Assembly (NCBI GenBank): GCA_010909165.1
Contig: MU008181.1
Span: forward strand, 434,001-498,000
From: Anthoceros angustus
Lineage: Eukaryota > Plantae > Anthocerotophyta
Length of the DNA stretch: 64,000 nucleotides
Direction: 5' to 3'
The position numbers were made by a program, and so were the translations under genes. Positions within the stretch are counted from its first letter, which is position 1, and every line of letters begins with the position of its first letter. Positions 1 through 64,000 of this stretch are shown piece by piece. The notes beneath the pieces were generated by a model. It worked only from the letters and a program-made list of their open reading frames with translations, made no database searches and was not told the origin of the DNA.

Positions 1-522
1 CCGCTGAAAGGGTTGCTGGAGCAAGCGAGCGAAGATGGGCAATTCGGAGGTTCGCAGTTGTATACATTCTAGCACTTCGTTGTCAGGCATCCATGGAAGG
101 GCCAAACTTGTGCCGGCAGGGTCCTGACGTCAGGGAATTGCAGGAAGACAAGCACTACTTTTCGAGGATGCGTGAGTGGGGATGCGGCACAAGAGTCCTG
201 GCAGCGGAAGCACCTCGTCTCCGGCATTGGAGAATGGCGTAAGCCTCCTTAGAGGTTCAAGGAACTCAAGCCGGCAGCTGATCAAAGATGCCAAACTTAC
301 GGAACGTGAGACACATGCATCCACTGGAGCGCACATGGCTTGCACATGGAACCTGGAGCACACGAGGGGGGAAGCACATCCACCATGAGAGAATCCTGTA
401 CAGCACTGGGACCAAGCTCAGTTCACCAAACCGCTCTAAGATCAGAGCCTGCCAGGAGGGTCCAGAAACTGCTGCAGAGATAAAGAACGGAGGACGTACA
501 ACCAGGTGGTTATGGATATAGC

Positions 523-3187
523 TCATACGACCAGGTTTACGTCGCCCCCGGGATTGCACAACTTCCCCGCGACCTTCAGCATCTCATCCACCTCCACAAT
601 TTTCTCTCTCGGCTTTCCCTTCAAGCCTCCCAGTTCCCGCTCCTTTTCATCGATTTTAGCCCAATCTTGGAAGGAAATTGTTGCGGTGCCCTTTTCTTCT
701 AGAATGCTCTGCAAGCCCTGCCCTCCTCCTTTCAGAGGAAGGGGTTCTGAACCTAGCAAGCCTGTCTTATGGTCCTCCACAATAGCCTCGATCTGTAAGC
801 AAGAGTTCTCCTCTATTCAGATATCTCGAGATAAGTGGTCTGTAGATAAGAGAATGCCATAAGAGGGGTAAGACTTACCGTTTCCTCCGCACAAGTCAGG
901 TTGGTCCCGATGATCCCTGTGGGACCCCTCTTGAGCCAGCCAACCACATAAAGGCCGCCTTCAGTCGAGGTCTCATCCTTCTGATTGGCGAGCACTCGAC
1001 CAAAAACATTCGGGATGACCCCTGATGACAGCCACCATTCATTGCTTCAGCCACTGCCATTCATGCCAAGGAGCATAACTGCAAGCAGGCAGAAACAGGA
1101 AAGGACAGACAAACCTCGTTTTTCATCAAAAGGCACTCCAGCAACTGGTATGGACTTGTAGCCAATGCTCTTCAGCACCAGCCTAATCAGTACAGTCCTT
1201 GTGTTTAAGATTCCACATCATGGGCATCACAGTTGATTCGAAAAGAGAAGGAGAAATGAGAGACACAAGACGCACCCTGCTTTGATTTCTTCAAATTCTC
1301 CTGTACCAACCGCGATTTGGCCACCACCTTCGTGTCTCTCTGCCATTGACAGATAAAAATACTCAAAATCACCACAATGCATGCAACAACGAGGACAGGT
1401 ACATGTTAATATATGACGAAGACGGAATACTCACTGAGAACCGACTTCTCCAGGCTCACCCCGCCGACCCTTCGGCCATTACCTGAGGGGAGTATCACAT
1501 GTGGGGCTCTGAAAAACACGAAGTCAAGTTTCTTATCGACCTCTGATGCGTTCTTGTTGGCAGCAGCTTTGCAGAAAAGCTCGTATACACGCTTGTGGCT
1601 TCGACTGGCTTTCATCTCTGCCTGCAGGCAATAACACCGGCTGCACAGGCAGCCTTGATGTCAATTTCCAAGGCTGCCTTGCTACACATCCCTTGGAATA
1701 GTACCAAGGGCGGCAATCATGAGCAAGCAGAGGAAGAGGTCATTAGTGCACCGAGTCCATGGCAGAGGTAGATAAATCCTGCTCTTGTACATTCACCTCC
1801 AAGTCTTTCATTCCTTCAGTTCAACGTTTCCTACTGTGAGGATGTCAGCACATAAGAAATGTAAAAGTTCAGCATAATCACACAACATACACTAGGCGCA
1901 ATGACCAGAAGCAACACCGCATGCATTCCAGCTGATGGTCAGCACAGACGAATTACCAAGAAGCTCACGGAGCTCTTTGGCAGTGCAAGCAGCTTGAACA
2001 GGCCCTCGCCGTCCCACCAGATAGACATGCCTGCAGTTGTCAGAAAGGCCTAGTTAATAGGTCAACCCAAGGTGGTGTACTACGAGCCCATCACCTAAAT
2101 ACCTGATGTTGCTGTCTTTCAACGCAGCCAGTGCGTGATCAGCAATGTCCGTCACTTGTAGTTCACTTGTGGAGCGTAGAAGAATCCTTGCAGCATCCAA
2201 AGCAACATTTCCCTGTGCACCATCACGGTGAAGCGTCTGAAAGCAAGCAGCAAGATATCCCTGACAGAACGGTACGCTCATCAGGCAACTCACTTGTCCC
2301 AGGATAACTGCAGTGTCTGTGCTTTTGAGATCAGGTGCTAAATTTGCGGCGTCAGGATGGCCGTTGTACCACCAGACAAACTCCCTTGCAGCATGCACTC
2401 CCTGCAGGTTCTGTGAAGGTGGAAGGCAAAACAACAATGATTTCAGCACCGAGCACCCCTGCTCCACCGAGGACCAGCAGCAGCAAAAGAAACTGGGCAA
2501 TTGGGCATGAAGTCGTGGTCACCTCTCCTGGGATGCCGAGCGCCCTGTCGCTCTCCGCTCCATATGCAAGAACCACCTGCACCAATGAGCTGTGTGTAAG
2601 ACCAGGTTGAAGACATACAATGAGTCTCTTGCAATGTTGATGTCTGTGCCCCATGAGACATGCATACCACATGGTACAGCTCCCGTAGCTCCTGCAAAGT
2701 GATGTCTCTTCCAAGCGTCACGTTGCCGAAGTAAGAGCATCGGCTGTTTGTTGCCACCCTGCTGAATTGGTTGATGACTATCTGCATGAATCCAGCAGCC
2801 AAACAGCATGAAGCACTGTCTGAATATGAGCCACAGTAGGCTCCCGGGATCAATACCTTCGTTTCAGGATGGTCTGGAGCAACCCCGGATCGAACTAATC
2901 CGAAAGGCGTCGGCAGCCTCTCCACGATGTCCACGCTTGCCTTATCAAATCGTTTCAGCAGCTGCAGCAACCACCCACATTTCAGTCCTGCCCAAAATTG
3001 GCTCCAGTACGGGAATGAGGGGACCGAGCACGGGAGGAATCTGGGCACCTACCTTCTCGGCGGTGTAGAAGCCCGCAGGACCGCTGCCCACTACGCAGAT
3101 GTGCAGCTTGGAGTCAGAGCCATGCAGAGTGGAGAAGCTCCTGAGCGCCTGCACCCCGGCTCTGCTAACGAGGCCCAAGAACCGCAT
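523..3187 (-). CDS. MFDR: NADPH:adrenodoxin oxidoreductase (mitochondrial ferredoxin reductase), multi-exon
   Basis: Exon 1 (3187-3053) MRFLGLVSRAGVQALRSFSTL...HICVVGSGPAGFYTAEK gives a mitochondrial-type presequence plus the FAD-binding GxGPAG motif. Later exons read DIVERLPTPFGLVRSGVAPDHPETK, VVLAYGAESDRALGIPGE, FVWWYNGHPD, GQGNVALDAARILL, VYLVGRRGPVQAACTAKELRE and LYVVGWLKRGPTGIIGTN. GT-AG introns; stop at 523. Confidence 0.93.
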
Positions 3188-3448
3188 TCTGGCCAGCCTT
3201 GGATGCTCCGATCACCGTCCCGGAAGCATCGAGCCGGCCGCAGCGCGATGCAGCGCGGGCGTGCTCACAGCATCTAAATACTGTGCGAAGACAAGCAAAG
3301 GGGAAAGAAAGAAAATTTGGAGCAAGGGATGGAGGAACAGATGTGCGAGGAGCAATGGCGATGGCGATGGCTCTTTAAGAAGGAGAAACTTCAACAGCAG
3401 CAGCCTCCTGAGGTATGAGGCGCAGGAGCCGCAGCAGGTGGAGCGGCC

Positions 3449-6400
3449 ATGAGCCTGCGATGGGACCAGCTTGCGGCTTCCGCCAAGACGCTGGCAGTGG
3501 CCGCCGACAAGTGCTGCCGGTCTGATCGCAGGCGTGGGGTGGTCGTGGCTGCCGTCCGTGTTCGAGCTCGGGGAGATAGCAAGGACGAAAGGCTGGAATG
3601 CTCCAGCTGTGGGACTCCCAGGCGAGGCTCCAGGAGCAGGAGAGGCTGCAGTGGGAGGAAAGTGGGAGCTTTGCATCTCAGCCTGCCTGGGAGTTGTGTC
3701 AGGTGTGTCCCGATCGGAGAAGTTTTGGAATTTGGTTGATTGATTTGGGTGCATTTGGGAGAAGTGAGGACTTGAATTTTGGATCTTGGCGTGGGATTGT
3801 AGTGTGTCGCAAGGGTGATCTGGGTGTCACAATGTTTGAATCGATTGTTGCCATTTTGTTGCAGGCGGCAGAGAGCATGCTCCATGTCTTGGGTGGCAGG
3901 TTCTGTGTACTCTCTTGAAAGTCAAGGCAGCTCTCTGTTAGGAACGTACTTTTTTCAAGGTGCTTTGGGATGGCGGACATCAGCCAGACGTCAGCGGCTG
4001 TGGGCTGGTCCAAGGGTTTTTGTGTTTCGTGGTGTAGCATCATCCAGGTGTGTGGCACAGGGTCAGGCTGAGAATGGCAGATTTGGCAATGGAGCAGAGC
4101 TTGCCAGTGCGCCTGGACAGAGGGGGCTGGATGATGGCCATGTCAGAAGTCAAGTTGAATCTGGTGTGCATCATCACGGTGTTGATTCTGTGGGGCAGGA
4201 AGTGGGGAACAGTGTGCCCAGTCTACCAACTGGAAGCAATTGCAGGCCAAAAAAGAAGCAGCATACCTTCATTGTTTTCGACATTGAAACTACTGGGTTC
4301 AAGCGGGGTGACGACCGCATCATCGAATTTGCTGCTCGTGATTTAGCTGGTGGTGAGAACAGCACCTTGCAGACTTTAGTCAATCCCGAGGGAGTACCGG
4401 TGGGCAGCAGTTTTAACACTCACGGTATTTCTGACACGATGATCAACAATCCTGAGACCCCAAAGTGAGTCTGGGTGGGCCTGTTTCCTGATCCCTGACT
4501 TGGATGCAGTCTCTTTCTTGTGACGAGCTCGCTTCTCATGGTTGTGGATACCCTCAGGTGGGACGAGGTTGCCCCAACTATTGTGGAGTTCGTGGAGTCA
4601 CGTCGAAAGGGCAACGGACTTGTTCTATTGGTTGCGCACAATGCGAAAGTCTTTGATGTACCTTTCCTCATCAGCCACTTTGAGCGCAGTTCCGTGCAGC
4701 TGCCGAAGCACTGGCTTTTTCTGGACACCTTGCCTCTAGCAAAGGTTGTGATGGCTGCCAAAGGTATGATGACTGCCAGAAGTGAATGAAGTTCTGTAGC
4801 TATTTCAGGTTTACAGATGGGAATGTGTATGGATGGTGGAGTGAGAATGACGGCCGGTTCTGTTAGGAAGAGCTAGGCATTTAAGAGAGTTCCTCAGATG
4901 CTGAGAAGAGTCCTGAACCAAGGGGTCACTAATGCACAAAGATAAGTAAGATTAGATTCAGGGAGGAGGTCGCACGGCACAGTTGACCCACCTGGTTGTC
5001 ATAGTTGTTCATGTACAAAGGGTCTTGCTGGCTGTGAGGCTAAGAATCTGAAGTTCGAAAGTTCTGTCTTAGAGCCAAGAGAGCGGAACTTCGTACTTCT
5101 CTGGTACACAGCTAGCTGTCTGACCAGTTCTGCTGGCTTCATCTCCTGACATGTTGAATTGATGTAGTATCAGGTATTTGTGAATACTGATGAGGACCAA
5201 CATAAAGCACTTCCTTCTGTGCGTACAACATGTACGATTGTGTGTCTTGAGCTGTTTGATCTTTAGGTTGATTGTTTTCCATGTTTACCTCATGAACTGG
5301 ATTCGATTGTTCTTGCAGGCGGAAAAGGTGCAAACCTTAGTGCTCTCCGTGACTTCTACAGGTTGCCAGATGCTGGGCAAGCCCACAGGGGCCTGCCTGA
5401 TGTCAATGTCCTAGTTTCCGTGCTTCAACATCTTATGAGAGAACTTCAACTCACACCAAATGATTTGGTAGAGAGGGCGTTCAGAGCCAGTGATTGTAAG
5501 AAGCATTCACAGGGGAGAAGTACTGACGAAGGTACTAAGAGAGAAGAAGACTTCACAGCCTGCACCATCCCTGACACAAGTGACACAGAACTCTCGAGTG
5601 TAGTGGTCACGGACAAGGTGGTTCATTACACTGAAGAGGCTATAGACGAAATCAATGAGGAAGGCGGTAGCATGGCAGGTCCTGCCTCAGGAGATGACAT
5701 TTTTGAAGTCCAAACAGAAACTCTTGCTATATCCCTTGAACCTGGCCTGGTTCTGCAGCCTGTGTCACTAGAAGAAAAGAATCCAACTGGGCTTGACGGT
5801 AACGCAAGGGGGCATTTCTTCCTTGACGGTGCTGGGAATCAGAAACGTGGCCCAAGATTACCGAAAAGGAAAAGGGCATCCTGGTCCAACCACTCTCAAG
5901 ACACTGCTGTCACGCCAGATCACACTTACTCTGAGAGTCCGAGTTTGGGTGTGGGTGAATTCAGCCCGGACAAGAAAAAGTTTTTGGTAGCTATTCTGCC
6001 TCCCTCCAGTGATACTGAGATTTGGGGACTAGCATTCTGTGACATATCAACAGGTATACCCATGTGGCGTCTCTTATCTGCAGCAACTGTATTCAGAACA
6101 ATTGCATGCTCCTTTTATACTTGACTGAAATTGTCTCATGATTGGTTGCAAGTCCTCTAGACCAGTTAACACCCTGGTTTTATCTGTCAGGCGAATTCGG
6201 TGTCACTCATTCTCATGGTAGGCACACGTTGGTGCAGGAGATCCTACGTCTGCAACCATCAGAAATCATTCATCCTTCTGATGTATACTACCCTTTCAGC
6301 CTTGAGATTCATATTTCTCTTGACTTTAGTTGGAAGGGTTGTGAATTGATTGTTACATGTAACGATTGTGCCATGTATCTAACTCTTAGATCTGTGTCTG

Positions 6401-7558
6401 AAGCAGGTCCAGTGCTCGACACCTGAAACCAGTGGATGTGTATACCCCGCGGGCATGCCCCCACAGTTCTGTTATGCAGAGAGACCGAACTCTGACTTTT
6501 CCCCTAGCTCTGCAAGAAAGGTCAGGCTGACTGTCTGCCAGTTTATCTTTTTTATTTGGAGCACATCATGCTTGTGGTTGCTGAGATTGTGATCCAGGGA
6601 CAGGTTTTCTGACTTTTGTCTCTTTGGCATGGTGCAGAAGTTACTGGCACGTTTTGGAGTTGATTCTCTCGAAAGCTTGGGAAGGCAGGAAATTTATGGA
6701 TTGCGGGCAGCCGGTGGCCTTTTGAGGTAAACTTATATTTTGCTTTTACTGGTAAACACATGGTCTGGTGAATGTCGTTGTCTGAGCATCTATGTTAAAC
6801 TTATAATTGTTCAAGTACTTGTGTTCACAAGTATTTGATGCTTCTAACGGTCTTCCACATCCACATTCTAAATTTCATGTTCTGGTGTTGGATCCACACA
6901 GTTATTTGCAAGAAACTCAGAAAGTATCAAGTGGCAGTATCCCCCTTTGCACTCCTCATCCTTATTCTGTTGGTCATTTCATGCACATGGATGAGACTTT
7001 GCGAAGCATGGATCCACCAAAGTGGGATATCTGGTTTGGGAAGAGAAGCCACAAGGGAAGCCCCAATGGTGCAGTCCCCGAAGCAGTGAGCGATCACTCC
7101 CCTGATTCCGGTTCCTCAGAAGTTGAAGGCAACAAGGACCTGACTACTTTGGGGTTGGCAACCAGGGGCAGCACTTGTCAGTTCATGTCCCAGGAAGAGT
7201 TAGACAGTACTTGGAAACAGGTTCACGAATTCTTGCGCACCAAACCTGCTACTCAAGCACTGACAAAACAGAAGGTGAGTACTGACTGACTAAGTCCCTT
7301 GAATTCCATGTCCTTGACAATGAGCATTTGCAGAAAGCCAAGTCTCTCATGCACACACACACGTCTGTGCAGGGTTCTTTGGTTTCCATCTCAAAAACCT
7401 CTGAAAACCTGATAGTCTGCCTTGGTGCACCTGCCCTTTTTGTCAAAAAATTCCAGCAGCATGAGCATGCCACAGCTTTGCAGAGTGCATTCCAATCCGT
7501 CCTGCAGCAAGCTATGGAGCTCAACATCACCGTTGTTGGGGGACCGAGCGAACACTAG
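3449..7558 (+). CDS. Chimeric protein: organelle-type leader + DPD1-like DEDDh 3'-5' exonuclease + MutS1 connector domain + DnaX-like C-terminal domain (predicted 882 aa)
   Basis: Manually spliced exons 3449-3702, 3865-4464, 4558-4763, 5319-6053, 6191-6282, 6407-6520, 6638-6726, 6902-7274 and 7373-7558 are all GT-AG, phase-compatible and stop-free (2649 nt). ExoI VFDIETTG, ExoII VAHNAKVFD, ExoIII AHRGLPD. MutS-II-like WGLAFCDISTGEF..LVQEILRLQPSEI..PPQFCY..KLLARFGVDSLESLG..LRAAGGLLSYLQETQK. Confidence 0.85.
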
Positions 7559-8064
7559 GCCTACCACATTCTTTCAATAACCACACCTCTCTGGACTCCC
7601 AATTTCCCTGACCACAGAAACTGTTGCCACAGTATATTCGTATCCGAAGTCACTTTACTAGTGGTTACGTTGAGGTGACAAAAAGCGTGTCATGAAACCC
7701 TAGTCTAGTTTGGTGATCCGCACCAGAGTTGGAATCATTCGAACAAACGAACAGGACTTCAGTCGAGCGGAGTAGATCTCGGGCGTGACGACGCAAGATC
7801 CGCAAGTGCTGGGAATTTGAAACCAGGCGCAATCGGTTGCTGGCTTGCGTTTCAATTCGCGGGAGCTTGCATGGTACTCGTCTGTCCGTTGTGCGCGCAA
7901 GAGACCGAATCGCGCGTTTCTGCAAGTTTGCTCTCCAGCTGAAAGTCTTGCCGCTAGCGGAAGCTCCTTTCCGGAAGGCGTCCGGATTCTGGAGCTTCGT
8001 TTCATGAATACCTTCGGATCTGGTTGCCCGACATCGCTACCCAGTGTTATGTCACACAGCCAGA

Positions 8065-9981
8065 ATGAAGTATCTCGAGTACACTCCCCTTGCCAGGTGG
8101 ATGCAATTTTCCGTTTCCTTCTTGTTTCTGCTTTGTGTGGTTTTGGAAAGTTCGCTCATGCTCCGGCGTGGCCTCATTTTCCGCAGCATAAACGCATTCC
8201 TACGAGATGTGGATGTCGGAGATTCCGTAATTCAAGGACTCTTGGAGGCCTACTCCTGTAAGTGGCTCACTTGAAGCGCGTACACACGAATTGTGATAAA
8301 TCTCTTGTGTTGGAGAAGTGACTGATGGAGTTGTTGCTGAATTGCACCTGTTATCGAGACGTGTTTGACACGGATGAACTGCCCCGTTTCAGGCAAGGTT
8401 GCAGGGGTTGACAAAAAGCTGTCACGGAGCTTAGACCAAGATGTAGTCCCTACCCCCTTTTTTTTGTATTCTGATTTCCACTGTGCGAGCCGGGGAGGAT
8501 GAAACTAGTATTATGTTTCAGGTTGTTGAAGCGTTGGCTTTCTCGGCTTCGAGTTTGTCAACTTCCCCTGTTGGACCATTGTCCAGCACGGCCAGGTTTG
8601 CTTTGCCTTGCAGTTTTTGCTTTGGCTGATGGGCCACTGAGGACATCTCGACATCCTCTTTATTGTGGCGTATGGTGCGAGATGCGGAAATCCGTCTTCA
8701 AATTTCGTTGCTATTACAGTGTTAGATCTTACAGTCTTTTGGTATATGGCAGCCGACGGACACTGATCTACCTCATCCTGACCTTAAATCATATGTACCC
8801 AGACTATGATTTCAGGTATTGTGTTGTTTAAACCCAGTAGGCAAGTTGATTCATGACGTCTGTCTGGCATGGTCCGAGTTCAGAACTGCTTATGTATGGG
8901 CATTAGCGTTTCTATTCATGTTGGTAGGTCCTGACCGTAACTTCGGAGTAAACTTGTAGTTCATGAACAGTGGTATTGCGCCATCCCTTAAGCTGGCCAG
9001 CGAAACGATACAACGCACAGAAGTAGATGATCTGATTATACCCTCATGCTTGCAGTCTCTCTGGGCCCCAGCATTTCTGTAATGTGCACGGACACTGCGC
9101 TGCTAAGCAAAAAATTGACAACTACCTCTTTGAAGCAAGCAAGGTGAAGATCGCCTTTGTTGATCTCGAGGACACAGTTTGTCTGTTGGGTTGACTTGTT
9201 GCTACCAATGGTCTCTTGATGCATGGGCATCTCAAGTGCACATGTTTCACAGGATGTGCACTGTTGACGTGCATGATTGATCTTGGTAACTGTGCAATTG
9301 ACCTGAGATATGCCTACAGATTTGGGCCCAGAAAAATGGCAAGGAGCAAGACTTCTTGGACTGCCTTTGGAATGCCATTGATGAGGTCCGTTTTTCCTAG
9401 AAGGAGTTGCAAACCTGGCTGTAGACTTGGTCCCTTCAAGTATGTTGCAGCTTGACTAAGATTCCCCTAGTGCACTACTTTGATTCGGCTTTAATATTTC
9501 CTGTGGTGCTACAGGTGATAGGGCTTGAAGACTGTGATGTCTACAGCTACATGCCCGACAGTGAAGGGAATCCCTTTGCTGACAAAAGTAGCATGTGGGT
9601 CCTCCTTCTGTTTGGTGTATTTAATTTCCTTTCCTCAAATTGATGCAAAATGGCTGATGGGAGACCTGTTGGCAGATGGAATTTCAACTTCTTCTTCTAT
9701 AACAGAAAGCTGAAACGGATGCTGTACTTCAGTTGCGATTGTTTCAGGTGATTCAGGCGGGAAGCTTAGCCAGCTTCTATATTTATCTTTAACTGTCCGC
9801 TCCCGTTTTCAGTCTCTGAGACCTACTGACGGTTATGCTCTTTCTCGGTGCTCAGCCCGACCTAACCCCTTGCTCTGTGTGTCCTCGTGCCTTCAGTAAG
9901 CTGACAATAGAGGAGTCCGACGAGTTTCTTGACGTGGAAGAAGAAGATTTTCCAGATGGCTTAGAGCTCATGGACGAATAG
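8065..9981 (+). CDS. MAF1: Repressor of RNA polymerase III transcription MAF1, multi-exon
   Basis: MKYLEYTPLA|SINAFLRDVDVGDSVIQGLLEAYSC; SRRTLIYLILTLNHMYPDYDF; DFLDCLWNAIDE|VIGLEDCDVYSYMPDSEGNPF; WNFNFFFYNRKLKR; acidic tail ending at TAG 9981. Confidence 0.93.
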
Positions 9982-10146
9982 CACAGCAGCAATGTTCTCG
10001 GCAGCACTGGCGGCGCTGCCTTTCAATGCTGGCATGCATGTTGTACTCTAGTGGCAAATACCGATGTCGCGTGTAAAGTATTTGGTTGTGGTTTCGGTTG
10101 TGACCTCACGGCTGGACTGGCCTGCCGTGGGATCTGCTTTCCCATC

Positions 10147-13100
10147 GATACCCGATGGCCATTAAGGCAAATACGGTCTGCACACCCGTGCGGACGCGCA
10201 ACCCGATGTACTGCGCAACCCGATGAACCGGCTTCATATCGACATACACGACATAGCAGCAACATCAGTTTATGGTTCCGTCGCATACTCGGGTTTTTGC
10301 ACCCGTTCTCTGTACCTGCATTTCCATACCCGGCTTTCCATACCCGGGATGAAAGAATTCCAAACCCGTCGGTTTGAAGTCCAGGTTTCAAATCAGGTTT
10401 TCAAAGCTATGCACTTCTCGTCGCGGTGAACCGATCTGAAAAGAAAGCGGTGCAGATGCGACAAGACGCCTAATCTGCTGCCCGGTGCAGATGCGGAGAC
10501 CAGGCCTAAAACCATGTTCATGAGAGACCACCTGGATTCACCGCGCATGTAGATCAGTACCTCGCAGTGAGTGTAGAAACTCGCATCTCACGTCCTCTTG
10601 TTAGTTTTGAGAGACTGTTCCTTCACACGATACTGTTCCTTCAATTGCAGGACTCATATGTGTTCATCTCCTTGTTGATGTTCCTCTTCTGTGACAGGTG
10701 AAGAAGAGGACCTCGAATGACAACACTTACAGATCTGGCTCACATGTTTCAATTGCAGGACTCATTTGTGTTCATCTCCTTGTTGATGTTCCTCTTCTGT
10801 GACAGGTGAAGAAGAGGACTTCGAATGACAACACTTACAGATCTGGCTCACATGTTTCAATTGCAGGACTTATTTGTGTTCATCTCCTTGTTGATGTTCC
10901 TCTTCTGTGACAGGTGAAGAAGAGGACCTCGAATGACAACACTTACAGATTTGGCTCACATGTTTCAATTGCAGGACTTATTTGTGTTCATCTCCTGGTT
11001 GATGTTCCTCTTCTGTGATAGGTGAAGGAGAGGACCTCGAATGACAACACTTACAGATCTGGCTCACATGTGATGCAATACGCGGACAAATTATCTCTCT
11101 TCTTAGGCTATGACCCTCTGAATGCGAACGCCAGCAGGCCTACCTTGTTGGACATGGGCATTTTGGGAACAATCTGCCTGCTGGGGAGTCACTGGCTGTG
11201 AATCAACGTCATGCTGATCTGCTTCTGCAGAAGCATGTTCGATCGACATGATCGGTGGTGGTAGGGAATGGGCACCTCTTACAACAGGCTTTAGTGCTTA
11301 AGTTTCCTCACCGGGTTTGGAGGAGTTGCTGTACATAGTGCATGCTGCTGGCATTGAGCCGAATTCTCACCTTCTAAAACCAGAAGAGTGGATTCTGACC
11401 TTCTAAGACGAAAAGCGTAATTGACCCGATCAAAACTGAGTGCTATCTGCTATCTCCTCTCAGCACCCTACAAAAGTAGATTGGTCAGCTTCTAAAACCA
11501 AAAGCCTATTTCAGCTCATCAATCCACCCTTTATCAACTGCCTATGTTCCACTTCACCGTCTTTTTCTTCTTACACACAACTTCCTCCAAACCAACATAT
11601 CGTTTCAGTCTGTTCGTGCCCTCATTCTCAACAAAAGTTTCCAACACTTGTTTCCGTTGAGGTTCTTCGTCTGCCTGTGCTACTAATTGTCTCAGCTTCT
11701 GTTGAGTTTGCTCCATAATGCAGGCTATCCCAAAAGCTAAATCTGAACGCTCAAATGCGGTATCACATACTTCAAAGACATGCCGTTTAATAAAATCCAA
11801 CCGTTTTCTTTTGCCATCTCCAATTTTGTCTTACATATTGGTGCCACCAAGGGTTACTAGGCAACACAATGTGTGGAGCTTCTTGATTCGCATCCAAAAG
11901 CCATAGCCAAGTTGTTGGTATCACTACTTTCGAACATACGCTCCATTTGTTCTTCCATTTTGCCTAGCTGCTGCTGCACCATCCTTGTGTATGCCAAGGA
12001 GTTGTTGAACTTTCACCACATGCTTGCAGATGAAACCTTTGTTCCCCATTGGACATGAGCATGTAGCCCAAGGAGAATAAACATGTTCAATCACATACCA
12101 CAAGTTAGGGGTCGATGAAGACAAACAATGTGCAACAACATTTTCGCATGCGGTAAAATAAGCGAGCTAATAGGAATAGTTTCGCACCCTTCATAGCGGT
12201 TTCCTCCAAAGCCTCCAGCTTCTTGTTATGCTATCCCCTTCTTGTGAAGTCGGTACCAATAATGTCGGGCAACCACATTCACTAATTGGTGTAGTAACCG
12301 TCTAGTCTACGGCCAGCAAACTTGACTTGCTAAATCACGTTCTTTTATAAATCTATGGAATCCTTCCACTGAAGTTGTATGTTGCCCGCATGAGGCAACA
12401 TTCTAGCATTACACAACCACATATCTATAGTCTCTCCCATTGGACCTTCATATATCTCACAAAGTCTCCTTCACTTGTTCCCCACTTGTCATAAAAATTG
12501 TGTAGCATACTTCTTCCTATGGAAACACACCGTGAAGATGTGCTTGCCTGACATACATAATATCCCTAGCTCGCCCATATTGAAATTCGATTACTTTGTG
12601 AGTGCACTTTCTTCAATAAATTCGCTCCACGCTTTCCGCACATGCCACAAGCATAATAATATAGGCATATTATGATTCCACATCGAGCGAATAGCGTAAA
12701 TCGCCGACAATCATCAACAAGGAATGAACTAGGTGTCCAATCCTTGTTGATCTTTTCAACCTTCTTCCAGAACTGAAAGCCACGACAAGTGACTCGAGTA
12801 GCATCTTTTGTAATAGCCCATGCTATCGAACACCGCTCAAGTAATGGTCAAAACCCATCACGTGAATAAGTGGTAGCGATACTGCTCAACCCAAAAGTTG
12901 CATCCATAGCTAGCACATTACCATTCCCATAAAGCAACATGCAATTTAACATAAAAGGAGTTTGAATACCCAAAAGCGAAAGGTTGATTCTCGCTTGATT
13001 GGTGGAAGACTATAGACGATTTTGCTCCAACCACGTGACACCGATGTGGCATCATCCGGCTAGCTTCCATTCACCAACTTCAACTTGTGTAAGATATTGA

Positions 13101-14322
13101 GAACATCATATCTTTGCATATAATCATCTCTTACTAGTTTATATACCTCTCGATTGTTGATTCGAGCATACAATGCATCTTGATGCCGACGCATTATTTC
13201 ATCAACAGAACTTTGCAATATAGGCAATGCCCGATCCAATCCTTCTTTTCTTGTGAAAGCCATGCTCGACATCACGGGTAAGCCTTCGACGTGCCCATGA
13301 CATATAGCATTTGAAAGGTCGATGCCTATGTTCAAAAGACCAATCTCAAGAACCTTAGGCCACGGAGAAGTTTCTTCACCCTAAAATTTGCTTGGCAACC
13401 ATGCTTGACACTCTCTCCACGGAGGACCTTACATTTAGTCAGATTAGCACCACGTGACACTCCCACCTCCTTTTGGCGAAAGTCTTCCGGCCGTAAGAAC
13501 ACCAATACCGCAAGCCACCTCACAATGTTAATGCCTCCTAAGTAATAAAACAATTTACATACTTCAAACCTTCTTACCTAACATATGATGCAGTATGCAC
13601 TTTTTGATCGTAGGCGAGGTAAACTCCCCGGCCCCTTAGAATCCTTCTTGTAGAAGTTCGTAGGATGGGAACTTATAGCACTCATTCCCCAATAAAGTCT
13701 CCCACTCTAGAAAAGAGTATGTGAGCCACCTTCACATGTTTTTGCTGCCGGTGCCCTAGAATGGTCATATTGAGAAGAAACCCGCTTTAGGTCAAGATGG
13801 TTAAATAACCCTAATTTAGGAAGCGCACCACAAAAGGTGTGTTAGTTGGTAACTCTTCTAAGTTAATACAAGAACTCAAATCCATATTATTATTCAGAAA
13901 TCACATTCCCCTATCCCAAAGAGAAAAAACCTTAACCCTAACCCTAATCTCAACCTTTAACCAAAATCCCTATCCCTAATCATAAGAGCGCTTGAAAACA
14001 AAGATTGAACATGCCGCTCTAAACTCGCATCTCATGCTATGCAAATGACGGGAGTTCACATACCATAAGCTTGTGAGCCAGGGTGCACTTTGGAGCCTTA
14101 AACAAGTATTATTAGTAACGTGTAAGCGGGTAGGGACGAGCGGCTTTCTCATGTCCCGTGTTGGTGGTATGTAGCGCACGGGCGTCAAAACTTTTGGCCA
14201 CCGGTTCGGATTATGCATGACTCACCATAGCATGGTGAGGGGCAAGCACATACATAGGTACATGTCGTGGCCGTGGAGGGCCGTGCGGACACACGTGCCG
14301 GCCTTAATGGCCATCGGGTATC
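10147..14322 (-). mobile_element. Degenerate Mutator-like (MULE) DNA transposon with SWIM zinc finger
   Basis: Frameshifted minus-strand fragments at about 11450-13550: SVKHGCQANFRVKKL (N-terminal Zn finger-like), VLAMDATFG and FLVDD (DDE aspartates), LLCLWHVRKAW (CxxH), ATCSCPMGNKGFICKHV (SWIM). Outer bounds are tentative, taken from a 22-bp inverted match at 10147-10168 / 14301-14322. Confidence 0.75.
10640..11071. repeat. 4 x 108-bp near-identical tandem repeat, each unit with a 9-bp inverted repeat
   Basis: Unit starts ttcaattgcagg recur at 10640, 10748, 10856 and 10964. Each unit contains tcctcttct-N11-agaagagga (last copy slightly altered). No frame stays open across the array. Confidence 0.95.
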
Positions 14323-15096
14323 CATTTGCAAGCGTGGGATCTCGTATGTATATAGATATATACATACATACATAGACTGTCATAGTTGTAAGTACGTAGT
14401 TAGCCCGTCTCCATACGTACATATTTACTTGTCTCGGTTTAGTGTACGCATACATCGTTTTTTCTCCGAAGGACGGACCCGCTACGGCCGCTTGAGATCA
14501 TTGGATATTGGATGCGGCTAAGCTAATAATTATCAGGCCATCTGAAGTCGCCTGTGGTTGCATTAGGGTAGGTACCTAGTCAATCCTCCAGTCTTCTGGA
14601 GGTTAAGTGTACCTATGTTGCACGCTAAAACAGTTTAGCGGGCGAAATGATTGCATGACGCGGGCCGGGGTTGGGCCTCGCCCGCCATCATTCCGGCGTC
14701 ATTGATTTCCCGTCATCTTCGATTGTTTATGACGTCGAAAAAATCTACCCGGTCACTACAGGTATACCGGTTCCCGGTCTTGGTAACTACCTACCTTCTC
14801 TCACTACCGTATCTTCCAACATCCATGCAACTTTTTACGGATGCGGATCTTCCGAGATCCTTGCCAAACGCGATTTCCGCCACCTTCTGATCTCGCACGG
14901 ACGCGCGTATGGACAACGTTTTTTTTACTTTCACGACCCATAAAAGGCCGTTTCACTAAATTTGAATTGCCCTGCGGCTTGACCCAGTTTGAAGTGGTTC
15001 CACCCTTCTAGGTACGTATCGTATTTATCTCTCTTATTATTGTTATATTACTTATAATCGAATAATTATCATCACAAATTCATATTATTAGAAATT

Positions 15097-18000
15097 ATGG
15101 CCGAGTCTCGTGAAGCCGTTAAGGCGGCTTCCGCCACTTCCTGGAGTCATTGCCTCTCCTTGGCGCGCTCCTCCTCTTGCTGCTTTTACAGCTCGACCAA
15201 CTTTCCGGCCATGGACCGGAGTTCCGCCTCCGCCTTCCATAGGCGGATCAGCAGCTTGTGCTCCTCCTTCAAAGCCCTCTCCTGCCCTGCCAATTTCGCC
15301 TTCAAGGCCGCCATATCCTATTCCAGCCGTCCAGGCAACTCCACTCGACGCCTAGTGTCGTCCAGCTCTCTTTCCAGCTCGGCGACGTCCTGCTCCTTGC
15401 TGCGCCGACAGTCCTCCTCTACCCTCAAGCAGAACTGGAGTCGTTCTATCTCCCGCTCGTGATCTCCTATCAGCCCTTGAAGGAGTCCATTCCGCTCTTC
15501 CACTACTCGGAGTCGCAGCTCCAAAGTCTTCTTCTGGCCCTCCAACTCTTGGCGCTCTCCTTCCGATTCCTGGAGCTGCAGCCGGAGATCCCCCAACTCC
15601 TTGGCACTCGCTTCCATCTCCTCACCACGGGCCATTTATCTGTTCCTATCCCGACGGTAGTGATCCCTGTTGGTCTCGCCCCCTTCGACTGAGCCTCCAG
15701 CGCCTGGCTCTGCTCCTATCGGGCAGTCTTTGCCAATTCTTTGGCCCTCTCCGCCTGCCGACGTGCTCCCTCTGCTTCTTCCTTGGCCACTTCCCTTCTC
15801 CGGCAGAGGTCCTCCGCCCGCGCCTGTGAGCATGCTTCAGCTGTTCGCACAGCTGGAGCACCTTGGCCCTGTCTTGCTGGGCGGACCTGGCCTCCGTTTC
15901 GGCGGTACAGCGCTTCTCTTCCTCTACTCTAGCGAGGGACTCCGCCTTCCTCTTAGCAGCCTGTGCTGCCTCCGCCTGACCCTGGAGCACCACCATTCAT
16001 CTCCGGGTGGCCTCCACTTCTTAGGTCTTCTCTGCTGTCCCGCAAAGTCCCCAGAGCATGCCGTCCATGACAGCCGCCAAAACTCGCCGTGTCTCCTCCA
16101 CGGCCACCGCTGGCAAGACCCCCAAGAAGTTTGCTGAGGGCATAGGTGTCTCCCGGTCCGTTAAGGACCGCTATACCGCCGCCCGGAGTGAGTCCAGATT
16201 AGGGACTCCGGATCTAATCAGGACCCTTAGGTCCTGTCCGTCCTGAGCCGGCGCTTCCACCTCCTTGGCTCTTTTCGCCGCTAACTCTTTCTCTGGTCGT
16301 CTTCGCTTGGGGTCCGGGGAAGGTGAGGGGGTCCGGGAGCCGGCCTGCTTTCCCCTCCGCGTAGGGGACTGGATTGGCTCGGGGTGGGGTTGCTGCCATT
16401 GACCCCCAGCGCCTTGGGCGGTGGGATTGGGCGCCCGCCTCCACGGCCTCTTCCGCCTCCCCGCCACTCCGACGGGAAAGATAAAGGCACCGGAGCTGTC
16501 CTTGGGCGGTGGGATTGGGCGCCCGCCTCTTCTTTGCTTCCCTTACGGTCCGTCGGGGCTCGGCGGCAGTCCGGAGCATGTTGCGGGCGGTGGGCGTGAC
16601 CAACTCCATCCGTTGTAGTAGCTCACAGGGATGGCATTGCAGTGGGGGAACCAAGAGGAGGGAAGCAGGAATATCCTTCCATACTTCCCTTGGAGGAGAG
16701 GGAGTCCGCTCCAGACGTATGGAGTCCGGAACTCCCTCCCAGTCTTCGTCCTTCTGGGTGTGTCTCGCCTTAGGTGGGAGGCCATTCGGTTCCTGCGCTC
16801 TTTCCTCACGTTCTGCCTCCGGTGGGGTCGCTAGCCCCTTGGGGCGCGCTCTCCTTCCGATTCCCGGAGCAACGGGAGATCCCCAACTCCTTGGCACTCG
16901 CCCATCTCCTCACCACGGCCATTTATCTGCTCCTATCCCGACGTAGTGATCCTGTTGGTCTCGCCCCTCGACCGAGCCTCCGCCTCCACGGCCTCTTCCG
17001 CCTCCACGGCCTCTTCCGCCTCTTCTTTGGCCCTCTCCGCCGACGTGCTCCTCCGCTTCTTCCTTGGCCACTCTTCTCCAGAGGTCCTCCGCCCACCTGT
17101 GAGCATGCTTTCACTGCTCGCAATGGAGCACCTTGGCCCTGTCTTCTTTGGGCGGACTGGCCTCCGTTTGGTGCATGGCTTCTTCCTCTACTCTAGCGAG
17201 GGACTCCGCCTTCCTCTTAGCACTGTCGCCTCACTGACCTCGAGCACCACCATTCATCTCGGGGTGGCCTCCACTTAGGTCTTCTCTGTCCCAAGAAAGT
17301 CCCAGCATGCCGTCCATGACCCGCCAAAACTCGCCGTGTCTCCTCCACGGCCACCGCTGGCAAGACCCCCAAGAAGTTTGCTGAGGGCATAGGTGTCTCC
17401 CGGTCCGTTAAGGACCGCTATACCGCCGCCCGGAGTGAGTCCAGATTAGGGACTCCGGATCTAATCAGGACCCTTAGGTCCCGTCTGGCCCGAGCGCTGC
17501 CCACCTCCTTGGCTCTTTCGCTAACTCTTTCTCCGGTCGTCTTGGCTTGGGGTCCGGGAAGGTGAGGGTCCGGAGCTGCTTCCTCCGTAGGGACCGGATT
17601 GGCTCGGGGTGGGGTTGCGCCATTGACCCCAGCGCCTTGGGCGGTGGGATTGGGCGCCCGCCTCCACGGCCTCTTCCGCCTCCTGCCACTCCGACGGGAA
17701 AGATAAAGGCACCGGAGCTGTCCTTGGGGCGGTGGGATTGGGCGCCTGCCTCCTCTTCTTTGCTTCCCTTCTGGTCCGTCGGGGCTCGGCGGCTTGGTCC
17801 GGAGCATGTTGCGGGGCAGCTGGGGCGACGGCCACCAACTCCATCCCCGTTGTAGTAGCTCCTGGGGATGGCTGTTCTGGTGGGGGGAACCAAGAGGAGG
17901 GAAGCAGGAATATCCTTCCATACTTCCCTTGGAGGAGAGGGAGTCCGCTCCAGACGTATGGAGTCCGGAACTCCGCCTGGCCCTTCTGGGTGTGTCTCGC

Positions 18001-19100
18001 CTTAGGTGGGAGGCCATTCGGTTCCTGCGCTCTTTCCTCACGTTCTGCCTCCAGTAGGGTCGCTAGCCCCTTCCGGAGCGCTCGTTCCTCCTCCCCTTCC
18101 TTCAGAAGGTTGAGGTGCCCCCACATATGGACAATGAACAGAGACAACGCCGACGGGGTGGCCTCTCGTTCCTCAGCTTCCTCGACTCCTGAGCAATACG
18201 GGCGAAGATGATTCGCCCCCAGTTCGCCCTCTTGCCCCTCTGAAGGGCGTGTAGGAAGACCAACAGATTGTCACCAAGGTGGTCTACCTTGGTGAGCATG
18301 TTCCAGTGGACGATAATCTTCGCCACTGCCCTCACTCGTCAGTCCAGTAGGTCCGACATGAGCCATCCGTTGGAGGACCGCTGCGTCCCCGGCCTCAGGA
18401 GTGCCACCTTAGCGGCCTCCACCTTCTCCTTCACCTTTAGGGGCTCCGGTGCTACGCATCTCCTCTACTGGACGATCATCGACCACCCTAAGGACCTCCA
18501 CAATCCACCTCCTCTGGTTCTCCCGCAAGCTCTTAGAGCGGATAGATTTGGTGGCTGCCGCCAACATCTTTCGGGCGTATTCCTGGACCAACGCCATGCT
18601 GTTAAAGGTCCATACTGCCTGGAAAATGTCTAGGTGCCATTCCTGCACCATCTCCTCCGCCTCGGCCAGCCAGGGGCCGAAATCTGGGTAGCGCCTTGTG
18701 CTGATCCGTTGCTAAGGTATGGTGGGCAAGGATACTCCTGCCAAGTTTCGAAGTAATGAACGCACTGTTCGAAGGCGAAGACCACTCGGCGCTACGCTTA
18801 GGCGTCGGAAGAGAAGGCGCCAAGGAGCGGGATGTCTGAGCGCGAGCGATTGCAGGCTTCGAGAAGGCGGTCGAGAATGGCCTTCTCTCGGTCGGGCGTC
18901 GGAAGAGAAGGCGGTCGAGAATGGCCTTCTTGGGACTCGTCCATCCCTTTTCGCCCGATCGCCAGAGTCCTGCATCGTGTACACTGACTTTACGCCGCCG
19001 CCCTTCTGGGTCGTGGTTACCTGCATAAACCGACCGTTGACAACTCTGCGGTCCTGGTCCCCTGCATGCCCATCCTCCTCTCAGCACCGTACACGTGGCC
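15097..19100 (-). mobile_element. Degenerate TE-derived ORF region resembling the extra (non gag-pol) ORF of plant LTR retrotransposons, with coiled-coil end and about 1.25-kb internal tandem duplication
   Basis: Broken minus-strand frames: VWTFNSMALVQEY..., AKIIVHWNMLTKVDHLGDNLLVFLHALQRGKRANWGRIIFARI, then a heptad-rich coiled coil (15318-15635). Blocks of about 15580-16860 and 16865-18080 are diverged copies (shared strings at 15586/16875, 16204/17452, 16709/17949). No RT or integrase seen. Confidence 0.5.
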
Positions 19101-19759
19101 CTCGTGCCTATTACGCTCCATCCCTTTTCGCAGTTACCTTCCCCATCGAACTTACGGTATTCTACTCGGTAGCCTGTTGAGTTTAGTCCGTGGTGCCTCG
19201 GAGTTTAGTCCGGGTGTCCCTCCATTCGCTAGGGGATCCACCTTGGCCGCCGTCCTCTTGTCCATTGCCATTCCCCCTATTCAACCTTATTTCCCCTTTT
19301 CCACCTTATTTTCCACACACGCACTACAGAAAACTAAAAAAATCTGCCTGTTTCCTTCCTAAGGGGGAGTCCCTAGTTCTCTCCTTGTCCACACCTACTG
19401 CGAAACACACGACTCCTACTGTGCGATTGAAGATTTTGAGCTTCTAAGGACATCGATTGTTGTAGCATTGAGGAACCACCACTTCAAGTGGTGTGCTGCT
19501 TCTTTAGCCAGCTGCTCTTGCATGCGAACTCATCTATGGCTGCATTAGGTAGGCGCGAGCTTAGAGGCTTAAAGAATTGATGGATTGTTTTGCTTTGACC
19601 AGGTCTATCCAACAAACCATGTTGATATTAAAGCGTGAATAAACATGTTGAATATTTTTGGTAGGTCAAGGGAGTATGCCAACAAGTATCACCCGAGTAT
19701 ATCTTTTTGCTTGGGTGTCCCTCCATTTCGCTAGGGGATCCCTACCCACTGAGGTAGGG

Positions 19760-20790
19760 CTGCCTTACCTTCTTTTCCTTCACTCCTCGAGGTTGGATTT
19801 CGTAGGTTTTCAAGCGTCCCTCCCAAGTGCTCACGAGGCGCATCTTCTTCTGGACTCGTCCATCCCTGTGCTGCCGTCTCGCTCTTGTAAAGGAGCAGGT
19901 TCATGGCTTCGTGCTCAGCCTTGCATCCAGGCTTTCTGAATCGCACCAACGTCTTTTTCTACTGCGATGAGTTTTCGCCAGGGCCTGGTCCAACCTTTGG
20001 CCTGCTCTCTCCCGGCTTGCAGCTGTGGGGCGCCCCTTGATGACTCAGGGATCCACCTTGCTCGCTATCTCGCGGGCGGGCAGCACATAGCTACACATCA
20101 TGTTCTCGACGCATCATCAATGCTACAAGCTGTTCGCGACGTCATGTTCTCGTTGGCTAAGGAGGGTGGCTTCTTTCCTTACAGGAAGCGCCCTTATACT
20201 TTGCCCAATAGAGTTTCCCTCCGAGCGGACCTATTTTTGGCTCGTGGGGACTAGGTTTCGGTCGCGGATGTGGTTGTCACTGACCCTACTTGGGATAGTG
20301 TCAATGAGCATGTGATCCTCAACCCTCCGGGGTGGGCGGCGGAGGAATGCACCATGGCGAAGGCTAGTAAGTACTCTCCTATGCAGCCGGGGCACATCTT
20401 CATCCCCCTCGCCATCGAGATCCATGGGGCCATGGGCAAGGCCTTTTCTAGGTTCCTTAAGGCATGTGCCTTTCATGGTTCCTTAAGGAGTGGGGTTGGG
20501 CTCCCTCTTTCCTATATCATGGTTTTCTACAAGCAACGAGTGTTCATCGCCTTGTAGCGACCTTGGCCAATGCGGCGTATAAGACGACAACAAGCGCGGG
20601 TTAGGCGGCATCTTCGACACCAATGATAGGTAGCCCTTTCCTATCCCCGATTTTGACATCCTTGGCATGTTAGATTGTTACAAGATTGGCGATAATGGGG
20701 GTTAGTCCCCCATGGTCAGGTGCCCTCCTAAGGGTTGTTCCCCTTGTCTTGGGGTTGATGAGTTTTTCCATCTCTTTTTCATAATAAAGT
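19760..20790 (+). mobile_element. 5'-truncated CRE-like non-LTR retrotransposon (Cys/His knuckle + restriction-like endonuclease), copy A
   Basis: CSCGAPLDDSGIHL...GGQHIATH (Zn knuckle remnant), SLRADLF..VADVVVTDP..KASKY..FIPLAIEIHGAMG..QRVFIAL (RLE region). Stops and frameshifts present; 3' end ...ataataaagt. Confidence 0.75.
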
Positions 20791-20841
20791 CTCTAGTTGA
20801 GACTTAAAGTAACAATTTAACAAGGTATTTAAAGTAATTAC

Positions 20842-21002
20842 TTTTGGGTGGGTCAATTGCTTTTGGGTGGGTCAATTGCTTTTGGGTGGGTCAATTGCTT
20901 TTGGGTGGGTCAATTGCCTTTGGGTGGCTCAATTGCCTTTGGGTGGCTCAATTGCCTTTGGGTGGCTCAATTGCCTTTGGGTGGCTCAATTGCCTTTGGG
21001 TG
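20842..21002. repeat. 19-bp minisatellite, about 8.5 copies (4 of variant A, then 4 of variant B)
   Basis: ttttgggtgggtcaattgc x4 (20842-20917), ctttgggtggctcaattgc x4 (20918-20993), then a partial unit. Confidence 0.95.
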
Positions 21003-21340
21003 AGGGCGTTCCACCTAGTAACGGAACTGAACTCCAGAGTCTATCCAGTATTCCTTACTTAAGGCCGGGGGTGAGAGCGTTACCGTGGCGGAACTGGGCT
21101 CCGCAATGGGAGGGGTGAGGGCGTTACAGTGACGGAACTGGACTCCGCAGTCGGGAGGGGGGGTGAGGGCGTTACAGTTACGGAGCTGGACTCCGCAGTC
21201 TTTCCAACGTAACTGGCCCTCGCATTCTTTCCAACAGAATTGGACCCCGGAGTCTGTCCAACGGAACTGGACCACGCAGTCTTTCGAACGGGACTAGGCC
21301 TCACAGTCCTTTACGAACATGCCTGGACCCCACAGTATTT
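21000..21340. repeat. Degenerate tandem repeats: about 45-60-bp units followed by about 27-bp units sharing a core acggaactggactccgcagtc
   Basis: Four gtgagggcgtt..acggaactgg..ctcc units, then five tttccaac..actgg..cagtc-like units. Confidence 0.75.
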
Positions 21341-22152
21341 CCACCTGTGGCTCCGCTGTCTGCACCTTGACTCCACATACTACAGTTGACTCGGTCTCTC
21401 TTCCTTGTTCGATTTCAGTTGGGTAGGGGCCGCGCGAACGCGAGCCCCCGCTGTCACAAATTATGACGTCTATTCTACCCGTAGGTAGATAGTGAGGCCA
21501 CCCCGGCCGCAGTGCAATGGCGAGGGTGACCTCAGGTCATCGGCCTTCTTGATCACCGATAGGCCCCGCCCAGGTAAGTATGGAACCCAGCGTACTCTGT
21601 AGGTTTATATTGGACATTTTAGCCGCTGACGAACTCGCTAGCAATATGGGTTATTAGTTTTCTCTCGCGATGTCCATACTCCCATACCTGGCTGTATAGC
21701 AAGCTGGTGGCTTTCGGAGACGACTTCAAGGTCTGACAAGCAGCCTTAGCCCCGAAGTATGTCATCATGTTGCAGGACTTGAATCGGTCTTAAATCTCTG
21801 TGGATGACAAGCGTCATGCAAAATGCATGAGTGACTCTCGGCCAATGGCCGGAGAAGTACCTGGCTTGTGGCGTGCTTGTTTGTGCGCAACTTCGAGTGT
21901 AATAACCAGATGCAGCCTCCGAGAAAGGAAATGCTCTGGCTTTGCCCACATCTGGCAGTATGCTGGATTGGAACTTGGTATAGTATCTGTTCCTGAGGTC
22001 CGCATTTGGATGGTTTGGGAGCGTGATTGGGCGACGATACAGCGTTGGGTTTCTCAATGATCGCTCTCGCATCTCTAAAAGTTTAGGGTTTGATGAGAGA
22101 TTTGGTGGTTTGGTGATTTGGTGCAGTGCGGTGTGCGGAAGGAAGGAGGGCG

Positions 22153-23058
22153 ATGGCGGGTCGTGGGGCGACGCCGGTGCTGGCGTTGCTCTTCGTTCTT
22201 GCCCTGGCCCTGGTCCCGGTGGGAGTGCAATCCATCTACTGCGATGAGCACAACTGCTACGATCTGCTGGGCATCACCCAGGATGCCACCTTGCAGGAGG
22301 TGAAGCAGGCCTACAGGCGGCTCTCCGTCAAGTACCATCCCGACAAGAATCCCGATCCCGAAGCCAACCAGTTCTTCCTCAAGCTCGTGAATGCGTACGA
22401 GATCCTGCGAGACGAGGACCGGCGGAATGACTACGACTACGCTCTGGAGCATCCGGAGTACTACCTGTGGAACACTGCTCGCTATTACCAGGCCTACTAC
22501 GGACATCAGGCAGATCCCTTGTCAGTGGTGCTGGGCCTGCTTGTGATTCTGTCAGGGTTCCAGTACTTGATCCAGTGGACGCGCCACCTCCAGATGGTGA
22601 ACTTGGTGAAGCAGACCCCCGCCTACAAGAACAAGCTGAAAGCTTTGGAGCTGGAGCGGAACGGAGGGAACACCAACAGGAAGAAGGCTTCCAAGCTGAA
22701 GAGTAGCAAGTTGGATTCCCAGGAGCCCAGCAAGGAGCTGGACCTACAGATCCAGGGGGCGGACAAACCGTGTGTTTGGGGATTGGTGGGGATTCGAGCA
22801 GTGCTTCTGCCCTTTACGCTGTCTAAACTTTTTCTGTGGAGAGTGTGCTGGATCTGGAGGTACTGGGTGAGACGACAACCCTACTCCTGGGAGGATGCTG
22901 CCCTCCTTACCAGACGCAGTCTACGCATCAATTCGACCATTTGGTCTGGTATGGGTGATGTAACCAGGGATAATCTGATTATTAGAAGACTGTGGCTCAA
23001 ACGTAATATGAGCAAGTATGTTGAGGATAGTAGGAAGGAAGCAAGGAGGAGAAGGTAG
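22153..23058 (+). CDS. ER DnaJ (J-domain) membrane protein, ERdj7/C50 (DNAJC25-like), intronless, 301 aa
   Basis: Signal peptide MAGRGATPVLALLFVLALALVPVGVQS, then IYCDEHNCYDLLG, HPD motif (KYHPDKNPD), a TM segment (VVLGLLVILSGFQYL) and a family-type C-terminus (LIIRRLW). One uninterrupted ORF. Confidence 0.9.
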   Translation: MAGRGATPVLALLFVLALALVPVGVQSIYCDEHNCYDLLGITQDATLQEVKQAYRRLSVKYHPDKNPDPEANQFFLKLVNAYEILRDEDRRNDYDYALEHPEYYLWNTARYYQAYYGHQADPLSVVLGLLVILSGFQYLIQWTRHLQMVNLVKQTPAYKNKLKALELERNGGNTNRKKASKLKSSKLDSQEPSKELDLQIQGADKPCVWGLVGIRAVLLPFTLSKLFLWRVCWIWRYWVRRQPYSWEDAALLTRRSLRINSTIWSGMGDVTRDNLIIRRLWLKRNMSKYVEDSRKEARRRR

Positions 23059-23366
23059 GTAGGACTCTTTGCACCTCAAATGAGCATGTGCAAAGACTCT
23101 CAAACTCGTAACGCAAGTGAAGAAAGAGCAAACATAATTTCTTAATCCCAAGTACGGATGGGAAATTCCTCCAGCTATTCTCAACAGAAAACAATTGTTG
23201 GTTTGAAAAAAAATTAGTTTCTACACCCCGCTTGGTGGCAGACCAGGTAGCTGCCTGTTCCAGTCCATGTAACTATTCACATCGTTGTCCTCAACCGCTA
23301 ACTAGCCACCTAATCCCTACAAGCGTCTTAGCTGTCTACAACCCTCTGCCTCGCGAAAACTCCTGT

Positions 23367-26272
23367 CTACAATCCTCTGCCTCGCAGGCCATTCCCTGGT
23401 TTCCCATCTTGAGCTCTCCAGCTGTCCATATTCTCAAAGCTATCTTGATCGGCCATTTCGTCATCCTCGTCGAGGTCAGATATCTTAACCTTCTTGTAGA
23501 CGTGGTTATCCTCGTCCTTAGGCCGAGAAGGCACAGGAATGAGAAGCTCATTCAACTTCCCTGTTTTCGCGTCAATCATGCCACCCCTCTCCACGCGGTA
23601 TGACAGCAGCTTCTGCAATGGATTGCCATCGATGATGACGGTCGAGTTTTCGTCGATCTCACCATTTACCAACATCCGGGACAACTGTGTCACCACCTTT
23701 TTCTCCAACCAACGGCGGAGAGGCCGAGCACCGTAAACCGGGTCATATGCCTCTTCCAGCACAAGGTCAATCGCTGGATCTGTCACTGCAAGAGCAATGC
23801 CCCTGTCGGCAAGCCTCCTGGCTATGTCCTTGAGTTGCAACCGTGCAATCTTTCGGAGCTGCTCTCGAGACAATGGTTTGAAGACAACGATGTCGTCAAG
23901 TCTGTTCAGAAATTCTGGTTTGAAGTGAAACTTGACCTGCAAGAGGCGGACATGGATGTTAGAACACACGAACCCACAGATTTTTCCATGGCAGAAAGAC
24001 CGACAGTTTTGGTTTCAATATATACCGCGTCCAGAACTCTGGCCTTAGCCTGCTCCAGGGATATCTCCCCTGACAAGCCAGCAAGGAGGTGCTCGGCACC
24101 GAGGTTCGAAGTAAGAATGACAATTGTGTTAGTGAAGTCCACTGTCCTTCCATGTCCATCAGTCAGCCTTCCATCATCCAGGATCTGCAAGAGAATGTTG
24201 AAAACCGAGGAGTGGGCCTTCTCCACCTCGTCAAAAAGAACCACACTGTAGGGCTTTCTTCGAACTGCTTCCGTCAACTGGCCCCCCTCATCATACCCCA
24301 CATACCCTGGAGGTGCACCCACCAACCTAGCAACAGCATGCTGCTCCTGAAACTCCGACATGTCAATACGGATCAGCTGCTTCTCATCATCGAAGAGCTG
24401 CTCTGCCAAGGCCTTGGCAAGTTCAGTTTTCCCGACACCAGTGGGTCCAAGGAAGAGGAAGGAACCCATAGGCTGCTGCGGTCTACCAAGCCCGGCCCTG
24501 GACCTGAGGATAGCATCAGCCACAGCCTCCACAGCCTCGTCCTGCCCCACAACACGCTCGTGCAGCCGCTGCGCCAAGCCCATGAGCTTCTCCTTCTCAT
24601 CTTCACCGAGTCTGGTGACAGGAATTCCAGTCCATCGACTGACAACCTCGGCAATATGCTCTGGACGGACAGTCTCAGTCAACATGGAGTTTTCTCCAAG
24701 CTCCTCCTCAAGACGCGAAATGGTGTTCTCAATCTCCTGCAGAGCACCGTACTTCAAGTCCGCCACTCTGGCGAGATCCATCCGCCTCTCCGCCTCCTGG
24801 ATGCTGCGCGAAGTCTCCTCTCTTTTCTGCTTCAGACGCCTCAACTCATCAAGCCTCTTCTTCTCCCTCTGATACCTCATAGCCAGTGGCTGCAGCTTCT
24901 CCTTCAAGTTCTCCAGCTCCTTCTTCACCTCAGCCAGCCGAGCCTTGCTAGCCTTGTCAGTCTCCTTCTCTAGAGCATGCAGCTCCACCTCGAGCTGAAT
25001 CCTCCGCCGCTCCAACTGGTCAATAACCTCGGGCTGACTGTCCAGCTGCACCCGCACATTCGCACAAGCCTCGTCCACCAAATCAATCGCCTTGTCCGGC
25101 AGAAACCTCCCGGTAATGTACCTCGCCGAAAGCTGAGAAGCAACCACCAAAGCCCGGTCCAAAATGCGCACACCATGGTGCGTCTCATACTTCTCCTTCA
25201 ACCCTCTCAAAATGGTGACGGTGTCCTCCGGGCTCGGCTCCTTCACAAGAACCTGCTGGAACCTCCTCTCGAAAGCCGCATCCTTCTCCACATACTTCCT
25301 ATACTCCTCCAACGTGGTGGCTCCGATGCACCGCAACTGCCCTCGGGCCAGCATAGGCTTGAACAAATTGGCAGCATCCATGGACCCCTCGGTCCTCCCA
25401 GCCCCAAGCACAAGATGCACTTCATCGATGAAGAGAATCACCTTCCCCGCCGCCTCCTCCACCTCCTTCAGCACGGCCTTGAGCCGCTCCTCAAACTCCC
25501 CACGGTACTTAGCCCCGGCAATCAGCGCTCCCATGTCCAACGCAACCACCCGAACATCCACCAAATTGCTCGGCACATCCCCTCGCACAATCCGCTGCGC
25601 CAGCCCCTCCACCACCGCCGTCTTCCCGACCCCAGGCTCCCCGATCAGCACCGGGTTATTCTTCGTCCGCCGCGACAGAATCCGCACCACTCTCCGGATC
25701 TCCTCATCCCTCCCGATAACAGGATCCAACTTCGACGCGTCCTCCACCAGGTCTCTCCCGTACTTCTTCAAGGCCTGGTAATTCGTGTCCCCCGTCGCTC
25801 CCTCCACCTTCTTGTTATCTCCCCGGATGCTCTCCAAGGCCCGCTTGAGCGCGGCCATGGACACTCCAGCCTCCCGAAACAACTCCTGCACCTGAGAATC
25901 CTCCAGCAGCCCCAGGAGGAGCTGATCCACAGCCAGGTGCGTGTCCCCCCTCTTCTTCTGCAAACTCTGCCCCTTCCGGATGGCCTTCACCAGGGCGCTG
26001 TTGGCAGGAACCTCGTCCGGCGGAGGCATTTGCGAGGGCAGCTTCTTCACGGCCCTATCCACCACCCTCTCCGCCGAGGCCACAGCCTCATCCGTGCCAG
26101 CTGTGGTAAGGGCCTGCCGGAGCAGGCCCTCCTTGTCCTCCAGAAAGGCCTGAATCAGATGCAAGGGAGTGTACTGCGCATGGCCCGCATTGAGGGCCAG
26201 TTCGTGGCCCGCTGCCAGGGCCTCATTCGTCTTGTTGGTGAAGTTCGCCGGATTCATGCTTCCTCCGCTCAT
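23367..26272 (-). CDS. HSP101: Cytosolic ClpB/HSP101 disaggregase; a single intron at 23937-24025
   Basis: [15 protein letters not shown]-terminus (ATG 26257, or 26272). NBD1 Walker A GEPGVGKT, Walker B ILFIDEVH, coiled-coil M domain, NBD2 GPTGVGKT and [11 protein letters not shown]. An 89-bp GT-AG intron joins VLDA|[14 protein letters not shown]. Confidence 0.96.
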
Positions 26273-26483
26273 GGCCGCAACACCAGCAAATCTTCGGCTT
26301 CCTCCCAAACCTTGGCCTCTTCTTCTGCTCCTTCTCCTCCTCCTCTTCTTCCTCCGCTGCGAGTCGTGAGCCGCCTTCCCAAATCGCGAATTCTTGCGTA
26401 TTCTTGGCTCTCCCACACAACACGGGATGAATCGCTGCAAGTGATCGACACAAGATCTGCTAAGCAGACTGCGTGAGCCCCCA

Positions 26484-26545
26484 TTATATCGACGCAGAAA
26501 GGGCCCAGACCCTCCCGGAGACACACTTCCAGAAGACTGGAGAAG
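26484..26545 (-). promoter_or_regulatory. Putative HSP101 core promoter: TATA-like box with a gap-type heat-shock element
   Basis: cTTCc-aGAAg-actgg-aGAAg at 26526-26545 fits nTTCnnGAAn(5)nGAAn. It lies about 40 bp upstream (minus sense) of a TATAAT-like motif near 26484-26489. A second TTCcgGAA is at 26699-26706. Confidence 0.6.
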
Positions 26546-27417
26546 CGTCAATAGTAGGATCGGGATCCTACTAGACACACTCTTTGCCAATTGGCACGAT
26601 CAAGACCGTACTGTCACTTCCGCGTTTGGCAACCAGTTCACAAACCCTGGTTTATTTAACCAGGGTTGAGGATGGATTTTGCACGAAAATCTGGGGTTTT
26701 CCGGAACCCAACTGTTTCTAATGTGTACATGTCTGTCGATTGTCGATATCTGTCTGCTGTCATGTCTCTGTCTTCTTCTTCTATCGATCTTACGGATTGA
26801 AAACGTCAGAAACTCATCAGCTGCTACCTTCTTGCAATTTCATCGGTCACTTTCCTTTTTGTGTGTTGAGTGTATTTCAAGGCACTCAATTCGTCGTCGT
26901 TTCCATCCTTGCAAGTTCAGCGGTCATTATTTGAATGTGCTTCCAGGTGTTCAATTCTTCATCGTTTCCCCACTCAGTTCTTCATCGTCTCCACCTCCCA
27001 TTTCTTCATCGCCCCGTCGCTCCCTATCCATCCACCGAGTTCATCCGGCATCTTCCGGCCTCACAGCATCAAGTCATTCTTAAGATGATGGGAGGGAATC
27101 GGGGGTTTGGACGTTTGAACGGGACAGCCTTCCTGAACGGGAGAGACTTCCTGGACGGGAAAGACTTTCCTCGACAGTTAAACAGATCGGCTCATGGAAA
27201 TCTGCTAAACTGGTCCACTTACAAGCGCTCGCGCCCGGGTGAGGGCAAGGGCGAGGGGAGGAAGACAAGATTTGCGTGCACATTTTTGAGCAGAGGGAGG
27301 AAGGCAGCGGAGGTCTTAGTGGGAGTGGAAGACTAACTTTTGCTCAACAGCGGGGGCTTAGGCGCCCAAGCAGAACAGGTTCAAAATGCAAGATTTGAAG
27401 ATTACACCTACAGTAAT

Positions 27418-29944
27418 CTACGCTACTTCGAATTCCATCCGCAAACTGCTTTCCAAAATTCTTCTATCAATAGCAGCATCTACTGTGTTCATCTGAAATA
27501 GACGCAGGCCATGGTTCAGAAACACGTCCAGCTGCAGATGGAGGATTGTCAGGTGGCGACCATTTTAGATCAAATCCTTTAGTTTACCTGCACTTCATCC
27601 TCCTGGACTTGGTTTTGGGGTAATGCTGCCCGTCTTTCTTCCTGTGAAGCAAGAGTGAAACGGGTGAGTGAGGACGCCGATTCATAAAGCAAGAGACACT
27701 GGATTTGCATGAAGCATGCGAGCATGGAGAGCGTAGATACCATGGACATAAGCTCGTCATCCCAAACCAAATACACTTCAGTCACTGTCCCTGGTGGGAC
27801 GGGTGGCTTGTTTGATATCACTGGAGGTGGTCCAATGGATGGACCACCAGTGTTCGGTCCCGACGCATACATGTGGCTGATGGGGGGCGGTATGAGAGGA
27901 ATTCCTGTTACCGTTTCCGTCAGTCCTCCGCATTACTAAGTCACAGTGACCAGAAGGCAACTTGCAGTAACGGCTGGGATGTATACTTACCTCCATACAG
28001 ATGGGGAGGTGGCACAGGTGGCCTTGCGGATGACATGGGCGAAGAAGCTGTTAAGTTGCTCACCAGACTCTGTCCTTCGTCTCCAGGCGGCCTCGGTGCC
28101 AATGGGCTTGATGTCAAACCAGGGGGTGGAGGCAAAGTGGGCGACAAGTGACCACTCGGAATTCCATTAGCAGGAGCTCCAAGAGGAAACAAGGGCTGAG
28201 CAGAAGGTGGAGGAGGAGACGAGGATGAAGGCGGTCGGATGGGAAAAAGGGGTTGTGACAAGCCAGGTACTCCAGGACTTGGATTGGCTGGAGAAGGTCG
28301 CACATTTTGGATGGGAAACAGAGGCTGGGGTGGTTGGGGAGGTCGGGAGGGCATCAAATTTTGTCCTGACATAGGCATAGATGACCAAGGCTGGTTCATA
28401 GGGGGCTGTTGTGGCCAAGATGGTGGTCGAGGTGCACCAGGAGGAGGAGGAACATACCTGGAAGAGCACAGCAAATCGGAAAATTAGCAAGAGTTAGGAA
28501 TCTTGACCGTAGTCATACACACAGAGCGACTACTACTTGGCTAACCTTCATACAGAACCCAGCAAGCCAACACGAGCAGTTCCCAATCCCTTTCATATCC
28601 AGCACTTATCTGATCTATCAGGCTTGCTGTCAAGGCCCCCTAGATCGAACACAACGTGGGCATGTCTGGACAACATGTCTGAACAGCTACATGAATCATG
28701 GTTTCCCATCACATCACTAAGCTCAAGAAGCAAAAGATTTCCCTACACCAAAAGAAATGTCCTACGCACCTTGATGGAAATCATGCATCCAACACCTGGC
28801 ACACAGAAAGGCACCAAGTGTAAGGTAGGGAAGAGATACTTACACAGGCGGAATTGCAGTATACAGCGGTTGGGGGGCCATACCCAGTGCGGACGATCCC
28901 ATAACTATTCCTCCATATGCAGAAGGTGTGGGGATCTCCACCCTCACAACCTTCGATGGCCTTTCTTCTTCTGTGTAAGACGAAGCTCCCATAAAAAGTT
29001 ATTATTGAACTTTTGAAATAAAAGCATGATACACTCAAACCCTACATGCTTGGACATGCAATAGTTACCAGGAATCACAAAGGAGATACACTTCTGACCT
29101 TAAACACCATACGTGTTCCTTAAGATGACCCTTGACGAATCAACTTTACCACGAGCATCAAATGTACTGATCCCTTTCCAATTCACCAGGTCACACAAGT
29201 TTCCCAATCAACAAAACAGAGAAAATCCCATGGCCACCACCATGCGAGCACAGGCACAGCTACAGGACAACCAAGAAGACCAGACTCTGCCAAAAACAGA
29301 CGGATCACACAAACAAGTTGCACGGCAGCGAAGCCGCCATTTTCTCAGCACCCTAGCTCTTAAACAGAGGAATCACCGTGGAGAGTTCCACGGAGAGAGT
29401 AGGAAACCATTCAAACACTTGCAAATATGGGCATCAGTCTTCACAAACATGAGCACCAATCTCAATACACCAGGTTTAAGGCAGAGGTGAATACCGTCCA
29501 CAAGCTCACTTCCATCGTGCGCGGCTAAAACTTCCGGGGGAATGCCCTCCATTCCAAAAATCTCCAGCTCAGTAGACTCTCTGTCAGGCTTCGCGTTTGG
29601 GACTCTGCACGCATAAGCTCGATTGAGATAAGCATCGTCCAAGAATGGCAACATCCACCCAAACAGTGATGCTCTAGCAGTGCACTCGTGCAGAAAAGCT
29701 CAATTATCAGCCCTTCCAACGGTCAAGCCGCTCGCAAGATCTCCCGAACCTACTTCGTGATAGACTCCTTATGCACTTGGAGAACGTGCACCACCATTCC
29801 TCCAGCCGTGGATAGCTTCTTGTGGCACACATGGCACTTGAAGTGTTTGGCCTTCTGGTGCTGAATAAGAATCTTCTCATCCTCAAACTCTCGCTCGCAG
29901 TAGAAGCACCAAACCTTGAAGGTCTTCTTCTTTTTCTTCCCCAT
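27418..29944 (-). CDS. SUF4: SUPPRESSOR OF FRI 4 / ZNF207-type C2H2 zinc-finger protein, multi-exon
   Basis: [50 protein letters not shown]; [22 protein letters not shown]; Pro-rich middle; [13 protein letters not shown]|EERRAALP; last exon 27492-27418 [15 protein letters not shown]. Confidence 0.93.
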
Positions 29945-31410
29945 GGCTATGCCCTCAAGATAAGATACAAATCAAAACCTAGAAAGACAGCTTGCTAGGA
30001 TCCCTTGCAATTCCTCCCCCGACACCTTTCCACACGCAAACGATTGGGAGCACTGCCCGGACTCTCAGGTGCCGTCCCACTCTTCCTCCCGCTGAGCTTT
30101 AGAAAAATTAGGGCAGCCAGCTATGGTCGGGTCCGTGTCCAAGGCTACCACCTAATACATATGTAGGTCAGTTGCACTAGGTACTTATATAGTCTACTTC
30201 GAATAAACTCGATACAGAGGATTTTCTTTTAAGCCGGACGACTTATCCATGAAACGGGGATCAACACTAGGTACCAGGTGTCCTCAACTATACGTAAATA
30301 TCGGTCGGGCTTCGAGCTCCCAACTGTCCTTCCTTCCTGCCGTCCATCCTTCCTCCCTTCTTTCCATTTGTTCTCCTTTCAATTCTCTAACGTACCATGT
30401 TCCCTGACCGATTCCTGCTGGACACAGTGCGCCGGTGCCTCTAAGGGCCGCTGCCTCTCGAGCCCACGATCTGCGCAGGAGAGACACGGGTGCCGGGAGA
30501 GATTGCAGGCCTGCAGTCGTAGCCAGGTTGCAAATCGAGCAGAAGCTCTGGTATTATCAGTAGCCCTCCAGTACCAGGACCTCACACAAGCCTTTTCCAA
30601 GAACCTTCAGTATTCTCAACAGCCCTCAAGTACCAGGAACTCACACACAAGCATTCTCCAGTTCCTTACATCACAGCCGCACGAGTTCCTAAGAAGTTGA
30701 GCACCATTTTACTTTTTCAGGCTATGACTCCACGGCTGCAAAGCCCCGGGCCATGCCGACTCTGCACTTCAGGATTGCGCGCTGAAGCAGCAGAGAGAAG
30801 TTGCCGGAAAGTGCAGGGGATACTTTGTTTGCAAACATTCAAAGATATCTAACATTAGGCTGTCCCATGGTTGATAGCCGCTCTCGATATCCCTTGGTGC
30901 AAAGATGTTTTTGCTTGGGTGTGTGATGGCTTAGCATTTAGAAAGTGGTTGTAGTGAATGTGTGTTCATGTGATCCGGTGAGTTCGTCGTTCAGATTTTC
31001 AGAGGAATTTGATAACCGAGCCTGAGAACACGCAATGTGCATTGTGGAATGTGCAATATGCACTGTCGAAATGAGGAATTCGGACACGATCATTTCTATC
31101 TCCAAAATTGAGCTTGAAGAGAAGTACTGCAGGTCCGCAGCCAAAGCCAAAATCGACTGTCGGCCACCGTTCCTGCCGTGAACCGCAGCTCAGAAACAAA
31201 TCGATGCCTATTTTTGATCTCCCAATGGGTGGCCAAGGTGTCCTCTGTGAATTCCACCATTGTGCGATATCAATTCAGGGTGTGCCATCACAGCATATGC
31301 CCCACCAAAAACCCTATCGTGCAACAAAAAGAGGCTTCTCAGTCGTCGAGTCCGCTACCAGAGCACCTGTTCCCATCGCGACAAGAGCACGAGCGCATAT
31401 TCCCTTTGCG

Positions 31411-32213
31411 ATGGGGTTCCTCGCCCTAGTCTTGGTGTTGGCATTGGGAGCTGTACTTCCTGGAACATCAGCAACTGCATCGTGGAGCCTTTGTGGTTGG
31501 TTTCTCCTTCCTCTGTGTTTCGGATTTCGCAGGGGTTTGTCGGGCCTCTCACTTTATGGTTGCAGTGCAGACTCGAGAGCATATCCTGTCACCGTGCAGG
31601 GTGTGACTGTGAATCCAGACCCTGTGGTGAGCGGAAATGTCGCTGAGTTCCTAATTCCTGCGACCACTGGTATGTGTGTCTTCCACTGCAGGTTTGGCAC
31701 AATCTTCCGTCATTTCCGAAGGGGCTGGGGTTTCACGCTTCGTGTCGGCGTGGTTTGTGTGCAGATCAGGAGATCACGGGCGGGACAGTATCGATCACCG
31801 TGTACTTCCACAACATCCCTGTGCACAGCGAAAAGGACGACTTGTGCTCCAAGACGCCGTGCCCTATCCAGCCTGGTGAATTCACATTGAGCAATTCTGA
31901 AATCCTTCCGAAGATCACTCCCCCGGTATGTTTCTCTGTCCCTTTTCCCTTTGGCTTGCTGCCCTGAGATTCCTGTCCTGAGGGGATGCCTTGTCTGACA
32001 AAGGGTGCTTTGTGTTGCCAACCGTGGCAGGGCTCGTACAAAATCAAGCTGCAAATTCTGGATGGCTCCGCAAACTTGCTGGCGTGCACGTATGTGAACT
32101 TTGAGATCACTTGGGCCTGGTCCTCTGAACTAGACTCCAAGACTGCCGGGGTCCCATCCATCCTGCAGCACAAGGCGGGTGAGCAGCCTGCTCTCCGGCT
32201 CGCTAGCAAGTAA
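31411..32213 (+). CDS. MD-2-related lipid-recognition (ML/NPC2-like) secreted protein, 4 exons
   Basis: Signal peptide MGFLALVLVLALGAVLPG; WSLC; VTVQGVTVNPDPVVSG; ITGGTVSITVYF; DDLCSKTPCPIQPGEF; ITPP|GSYKIKLQILDG...LACTYVNFEI. Confidence 0.9.
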
Positions 32214-32758
32214 ACAGTGCCGGTGAGCTATCCTGTACATAATATGTACATACATAATAGGTCTTGGGCTCTACTTGCCTATAGAACAAGGACCTCATTT
32301 TGGTTGATCCTATTCTTCGAGTTTATTGGTGCATTCATAAAAGGGTAGGTCGCGGCACCAACTGCTCGCCTTTCGCATACGCTTGTGGCATTTCTTTGCT
32401 ATCTCAAGAACTTCCAGCACTTGCTCATGTTTAACGCTTGGAAAATCATATAAAAAAACATTGGCCGCATTTGAGATAGTCCAAGGCGACTTCCATGAAT
32501 CTTAAAATCAGGGCGCTATGAATAACACGCTTTGTGCTTGTCAAATTAGCTATGCACTCCTTAGATCTAGGCTTACATCTCCTGCCCATAACACACTAAG
32601 CATTTAGAAGAAAACCCTTAGATCTTGGCATAAGACTTTTGCTCGGAACACCCGTTTCATTTATCACTCCAACTCCAGCTTTAAGGTAGATTTCAACCTC
32701 GTATTGAGTAAGGATACACTCTGGAATAATCAGTAATGAGGATTAAATGACATAGCAT

Positions 32759-34306
32759 TGAAGCTCACCTGAGTTACAGTGATACAAACAACAGGAACTC
32801 AAAAACCAAAAACTTATGATATAAAGAATGAACAGCATAGACACTCAGCAACATATATTCTAAAAACGGACTCAGAGACCTTAGTCCTAAATGCCTTTAT
32901 ATAAAGGAGCGAGCAATCCTAATTAGAAATCTAGTATAATATATAAGCTTATGGAACACTGTATCTTAGCATAATACGATATATATCTACAGTCAAACCC
33001 CTCTAATTGGGACCCCTATAAATGGGAACCCCCTTTAAATGGGACGCCTGGGCTTACTCCCTTGAATGTGCTACATGCTAAATGGGAAACCCCTCTAATT
33101 TGTAAATGGGAACATGTCTCCCAAACATTCAATGCAAGTACACCTCTGTAAAAGGGAAAATACATATTTAAAAAAAATAAAAAAAATTGAGGAAATCGTC
33201 TTATCGAGATTAAACCATGAGTTATTGAGATTATGTCAAGTTAAAGGCTATCGAGATTATATCATAAAACATAGACAATCATCGAGATTGGGCCTATATC
33301 TGTAGTAGTTCTGTACACTATGTTTTGTGATCAGAAGCATTGTTCCTAGTACATAAGTTGTTTCATTTGTAAAAGTTGTCTTATGGTGTTGTAAGTTGTC
33401 TTATGGTGTTAAAGGCCAAAGAATAGCCAAAGAACAGCAGAAGGCTTGTGCAGAGAGAAGGCCAAAGAATAACCGAAGAACGGCCGCCGCGCAAGCATTC
33501 TACCCTAACAAAGCAACAAAAGAAAGAGGTTTGTGAATATTATGTCCAACACTCTTGCACACTTAAGGAGTTGACTAGATGGACAACAGAAGTTTTCAAT
33601 AGCGACTTCTAAAAGTGCATTGTCTAGGATTGTGAATGACAAAGACAAATGGTTGGACCACCATTCGATGTTGGATATCCAACGATGACCAAGAGTATTT
33701 GAACTTTGAGGAGGATGAAGGATTGAGACTACGATATTCCTACAGAGGACGAAATATGGCAAGCATTAATCCCTCCGCACAATGAGCGGTGAGGAGAATG
33801 ATACGTCGTGGAGACCATAGCGCCAAGACCGCGTCGACAAAGGATGTCAGATAATGCTATGAGGATAGTGAAGATGTTTTGGAAGAGATGCCACATAACA
33901 CTCTTGATGCTTTGAAGTTGCATTCTCGCTTGGAAAAACATATTGCTAGTCATTGGATGAAAGCAACTCAGCATCAATCAAGGATTGATGATTATTTTAA
34001 CCCGGCAAACTAGAATTAGGTTGACAGCTATGTAGTATGAGGGAGCATTTTGGATTTTTTTTGGATTGTTTTGGATTTTTTGGAAGCTTTTAAGCTCTTT
34101 CGAATTTTTGATTTAAAGATTTTTTTAAATATTTTTATTTTCAAAAAAAGATGAAAATGCCTAATCGGGAACCCCTCTAAATGGGACGATTTTTGCTACT
34201 CCCAATTGTTCCCAATTAGAGGGGTCTGACTGTATATGGATCTTATCTACGTATCTATATCACATATCTTAGAATATTACTTACTTGTAAAATCCTCCCC
34301 CTTATT
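32759..34306 (-). mobile_element. Probable Copia-like 3' LTR (about 290 bp net) with adjacent polypurine tract, interrupted by a MITE
   Basis: Minus-strand AATAAGGGGGAGGA (34293-34306) directly precedes an AT-rich segment with a tttatataaagg TATA, ending ...gagcttCA at 32759. The two halves flank the TA target of the MITE. Confidence 0.45.
32990..34232. mobile_element. Non-autonomous Tc1/mariner-superfamily (pogo-like) element / MITE, 1243 bp
   Basis: Terminal inverted repeats cagtca(a/g)acccctctaattggga (23 bp, 1 mismatch), TA duplication on both sides (32988-32989, 34233-34234), subterminal aacccctctaaatggga repeats, no intact transposase. Confidence 0.88.
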
Positions 34307-36059
34307 AAAGTTTTCTTAGTACTAAGACTAGAACTTTCTCATCTCGAAAGATATGAAGCAAGAGGAAGCTTGTAAAAGTTCCAGCATGCTTTGGTGCCAC
34401 ACTCTTGTACCCTATGGGAAACCACTTTTGGTTACCTTGTGAGAAAGTGTGAATGGTGTGAATTTGAATTTTTAATGATTTACTTACACATAATTTACCA
34501 TTGTACTTCCTACTTTAGAGTCCATGTTTATCACTATAATTATTACTTTTAGCTTAGATTCTACTTGTATTGTAAAACTTAATTAGGTTAACAACCAAAT
34601 CATCCATTGACATTGCATTCTGTTTTGGTCCTCGCTGCTTTCTCCCTAGCTCTCACTCCTGTTTCCCGCTTTGCCGCGAGTGTGTTGCTAGCCTTGCTGA
34701 TGCATGTCCCATCATGGCTCCTAGGGACCATACCCCTTTCATGCAAGCTTGGAATTTGAAAGACGCAGCCAAGGAAGTGTGGAATCTAGCTGCCTATATT
34801 GAGGCAACTCTGAGAGATGTGGCTGGCTTCGAGGCCAAGGTTTGGAATTAGCAAGATGATGACGGGGAGCGGGGTGTGAAAGCTTGGAACAACATGCTTT
34901 TGGTAGGGTTGAAGGAGGATGTTGGACCAACACCTTTTATGGCAACCACAAATGAAGACTAGCTTACAGCTAGTGTCTTCAAGATGAGTGTCATATAAAT
35001 AGCTAAGATCTCCACTTGCCACTCCGCGAAGATAACTGCCTGTGTGTCCTAGCTTGTACCATGACTTGACGAGTCATTGACAAGCCATGTCTAATTTTAT
35101 TAGAATCAGCCGGACAGATTGAGAGGCTTTATGAATGATGGCTAATCTTGTTAGGAGAGTGATTAAGATGCAGGATTAATGCTAACAGTGAAAGGTGCAC
35201 ATAAAAGACATTGTTGTGTGCAGTGGTTCTAACTTCGGGTTTGCGTATTCCTCATGCTCTTTTTGCTCTCCCTTCTCCAGATTGTCGTGCCTATCTTCCT
35301 CCAGCTTGAAGATTGACCTTGGCTGTTGTTCGGCGGGCGAGCATCTTTCTCTGAGTCTACTCCCATCCCCTCCTCTTCCTGGCCTAGGCTGCTGGTTGTT
35401 GGTCGAAATTGTTCGAAGTCGAGAATCCCGCCCACTGTTGCTATCCCTCGTTGTCGATTCATAGAGCTTTGGTAATATTGTGCTGTCTCTTCCTCCTAGA
35501 GCCTAAATGCTATACCGAGTGCATTAATTGCCACATTCCAAGATGTGGGGTTTAGATATGACACTAGAAGAGCCAACATGAGATCTAAAGCACTCGACTT
35601 GGCAAAAGCTGCGATCTTGGATCTTGGTTCAAGGTTTGTCTCATGCTATGCTGCTTGAGGCAGAGAAATTGTAGTAGGATATGGCGTCTTGTAGCGACCC
35701 TCAGTGGTGTGTATCTAGGCTGATCTGCAATCTTGACGAACTTGTTTGTCAAGTATCCCCTCGAGTAGCATTTTAGTTGCTGATGTATTAGGGCTCCTCC
35801 TCACCGCCAGGCTGGTTCATTTCTTGGTGCGCCGAAAGCCTGTCCAGCCCCCGCCGATACTGTTTTATCATTTGGACACTGATCAGTCTTTCACAAGGTC
35901 TTTCGCGCGAGATCACTCTTTAATAATAATAATAATAATAATCAGAACTTGTAGAACATTAGTGATTTGCTCTCCTTTACTGAGTACGGACACTATAATT
36001 CGACCCTTGCGCAAGGCATAATCTAATTTTGTTGATAGAGCTCAACATCTTCCACATGT

Positions 36060-36365
36060 TTGGCTGCTGACCATAAATGTGGTACACCAAATCATCCAAA
36101 TTTCTCCAGTCCTGTGGTGTAAGCTTGTTTGTTCCATGAAAGGCAAAGCCGATTTTTTATTCCGGATCTTCCCCAAGGCTTCAGCCTAGACAAGCAGCTT
36201 CTAAAGTTGAGCAACGAGAAACATTTCCTTCACACGCTTGGCTGCCGACCACAAATGTGATACACCAAATCATTCAAATTTCTCCAGTCATGTGGTGCAA
36301 GCTTGTTTGTTCCATCAAAGGCAAAGCCAATGTTTTATTCCAGATCTTCCCCAAGGCTTCAGCTT
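36060..36365. repeat. Direct duplication of about 128 bp at 178-bp spacing
   Basis: ttggctgc(t/c)gacca...ccccaaggcttcagc occurs at 36060 and 36238. Confidence 0.9.
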
Positions 36366-36449
36366 AAATAGGTCATGTATAATTTGTTTGCTATCCTAAA
36401 TACTTAATAATTAGTTATTAAGTTATGAAGTTAAATAAGCTATTAAATT

Positions 36450-36900
36450 AAAGTACCTTATGAAGAAATCAAGATAAGATTTGAAACCAATATCTCACTG
36501 CAAGGTGGATTTGGCATCTCTATGCAAAATAGACTTATCCGTAAATACTCCTAACGGCCCTACTGGCTAACAGGTTCCTAACTACAGCATTCTGTATACT
36601 CCAATGTATTGTGGTGGAGGATTGAGTAAGCTTGAGCCCCTTCGAATTTTCCTTGCTATTTGGAATCATATGCCAGCAAGAATTCTTCTTGGATAACCGT
36701 GAATAGTCTGGTTTCTACAGCAGACCACATGCCATGTAGGGATAGCTCCTGTTGTGGATCAGGTCGAAGAATGGTATAGGGAATGGTCACAGACTTTCCA
36801 AAGTTTGGGACTCAAAAGTACGTGCCCTGCTTACCCTTCTTCTTCAGTAGGAAGCAGACCCGTAAGGTGGTAAAGTCAACAACCTGTTGCTCGAAAAGAT
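36450..36900 (-). pseudogene. Highly degenerate RLK/Pelle-type protein-kinase relic
   Basis: In correct order across shifting frames: KKGKQGTYF (Gly-loop-like), EFLLAYD, IHWS (LDW-like), GR*EYL, SILHRDAKST, DIGFKSYLDF. Confidence 0.35.
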
Positions 36901-37309
36901 TTGAGCTCCATTTGCAGCAAAGTTGGTTCACCTCTGTGTTTTTTATTAGGCGTTGAGGGCGAGGGGTAAAGAAGCCAAGAGCAGACTAGAGGTCTCTCGT
37001 AATAGGCTTGCCAGTACGCTGCCAAGCAAACAACCGGGCAGGAGCCCTGAAGATAGTCCACACTTCCGCACTTATGGCGTCTGGTAGGGATATCAGGATA
37101 ATAGAATAGCTGTGTGAGTTTGATGGTCGGGTCGGATGGAGATTCAATGTAAAAATAAAAAATATTGCTATATCCTATACACAGCGCAGTTCTGGAACCA
37201 AGCAAGATTACCCACCACTATGCCAAAGAAGTACGTCAGCTTAGCAGTAAAGGTTAGATAAAATTTAAAACTTATGATATATATACAAAATTATAATATA
37301 CTATAATAG

Positions 37310-37423
37310 ACTTCCCAATAGGCAACTAGCCCCTCGGCTCTTGGCCCTCTAGTGGTTGTCCCCCCACCTCCCGCCCACCTCCCCGGTAGATGGGTTTTCT
37401 CAATCTCTTCTTTTTAATAAAGT
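37310..37423 (+). mobile_element. 3'-UTR remnant of the CRE-like retroelement family
   Basis: gatgggttttctcaatctcttctttttaataaagt closely matches the 3' end of copy C (minus strand, ending 51683) and resembles copies A and B. Confidence 0.55.
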
Positions 37424-38063
37424 CTCCATTGTTCGCAGAGAAGACATGTACTTGACCAATGTCTTTCTTGTTCTACTCCTGACTCCTCGTCCTCCAGAGT
37501 CCTGGACGTGCGATTGGATGGACTCTCAGCTTTGAGTGAATCACGTACTTACATACATGATGCACTCAGTCTCTCATTGTGGCCATACTGATGCACATAT
37601 ACTTCTGAACCCAAAAGACATCCAAGTCTTTTTCAAGCATCTCATGATTGTGAATCACATGGCGGTCCAGGCTTGAGCTAGAATCACAGGGCGTGCCCTT
37701 ACACATTGTGTGTGAGACTTGTCATCTTGTGCCTTAAAATTGCGGAAGTCAGTTCTTTGCCTTGTGATGTATCGTATGTTATGGAGACCGGCCAGTGATA
37801 GGGACATGGATCATGCGACGTGCGACTGTCCATGGACCAAACGGTATCTCATGGACAGGGTGCTGAACACACTGCTCCAGTTTTATATCAGGATCTCGGA
37901 TGGGCTGTCATTGACGGTGACACTGACAATGCCACACTGTGTTTTCCTGGAAACTGCTGAATCTGGCATTGCATCGGCTGGTTATTGAATGGCAGGAGGT
38001 AGTAGAGCGATGTTGGTGAGCCCATGCCTTCCATGAGCGAGGAAGCAGGAGGGGCTGAAGACG

Positions 38064-39638
38064 ATGGCAGAGCAAAGCTCTCTCACGGCCACGTTGAGGA
38101 ACGTCCTGCTGTCTCGCCGGGCCAAGGTGTTATCAAACTCTGAGTCACCGGTTCAACCCAAATCTGGCCATGGGGTCTTCCCCGCTCCTACTTCTGCTCC
38201 TGCCGCCGGAGCTGAGCAGCACAAAGCCACTCTGGAGTACTTGGAAGACATGCTGTTGTGGACAGACGAGGATGACATGCGGCTGCATGAGTTGCTTGTA
38301 TATCAGACCCTGCACACAGAGCTGGCAGGAATTGTGGCCAAGGTTGAAGCTCTTTCTTTCCCTGGCATGTCTTTGACAACTTGTGGCGATGGCCAGATGC
38401 AGGTGCATGTGCAGGAACAGGAACAGGAGCAGGAGCAGGAGCAGGAGCACGAGTTTGGTGTTCCAGCTCGAGAGCACCCCGCGGCTGCTGAGCAAAGTTT
38501 GACGCTGGCGGGGGTGACGCAGATGCTGGTGGAGTGCGCTAGGGCCGTGGTTGCAGACGATGTGGAAACTGCAACCACGTCGGTGAGCAACCTAAGCAGA
38601 TATGCCGCGCCCTACGGCTCTAGCCTTCAGCGGATGACGTACTATGTGTTGGAGGCTTTGGTGGCCAAACTTCACGGCACAGGGGCAGATTTGTTTGCTG
38701 CCATTCGGAATGACCGACCGCATGGATTCCACCCGCAGAAGGTCTTTCAGATCATGCAATCCAAACTGCCGGCTCATGCTATGGCACATCAGTTTACCAA
38801 TTGTGTGTTTATGGACGCATTTGAAGGAGCAAGGAATGTGCACATCATCAGCTACGGCATCCTGAATGGACGGCAATGGCCTAGCTTGATGCGGGCTCTA
38901 GCTTGCCGTCCGGGAGGTGCTCCTCGGCTGCGGATCACTGGCATAGAGTTCCCCCAGCCCGGCCTAGAGCCGGATGAGGGGCTGGTGGCAACAGGGCACA
39001 GGCTGCAGGAGTATGCAAACAGTCTCGGCCTGGAATTCCTATTCCGAGGGTTTGCAGCCAAGTGGGAAGATGTTCAGGTGTCCTCGTTAGGTCTGCAACG
39101 AGACGAGGTTCTTGCTGTGTGCTGCATATACCGCCTCCGACATCTGTTGGATGATAGCGTCCTGCCTTCCAACCCCAGAATGACTGTGCTGGAGAGGATT
39201 TGCAATATGAACCCAATGGTTTTCGTCACAGGTTTTCTCAGCGTCGCAGTCAACACACCCTTCTTGACCTCCAGGGTCTCCGGGCTTCTTCCTTTCGCAA
39301 ATGGCGTCTATGAAGCGTACGGATGCACAATGCATGACCTTCCGGAAGAGCGACTGTTTCTTGAGAAGCATACAGGTCGTGACATCCTCAACATCCTAGC
39401 CTGCGAGGGATGCGAAAGACTGGAACGGTTCGAGGCTTACTATCAGTGGCATCGTCGGCTTCAGAGTGCTGGTTTTCAGATTGTTCCGTTGGAAGAAAGC
39501 TGGTACGCGAATGCGGGACAAGTTCTCAGGGAGTACCATGAGAACTTCACAATAGGCCATGACAGGGGATGGATCATTGGTGGTTGGAAAGAGACAGTGC
39601 TGTACGCCATGGCAGCATGGGAGCCAATACCCTTGTAA
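38064..39638 (+). CDS. GRAS transcription regulator, LISCL (SCL9/SCL14-like) type, intronless, 524 aa
   Basis: LISCL-like N-terminal LEYLEDMLL motif; LHRI MLVECARAV; VHIISYGILNGRQWPSLMRALACRPGGAPRLRITGIEFPQPG; LRHLLDDSV..NPRMTVLERI; NILACEG.ERLER; GWKETVLYAMAAW. Confidence 0.92.
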   Translation: MAEQSSLTATLRNVLLSRRAKVLSNSESPVQPKSGHGVFPAPTSAPAAGAEQHKATLEYLEDMLLWTDEDDMRLHELLVYQTLHTELAGIVAKVEALSFPGMSLTTCGDGQMQVHVQEQEQEQEQEQEHEFGVPAREHPAAAEQSLTLAGVTQMLVECARAVVADDVETATTSVSNLSRYAAPYGSSLQRMTYYVLEALVAKLHGTGADLFAAIRNDRPHGFHPQKVFQIMQSKLPAHAMAHQFTNCVFMDAFEGARNVHIISYGILNGRQWPSLMRALACRPGGAPRLRITGIEFPQPGLEPDEGLVATGHRLQEYANSLGLEFLFRGFAAKWEDVQVSSLGLQRDEVLAVCCIYRLRHLLDDSVLPSNPRMTVLERICNMNPMVFVTGFLSVAVNTPFLTSRVSGLLPFANGVYEAYGCTMHDLPEERLFLEKHTGRDILNILACEGCERLERFEAYYQWHRRLQSAGFQIVPLEESWYANAGQVLREYHENFTIGHDRGWIIGGWKETVLYAMAAWEPIPL

Positions 39639-39689
39639 GCCAGTAGAAGCATGCCCTCACACACTATCAGCTGCTTGTTCCACCTTGGG

Positions 39690-40260
39690 CAAGCAATGAG
39701 GCCTCCTAACTCTGCTGCTGGAAGATCTCTCGGGGCATTTGTGCATCCTGCTGCAGGCATGTGCAGGTGTGCGCACCCAAGCTTTGGAGAGTCGGGAGCA
39801 GGTTGAAGTGCATATTGCATAACCAAGGGCATGAAGCCAATGGTGACTCAGGCATCAGTTTGTAAGCACTTATGGGAAGTATTGCGGCTTGGAGATACAA
39901 GGGTATTCCCAAAAGGGCATGGGGAAGCCCTTCGTATCTACTGAACTTTGCAAAAGACGGCACACCTCCCTGGCTTACATCTAGGCCTGTGCAGATTTGC
40001 CAGCTTCTCATCTGGGAAGGCAGTTAGCTCTATGCAGAGGTTGAGGCTTCAGGCTTATGTTGATTATATAAGCGCTACCTTGTCAGCATCTTACCGTCAG
40101 CGACATGGGTGGCCCAAGTGCCAAGTCTTTCTTGGAGCGGAAAGCAAGGAGTAATATTGCGGTGCCACCAATGCTCTGCACTCCTAGGTCTTCTGGTGGA
40201 ATGCTAATTCTGATGACAAGTTGGCAACTTGCTGCCTAACTCGCATTCTGAAGCCGGCCT
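39690..40260 (+). pseudogene. Degenerate PLS-class PPR fragment
   Basis: Broken frames give CILLQACAG...EQVEVHI, FVSTYGKYCGLE, KGHGEALRIY*TLQK..LPG and YCG..ALHS*VFWWNA. These resemble successive L/S/P motif consensus pieces. Confidence 0.45.
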
Positions 40261-40903
40261 GTCCTTGAACTCTCCATGCGACGGCAAACCCAGTTGCAAA
40301 AAATGCTTCCCAGTCCACAAAAGAGGGCAGCGACCCCTCACAGATCTAAACAACTACAGGTGCCCCCAAAACACAGTCAAATCCTCTGGGTAAAAGTTAC
40401 GTGTAACCCAACGGAATGGTTTGAGTGGAGCACGGGGCAGGGGGACGGCCATTGCTCGTTCAACCCTCGAACGTTACTCAGGGCTTACGGCGATAATTCA
40501 ATGGTTCCCCTTTCAACCCTCCATACCTAAAGAGGCTTTTCTACATTCAGTCTCCGCAAGCCTCTGACACTCATGGAGATGAACTTTGATAATTACTCCG
40601 AAGGGTTCCCAGTGCCTTCGATAAGATCATCCACACAAGTGATCCCAACAACCATCAATTCTCACAACATCACCTAGTAGACCATGTACCCAAGAAATTC
40701 TCTGTGGCCAGCAACCCCAGTTCCTCTTGCTTTTGAGGAGGACCCTGTTCAAGCAGACAGAAGTAAGCAGACCATTGGCTTAATTCAGCGAACATAAGAA
40801 GGGAGAGAAGTGACTCATTTGTACCTTAAACGTAGGTATCCATGGTGTTCAAGGTGCAGGCTTCAAGCTGTGTCACATCCCTTCCATCACACACCACCCC
40901 ATT

Positions 40904-41679
40904 CTACTTTCTCCTGAAGCTCCGTGATTGCCGCTGCTTCCTCTTCTCTGCCGTGGCTAGCTTGGTGAGACTGGGCCGGTAGAGCAAAACGGTGCCGCCG
41001 ATCCTTTCCACAACTTGAGCCTCTGTTCCCTGCTCAAGCTGAGCCTGCATCTCCTCCAGCTCTTCCGGGCAGTTGGACAGTATCCTGACCTGCACTCCAA
41101 CGGCACATCATTCAGTCCTGTGCAAGGAAGGGCACGAATAGACAGCACAGGCGGTTCATTTAACTGCTAGCTTGCCTTGATCAACTCGTGGGCCTCTAAA
41201 GCGTCGCTCAGATTCTTCACCACCGTGGGAGTTATTCCCAGTTTCCCCACCTGCAAAGGCAGAGAGGAAGGTGAGACGGATCAGGCCCCTGGACACGGAC
41301 AGCCCAGGTGATGTCGGGAACTCACATGCTGGATCACGATGTCCTTCTTCCGCTGGTGTGCGAATGCGCGCAGCTCCTTCATCTCCTTCTTGTCCAGCAG
41401 CCGGAAAACCCTTCTGACTGGCCCACCGTCGGGCCCAGCCTGCGGCACTGCGCTCGGCTTCTCAACGAGGCCGACGGCGGCCCCATTCCTGGTCGGAGCT
41501 GTGGTGGAGGCGGCGCACAGTCGGAAGAGCGGGGCTGGCGCGAAACCGACTTGCCAGCCACAGCGAGCTCCAGATCGCCAGGACGAGCTCGATCCCGCCA
41601 GAAAGGAGCTGCATCTGCTTGCATTTGCACAAGGCTGGATTTGCCTGAGAGCTATCATGGCTCCACTCTCAGACACCAC
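40904..41679 (-). CDS. Plastid-type YhbY/CRM-domain RNA-binding protein (at least 3 exons; the 3' end may extend by further splicing)
   Basis: Ser/Arg/Ala-rich transit-like leader. LDKKEMKELRAFAH..VIQH|VGKLGITPTVVKNLSDALEAHELIK|VRILSNCPEE..VVERIGGTVLLYRPS. Exons 41679-41326, 41250-41176, 41089-40904; the second intron begins with GC. Confidence 0.88.
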
Positions 41680-41904
41680 GGCCTCACCTCCTCCACATTC
41701 ACAATCGCTTCAGATCGGAACGTGTCTTGGGTGTCCACGAATCACGATGTCTTCCCTGCTTAGGGCTCTTGGCCAAGGGCCAAATGCGCCTCTTCTTCTT
41801 AAACAGAAAGCTTTGAGAGAGAGATTAATGGAACTCTGGGTGCTGGGGCCCTGGCGTGGCGGGCAAATGGGTGAGAGACGCTTTCTTCGTCCTGCTTGGG
41901 TGCC

Positions 41905-42735
41905 ATGAGCAGGATGGTGTGCGGCCAGGCGTCAGCCAAGTGGGCCTGCAGCTGGTGTTATGGGGTGAGGAGGAGGGATTCCAGTCAGGAAGCCCAGCAG
42001 AAGGCTTTGGGTTACACTTGGAAGGTGCATGGGAACAGATTTCATCTCCAGGCATGGCTGCCCACTGGCCACCGTATTGCTCTCGAACAAGGCAGATGCT
42101 TTCAAACGAGAAGGTCCCGTCACCTTAGCGTTGCGCATGGGTACCGGTGGGACGACGATGAAATAGATGAGGCTAAGTCCTCGCCGTTCAGTTTTGCAGA
42201 TGGAGTGCGGCTGTTCAACTCAGGAGACTACTACTCCTGCCACGATGTCCTGGAGGGCTTGTGGAATGATGCGAGGGAGCCTCAGCGCAGCATATTGCAT
42301 GGCATTTTGCAGTGTGCCGTGGCCCTTTACCATCTTCTGAACCAGAATCACCGAGGGGCCATGGTGGAGCTCGGGGAAGGGTTGAACAAGCTTCGAAAAA
42401 TGCAGTTCAAGGAGGGACCGCTGCAGGAGTTCGAGCAAGATTTTTCAGCAGTGCTGGAGTTTCTGTACAGCACCCAGTTGGAGAATGCTGCTTGCGGGGA
42501 AGAAAGTTGTGTCACCATGGATGGGTCTGAGACGTCTTATCGTCTGCTGGGCAACTTTGCTGCCGGGAGTCCACTGTACAGTTTGCAACTTGACCAAGAT
42601 GGCACTCCACTCAATATCCTGTTCGTGCCCAAAAGGCTGGCAGATGATGGTGAAGACATTGTTGCCGCTGCTGCAGTTAGGGTGAAGCTGCCGCGGTTGT
42701 CTGCATCCGAGGAAGACCTGTACAGATATTTTTAA
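41905..42735 (+). CDS. DUF309 family protein (probably plastid-targeted), intronless
   Basis: FADGVRLFNSGDYYSCHDVLEGLW...LHGILQCAVALYHLLNQNHRGAMVELGEGL after an Arg/Ser-rich leader. Confidence 0.9.
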   Translation: MSRMVCGQASAKWACSWCYGVRRRDSSQEAQQKALGYTWKVHGNRFHLQAWLPTGHRIALEQGRCFQTRRSRHLSVAHGYRWDDDEIDEAKSSPFSFADGVRLFNSGDYYSCHDVLEGLWNDAREPQRSILHGILQCAVALYHLLNQNHRGAMVELGEGLNKLRKMQFKEGPLQEFEQDFSAVLEFLYSTQLENAACGEESCVTMDGSETSYRLLGNFAAGSPLYSLQLDQDGTPLNILFVPKRLADDGEDIVAAAAVRVKLPRLSASEEDLYRYF

Positions 42736-43346
42736 TGCAGGCCATAGCTACCAATCACAAACTTCTTCTGCCGTAGGAGAGCTTTGGTGTCGCTTCCTCT
42801 GAATGAAGAAGATCTTGTACAGTAATATCACGTAACGTGAAATGAAAGTTATGAGGATGCCATGGTGCTTTCTGCCGATGAACAAGTGATACCTTCTCCC
42901 TAGCAAGCAAACAGCAGCTGGTGACGATCATCCAGTTCACGTCCTAGCAAGAACTGTCATGACATTCGTCCAAACCAACATAAGAAAACCGACATGGAGT
43001 GTAAATGACAAATATTGAATAAAAGTATTTCAACCCGTAAAAGTTCATAGCAAATTTGCATCCGACAAGGAAACTAGGTAGGTACTCAACCAGGAAGGTC
43101 GGACCCAAAGGTGCATGCATCTTGGATTGACTGCGGGGACCTTTCTCCGACAGTAATTTGTATCCAGGCTTTGCTCTCGCTGAGCAAATCTCAGAACGCT
43201 GGTACATTTTCTTTAACATGTTCAAGCTAAGTCTCAAAGTTGCAAACCAGTAAACCTGGGGGATGAAGTGACTGGTGAATGAAGAGAGCTTAATGTTAAT
43301 GTACAAGCCAAGAGCCGCAACTGGGAATGAGAGTGAAGCTACTGGT

Positions 43347-46300
43347 CTACTTGCTGCCCTTAGGACTTGGACTGCGATCCCTCTCCCTTTCTCTACTTCT
43401 CTCTCGGTTTCTTTCGATGCTTTTCTCCTTGCTCCGTTCTCTACTTCTCTCCCTGCTCCGCCCCCTACTTCTGCTGCGAGACCTGTCTCTTTCCCGTTCT
43501 CTTCCACGACTGTCTTTGTCCTTTTGTCGAGAACCACCATCCCTATGTCTCTCCTTGCTCCGACTGCGGCCACGATCCCTGCTTCGACTGCGCTCCCTAC
43601 TCCTGCCCCTGCTTCTGCCACGATCTCTACTCCTGCTGCGGTCCCTTCGAATCTTTCTGGGATCTCTACTCCTGGTTGAGTTGGCACTGTAAGGGTCACC
43701 TGACCGACCAGGATATGCATCCCTTGCATTCAGAATCTCTCTCTGCCTCAGAGCTGCGGCAGTGTCCTTGATCTCTACAGGCTTCCTGGTTGGATAGAGA
43801 GTCCTCTGATACTGGTTGGGATGCTGCCACTTCGCCATACCTACACCTCCTACACCAGCACCCACAGCAGCACCAACAGGCCCTCCAGTTTGTGTAGCAG
43901 CAGGAGCAGCTCTGTTTGCAGCAGCTGCATCTGGAAGCAGCTGCTGGGGAGCTGGGCCTCGCACCCATGGTGAAGGATCACCTGGCAAGGCTGCGCGAGC
44001 CCTGTCAACAGCAGCAAACCTTTGCTGTTGAGCTGCAAAGACTCCAGGAGTGGTAGTATTCATCATAGACATTGCTGGCCGAGGAGCCTGGAAGTTGGTT
44101 GCTCCTCCTGGCATTGGAGCCCTCCACTCTGGCATAGCATTACTCCTCAGCTGCTGATCCATCACTCCACCCCTGGCTGCAAACTGCTGCTGCAAAGAAG
44201 AAAGAGCAGCACCAGGAGCACCAAAGGACTGGCCTTGCACACTGGAAATATGGGTGGCACCCCTTGACATGAGAGTATCTGACTCCACCTGGCCACCAGG
44301 ATAATCTCTGCGCCCACCAGAATTGAGAAAGGCCACATCCTGTGGCATGGGCATGGAGGGCAGGTTGTTGACAGTGGGCTGTGGCTGGTTCCCCATGTAT
44401 CGTGGATCCATGACAGGCAGCACCCTCTGCTGTTGCTGCTGTGAGTAGGCAGAAACAGGAGGTACGCCAGGTGCTTGCTGCATGTTGTAAGCCGGAGCAG
44501 CAGCAGGGGCGGAAGCTGAATAGTCTGGAGCGTTGTGCATATCATTGTAGTATCGAGCAGCAGCAGCAGCAGCAGCAGCAGAAGGGTGAGGATATACCGG
44601 TACGCCACCAGAATTCATCAAAGTCTGCTCTTTGGGCAGCTCAACACCGAAATGACCCTGGCCTGACTCGGGATTGAGACTCCCGGAGCTCTTGATCGCA
44701 AGGTCACTTGCTCCAGACGCCACCTGGTGACCTATTGTTGTTGCCCTTTGAGTACCGCTGCCAAAATCAAACTCTGGAAGATCATCTTCGTCCGTTGGGG
44801 AAGGTGGCCTCTGCGCTGGGGGACCTCTGGGCCAAAAGCCTGGAGGTGCCTCCATCATCTGCTCTTTCTTGGTCGTCAGAAGCTGCGAAGCAACTCGAGG
44901 ATCTGCATGGGCGGATAGTTTGGACATAGGAGAAGGTAGAGCAGAAGAAAGTGCAACTCCCGCGCCGGACCCTGATTGACCTCTGCTTGCAGCATCAGGA
45001 GCAAACGGAAATGCAGGTGAAGGTCCTGGGAAGAAGCCTGGAGGAACATCTGCAAGATCGTTATCCTCATTCGCCCCCCGAGAGGGCAAATTCGTCTGTT
45101 GGCGAGGCGCCAAGGAGCTCTCTTTGCTCAACCCTGCAACAGACCTTTCCTCGGCGCCTTGCACTCCTCCAAGGGGAGCTACAGGCTGCTGCTGATAATT
45201 TACAGAATTCGTGACAGACGGCGAGTGCCGGAAGGAGTCTCTAACAGGAGTTCTTGTGGAGGGATCACTTTCAACATGCTTTTGCATTGATAATCCATGA
45301 GTGGATACATGAGCCGAAGATGAAGCAGATCCTTTTCTGGAAGATGTCATACCCGACTTTGCAGCCTCAGCTTGACTAGGGGACACGCTGGACTTTCCTG
45401 AAAATCCAACTCGCTTATTGTTCTGGTTAGGACCCCTACTCGGCACACTAGACTGCATCTGGTTTTTGCGCCACACGACCACACCCATGAGCAACTCTTC
45501 CCCCTCACCGATGACGGAACTACTGTTCTGAGGATGCCCATGCTCAGCCAAAAGCTTAGTAGTATCATTTCCAGGAGGTAGCAGATATAACTCAAAGCCA
45601 GGCGAAGGCTCAGCATATCCTACTCTCTCTCCTGAGCGATACTGTTCTGCAACCTGCAGATGCCATGTAGAGTGTGTTATCAGACACACTTCTGCTAACC
45701 CTTCCCTCTCCATGTCTTTAAGTTTCATGTACCCCCCACCACACTATCACAACACTATTGTTCCTTAGGCACACTCTCGACATATTCCTCATTCACAGCA
45801 GCTGCGGGAAAGATAGCCTACCTCGGTCAGAAGATTAGCAGGTCCACCCTCTTGTTCCTCCTGCTTGCAAATTGAAAGAACCTGGGAAATAAGAATATTG
45901 ACTCCCAACTGTTATTATTGCTTTTGCGGAAAAACTTCCAAAGGGTATTAATAAGCCACCATAGACGCTACACAATACACCTCCAGACCTTCACTGACTG
46001 CTAATTGTTCTAGATATCATATTCAAGATATATTTCATTCCACATAAAGATGGATAACTGTAACAACCGAAGAACAGAAAGCCGACGGAAACAAGCCCAC
46101 TCACAGGATGAAGGCTTCAACCTTCAAGTCAGTACTACTGAATTCCAGTGCTTCAAAGCTCAAACTTGAGACTGTGCAGCTAAAGGCATCGGGCCATGAG
46201 GGGGCCAAAAGCTGAAAGACCTCTTTCCAGGGACCTCAATATCAACAAGACCACGCTTACCTGTGCGAAACTCAGGAATCGAACTTGTTTCCAATTATAA

Positions 46301-48793
46301 TTTCAGGAAGCCACACCCGTTCATGGCAGCTGAGACCAGGATAGTCAAAAGAAAGGGAGAGGGGCAAGCCAGGATTCACGTAACAGACATTTCAAGAAGG
46401 ACACATGAAGCATTGCTTCAGGTAGAATCAAAAGAAGAACTTACCATGACTGACCTAGACCGAGAGCTTTGAAGCTCCTGCAAAAACTTCGTCAAAGCTC
46501 CAAGCCTCACCCTTCCCTTCACCTCGATAACTTTTGACCACTCATTCAAGTCCGCTTTGTCTCCACTGCAGAGCCACATAAAAGCGAAAAATGGTCAGCC
46601 CACCAGGATACCAACCAGCAAGCCTATACTAAGCCAAAATTCAATCACAACAGAACAAAAATCCAAAATTTGAGTGTTACCTTCGGAAAAATATTCTCAC
46701 TGCTGTCAATTTGGAGTTGTTCGTCTGCAAGTTTCCCTCCCAAACCATCACGCATGGTGCAGGAGAAGGTGAAGCCTCCACCTCTTGTTTACCTGCTTTT
46801 TCTGCTGCTGCCTTCTCTTCCACCACTGCATCTCGAGATTCCTGGAAATCATCCATTGAGGGAATAGCTGGCAAATTGGGGTCCAGAGTCGTTTCAGGTG
46901 CCAATTCCACGTCTGGCATTTCAGTGTCCAGCTCATTCCTGTCAGCATCAGCATCCGTCACAGGTGGTGGAGATGCTGCATTCCTTGCCACCTCTGTCAG
47001 TACCAGATCCTCTGTTTCGTTCTTCACATCTGTCTCTTCCTTGGTAACATTCTTGGAAGGACTTTGATGACTTGCAGTCACCTCGACACTAGGAAGGACA
47101 TCCTGCACATCCTTCTCCTCATAAATCTGGAACTCCCCTTTATGAGTCTTCTTCACAATGAACCGTGGGTCCACATCTGCGTCTGTCAATACCACCATGT
47201 GTGCAAGCTCCTCAGCTTTGGCAGTCCTCCACTCCGAGAGTTCCTTTGAGGCCAACTCTTCTGCTGTCATGTTGCACAAAGCCTCTGGGGTTATTTCCCC
47301 AGAAAACACACGAGCCCGCAACTCCGGATTATTCTTATCCTTCAGATTAAAAAGCAGGGACCGTGCCTTCTCTCTGTACTTTTTGTTCACTCCTCCAAAA
47401 ACTACGAACAGCTGAGACTCGATACTCACGGCAACTTTCCTAGCTTGCTCCACCACACGCTGCTGAAGCAGCTCAACTTCAGCCATGATATTCTCACTGT
47501 GGCCGTCCTTCATCTCACTATCAGGCTCCTTAGCAGCAGACTCAATCGACTCCATCGCGGACAAATCATCCTCCAGTTTCACTTCACCATCTGACACGAA
47601 AAACTCCCGCCCACCAGTCCCTTCAACTTCCATGCTGGGACCATCCCCAGCAACATCCTCACGGGATGATTCCTCAAACCCTACCATATCCACGTCCCCC
47701 TTCTCTGCTTTCGTCACGTTCTTGGGCTCATTGGCACGAGTGTTCCCCTCCCCACCGACGTCCGCTTTAGGTTCCGACTCTGCATTCCCGATCTGTGAGC
47801 TGTCGACAATTTGCAAGGCCGAGGTCAACGAATCGCGCAGTTTCAGTCTCGTCGACTCCACCTGAGGAGCAGAAACGGCGGTTTTCGGCGAGGTAGACTC
47901 GAGCATCACCACCTTGTTATCGAGTTCTTGTTTCTGCCGTTGCTTGTCATGCCACCCAATCATCTGTTTCAAAGAGATATCATCCACGGGAGACACAGAT
48001 GCCACACCTTGCTCCGGCCGATGGCGTTGCTTCGTTCTGGAAATGGCCTCAAGCTTCTTCAGCGGAGCTTTATCCCCAACAACATGAGGAATATTTACTT
48101 CAGCGCCAAAGGGAACTTCATGTGCATACGTGCTCTTTGTTTCAAAACCATAAAGAGAGTTTGGAACATAATTGTATGGTGGCAATGTATCCACAAAAGC
48201 AAAGGGATCATTTGGCGGCTCGAACCACGGAAAGAGAGTCATCCTTTGTGGCGCTGCTGGTCCACTCGTCCATTGCGAATGCGCCTTCAAGTCCTCCTCC
48301 GCCGGAATCTGAAAGGCCTTCATACCCTGCTGAGCATCGTGATCCACCACCTGCTGTCACAACGGCACCACAGGAGGCATGCAGATCAGCAACCCTCGCA
48401 CACAAGAACAAACACGAGCTTTTCACAAGTCAGAAACCCGTCACGATCTTCTCAAGCATAGTACCTACACGACAAGCTAGCAGCAATGAAAGCGGCACAC
48501 ATCAGCGCAGCATGCCCAACATGTCTCAGCCATCAGCTTCTGACAACAAAGCCCCCGCAAAACTTCTAATGCTCTCCCACACAAACCCCAGAGGACAGGC
48601 CAGGCCAGACCAAGGACAAGAGGAGGGCAGCAAACAACCAAGGCGGCGGACGCAGAACCAGCACCGGCAGCAGCACAGATAAAGGACACAGATCTTGGTC
48701 AGGAGACGGGCACAACAAGAGTGGCACCGCCGGAGGGGTAAGGAGAGTCACCTCAGAAACGCCACCACCAAATCTCATCTCTGAAGTCCCCAT
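43347..48793 (-). CDS. TFIIS-central + SPOC domain protein (BORDER/PHF3-DIDO-like) with C-terminal RS/RE-rich tail, multi-exon
   Basis: TFIIS-M: IESQLF..KKYREKARSLLFNLKDKNNPELRARVFSGEITPEALCNMTAEELAS..KKTHKGEF. SPOC: VWEGNL, IEVKGRVRL, RVGYAEPSPGFELYLLPP, MGVVVWR. Short first exon 48793-48752 splices in frame to about 48353. Tail DRSRSRDRGRSR... Confidence 0.88.
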
Positions 48794-49032
48794 GGGCCCA
48801 GCTCATCGCTGAGCTCTATCCTCCGGGTGATGGCGGTCGGATTGCCAGGTACCAGCGGAGGCGGCAAAGAAAACAAACCGATCCCGCTTCCGCTCTCTCA
48901 AGACGTGACCTAGAGCGCAACTGAACCTCACCTCCGGAAAGTTACACATGCTTTATAAGGTCGAGCGAATTAAGTTTGGTAGAGATGTTAGCATTGAAAA
49001 AAACTTATGGAATTCACCGGGGGAGAAAGAAA

Positions 49033-50345
49033 ACTTTATTATAAAAAAAAGATGGGAAAAATCCATCCACTACAAAAACAAAAGGGGAAAAACCCAAGGA
49101 AGGGCACCATACCAGGGGGACTAGCCCCCACGATCACGCATTTCAAAATTACCAATTGCTCGAAGAATTTCGTGGTCAGGGGTGTAAAAAGGCCTACTTA
49201 CCACCGGTGTCGAAGAAGCTACATCTCCCGCGCTCGTTGTCGTTCTATACACTGCGTTAGCCAACGCCCTCTACAGTCAACGCCCTCTACGTCTGCGTCA
49301 TGTGTAGTGATACGCTGTCCACCCGCCGGACAGCGAGCCAAGTACGTCCCAAAGTCATCGAGAGGGGCCTTGCAGGTACAAGTTGAAAGAGAGCAAGCCA
49401 GAGGATGGACCAAGCCAAGGCGAAGACATGCGCATCGCGGTGGAAAAGGTTGCTGGTGCGATACGGAACGCCTGAATACTAGGTCGAGCCAGAAGCCATG
49501 AACCTGCCCCCTTTCCTAAGCAAGAGCGAAGACGAGCCCAAGTGGGCCTAGGAATGGAGGAATCCCGGAGGAGGGCTAATTGCGCCTGCCCGTACTGTTT
49601 CTCCAGGAGGGACGCCTGAAGCCCCCGGAGCCCAACCTCGCCGGAAGGCGAGGAAAAAGACGGCATGGCAGCCCTCGCCTCAGAGGATAAAGAGTCCCTG
49701 GCTAATCTTAGTGAGGCCTGCATAGGAAAAGTCCCCTCCTCAACGCCCGCGACAAAAGCCTCCAAGATATGTGAATGCCGAATTAAGAAATGGGAGAACA
49801 AGATGGGGGCAGAGAGAGCCCAGCTCCCTAAGAAAGCAGCTAATGCGGAGGCCTCCGTAGCCAGCAAACCAGTGCCCCCAAAAGCGATCGGAAGGCCTGC
49901 CACTTCGCAAGATCCCCGGCCGTACACTCTAAGGTGCCTGGGCCGATGATGTCGCCTAGAACCTGTATAAGCCGCTTGTCGAAATTCCTTAGGCTAGACA
50001 AGAAAACCGGGGAGGGGGCAACCGTTTGGAGACGGTACCCTTGCCGACGCGCAAAACAAAAGGACAGGATCCCAAACGCCACTTGCGGGTCTCCTAGTTG
50101 AGAGGTCGTCAATTTACGCCAAATCCTCAGCCAAAGCCGCGTCCACATAATCCTGGGTGAAGATAGGAGGCCCAATCGGGGCACCAAAAACCCGAAGCGC
50201 CGGCGGAGAAGCAATATCCCCCTCCGGATACCGGAGAAAAGGCTCAACGGCAGAGGGAGACCAAACCTTGCACTTGATGATTTTGACCTTCAAACTGAGG
50301 CAGGAGAGCTTTGAAGTGAAGAAATCAAATGTGAAATTCACCTGC
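49033..50345 (-). mobile_element. 5'-truncated CRE-like non-LTR retrotransposon, copy B (RT C-terminus, thumb, Zn knuckle, partial RLE, 3' UTR)
   Basis: KCKVWSPS..RVFGAPIGPP.FTQDYV, LPIAFGGTGL, SCLGKGAGSWLLARP, CTCKAPLDDFGTYLARCPAGGQRITTHD. The 3' end is homologous to copy A. Confidence 0.78.
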
Positions 50346-50399
50346 AGTTAGGGCTGCAGGTGAAGAATTTTATGCAATAGCGATAGAAGTACTAATGGA

Positions 50400-51660
50400 T
50401 TATATCGCAGTCCGTAAAATTCTCTAGATGGTAAAACAACTCCTTACATGGCCAGGGTAGGAATGTCTTGAAAAATGATCAAGGCTTAGCTGTTAAGAGA
50501 ACCATTTAAAGATCTAGCATTGAGAAAACATGTAGATGAAACAGACAAAGATTCTCTAAATCTTTCAAATGATATATATACTCAAGACAAACCAAGTAAA
50601 ACTTTATCTTCTTTAAAGGCTCTAGCACTACTAACTACATTATTAGTAGGAATCAAATTAGGTCGTCCAATTTACAGTTATACAGTAGAGACTAGTGAAG
50701 CCTTGGGTTAGGTAACTAAGGAGATTAGGCTCCGATCACATGCCTTTGACCTTCGCAAAGCCTGGAGATAAAGAAAAAGCTCGTGGAGAAAGGGAAAGCT
50801 CATGGAGATGAAGTACACTACTAAAGAGGCTTGGCGAAACACAGTCTAGAGTCAGGTTGATGGAGATCATGGACTCATGTAACGTAAGATTTTTCTGAAT
50901 AATCATATGAGGCTTTACGGGCAAGTGAGGGGGCATTTAGGGTTAACCAAGGAGAAAAATCTAAATGAAAAGCATGGCGTTTAGCGACGGTTCTTCTCTT
51001 TCTCGACTGCGCTTTCATTTTGGTAAGCGAGAGATGTAAGCATCCTGGAGTGTCAAAAAAAGGCCTTGAACTTGAATCCTCCTTCAGGGAGAATGAGGGC
51101 TGAGAGAAGAGATGAAAACGCGAAGCGTTTTCATGGTTAGAGTTAAGCTTACTTACGTCAATACTCTGGTTTTTCTTATTTAAGTCTATTGAGGGAAGTT
51201 CGTAGATTTGCTTCCAAAGGCCGAAGGGGGGAAGAATCCTACGGGCACTGAGCGATTTGCAATCCAATACATTACCCTTATGTTACTTAGCCCTTTCTTA
51301 GACTTTTTGTACTGAAAAGTTTGAAAAATGACCTTCAGCCTTATATTTAACTTCGATAGAGGATGAGGAAGCGAAAGCTTTGCAAACTAAGAGCGCCCTG
51401 GACAAGGTTCTTCAAATTGAAGAAAAAAAAAATTGAGAGTTTTCTTTTTGTTTTTCAAGTCTTCTGCAAACCTTCGAAACAGTCCAAATTCGTCAAAGTG
51501 GTAGATAAATGACACCAAAATCCAACGAAAGCTTCTCCTACGATCGCATAGCGAGTGGAGCGTCGATAAGAGTACTGGCAGTCGTCTCCATACCAAGATA
51601 CATGCGAGTGAAGGGCAAAATGAGGAAAGTGAAGAGTGCACACAAGGGGAAAACTTGGAT
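50400..51660 (-). pseudogene. Unassigned degenerate TE-like coding relic (possibly L1-type ORF1)
   Basis: Short broken ORFs; FGLFRRFAEDLKNKKKTLNFFFLQFEE weakly recalls DUF4283. No firm motif. Confidence 0.25.
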
Positions 51661-51682
51661 TATTCACATATGGACAGTGGAG

Positions 51683-52500
51683 ACTTTATAAAAAAGAAGA
51701 GATTAGGAAAATCTATCTATTCTGAGTCGATAGGGAAACAACCCATTTAAAGGGTCAAGGGCCAAGGGGTAGCCTCCGAATGTCGATCTTAAAATTACCA
51801 ACTGCCCCAAGTATGTCGTGGTCAGAAATAAGGAAAGGCTTACCTACGACCGGTGCCACTGATGTTGCGTCTCCTGCGCCCATTGCCGTACTGTAAACAG
51901 CGTTGACCAACGTCCTCTACAAGGCGATGGAAACCCGTTGTCGAAAGAAAGCCATCACGGAGGGAAGGGGGAGACCCACCCCGTTCCGTCGACCGTAGTA
52001 GGCTTTAGCACAATCCTTTGTGAGCCGCCCGAAATCCTTGTTCATAGCCCCGTGGGTCTCAACGGTGAGGGGGATGAAGGCATGGCCGTCTTGCATAGGC
52101 GTGTACTTGTGTACTAAAGATGTCGGGCATCCCTCCGCCGCCCAACCCGGAGGGTTGATGATGACGTGCTCACAAACGGTGTCCCGAGTAGGGTCCGTTA
52201 TGACGACATCCATAAAAGAGATTTGATCCCCCTGGTCTAAATAGATCCGCCCTGAGCGACATGCCATTGTGCATGTGGGCCAAGTCCTCCTCCAAAGCAG
52301 CATCGACAAAACCCTGAATAAAGTCCGGGGGTCCCACTAGTACCCCAAGATGTGAAGTCCCTACGCGAAAACAATGTTCCCCCAAGATATTGAAGAGAGG
52401 GAGTGATGCCCGACAGGGACCAAACCTTGCACTTCAGAATCTTGATCCTCAAACCTAGGCGAGATAGCTCCAAGAAGAAGAATTTGAACGCCTCCTTGAC
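51683..52500 (-). mobile_element. CRE-like retrotransposon copy C, 5'-truncated and internally deleted
   Basis: KCKVWSLSG..VLVGPPDFIQGFVDAALEEDLA is joined almost directly to MSLRADLF..DVVITDPT..KYTPMQDGHAFIPLTVETHGAM..RQRVSIAL. The thumb/Zn-knuckle segment present in copy B is missing. Confidence 0.78.
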
Positions 52501-53313
52501 CTTGTAGTGGACAGCGCCCTAAAGTGTGCTACCGCGAAGAGGGCACCCCCCGTCGCCAAGTCAAGCACAGAAACCCTTTTCGTCTATGGCCCAGGCTGAA
52601 AGTAGAGGTTAGACGGAGAACCATAGAAAGAGCGGATAAATGGAGTAAGACTTGCTAGGTACTTGCCCGCATCCTTGAGCTCCGTAAAAATTCACATATG
52701 TACGTTCTTTATGTATTTTTGTGTTATTAGGTACGTGCATTGCGTCAGTCCATCCAACATGGTATTTTACGACGCCTCCTTTGTTGATTAGGGCGGCAAG
52801 ATTGATTCTTCTATTTTTGACTCATCTTAATATATTATATTATATTATATTATATTATAAATTTATATAATCTTTTTGGGATGACATACTTCCGGAAATA
52901 GTCCTACATCTTTGAACATTTTCGAAACTCAAAATTTTCCGACCTCATAAGGGTTTGGAATGACATAAGTCTTTCATAATCCAAGGAGTCATGCTCGGTC
53001 GGCAAACTACCAATCCTACCTTTGGTTATAAGTGTGCACCATGGAAGGAGTCTTAAGACTCAAGTTGTCCTCGTAGCCCATGACCCCCATAGCATTCTTT
53101 CAGCCCAATTTCGGGTCCTGAATTGTAATATGCAATGATGAAAGTGAGATGAAGAAGGAAGTAAAAACTCGTGTAGATGGGAACCCTTGTAAGATCCGAG
53201 CCGATCACTTGCTGCAAATCAGCAAGGTGGTTGCTTTTCAGGGTCTACCGGTGAAAGCCCTAGGACATCAAGCAGTAAGAGGTAGCCATGAATGCTGAGG
53301 TAGCCATGAATGC

Positions 53314-53363
53314 TGAGCCTTATACAATGTCACGTCTGCATATTTGACATTGTATAAGGCTCA
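53314..53363. other. Perfect 19-bp inverted repeat with a 12-nt loop
   Basis: tgagccttatacaatgtca (53314-53332) / tgacattgtataaggctca (53345-53363). Confidence 0.9.
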
Positions 53364-54760
53364 TTGTGAGCCCATCCTGTCCTAATCGTTCTCTCTTCTA
53401 TCTTCCTGGATGCATCCTGGATGCATCCTGGCCTGCCTGATTTGCTATAGAGACGATTACGCTGCCTCGATATGCTTCTGCTTCATGTTTGAAGTAGATT
53501 AGGACGTTAACTTAGGGGAGCCAGCCAAAACCTCATGGTATCGAGAAGATCTGCTTCGACAGTCTGTTCTGGATGTGGTCAGGGGCAGGGGTGCTGTCTC
53601 TTTTAACACCAGAGTTGTGGCAAAGGCCCTCAGGTACCTCCGTCTTGGGCTGGGGGAGCAATCCTCCGAAAATCACTATCCTTGGTGCTCAGGTGGTTAA
53701 AGCAAGACCAGATTTCTTCACACAGCTGGCAGGTGGGGTGCAGGTACCCCCTCCCCAACGGCTTCCTTCGTTGCTGACCCCGCCACCGCTGGCAAAACGT
53801 GGTCGGTTGTGAAAAGTCCCAAGAAGAACAGTAACAGTGGAACTGAACGACCTGCACCCATGTTACTTTTGCTTGTGAAGGCATCTGGAAGCAGTGGCAG
53901 AAGGGCATGCAACCGCACTCACAGATCGTCGAAAGCGGACAGCGGACTGCTGGATGAGGTAGTGGGGGGCAACTGCATGGTGTCCATGTATGCTCAAATG
54001 TGGGGAAGTGGAAGTGGCGGGAGGATGCACGCAAGGTTTTTGACAGCTTGGCCACAAAGGATCCTTTGTGGTGTCATGGAATGCCCTGATTGCTGGTGTC
54101 GTGGAATTCCCTGATTGCTGGTGTCATGGAATGCTTCTTCAAATGCGTCTAAACACACACACACTTGGTAAACTACATGATTTGGGCGTTTGGATCATAC
54201 TGTAGAATCTGGAAATGACCGCCATTTGCAAATCTACCGCTTCCTACGCTCTCGTGCAATGCGATAGCGGATAGACCACGACCGAGTCCAGGAAATTTCT
54301 CAACCTCATCCTGCCAGTGCGATCGTCCGTGGGATCCCATTCCGTACGAGCTGCAAGTGAGCGGCCTGTTAAACAAACACATGATCAAGCTTTCCTCGTG
54401 CCGTGCATGGAATGGTGGTGCTGCTCAAGCCTGCACCGCCACCTCACGTCGACGCACAATCATGAGACACTTGAAACAGAATCGGGTGTCGATTTACTTG
54501 GCTTCGAGTTGCTGAAGCAGATGATCTGGAGCCAGCGAGTGCCATATAGCAAAGCAAAAGATTGAGGCGTTAAGAGCTTAGACTTGCATCCCAGTGGGCA
54601 CAATCAGAGACTGAGTGCAGCGAGTATACGTGATTCACTCAAAGCTGAGAGTACAAACGATTGCACATCCCCTGGCAGAACTCCAGATGAGTATGAGTAG
54701 AACAAGCCTTGGGAACGACATTGCACAAGCACATGTCTCCTCAACTACTTCATCACGAAG

Positions 54761-55165
54761 CTAGCAGGTGCAAGGGGGAAAGGGCCCTACTCCGTCGCAA
54801 GAGATGACCAGGCGAGTGGGTGCGTTGACGGCATTGGGCTCGAACACGACCCCGGGTTTTAAGTAATCGACAGCGCCTCCTCTGGAGTTGCACAAAGTGC
54901 CATAGCAGAAGTTGGAAGACCACTGATATGACAGGATCGGGAAACCAGGGTCGAAGACGGCGAATGTGGATGTGGTCGGGAGCAAGCAATCGACTGCTAG
55001 CGTGCCACCGAAGTTTATCTGATCGTATGCATCGAACTCCAACTCGAAGGGAGGCGTCGAGCAAAACTGGCCTTGAGCCGTCACCACTTGGGCCAGCTCC
55101 AACAGCAGCAGCATGGCCACACCCGCCGCTGCCAAGTACGCGGCCTTGCCTGCGCTGTGAGCCAT
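54761..55165 (-). CDS. Secreted Cys-rich protein (134 aa), beta/gamma-crystallin-like signature, paralog 1
   Basis: Intronless ORF; signal peptide MAHSAGKAAYLAAAGVAMLLLLELAQVVTA; YDQINFGG; 7 Cys; ends in CTC. A close paralog lies 1.56 kb away. Confidence 0.8.
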   Translation of the reverse strand: MAHSAGKAAYLAAAGVAMLLLLELAQVVTAQGQFCSTPPFELEFDAYDQINFGGTLAVDCLLPTTSTFAVFDPGFPILSYQWSSNFCYGTLCNSRGGAVDYLKPGVVFEPNAVNAPTRLVISCDGVGPFPPCTC

Positions 55166-56320
55166 GACGCGGACGCCTCGCCTCGTTCCGCTTGCAAGTT
55201 GCTGCAAACACGCATCAATCAACAATGTCACCGCTCCACATCACATCATGATCGATATCCCAGCATTCTTGAAAGCGATGAAGAGCAACAACGTCCTCAC
55301 ATGCTGGCACGATCTTCTCTTCGAGACGGCCCAGGACGCGGGGTCGGTCGTGAACGTGGAGCTGTAAAGTGGAGGTGTGGGTGCGGATGCAAGTGAGGCA
55401 GACTGCCCGGCTTTTAAAGCCACCATGAAGGCTCGTCAGGGAGAAGCAAGGGATCCGGAGGAGGCTGAAAAGGGACGATGTACCTTGAGGTATTAAATTA
55501 AAGAGAAGAAACGGTGTGCTGACCCTTTCTGGCATATGCCTTCCGTCTTGTTGAAATCATTATTCGAGGTGATCTTCTGGAGTTTTCTTCTCTTGCTGTT
55601 GGGGCATCTGGATATGTTGCTCCCTTCTGCCTGGAGATGGTGTTCAGAAGATCCCACGTGCTTCACATGATGTGGGGCTTTCATCCTTGGCAGGAAGGAG
55701 TCGAATGCTGTGAAATAATTGATGGGTCGGTCTGGATAAAAGAAAGCTTCAAAAGCCACAGCTGGTAGACCAGGCAGAGGCTGAATCCCCTCCATAACTA
55801 ATCTAAACCTCTGCACGATCTGACCCTTTGCGACAGAGGATAGACTACGACCAAGTCTAGAACGTTTCTCAACCTCATCCTGCGAGCGTACCCCGGGATC
55901 CGTACCTGCTGCAAGTCAGCAACCCAATGCCTGTTAAACAAACATATTCATGGTTTACTCGCGCCCTGAATGGAACGGTGCTGCTGCTCAAGCCTGCACC
56001 GCCACGTGACCCACAATCATGGGATGCTTGAAACAGAATCGGGCCCGGGTGTCGCTTCCCTTGGCTTCGACTTGCTGAACTTCAGCTGATGATCCGAGCC
56101 CGCGAGTGGCAGATAGCAAAGCAAAAGATTGAGGCGTTCACAAACTTGCATCACAGTGGCCACAATCGGAAACTGAGTGCAGCGTGTATGATTATAAGTG
56201 GTTCACTCAAAGCTGAGTGTACCAACAGTTGCACATCCAGAACTCCTGATGACTATGAGTCAGGAGTAGAACAAGCCTTAGAAACCACATTGGACACATC
56301 TCTTCAGCTCTATCACGAAG

Positions 56321-56725
56321 CTAGCAGGAGCAAGTTTTGACGTATCCGCTGCAAGAGACGATCAGGCGAGTGGGTGCGTTGGCAGAGTCATCAGCCACAA
56401 ACACAGGGGAGCCGGGTGGTAAATATTCGACCATCCCTGATGTGGAGTTGCACAAAGTGCCATAGCAGGAGTTGGAATACCACTGATATGACATGATCGG
56501 GAAACCAGGGTCGAAGACGGCAAATGTGGCTGGGGTCGGGAGCAAGCAATCGACTGCCAGCGTGCCACCGAAGTTTATCTGATCGTATGCATCGAACTCC
56601 ATGTCGAACGGGGGCGGCGGGCAAAAAGGGCCTTGAGCCGTCGCCACTTGGGCCAGCTCCAGCAGCAGGAGCATGGCCACACCCGCCGCTGCCAAGTACG
56701 CAGCGTTGCCTGCGTTGTGAGCCAT
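56321..56725 (-). CDS. Secreted Cys-rich protein (134 aa), beta/gamma-crystallin-like signature, paralog 2
   Basis: Same length and reading frame preserved despite compensating indels; all 7 Cys conserved; ends in CSC. Confidence 0.8.
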   Translation of the reverse strand: MAHNAGNAAYLAAAGVAMLLLLELAQVATAQGPFCPPPPFDMEFDAYDQINFGGTLAVDCLLPTPATFAVFDPGFPIMSYQWYSNSCYGTLCNSTSGMVEYLPPGSPVFVADDSANAPTRLIVSCSGYVKTCSC

Positions 56726-57966
56726 GACGCGGACGCCTCGCCTCGTTTCGCTTGCAAGTTGCTGCAAACACGCATCAAGCAACCATGACGTCACGGTTCC
56801 ACAACACATCATGATCCCAGCAGTGCAACAGTGCTTGAAAGCGATGAAGAGCAACAACGTTCTCACGTGCTGCCGCAATCGCCTCTGCGAGATGGCCCAG
56901 GACGCGGAGTCGGTCGTGAAGCTGTGTGTGGATGCAAGAGAGGGAGACTGCCCGGATTTTAAAGCCAATGGACCACCAGAAAGCGTCGTCAATAGAGGAA
57001 AAAGGGAGGAGGCTGTAAAAAGGACCATGTACCTTCATGAATTAAATTATGGAGAAAAACAGCGTGCTGACCCCCTTCTGGGGATAAGCCTTCCTTGTTG
57101 TTGAAAGCACGACTCAATTGAAAATCGTTATTGGAGGTGATATTCTGGAGGTTTCTCCTCTTGTTGTAGGGGTCTCCGGATAGGTTGCCCTCCCTCCCAT
57201 CTCCCTGGAGATGGTGATCGGAAGGTCCCATGTGCTTCACGTGATCTGGGGCTTTTATCCTTGGTAGAAGGGACTCCAATGCTTTGGGATAGCATTGGGA
57301 TAGAAGCAAGCTTGAAAACCCGATGGTATACTAGGAAAGGCTGACTCCCCTCTAAACCTAATTTGAGAACCTATGAAATGCAAAAAACAACCCCTCCATA
57401 ACGTGATGCGCCTTTCCTGGCTTGGATTCCTCAGCCAGTGAGCCAGCGTAAGAGCGCATTGAGCAGCGTCCATGCGCAAAGGGCGACGAGGGGAGTGTGG
57501 GCAAGAGAGGGGGCTGTTATTATGATATATATTAGAACAATTCCGATGCCGCTCACATACGATCCGTGACGCAATGCTAGCGCGTCTGACTTCAGATCAG
57601 AAGATTACGTGTTCAATTCACGTCGGGTTCAGTAATGGCATCTAGAATTTGTTCAGAGATCAGAATTCTTGTCCCATACATACTCTTTGTAACATACTCT
57701 TTTGTAACCCTTGTTCCATACACAGATATATGATATATTCCCTAGTCTTTGTAAGTGAACGCATACGTCCCATGGCCAAATGGACACACATTTATAAGAA
57801 CGCCGTGCTTAAGCATCCTGAGCTTCGATCGGTACTTAGATGGCGTGCCTAAAGATGCCCTTGGTGCAAGTAGCTTAGGTACACCATGGTACAAGTTGTT
57901 AAGTACCAAGTCCCATGAGGAAATCCGTCCTTAGTGGACTTAAATAAAATAACTCTTCTTCTTCTT

Positions 57967-58155
57967 CTTTGAAGGTGCATAGATACATCCCATGGTCTTT
58001 GAAGGTGCATGGATACATCCCATGGTCTTTGAAGGTGCATGAATATATCCCATTGTCTTTCTAGGTGCATGGATACAACCTCCCATGGTCTTTGAAGGTG
58101 CATTTCGTTGATATGAACCTCGTGTTGATATGAACCTCGTGTTGATATGAACCTC
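57967..58155. repeat. Adjacent minisatellites: about 4.5 x 30 bp and 3 x 17 bp
   Basis: ctttgaaggtgcatggatacatcccatggt units at 57967-58103; gttgatatgaacctcgt units at 58107-58155. Confidence 0.92.
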
Positions 58156-59344
58156 CAAACTGGGACTCCAAAATGGGACGCGCCCAGGTTTAGAGTTTTA
58201 GAAGCATTGCAATTTGTAAGCCAATTTTTGAGCACACCAACTTGTAAGCATGTGCTCACAGCTGTGTCCTAGCTTTGTACAGTTGTCCCAGAACGATGCT
58301 CCTCTATCCCTACAGTTGTTCTAGAACGATGCTCCTGTGTCCCTTCCTTTTCCCCTGTTCACTAGCGTCCCCTACCTATGAAAACATACCTGAATAGTCT
58401 ACCGTAACGACTGCTAGTAAGATTTGCCCCTGCAGCTGTAAGGCTGCAAACGACAAACACAAATCCGTATACAAGGGAGGAAATGTCGTGGGTAGTGCCA
58501 GGGCCCCTAAAGCTCTTCAGGACCTTTGAACAACGCTCCCATGACTGCAATTGGAAACAGAAGGAAGGGGTGTACACAATAACCGTGACAGACAGTGCAA
58601 CCGTGTGTTTCACTGGCGAATTGTCTCCATACGGACAGGATGATGGCAAATGCCAACGGCGCAAATTACGCGAAACCAGTGTTTCCTTCCGTAACGCGAT
58701 GTAGAAGCTGTGGGATCTGGACAACGTCGCTGTAGGATGCCATGGAAGCAACTCCTTCTATTCCGCTCCGAGACAAGAGATCAATAAAAGCGACCGTATC
58801 GCAGTGCTTTGTTCTTTGAAGACCCTTTTAGGCCGGGAAGCGAGCTCGAAAAACTGAATGCTAGCAAGCCTTCAAGAGTGAACTCACGCATGGATATGTC
58901 TCCACAAGCGCTAATAGTAGAACCGTGGTCACTATAGCCGCAGTTCCCTCATCAAGGAGTTGGGCGACGTAGGTTCTGCAGGACGACTCTTGCAACCAAT
59001 CGGCTGCGCTGCAGGAGGATGAGCGATGGACATGATGCATCTGCTGCAATTGCTTAACCTTCAAAAGCCCGAGGCTGGGGTGAAGCCCATCTTTATCATC
59101 AGTCGTGACAGTCTAGGAAAGTACCTTCGCAGAACTTTACAGACTACATTTCCATGGCTGCTCTAGATATGGTCGTAACACTCCAGCTGGTACCTCGTTT
59201 CCTTGGATATCGGAGACTGCCGCCTCATCTGGTGCCGTGAGCGCCTAGGCTTGGACTCAGGCGGTGTTAAATTTTCTTCTGTCGTTCAAGGGTGCGCTGA
59301 AAACATAACTTTGGCTAGTAAAATTGTGACATTGACAAAATATC

Positions 59345-59412
59345 TGCACCGGCCGGAATCGAACCTGGTCTGTACCGTGGCAGGTACTATTCTACCACTA
59401 GACCACCGGTGC
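59345..59412 (-). tRNA. tRNA-Gly(GCC)-like copy, 68 nt, with three 1-bp deletions (pseudo-copy or sequencing error)
   Basis: Identical to the 60499-60569 copy except shortened C/G homopolymers in the anticodon stem, T-stem region and T/acceptor junction, plus one substitution. Confidence 0.6.
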
Positions 59413-60498
59413 TGAGGCTGTCTCAATCGATCCCAATAAACTTAGATTATAACTTTATCAGCATATATCCCTCATAACAGCCTGGGTTTTAGTCTTAGCA
59501 GTAGGAGGACGCCTGTCCAATGTCGTCAGTGTATCTGTACAAGTGAATCTTGAGGCAGGCTCGCAAGGTTGAACTTCATATTGTGGGATGTCTGCAGGAT
59601 GGCAAGATAATTGGACGAGCTCCAAGCCGGTAGTGTTATTAGCCCACAGAGACTTCAATTGCGGATCACTACCCACAAAGAGAGATAAAAGACTTGAATT
59701 GCTCCCTTTTGTGGTACCTGTTGGGATCATGGCACGATAGCCTCGATCACGTCTCCTGTTGGCCATCCCACAGTGACACACAGAGTGCAAATAGATGATG
59801 GCAAATGCCGCTGGCGCAAAATTACGCGAAACCAGTGTTTCCTTCCGTAACGCGATGTAGAAGCTGTGGGATCTGGACAACGTCGCTGTAGGATGCCATG
59901 GAAGCAACTCCTTCTATTCCGCTCGAGACAAGAGATCAATAAAAGCGACCGTATCGCAGTGCTTTGTTCTTTGAAGACCCTTTTAGGCCGGGAAGCGAGC
60001 TCGAAACTGAATGCTAGCAAGCCTTCAAGAGTGAACTCACGCATGGATATGTCTCCACAAGCGCTAATAGTAGAACCGTGGTCACTATAGCCGCAGTTCC
60101 CTCATCAAGGAGTTGGGCGACGTAGGTTCTGCAGGACGACTCTTGCAACCAATCGGCTGCGCTGCAGGAGGATGAGCGATGGACATGATGCATCTGCTGC
60201 AATTGCTTAACCTTCAAAAGCCCGAGGCTGGGGTGAAGCCCATCTTTATCATCAGTCGTGACAGTCTAGGAAAGTACCTTCGCAGAACTTTACAGACTAC
60301 ATTTCCATGGCTGCTCTAGATATGGTCGTAACACTCCAGCTGGTACCTCGTTTCCTTGGATATCGGAGACTGCCGCCTCATCTGGTGCCGTGAGCGCCTA
60401 GGCTTGGACTCGGGCGGTGTTAAATTTTCTTCTGTCGTTCAAGGGTGCGCTGAAAACATAACTTTGGCTAGTAAAAATTGTGACATTGACAAAATATC

Positions 60499-60569
60499 TG
60501 CACCGGCCGGGAATCGAACCCGGGTCTGTACCGTGGCAGGGTACTATTCTACCACTAGACCACCGGTGC
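60499..60569 (-). tRNA. tRNA-Gly(GCC), intronless, 71 nt
   Basis: GCACCGGTGGTCTAGTGGTAGAATAGTACCCTGCCACGGTACAGACCCGGGTTCGATTCCCGGCCGGTGCA: complete cloverleaf, A/B boxes, GCC anticodon, downstream T-runs. Confidence 0.96.
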
Positions 60570-61522
60570 TGAGGCTGTCTCCAATCGATCCCAATAAACT
60601 TAGATTATAACTTTATCAGCATATATCCCTCATAACAGCCTGGGTTTTAGTCTTAGCAGTAGGAGGACGCCTGTCCAATGTCGTCAGTGTATCTGTACAA
60701 GTGAATCTTGAGGCAGGCTCGCAAGGTTGAACTTCATATTGTGGGATGTCTGCAGGATGGCAAGATAATTGGACGAGCTCCAAGCCGGTAGTGTTATTAG
60801 CCCACAGAGACTTCAATTGCGGATCACTACCCACAAAGAGAGATAAAAAGACTTGAATTGCTCCCTTTTTGTGGTACCTGTTGGGATCATGGCACGATAG
60901 CCTCGATCACGTCTCCTGTTGGCCATCCCACAGTGACACACAGAGTGCAAATAGATGATGGCAAATGCCGCTGGCGCAAAATTACGTGCAGTGCTTCCTT
61001 CCATACGAGTTTGAGGCTTCTCCCGGATCTGGACAACGTTGCTGTAAGATGCCATCGACGCAACTCCTCCAATTCTTCCGTTCCGAGACGAGGTAAATGA
61101 GAGCAACCATATGACCATGAAGTCATCTTCAGAACACCACGATGAATCCAGGAATGGAACGTTGGGCTTGGCTGCCGCTCCAACAGCATCTGGCTCCAGA
61201 CTGAGAACTTGCCAAAACAGCACAACCAGAAACCGCAGAGATCCGTGAAGTATTATCTGTGCCGCTCGCTACAAGCCTCTACGTGGAACTGCAGTCTTCA
61301 CATCTTAGGAATGGTGTTCACATAGGCCTATAAGGTTACTGGTTTGCTGTGGTCTGTTGACTGGTTCCCTGTAGACGAAACTGACAATGGTTGGAACGGA
61401 ACTGGAGGGAGTCCTCATGTGACTTGAGCTTCCCCACCCAAGCTGCCACCTGTTTTGAGAATCAGGGTACAGCACAGTCACAAGCGCTTTATGAATGTAA
61501 GCAGTAGGACACTTCCGGAATT

Positions 61523-61630
61523 TGAGTGTCATTCTCTACTGATTTTTGTCCGCTGTAGTTGAAGTCAATTCTCTACTGACTTTTGTCCGCTGCAGTTGAG
61601 TGTCAATTCTCTACTGACTTTTGTCCTGTG
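61523..61630. repeat. 3 x about 37-38-bp tandem repeat
   Basis: tga(g)tgtcaattctctactgacttttgtccgctgcagt-like units. Confidence 0.85.
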
Positions 61631-61718
61631 CTGCATTTGGTGGAGCTCATATTCATCATCAGTTGTGACGTATCTCCAAAGTGCCCTTGCACTTACAGAC
61701 TACATTTCCATGGCTTCT

Positions 61719-63910
61719 CTAGACATAGTACATCCATCGTCTACCACGACCGGGGCGAACTGCAAAACCCAGACGTTCCAGCATTTCAGCAACACCGGTT
61801 CTTAATCTACCAACTTCATCACAAAACCAGTTTTTCTCACAGATAGTGCAGCACCTCATCGTCCGAGTCAAATGTTGCTTCATCGTACAGAAGCCAGCCA
61901 AGGCTGCCTTCCAAGAGTTTCTGTAATCGCCTAGCCTGGAAGAACCGTAGAGTAAGGAGAACAGAAAGTGAAAGACAAGCAGGACCTTCTCGAGGCTTTA
62001 AACAGAATGAGCTAACCTGGTGCAGAAGCTCCCCATCAACAGGACGACTGCTCAGCAGCAACAAAACGAAATCCTGAAGCACACCGCAGGATGAGGCCTC
62101 AGCAATCCGTCAACAGTCAACAATGTCCTGTTCAACCATTCAAGTTTTTCTGACCTTAAAGCGCATACGAAGAAAGTTATCTTCTGAAAACCATGATGAA
62201 TCCAGGAATGGAACGTTAGGCTTGGCGGCCGCTCCGACAGCATCTGGCTCCAGACTGAGCTTCAGTTGCCAATACAGCACAACCAGAAACTGCAGGATGC
62301 AAGATCCGTAAGATATTAGGTGTGCCGCTTGCTACAAGCCCTGCTCACATACTGTGCAATTTCTGCGTACTGAGGACAAGGCCAAATACCTTACTGAACA
62401 ACACCGTTCGCATGTGTAAAGGCTGCAAGTGACATAAGACAAATTCAGCGGCAGAGCAGGTAACACGCAGCCCCATAAGCTACCAACTTCAGAAACGTGC
62501 AGTGCGTGTGAAGAACAATAACCGAAACCAAACAACAACGGCAGCTTACTGCTGCTTCACAGCTCAGCATGAGGTTGATGAGCTCTTTCCACTGGCGAAA
62601 ACCTTCAAGCGATTGCCCCATCTACAAACTCCGGATTGTTGACATGAGATGACTTCGCCTTCAAAATGCTGGAGCTGCTCAACCACGTGATATAGTTTCT
62701 GGGACTCACCAGAAAGGCCACAAAGGAGAATTGCAATTCCCCCAAAAGCAGATTCTCATTATCCTTGAAGTGCTGATGCAACAAACTCTCCAAAGCTGTG
62801 CTCTGAATATACCATTAAGCAGCTGATAGAGCACTGCGGCCAGAACCCCTCCAACCGCAGGATTTACTGATCATTTAAACAAGACACCACACACGCTACA
62901 TGAAGAAAGGTTTACCTTGTCCAAATTTAAGGCTGTTAACTCAGAGGCAGACAATCCGGCCCTCTTTACAAGCTGTGGCAGGGGTGTGTAAAAGCATCGC
63001 CCGGTACCCTTCCCTTGAGAAGTCTCCACTTCTGATGAGGCCGTGGCAACATGTTCTTCACTGGAGCAAACGGTCCTTTGAAGCTCAATCTGCTTCATGA
63101 GCTTCCTCTCAGCAGGGCTTGCAAGATAATTCTCTGCAACGTGAGCCTCTGCCAGGATGCTGATGTTTCCCCCAATAGGCTCTGTCCACACAGGTTCCCA
63201 GTCAGAGATGAGCGCATAACAAAGATTTCATGACTAGAACCCATGAATGGATCATGGCACCAGCTCACCTAGACGGCTGATGACATCAGCCGTGATGTAG
63301 TTTGTGAGGTGTTCCCAGGATCCGAAGTGATGAATGTCATAAGCTCCAAGATGCTTGTCAAAATCAAAGTTTCGAACGCCTTGCACAAAGCGCTCCTCCT
63401 GAGAAAGTTATCTGCACTCTCCAAGTCAATTGAGGCACGAGCAAAACCGATTGACGCAAGCCCACTTTCAAATTCACAGGGTTGAGTAGTCCTTCACCTC
63501 ACTGCTATCCGAAACTCTGATGAGGGTCTCAGTCTCTGGATCCCATCTTCGGACTATCACCTGCATGCAATCATCTCCATAACAAAATGTTGCAGCCCAT
63601 TCCCAGACATTCCTGATACCGGCAGACAATGCAAAACCAGCCTATCAACCACAACGAGCCATCCAATATCCGACCTGCGAAGTACTGAGGTGCAGAAAAA
63701 ATCCAGTAACCGGCGAAGCATCATGTCCATGTCTGTCGACACAACCGTTAGCACACTGCAATTTTCTTAAGCATCCAACAAGACCAAAGAGTTATCTGCT
63801 AGCTGCTGAAATTGGTGAACTTACTTGCTGCTGGAACTGTAGTACACAAAGTGAGGACCAGGAGGAAGCATCTTCACTCCTTGGAAGTTGGGTCCAAGAG
63901 CAAACATCTA
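61719..63910 (-). CDS. AAR2: AAR2 homolog (U5 snRNP assembly factor), multi-exon, 5' end probably beyond the window
   Basis: MFALGPNFQGVKMLPPGPHFVYYSS; SPVTGFF; VIVRRWD; GVRNFDFDKHLGAY..WEHLTNYIT; LLGELQFSFVAFL|MGQSLEGFRQWK; FLDSSWFSEDNFL; LLEGSLGW; DSDDE|FAPVVV, stop at 61719. Confidence 0.92.
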
Positions 63911-64000
63911 CGATAACATAGAAGTAAGCCTCCCAACCCCCTCAAGCAAGTGGCGCAACCCAGGCATCCTGGCCCGTCAACAGGAACAAAGAAAGAAAGA

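What the first reader, a model, noticed from the sequence alone, without database searches (positions are those of the whole stretch)
3449..7558. Intact DPD1-like exonuclease fused to an isolated cyanobacterial-type MutS1 connector domain (no mismatch-sensor, no ATPase)
Seen: nine phase-compatible exons give one 882-aa ORF with all DEDDh catalytic motifs (DIE, HNxxxFD, HRxxxD). These are followed by WGLAFCDISTGEF-LVQEILRLQPSEI-PPQFCY-LLARFGVDSLESLG-LRAAGGLLSYLQETQK, and no GDFYE-like mismatch motif or Walker A anywhere in the gene. Known: the exonuclease wording (LSALRDFY..AHR) resembles seed-plant DPD1, an organelle DNA-degrading DnaQ-family nuclease. As I recall them, the PPQFCY and RAAGGLLxYLxxTQK motifs are typical of cyanobacterial MutS1 domain II. 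Plastid-derived MutS1 is retained in non-seed plants and lost in seed plants. Inference: this is an organelle-targeted proofreading or DNA-degrading nuclease that uses a MutS-derived module as a scaffold rather than a mismatch sensor. It may be an evolutionary intermediate between an exonuclease-MutS1 fusion and stand-alone DPD1. I cannot confirm it is unreported.
Basis: partly seen in the sequence, partly recalled or inferred. Interest (0 to 1): 0.9.

Follow-up and report, generated by a model that had tools for sequence, protein, structure and literature searches.

The report
Internally deleted DPD1-MutS1 organelle repair gene
This plant gene is a cut-down copy of a known organelle DNA-repair fusion (DPD1 exonuclease joined to MutS1): it is still transcribed and keeps the DNA-trimming enzyme but has lost the mismatch sensor and the ATP motor that its closest relatives keep.

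Summary
Nine exons (3449-7558, + strand) give an 882-aa ORF, and an RNA contig from the same organism splices all eight introns exactly as modelled. The protein has an N-terminal arginine-rich leader, an intact DEDDh (DPD1-type) exonuclease, MutS domain II alone, and a C-terminal DnaA_N-like (STICHEL-type) domain.

The "evolutionary intermediate" reading is only partly right. The DPD1-MutS1 fusion is already published (Sloan et al. 2024, Plant Cell). This gene is its ortholog: seven of eight introns match Marchantia DPD1-MutS1 in position and phase. It carries two in-frame internal deletions.

Transcripts of two related species (90-99% nucleotide identity per aligned piece) hold 435 nt in place of 6 nt at 5974/5981, where MutS domain I belongs. 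They hold 2808 more nt at 7007/7008, where domains III-V belong. So this is a recent, lineage-specific reduction, not an ancient step towards seed-plant DPD1.

It most likely still acts as an organelle 3'-5' exonuclease without mismatch sensing. A young decaying gene is not excluded. DNA and RNA support both come from one sample. It is a new variant of a known kind, of moderate interest.

The parts
3449..7558 (+). Whole coding region. Nine exons give 882 aa: 3449-3702, 3865-4464, 4558-4763, 5319-6053, 6191-6282, 6407-6520, 6638-6726, 6902-7274, 7373-7558. Stop codon at 7556-7558.
   Evidence: ORF chain. All eight junctions are in the RNA contig of run X1. An in-frame stop lies 11 codons upstream of the ATG.
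3449..4270 (+). N-terminal leader, aa 1-220. It is Arg/Ser/Ala-rich and poorly conserved, and is presumed to be an organelle presequence plus a variable region.
   Evidence: The first 80 aa hold 19 R+K against 7 D+E. Of 27 listed differences from the relatives, 18 are non-synonymous and 9 synonymous. Targeting was not testable here.
4271..5509 (+). DPD1-type DEDDh 3'-5' exonuclease domain, aa 221-417, interrupted by introns 2 and 3.
   Evidence: Pfam RNase_T on exons 2 and 3. It is 55% identical to the P0001 and Adiantum exonuclease domains. All five catalytic residues (D, E, D, H, D) are in place in the alignment.
5510..5974 (+). Acidic, low-complexity linker, aa 418-572.
   Evidence: No Pfam hit on exon 4. 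It does not align with homologs outside the close relatives.
5974..5981 (+). Deletion junction 1. Related species B and C have 435 nt where the window has the 6 nt 5975-5980. The net loss is 429 nt, or 143 codons, at the place of MutS domain I.
   Evidence: Joint '5974 to 5981, skips 6, 435 letters between' in X2 and X6. In full-length homologs MutS_I lies directly before MutS_II.
5981..7007 (+). MutS domain II (connector) plus the first residues of domain III, aa 575-732, spread over exons 4 to 8.
   Evidence: BLASTP matches aa 576-732 to P0001 873-1030 (E 8e-46). P0001 872-1002 is Pfam MutS_II and its MutS_III starts at 1027. Exon 5 alone hits PF05188. The window keeps 17 of 18 positions that are invariant in six other plants.
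7007..7008 (+). Deletion junction 2, on the codon boundary S732|M733. Species B and C have 2808 nt (936 codons) more here, at the place of MutS domains III-V.
   Evidence: Joint '7007 to 7008, skips 0'. The size was computed from the record coordinates table 8 and is the same for X2 and X6. The left breakpoint lies 3 codons before the position of Marchantia intron 1092/phase 0.
7008..7196 (+). Linker, aa 733-795.
   Evidence: It does not align with distant homologs. It aligns with the B and C transcripts at 3-5% divergence (table 8).
7197..7543 (+). C-terminal DnaA_N-like (STICHEL-type, PF23007) domain, about aa 796-878, split by intron 8.
   Evidence: Pfam hit on exon 9. All 8 orthologous C-termini hit PF23007, best E 4e-9. 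The family model has pLDDT 83, and its best whole-domain PDB match is DnaA domain I, 4tps, TM 0.68-0.73. The window keeps 25 of 28 otherwise invariant positions.
7559..7668 (+). 3' UTR, at least as far as the end of the X1 RNA contig.
   Evidence: table 8.

Best explanation
The locus is this plant's ortholog of the known DPD1-MutS1 fusion gene. That fusion joins an organelle-targeted DEDDh exonuclease to a plastid-derived MutS1. Here it has lost MutS domain I (mismatch sensor) and domains III-V (core, clamp, ATPase) through two in-frame genomic deletions. What remains is transcribed and correctly spliced into an 882-aa protein. Its order is leader, intact exonuclease, linker, MutS connector domain, linker, DnaA_N-like C-terminal domain. 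Shown: the gene model, the domain content, the orthology and the two missing segments relative to close relatives. Inferred: the protein still works as a Mg2+-dependent 3'-5' exonuclease on organelle DNA ends, like seed-plant DPD1. It cannot be coupled to mismatch recognition or ATP-driven clamping. The C-terminal KH-like domain was kept in frame because the exonuclease needs it, perhaps for tethering or oligomerisation. The connector is probably a vestigial spacer. My confidence is about 0.9 for the structural and evolutionary part and about 0.55 for continued function.
For: The RNA contig has all eight introns spliced and both junctions, with no differing letters. The protein aligns in three blocks to full-length DPD1-MutS1 proteins whose Pfam order is RNase_T, MutS_I-V, PF23007. 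Seven of eight introns coincide in position and phase with Marchantia DPD1-MutS1 introns. Relatives B and C carry 435 nt and 2808 nt more at the junctions, so the net losses of 429 and 2808 nt are both multiples of three. Among the listed indels, those inside the coding region add 3 nt in all (at 6693/6694), while those in UTR or intron are 1, 1, 1, 2 and 6 nt (table 4). Catalytic residues are intact. The window keeps 83%, 94% and 89% of the positions that are invariant in other plants, in the exonuclease, MutS_II and C-terminal domain respectively. The fusion and its presumed organelle role are described in PMC12292046.
Against: All DNA (X14) and RNA (X1) support for the deleted form comes from one sample, S1. 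Fixation in the species is therefore not shown. The age of the deletions is unknown, so an open frame and intact residues could simply reflect too little time to decay. The window has the lowest retention of otherwise invariant exonuclease positions of the seven taxa (83%; next lowest is Physcomitrium at 88%). An isolated connector domain may expose surfaces that are normally buried. The extra sequence in B and C was sized and placed but not read, so calling it domains I and III-V rests on position and length. No test of targeting, activity or protein presence was possible.
Confidence: 0.6

Rival explanations
1. It is a young pseudogene in waiting. The MutS1 function was destroyed by the deletions, and the remaining ORF, splicing and transcription persist only because too little time has passed.
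For: A MutS without domains I and V cannot do mismatch repair. Only one sample supports the allele. Twelve of 69 otherwise invariant exonuclease positions are changed. MutS1 has been lost repeatedly in plants (PMC12292046).
Against: Both deletions are in frame, which has a prior of 1/9 if neutral. There is no stop or frameshift in 882 codons. The listed indels inside the coding region add 3 nt in all, while flanking non-coding sequence has 1-2 nt indels. Catalytic residues and the C-terminal domain are intact. The exonuclease lies upstream of both deletions and could be useful on its own, as in seed plants.
Confidence: 0.3
2. It is a truncated paralog beside an intact full-length DPD1-MutS1 elsewhere in the same genome, and the B and C transcripts are orthologs of that other copy.
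For: The rest of the genome could not be searched with these tools. Duplicates that then lose domains are common in plants.
Against: At 90% or more likeness, X1 RNA contigs yielded only the deleted form, and X2 and X6 yielded only the long form. The B and C contigs also align to the window's UTRs and to a retained intron (3326-3448, 6054-6190, 7559-7724), as expected for the same locus. The scan's notes on this genome mention no MutS gene, which is weak evidence.
Confidence: 0.08
3. It is a neofunctionalised protein in which the MutS connector is a selected interaction scaffold. The connector would recruit a partner to the exonuclease.
For: The connector keeps 17 of 18 positions that are invariant in other plants. 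Both deletions end close to the domain borders, at P0001 873 and 1030 against Pfam MutS_II 872-1002 and MutS_III from 1027. From general knowledge, the connector is the MutL-binding face in bacterial MutS.
Against: Green plants lack a cyanobacterial-type MutL (PMC12292046). High retention is equally expected if the deletions are recent. No other species with this architecture was found.
Confidence: 0.07

Closest known systems
Plant DPD1-MutS1 fusion (cyanobacterial-like MutS1 of non-seed Viridiplantae; Sloan et al. 2024, Plant Cell, PMC12292046). Examples: Physcomitrium P0033, Marchantia P0032, Riccia P0014, Adiantum P0004, Selaginella P0028.
   Same: It has the same N-terminal DPD1-type DEDDh exonuclease (47-56% identity), the same MutS domain II (31-51%) and the same C-terminal PF23007 domain (46-57%). 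Intron positions and phases match at 7 of 8 sites, and domain order is the same.
   Different: It lacks MutS domains I, III, IV and V entirely: 882 aa against 1556-2004 aa in the full five-domain proteins. It therefore has no FXE mismatch motif, no clamp and no ATPase.
Seed-plant DPD1 (Arabidopsis AT5G26940 type; stand-alone organelle DNA-degrading exonuclease of about 290-370 aa)
   Same: It shares the homologous DEDDh exonuclease with all catalytic residues (45-49% identity). It also has no working MutS part, so the expected biochemistry is the same.
   Different: It still carries a MutS connector and the C-terminal DnaA_N-like domain. It falls outside the seed-plant DPD1 clade, so the reduction is independent.
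STICHEL / DnaX-like proteins (Pfam PF23007, DnaA_N-like alpha-beta domain) and DnaA domain I
   Same: The C-terminal approximately 85 aa match PF23007. The family model superposes on DnaA domain I, 4tps, at TM 0.68-0.73.
   Different: There is no clamp-loader AAA+ module. Only this small terminal domain is shared. The two bacterial MutS proteins scanned lack it.
DPD1-RecG fusions of green algae (Coccomyxa P0037, Trebouxia P0035)
   Same: A DPD1-like exonuclease is fused to a DNA-repair protein (PMC12292046).
   Different: The partner is a helicase, not MutS, and the exonuclease domains are only 34-39% identical.

Membership tests
Plant DPD1-MutS1 gene lineage (orthology) | N-terminal DPD1-type DEDDh exonuclease with the five catalytic residues D, E, D, H, D | tested here: met
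   FDIETTG, HNAKVFD and HRGLPD align with the catalytic columns of seven DPD1-MutS1 proteins. RNase_T Pfam hits.
Plant DPD1-MutS1 gene lineage (orthology) | Shared gene structure (intron positions and phases) with a bona fide member | tested here: met
   Seven of eight introns coincide, within 0-2 alignment columns and in the same phase, with Marchantia introns at 406/2, 475/1, 956/1, 985/0, 1023/0, 1053/2 and 1859/0.
Plant DPD1-MutS1 gene lineage (orthology) | C-terminal PF23007-type domain after the MutS part | tested here: met
MutS protein family (functional MutS1) | Domain V ATPase with Walker A/B, the only domain common to all MutS subfamilies (PMC12292046) | tested here: not met
   There is no Walker A in the protein. 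There is no domain V similarity in the protein or anywhere in the 64-kb window.
MutS protein family (functional MutS1) | Domain I with the F-x-E mismatch-recognition motif | tested here: not met
   There is no domain I similarity. 'GHFFL' at aa 518 lies upstream of the junction where the relatives carry their extra 143 codons, so it is not a remnant.
MutS protein family (functional MutS1) | Domain II (connector) | tested here: met
   aa 576-732 aligns to P0001 873-1030, E 8e-46, and P0001 872-1002 is Pfam MutS_II.
MutS protein family (functional MutS1) | Domains III/IV (core, clamp) | tested here: not met
   Only the first few residues of domain III remain.
Seed-plant DPD1 clade | Membership of the stand-alone DPD1 clade in an exonuclease-domain tree | tested here: not met
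   The window groups with non-seed DPD1-MutS1 exonuclease domains (88/90). Seed-plant sequences form their own clade (96/96).
Seed-plant DPD1 clade | Plastid and mitochondrial targeting, and Mg2+-dependent exonuclease activity on organelle DNA | not testable with these tools
   Only a basic, acid-poor N-terminus is seen.

The most novel reading that the evidence does not exclude
This species is a recent natural replay of the seed-plant transition from DPD1-MutS1 to a MutS-less DPD1. Selection kept the exonuclease and the C-terminal DnaA_N-like domain in frame through two separate deletions. That would show these two modules have a MutS-independent job in organelle DNA metabolism. The species and its full-length sisters would then form a natural knockout/wild-type pair for asking what plastid-derived MutS1 does to organelle mutation and recombination rates.
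Probability: 0.4. Interest if true: 0.55.

Novelty: new variant of a known kind. Interest (0 to 1): 0.4.

Why it matters
According to the 2024 paper that described it, the function of plant DPD1-MutS1 has not been studied. An expressed form that keeps only the exonuclease, the connector and the C-terminal domain, next to sister species with the full protein, gives two things. First, it hints which modules matter without MutS activity. Second, it offers a comparative test: if MutS1 contributes to organelle mismatch repair or recombination control, the organelle mutation spectrum and rate, or repeat-mediated recombination, should differ between this species and its relatives. It also shows how seed plants could have arrived at stand-alone DPD1. 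The value is limited because the parent architecture is known, the event is lineage-specific, and it is supported by one sample.

Tried and rejected
1. Assembly gap or mis-join: rejected. Both junctions lie inside exons and are read through by an RNA contig with no differing letters. A DNA run of the same sample holds 0.69 of the sampled words of 5800-7300, introns included.

2. Two separate genes: rejected. One RNA contig spans the start to the 3' UTR.

3. Exon skipping, or conversion by a spliced cDNA, as the origin of the deletions: not supported. The right end of deletion 1 (F575, matching Marchantia F933) lies 36 residues past the nearest Marchantia intron (897/0). The left end of deletion 2 lies 3 codons before intron position 1092/0. 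The window keeps all neighbouring introns. This could not be checked against the gene structure of B and C.

4. Fetching the B/C orthologs or the window's own annotated protein failed. Searches with regions of P0004 and P0001 returned only distant plants. The exon 4 query returned nothing. The representative search gave at best 51% identity.

5. The Physcomitrium locus look-up found no record.

6. dN/dS from the 27 listed differences covers only the leader (9 synonymous, 18 non-synonymous) and says nothing about the domains.

7. Bacterial origin of the C-terminal domain: the genome-contig scan found nothing, the PDB sequence profile search found nothing, and two bacterial MutS proteins lack the domain.

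8. The full spliced protein could not be given to Pfam, the structure tools or the atlas, because it has no reference. Those tools saw only exon pieces and homolog ids; the spliced protein was compared by BLASTP and MAFFT in scripts.
Full report
**Observation.** This gives a small set of open nine-exon chains. The 882-aa chain is 3449-3702, 3865-4464, 4558-4763, 5319-6053, 6191-6282, 6407-6520, 6638-6726, 6902-7274 and 7373-7558. An in-frame stop lies 11 codons upstream of the ATG.

Public runs were searched with 3300-7700. One RNA run of the same organism (X1, organism A) holds 0.59 of the sampled words, which matches the exonic share of that stretch. When laid on 3200-7900, X1 gives one 4897-nt contig with no differing letters. 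It skips exactly the eight modelled introns, all GT..AG. The gene is therefore one transcript, not two.

**Domain content.** Pfam on single exons gives:
- RNase_T on exons 2 and 3;
- MutS_II on the 30-aa exon 5;
- PF23007 (STICHEL DnaA_N-like domain) on exon 9.

A search of 1.8 billion representative proteins with exon 4 found long plant proteins. Their Pfam order is RNase_T, MutS_I, II, III, IV, V and often PF23007. Named examples are Adiantum, Riccia, Marchantia, Selaginella and Physcomitrium.

The spliced window protein aligns to them in three blocks only:
- exonuclease, aa 221-417 (55% identity to P0001);
- MutS_II plus the first residues of domain III, aa 576-732 (51%);
- the C-terminal domain, aa 790-877 (49%).

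tblastn of three full-length homologs finds nothing of domains I or III-V in the whole 64-kb window. The five DEDDh catalytic residues are in place.

**What is known.** Sloan et al. 2024 (Plant Cell, PMC12292046) describe this fusion. A plastid-derived, cyanobacterial-like MutS1 in liverworts, mosses, lycophytes, ferns and some algae carries an N-terminal DPD1 exonuclease. MutS1 was lost in seed plants, which keep stand-alone DPD1. The paper states that no functional study exists. It does not mention hornworts, a truncated form or the STICHEL-like C-terminus. Only that paper and one 2026 preprint in the held library mention both DPD1 and MutS1.

**Orthology.** I mapped the 19 exons of Marchantia DPD1-MutS1 on its genomic locus L001. 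Seven of the window's eight introns coincide with Marchantia introns in position (0-2 alignment columns) and phase. The window lacks the three Marchantia introns inside domain I and the seven inside domains III-V, together with that coding sequence.

**The key result.** Transcript contigs of two related species (B in X2, C in X6) lie on the same stretch, including the UTRs. Aligned pieces are 90-99% alike (table 1), and mismatch counts per piece give 3-9% divergence (table 8). They contain extra sequence at two points inside window exons:
- 435 nt replace the 6 nt 5975-5980;
- by the record coordinates, 2808 nt lie between 7007 and 7008, the same number in both species.

The first point is immediately before F575, where MutS_II starts. 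This is where all homologs have MutS_I. The second is after S732, a few residues into MutS_III, so the missing piece corresponds to domains III-V plus a linker. The net losses, 429 and 2808 nt, are both multiples of three.

The window gene is therefore an internally deleted ortholog, and the loss is younger than the split from these relatives. I did not see the letters of the extra segments. Their identity is inferred from place and size.

The breakpoints do not fall on conserved intron positions: 36 residues away for deletion 1 and 3 codons away for deletion 2. Plain genomic deletions are therefore more likely than exon skipping or cDNA conversion.

**Function or decay.**

For function:
- Both deletions are in frame.
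- There is no stop or frameshift in 882 codons.
- Among the listed indels against B and C, those inside the coding region add 3 nt in all (at 6693/6694). The UTRs and a retained intron show indels of 1, 1, 1, 2 and 6 nt (table 4).
- Catalytic residues are intact.
- The window keeps 57 of 69, 17 of 18 and 25 of 28 positions that are invariant in six other plants, in the exonuclease, connector and C-terminal domain respectively.
- The transcript is spliced and present at a depth similar to its neighbours.

Against function:
- The age of the deletions is unknown.
- The 83% retention in the exonuclease is the lowest of the seven taxa.
- DNA (X14) and RNA (X1) support both come from one sample, S1.
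- The 27 listed substitutions fall in the leader only (9 synonymous, 18 non-synonymous) and are uninformative.

I put continued function as an exonuclease at about 0.55 and decay at about 0.3.

**Mechanism proposed.** The protein would be an organelle-targeted Mg2+-dependent 3'-5' exonuclease acting on free DNA ends, as seed-plant DPD1 does. It would not be coupled to mismatch sensing or an ATP-driven clamp, because both modules are gone.

The C-terminal domain is conserved in all land-plant orthologs examined (27 invariant columns of 98). All 8 hit PF23007. The family model has pLDDT 83. Its best whole-domain structural match is DnaA domain I (4tps, TM 0.68-0.73), a KH-like protein-interaction module. 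That it stayed in frame through two deletions suggests the exonuclease needs it. This is inference. The connector is most simply a vestige; a scaffold role is possible but untested.

**Placement.** In an exonuclease-domain tree the window is sister to all other non-seed DPD1-MutS1 domains (88/90). Seed-plant DPD1 forms a separate clade (96/96). The window is thus about equally distant from mosses, liverworts, lycophytes and ferns. Together with Logan contig totals of about 94-147 million letters for most DNA runs, this fits a hornwort. I could not establish the organism and the report does not depend on it.

**Verdict.** However, it is a recent private reduction of a published fusion, not an ancestral intermediate. 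It is a new variant of a known kind, with interest about 0.4.

Noticed in passing
window 7197-7543; also P0001, P0014, P0028, P0032, P0033, P0004, P0009, P0030 C-termini: All land-plant DPD1-MutS1 proteins examined end in a strongly conserved domain of about 85 aa (motif FQQHEHA.ALE.AF). It matches Pfam PF23007 (STICHEL DnaA_N-like) and a DnaA domain I fold. The 2024 paper on the fusion does not mention it, and two bacterial MutS proteins lack it.
   Followed up: partly
window about 2054-3187, minus strand: A head-to-head neighbour gene looks like an adrenodoxin-reductase-type flavoprotein by its motifs (ICVVGSGPAGFY..., VAPDHPETK). Its ATG at 3187 is only about 260 nt from the ATG at 3449. 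The X1 contig runs on from one gene into the other, so the 5' ends probably overlap or share a promoter region.
   Followed up: no
window 3415-3525, + strand: A 36-codon upstream ORF in another frame starts 34 nt before the main ATG and overlaps it.
   Followed up: no
window 6054-6190: The transcript contig of related species B (X2) retains this intron, while species C and organism A splice it out.
   Followed up: no
window 21423-21581 (-); 57560-57631 (+); 59345-59412 (-); 60499-60569 (-): A U1 spliceosomal RNA gene (130 bits) and three tRNA genes were found by Rfam.
   Followed up: no
P0005 (Diphasiastrum complanatum, 892 aa) and P0034 (Senna tora, 1131 aa): P0005 has the exonuclease plus a MutS_I cut at profile position 86 of 113. 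It is probably a split gene model rather than a second truncated form. P0034 joins importin-alpha repeats to a DPD1 exonuclease and is probably a merged gene model.
   Followed up: no

Follow-up and report, generated by a model that had tools for sequence, protein, structure and literature searches.

DPD1-MutS1 fusion proteins of plants have been described (Plant Cell 2024, PMC12292046). Their function is not yet assigned, and genetic as well as biochemical work on them was called for (PMC12292046). A term search of this article found neither 'STICHEL' nor 'DnaX'; its passages on C-terminal regions concern other proteins, and the C-terminal tail that is the subject of the present analysis is not mentioned. 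A literature search on STICHEL together with DnaX or on PRK14948 returned nothing relevant. Another system that is close to the locus is STICHEL. Its C-terminal domain is located behind a DnaX-type AAA+ module and is represented in Pfam by PF23007 (DnaA_N-like_STI; STICHEL, DnaA_N-like alpha-beta domain), a family with a gathering cut-off of 27 bits. Finally, the N-terminal domain (NTD) of DnaA, domain V of DnaX and the NTD of DciA were grouped as one type II KH-like fold (PMC8216460). The domain family PF23007, the fold class and the DPD1-MutS1 fusion are therefore already known.

We analysed a stretch of 64,000 nucleotides from Anthoceros angustus (assembly GCA_010909165.1, contig MU008181.1, positions 434,001 to 498,000), which is called the window in the following and to which all coordinates refer. 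It carries a gene that belongs to the same lineage as the described DPD1-MutS1 fusion (PMC12292046) and encodes a DPD1-type exonuclease, MutS domain II and the tail. Unlike full-length DPD1-MutS1, the encoded protein is devoid of MutS domain I, most of domain III, and domains IV and V. Positions 7188-7555 very probably encode the C-terminal, DnaA-domain-I-like domain of plant DPD1-MutS1, which would be of the DnaX/STICHEL type.

Gene structure and internal deletions in Anthoceros angustus

The whole gene extends from position 3449 to 7558 on the plus strand and consists of nine exons (3449-3702, 3865-4464, 4558-4763, 5319-6053, 6191-6282, 6407-6520, 6638-6726, 6902-7274 and 7373-7558) with 882 codons. 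All borders follow the GT..AG rule. They were derived from an identical spliced contig (X1), and the nine exons reproduce the 882-codon gene model that had been proposed by a preceding sequence-only reading of the locus. X1 originates from the organism of the window and shows no difference to it over 2.8 kb; positions 7275-7372 and seven further GT..AG introns are skipped. Because of these eight GT..AG joints X1 represents spliced RNA, though the runs are not recorded as RNA. X1 shows that the organism itself transcribes the shortened gene and splices the transcript correctly. The last intron is also skipped in the contigs X2 and X6 from two related organisms (about 92-97% alike), and its joint was found at 7272->7371 (cut +2) in all three contigs. 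No second contig that is at least 90% alike was obtained from X1.

The encoded protein starts with an N-terminal presequence-like region, which is followed by a DEDDh (DPD1-type) exonuclease and by MutS domain II, to which the first residues of domain III are attached; a linker then leads to the C-terminal tail. The sequence-only reading was right in its three-part make-up of DEDDh exonuclease, MutS piece and DnaX-type tail. Pfam searches with the exon pieces of the window revealed RNase_T (exons 2 and 3) and MutS_II, the latter being the only MutS domain found. By direct reading the DEDDh motifs are intact (FDIETTG, HNAKVFDVPF, AHRGLPD). The exonuclease shares 52-66% identity with the exonuclease of the orthologs, and 50-66% identity was determined exon by exon (blastp) for the gene in comparison to Selaginella, Riccia, Marchantia and other orthologs.

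In the transcripts of the two relatives (X2, X6), the 6 nt at 5975-5980 of the window are replaced by 435 nt, a net difference of 429 nt in frame, and about 2.8 kb (about 2811 nt, in frame) of extra sequence is present between positions 7007 and 7008. Exon-by-exon comparison to full-length orthologs maps the deleted stretches to MutS domain I and domains III-V. Compared to one full-length ortholog, the residues of MutS domain I and residues about 1031-1665 are missing. Two deletions that preserve the frame removed MutS domains I and III-V from the Anthoceros gene; the exonuclease, the connector and the tail were kept. None of the missing MutS exons was seen when the ORF list of the downstream region (7.5-22 kb) was inspected by eye, and Pfam found nothing in ORF fragments from a repeat region (16-18 kb) or from the minus-strand gene nearby. 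The deletion junction 7007/7008, which is marked by the extra mRNA of the relatives, and the tail are separated by a poorly conserved linker (7008-7187, plus strand), for which Pfam searches on the exon pieces found no family match.

As the MutS core is deleted in this organism, the gene could be decaying, with the tail as a functionless leftover. The sequences that are absent relative to the transcripts of the relatives (435 nt at 5974-5981 in the region of MutS I, about 2.8 kb at 7007/7008 in the region of MutS III-V) as well as MutS_II as the only MutS domain detected by Pfam would fit to such a decay. Nevertheless, we consider it improbable: the frame of 882 codons continues without interruption over eight introns and was not shifted by either deletion, a spliced transcript is present in the run of the same organism, and the DEDDh motifs are retained. 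Furthermore, the coding region of the tail shows no indels relative to the two relatives and its two pieces are recognised with 78 and 31 bits by an HMM of ortholog tails (see below). Indels in that part of the gene occur only in the 3' untranslated region (7559-7668, plus strand, up to the end of X1) at positions 7559, 7602 and 7654. Substitutions relative to the two relatives amount to 14/265 and 14/354 in the tail region and to 48/601 and 46/658 in the linker exons, and are thus lower in the tail. The internally deleted yet expressed gene represents a natural experiment on the dispensable parts of the protein.

The tail in DPD1-MutS1 orthologs

Two exons on the plus strand encode the tail. 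The first part of the domain (7188-7274), which comprises helices 1 and 2 and reads L..xW..V...L...PAT.AL..QK, forms the 3' end of exon 8 and was delimited by the ortholog-tail HMM and the ortholog alignment. The peptide of exon 8 ends with EELDSTWKQVHEFLRTKPATQALTKQK and closes at 7274 (AAG, 7272-7274), directly followed by GTGAGT. A phase-0 GT..AG intron (7275-7372), documented by contigs X1, X2 and X6, splits the domain between QK and G. The peptide of the last exon (GSLVSISK...ITVVGGPSEH) opens in the same phase with GGT at 7373 after CAG (7370-7372) and ends before the stop codon TAG (7556-7558), which was read directly. This coding part of the last exon (7373-7555), which is matched by phmmer, PF23007 and the ortholog HMM, corresponds to the first two strands, helices 3 and 4 and the third strand of the domain, and contains the nearly invariant block LFVKKFQQHEHA at about 7430-7465. 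In total the tail (7188-7274 and 7373-7555) has about 85-90 residues. The peptides that had been quoted for the last two exons were read directly in the frame given for them, and the splice between them is seen in X1, X2 and X6.

A phmmer search of 1.84 billion representative proteins with the last exon (61 residues) yielded eight matches (E 1.8e-10 to 3.9e-5), each of them at the extreme C-terminus of the target. Named matches (E 1e-7 to 1e-10) are proteins from Selaginella moellendorffii (1208 aa), Riccia sorocarpa (1864 aa) and Diphasiastrum complanatum; unnamed transcriptome proteins with the tail at the extreme C-terminus were also among the matches. According to Pfam the long matches combine RNase_T with MutS domains I to V and have PF23007 as their last domain. 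The ortholog from Marchantia polymorpha (1918 aa) was added by a word search with an ortholog tail. Word searches with the Diphasiastrum and Riccia tails found only the query itself and Marchantia, and no STICHEL or DnaX sequences; such searches reach proteins of 0.55-1.75 times the query length, and the full-length kin of an exon-sized query lie outside this reach. Whether plant MutS1 proteins carry the same tail had been raised as a question by the sequence-only reading, and the answer is positive for Selaginella, Riccia, Diphasiastrum and Marchantia.

For a comparison across the window an HMM was built from six ortholog tails, with the window left out. HMM positions 3-31 were matched by the exon 8 piece with 31.0 bits and positions 32-87 by the last exon with 78.2 bits; among 2032 other stop-to-stop pieces from the window none exceeded 4.7 bits. 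Judged by these scores, the match of the tail is far beyond chance. Both pieces align to the orthologs without gaps, and orthologs and window share the pattern L..xW..V...LQ..PAT.AL..QKG.L.SI......V..gaSaLFVKKFxQHEHA.ALE.AF..VL..Pv.L.I, in which the block LFVKKFxQHEH..ALE.AF..VL is nearly invariant among the orthologs. The intron between QK and G is found at the same position in the window, Selaginella and Marchantia. Since the tail is conserved in the orthologs with an intron at the same place, it is an old, fixed part of the gene. Tail and intron position are common to liverworts and lycophytes, and thus the tail has been present in the gene at least since the common ancestor of both groups.

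As judged from these alignments, full-length DPD1-MutS1 of liverworts and lycophytes normally ends in this conserved domain, and the tail is not peculiar to the gene in the window. To the described fusion our comparison of sequences adds the tail as a constant, intron-marked part of land-plant DPD1-MutS1. A scan with the MutS1-type tail motif, based on an alignment of liverwort sequences only, gave 72 pattern matches in bacterial genomes (one genome per bacterial or archaeal species), none of which is a relative. The MutS1-type tail is therefore a plant subfamily and not a recent bacterial import.

Relationship of the tail to PF23007 and DnaX

PF23007 matched the last exon of the window alone with 15.9 bits (E 0.015, profile positions 34-85 of 86), which is below the cut-off of 27 bits, and did not match the 31-residue exon 8 piece when this was scored alone. 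In all searches the two exon pieces of the window were used separately. The isolated ortholog tails gave 36.7, 29.2, 28.9, 27.9 and 30.2 bits, so that five out of five are at or above the cut-off, and in precomputed Pfam data PF23007 is weakly flagged on the Selaginella protein. In NCBIfam, no match at E<=1 was obtained with the last exon of the window alone. Four of the five ortholog tails matched positions 441-521 (of 640) of NF011510, a model of the DNA polymerase III subunit gamma/tau, with E values of 1.5e-6 to 1.8e-5; matches of the ortholog tails to the DnaX models PRK05563 and PRK14965 were weaker.

As test proteins for DnaX we used the products of dnaX genes from cyanobacterial plasmids (n=4). 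With NF011510, two cyanobacterial DnaX proteins reached 594 and 469 bits, their highest scores with any model (next model: 409 and 376 bits). Because it is by far the best model for such proteins, NF011510 is the model of cyanobacterial-type DnaX. In two of the four test proteins PF23007 is found at the C-terminus, directly after domain III (DNA_pol3_gamma3), with scores below the threshold (Leptolyngbya boryana 18.9 bits, Leptolyngbya sp. BL0902 21.2 bits). An hhalign comparison of the MutS1-tail profile with the C-termini of the same two Leptolyngbya proteins gave colinear but weak alignments over 66 and 76 columns (E 0.03 and 0.015). There was no sequence match between the tail profile and domain V of E. 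coli tau in hhalign, and a PDB sequence search with the tail profile returned nothing at E<=10.

These data support the view that the tail belongs, by its sequence, with PF23007 and also with the module that cyanobacterial-type DnaX (tau) carries behind domain III. The likeness to the C-terminal domain of DnaX and STICHEL that had been noticed from the sequence alone is thus borne out by the five ortholog tails above the PF23007 cut-off, the four matches to NF011510 and the sub-threshold PF23007 matches in Leptolyngbya DnaX. One could argue that this likeness arose by chance or exists purely at the level of the fold, since the single-sequence comparisons are weak and the fold is a common one, for which middling Z scores are frequent. 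Such an explanation is extremely unlikely: five independent ortholog tails pass a curated cut-off, four of them match the same region of the cyanobacterial-type DnaX model, and the alignments cover the domain over its whole length.

The ortholog tails resemble the C-terminal domain of STICHEL in sequence family, in the position at the very end of the protein and, as the family name implies, in the order of the fold. The context is different: the domain follows the DnaX-type AAA+ module in STICHEL, whereas in DPD1-MutS1 it is located behind the DEDDh exonuclease and the MutS domains. Unlike STICHEL, the MutS1-type tails have an invariant block of their own, LFVKKFxQHEH. The C-terminal domain of STICHEL, which is little understood, thereby gains a second plant context. 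The ortholog tails align colinearly with cyanobacterial-type DnaX (tau) at about positions 441-521 of 640 in NF011510. The model continues for about 120 further positions after this module, whereas only 5-10 residues follow in the tail, and a clamp-loader ATPase is not present here. Indeed, neither an AAA+ nor a DNA_pol3 domain was detected in the window gene by Pfam and NCBIfam, and the host protein is not DnaX-like. In E. coli tau the module is attached to the clamp-loader ATPase and is followed by the polymerase-binding C-terminal peptide. As only about 5-10 residues are left after the last strand, the tail has no counterpart of this unstructured alpha-binding peptide of E. coli tau.

On the basis of the profile matches of the orthologs, the tail of land-plant DPD1-MutS1 is specifically of the cyanobacterial DnaX/STICHEL type, which has to be added to what was known about DPD1-MutS1. 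Regarding its origin, a DnaX/STICHEL-type C-terminal module of cyanobacterial descent has most likely been joined to the cyanobacterium-derived MutS1. The tail would then be the third replication or repair piece derived from cyanobacteria that is tied to DPD1-MutS1.

Predicted fold and possible role of the tail

The fold was modelled by AlphaFold for the Selaginella tail with the ortholog alignment; this tail is 59% identical to the last exon of the window. The model (pLDDT 78) has the order helix-helix-strand-strand-helix-helix-strand. In an exhaustive structural search its best match was domain I of Bacillus subtilis DnaA (4TPS; Z 10.9, rmsd 2.2 A over 80 residues), which was also the top match in Foldseek. 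Domain I of DnaA from Helicobacter pylori (2WP0) and E. coli (2E0G) followed with Z scores of 8.0 and 6.5. For the matches to tau and DciA (5FKU chain E, 2AYA, 7YKM, 8A3V) the Z figures were 6.7, 6.8 and 6.2; the value of 6.7 belongs to residues 518-592 of E. coli tau in the polymerase complex (5FKU chain E) and the value of 6.8 to DciA (7YKM), with 8A3V also among the matches to the DciA NTD. The type II KH domains of Era, Der, S3 and RbfA gave Z scores of about 6-7.6. A shape search in the ESM Atlas returned DnaA N-termini and one DnaX family (TM 0.81, rmsd 1.3), and feature searches in the Atlas pointed to DnaA_N, PF23007, DnaX_C and tau_5 clusters, which we take as leads only. On the model, the predicted fold of the tail is DnaA-domain-I-like (type II KH-like). 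Domain V of E. coli tau (5FKU chain E, 2AYA) and the NTD of DciA (7YKM, 8A3V) have the same type II KH-like fold, tau V without sequence similarity.

The likeness to domain I of DnaA (4TPS, 2WP0, 2E0G) extends to single residues: the helix 1 tryptophan, the PAT turn and the two aromatic positions in helix 3. In a colinear MAFFT alignment the invariant W of the tails is placed opposite W6 of E. coli DnaA, both PAT motifs coincide, and F46/W50 pair with the two phenylalanines of LFVKKF. In hhalign the tail profile and domain I of E. coli DnaA align only locally (17 columns, E 0.017, probability 2.6%). Because hhalign supports just these first 17 columns, the residue correspondence between DnaA and the tail is suggestive only. 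The tails show no conserved residue at the position of E. coli E21, and the DnaA domain has no significant sequence match to them: DnaA_N (PF11638) did not match any tail even at E<=10. In addition, the domain is N-terminal in DnaA and C-terminal in DPD1-MutS1.

With domain I of DnaA as best structural match (Z 10.9 and 8.0; Foldseek), the tail might descend directly from the DnaA N-terminal domain and not from the C-terminal module of DnaX/STICHEL. The Atlas features of the last exon, which point to DnaA_N clusters, the colinear MAFFT alignment (W6, PAT, F46/W50) and the 17 hhalign columns with E 0.017 would agree with such a descent. We regard it as quite unlikely, as PF11638 has no match at E<=10 compared to 28-37 bits for PF23007 and E 1e-6 for NF011510, and as the probability given by hhalign for DnaA is only 2.6%. 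This alternative concerns the immediate donor only, because the families may form one superfamily. Descent from a DnaX/STICHEL-type module remains the preferred reading.

The same fold serves docking elsewhere: in DnaA for dimerisation and for binding of DnaB, DiaA and SirA, in DciA for binding of DnaB, and in tau for binding of Pol III alpha. In the bacterial proteins the family links DnaA, DciA and tau to a helicase or polymerase, and the tail thus offers a testable handle on a partner, on self-association and on nucleoid targeting of DPD1-MutS1. In DnaA domain I, helix 1 (W6) makes the dimer, and the face formed by helices 2 and 3 (E21, N44, F46, W50) binds DnaB, DiaA and other regulators (PMC5448010). 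The most conserved block of the tail, LFVKKFxQHEH, spans helix 3 and the turn into helix 4. The tail may therefore dock a protein partner or self-associate, and the conserved face of helices 3 and 4 (LFVKKFxQHEH) could hold the exonuclease-MutS protein on a partner located at organellar DNA. Docking of the nuclease on an organellar replication partner had been suggested by the sequence-only reading and would be a reasonable possibility. Neither DnaB nor Pol III alpha is known from land-plant organelles, and for this reason the bacterial partner of the fold is not transferable to the plant tail.

With its type II KH-like fold and with Era, Der, ribosomal protein S3 and RbfA at Z 6-7.6, the tail might bind single-stranded nucleic acid and help the exonuclease to hold DNA, instead of docking a protein. 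Domain I of E. coli DnaA weakly binds ssDNA (PMC5448010), the DUF721 domain of DciA is reported as ssDNA-binding (PMC12547741), and the conserved block of the tail contains two lysines. The closest structural relatives (DnaA domain I, tau V, DciA) are mainly protein-binding modules, which argues against nucleic acid binding, as does the lack of a GXXG loop: in nearly all tails the connection between helix 3 and helix 4 reads Q-Q-H-E-H, without any glycine. A GXXG loop is the defining mark of nucleic-acid-binding KH domains. We therefore judge a role as nucleic acid binder to be rather unlikely. Docking or self-association is favoured because the conserved block corresponds to the partner-binding face of DnaA domain I and because GXXG is absent where true KH domains carry it. 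By this comparison a protein-docking or self-association role may be about as probable as all other roles together, with ssDNA binding as second choice.

As a far-reaching and rather doubtful extension of the docking role, the tail could bring the DPD1 exonuclease to an organellar site as a remnant of the replisome wiring of the endosymbiont, and together with the MutS connector this would suffice for a job that is independent of mismatches. If so, the in-frame loss of the mismatch sensor and the ATPase would be explained, with exonuclease, connector and tail being kept and transcribed, and the gene in the window would be a naturally minimal DPD1-MutS1 from which the functional core of the plant protein can be read. 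In the gene of A. angustus the tail survives in a natural minimal form of DPD1-MutS1.

Internal deletions in the DPD1-MutS1 gene

The DPD1-MutS1 gene of the window was compared with the spliced contigs of two related organisms, which are 92-97% alike to the window. Relative to these contigs, 435 nt are absent at positions 5974-5981, in the region of MutS domain I, and about 2.8 kb of mRNA sequence, covering MutS III-V, is absent between positions 7007 and 7008. Both deletions preserve the reading frame, and transcription and splicing of the shortened form were seen in the window's own organism.

A conserved motif of the C-terminal tail and plasmid-borne dnaX

Within the tail, positions 7430-7465 (+) encode F-x-Q-H-E-H, which is nearly invariant across the aligned MutS1-type tails (alignment A3) and was not found in the C-termini of the two cyanobacterial DnaX proteins compared. 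As judged from these sequences, the motif is specific to MutS1-type tails; a partner contact or a metal site are candidate roles.

Plasmids of Leptolyngbya, Anabaena and Brasilonema (L006, L007, L008) carry their own dnaN-dnaX gene clusters, additionally with holA or a DNA polymerase. Only some of the short plasmid DnaX copies retain the C-terminal module of the PF23007 type.

Neighbouring genes and repeats

The DPD1-MutS1 gene has an intron-containing neighbour on the minus strand (about 900-3190), in head-to-head orientation. Because one of its exons carries a GxGxxG dinucleotide-binding motif (within HICVVGSGPAGFYTAEK), its sequence suggests a putative FAD/NAD(P) oxidoreductase; two raw ORF fragments of this gene gave no Pfam matches. 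The X1 contig, a spliced contig identical to the window, reaches 2.1 kb further upstream of position 3400, which may mean that the transcripts of the two genes overlap, or else that this contig bridges them.

In a GC-rich stretch (16200-18150, GC 63%), both strands (-/+) contain long ORFs that are near-duplicates of one another; MRKERRNRMASHLRRDTPRR..., for instance, is encoded at 16543-16809 and again at 17418-18041. The stretch has the look of a repeat element or a tandem duplication. Pfam gave no match for ORF fragments of this stretch. Short peptide-level tandem repeats in mechanical ORFs at 20844-21118 (+), with GGSIAFGWLNCLWVAQLPL several times over, probably reflect a DNA tandem repeat. 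Further downstream, and in keeping with the genome of a land plant or a close streptophyte, an uninterrupted frame of 533 codons (38037-39635, +) codes for a transcription factor with a GRAS domain (PF03514, E 1.5e-85).
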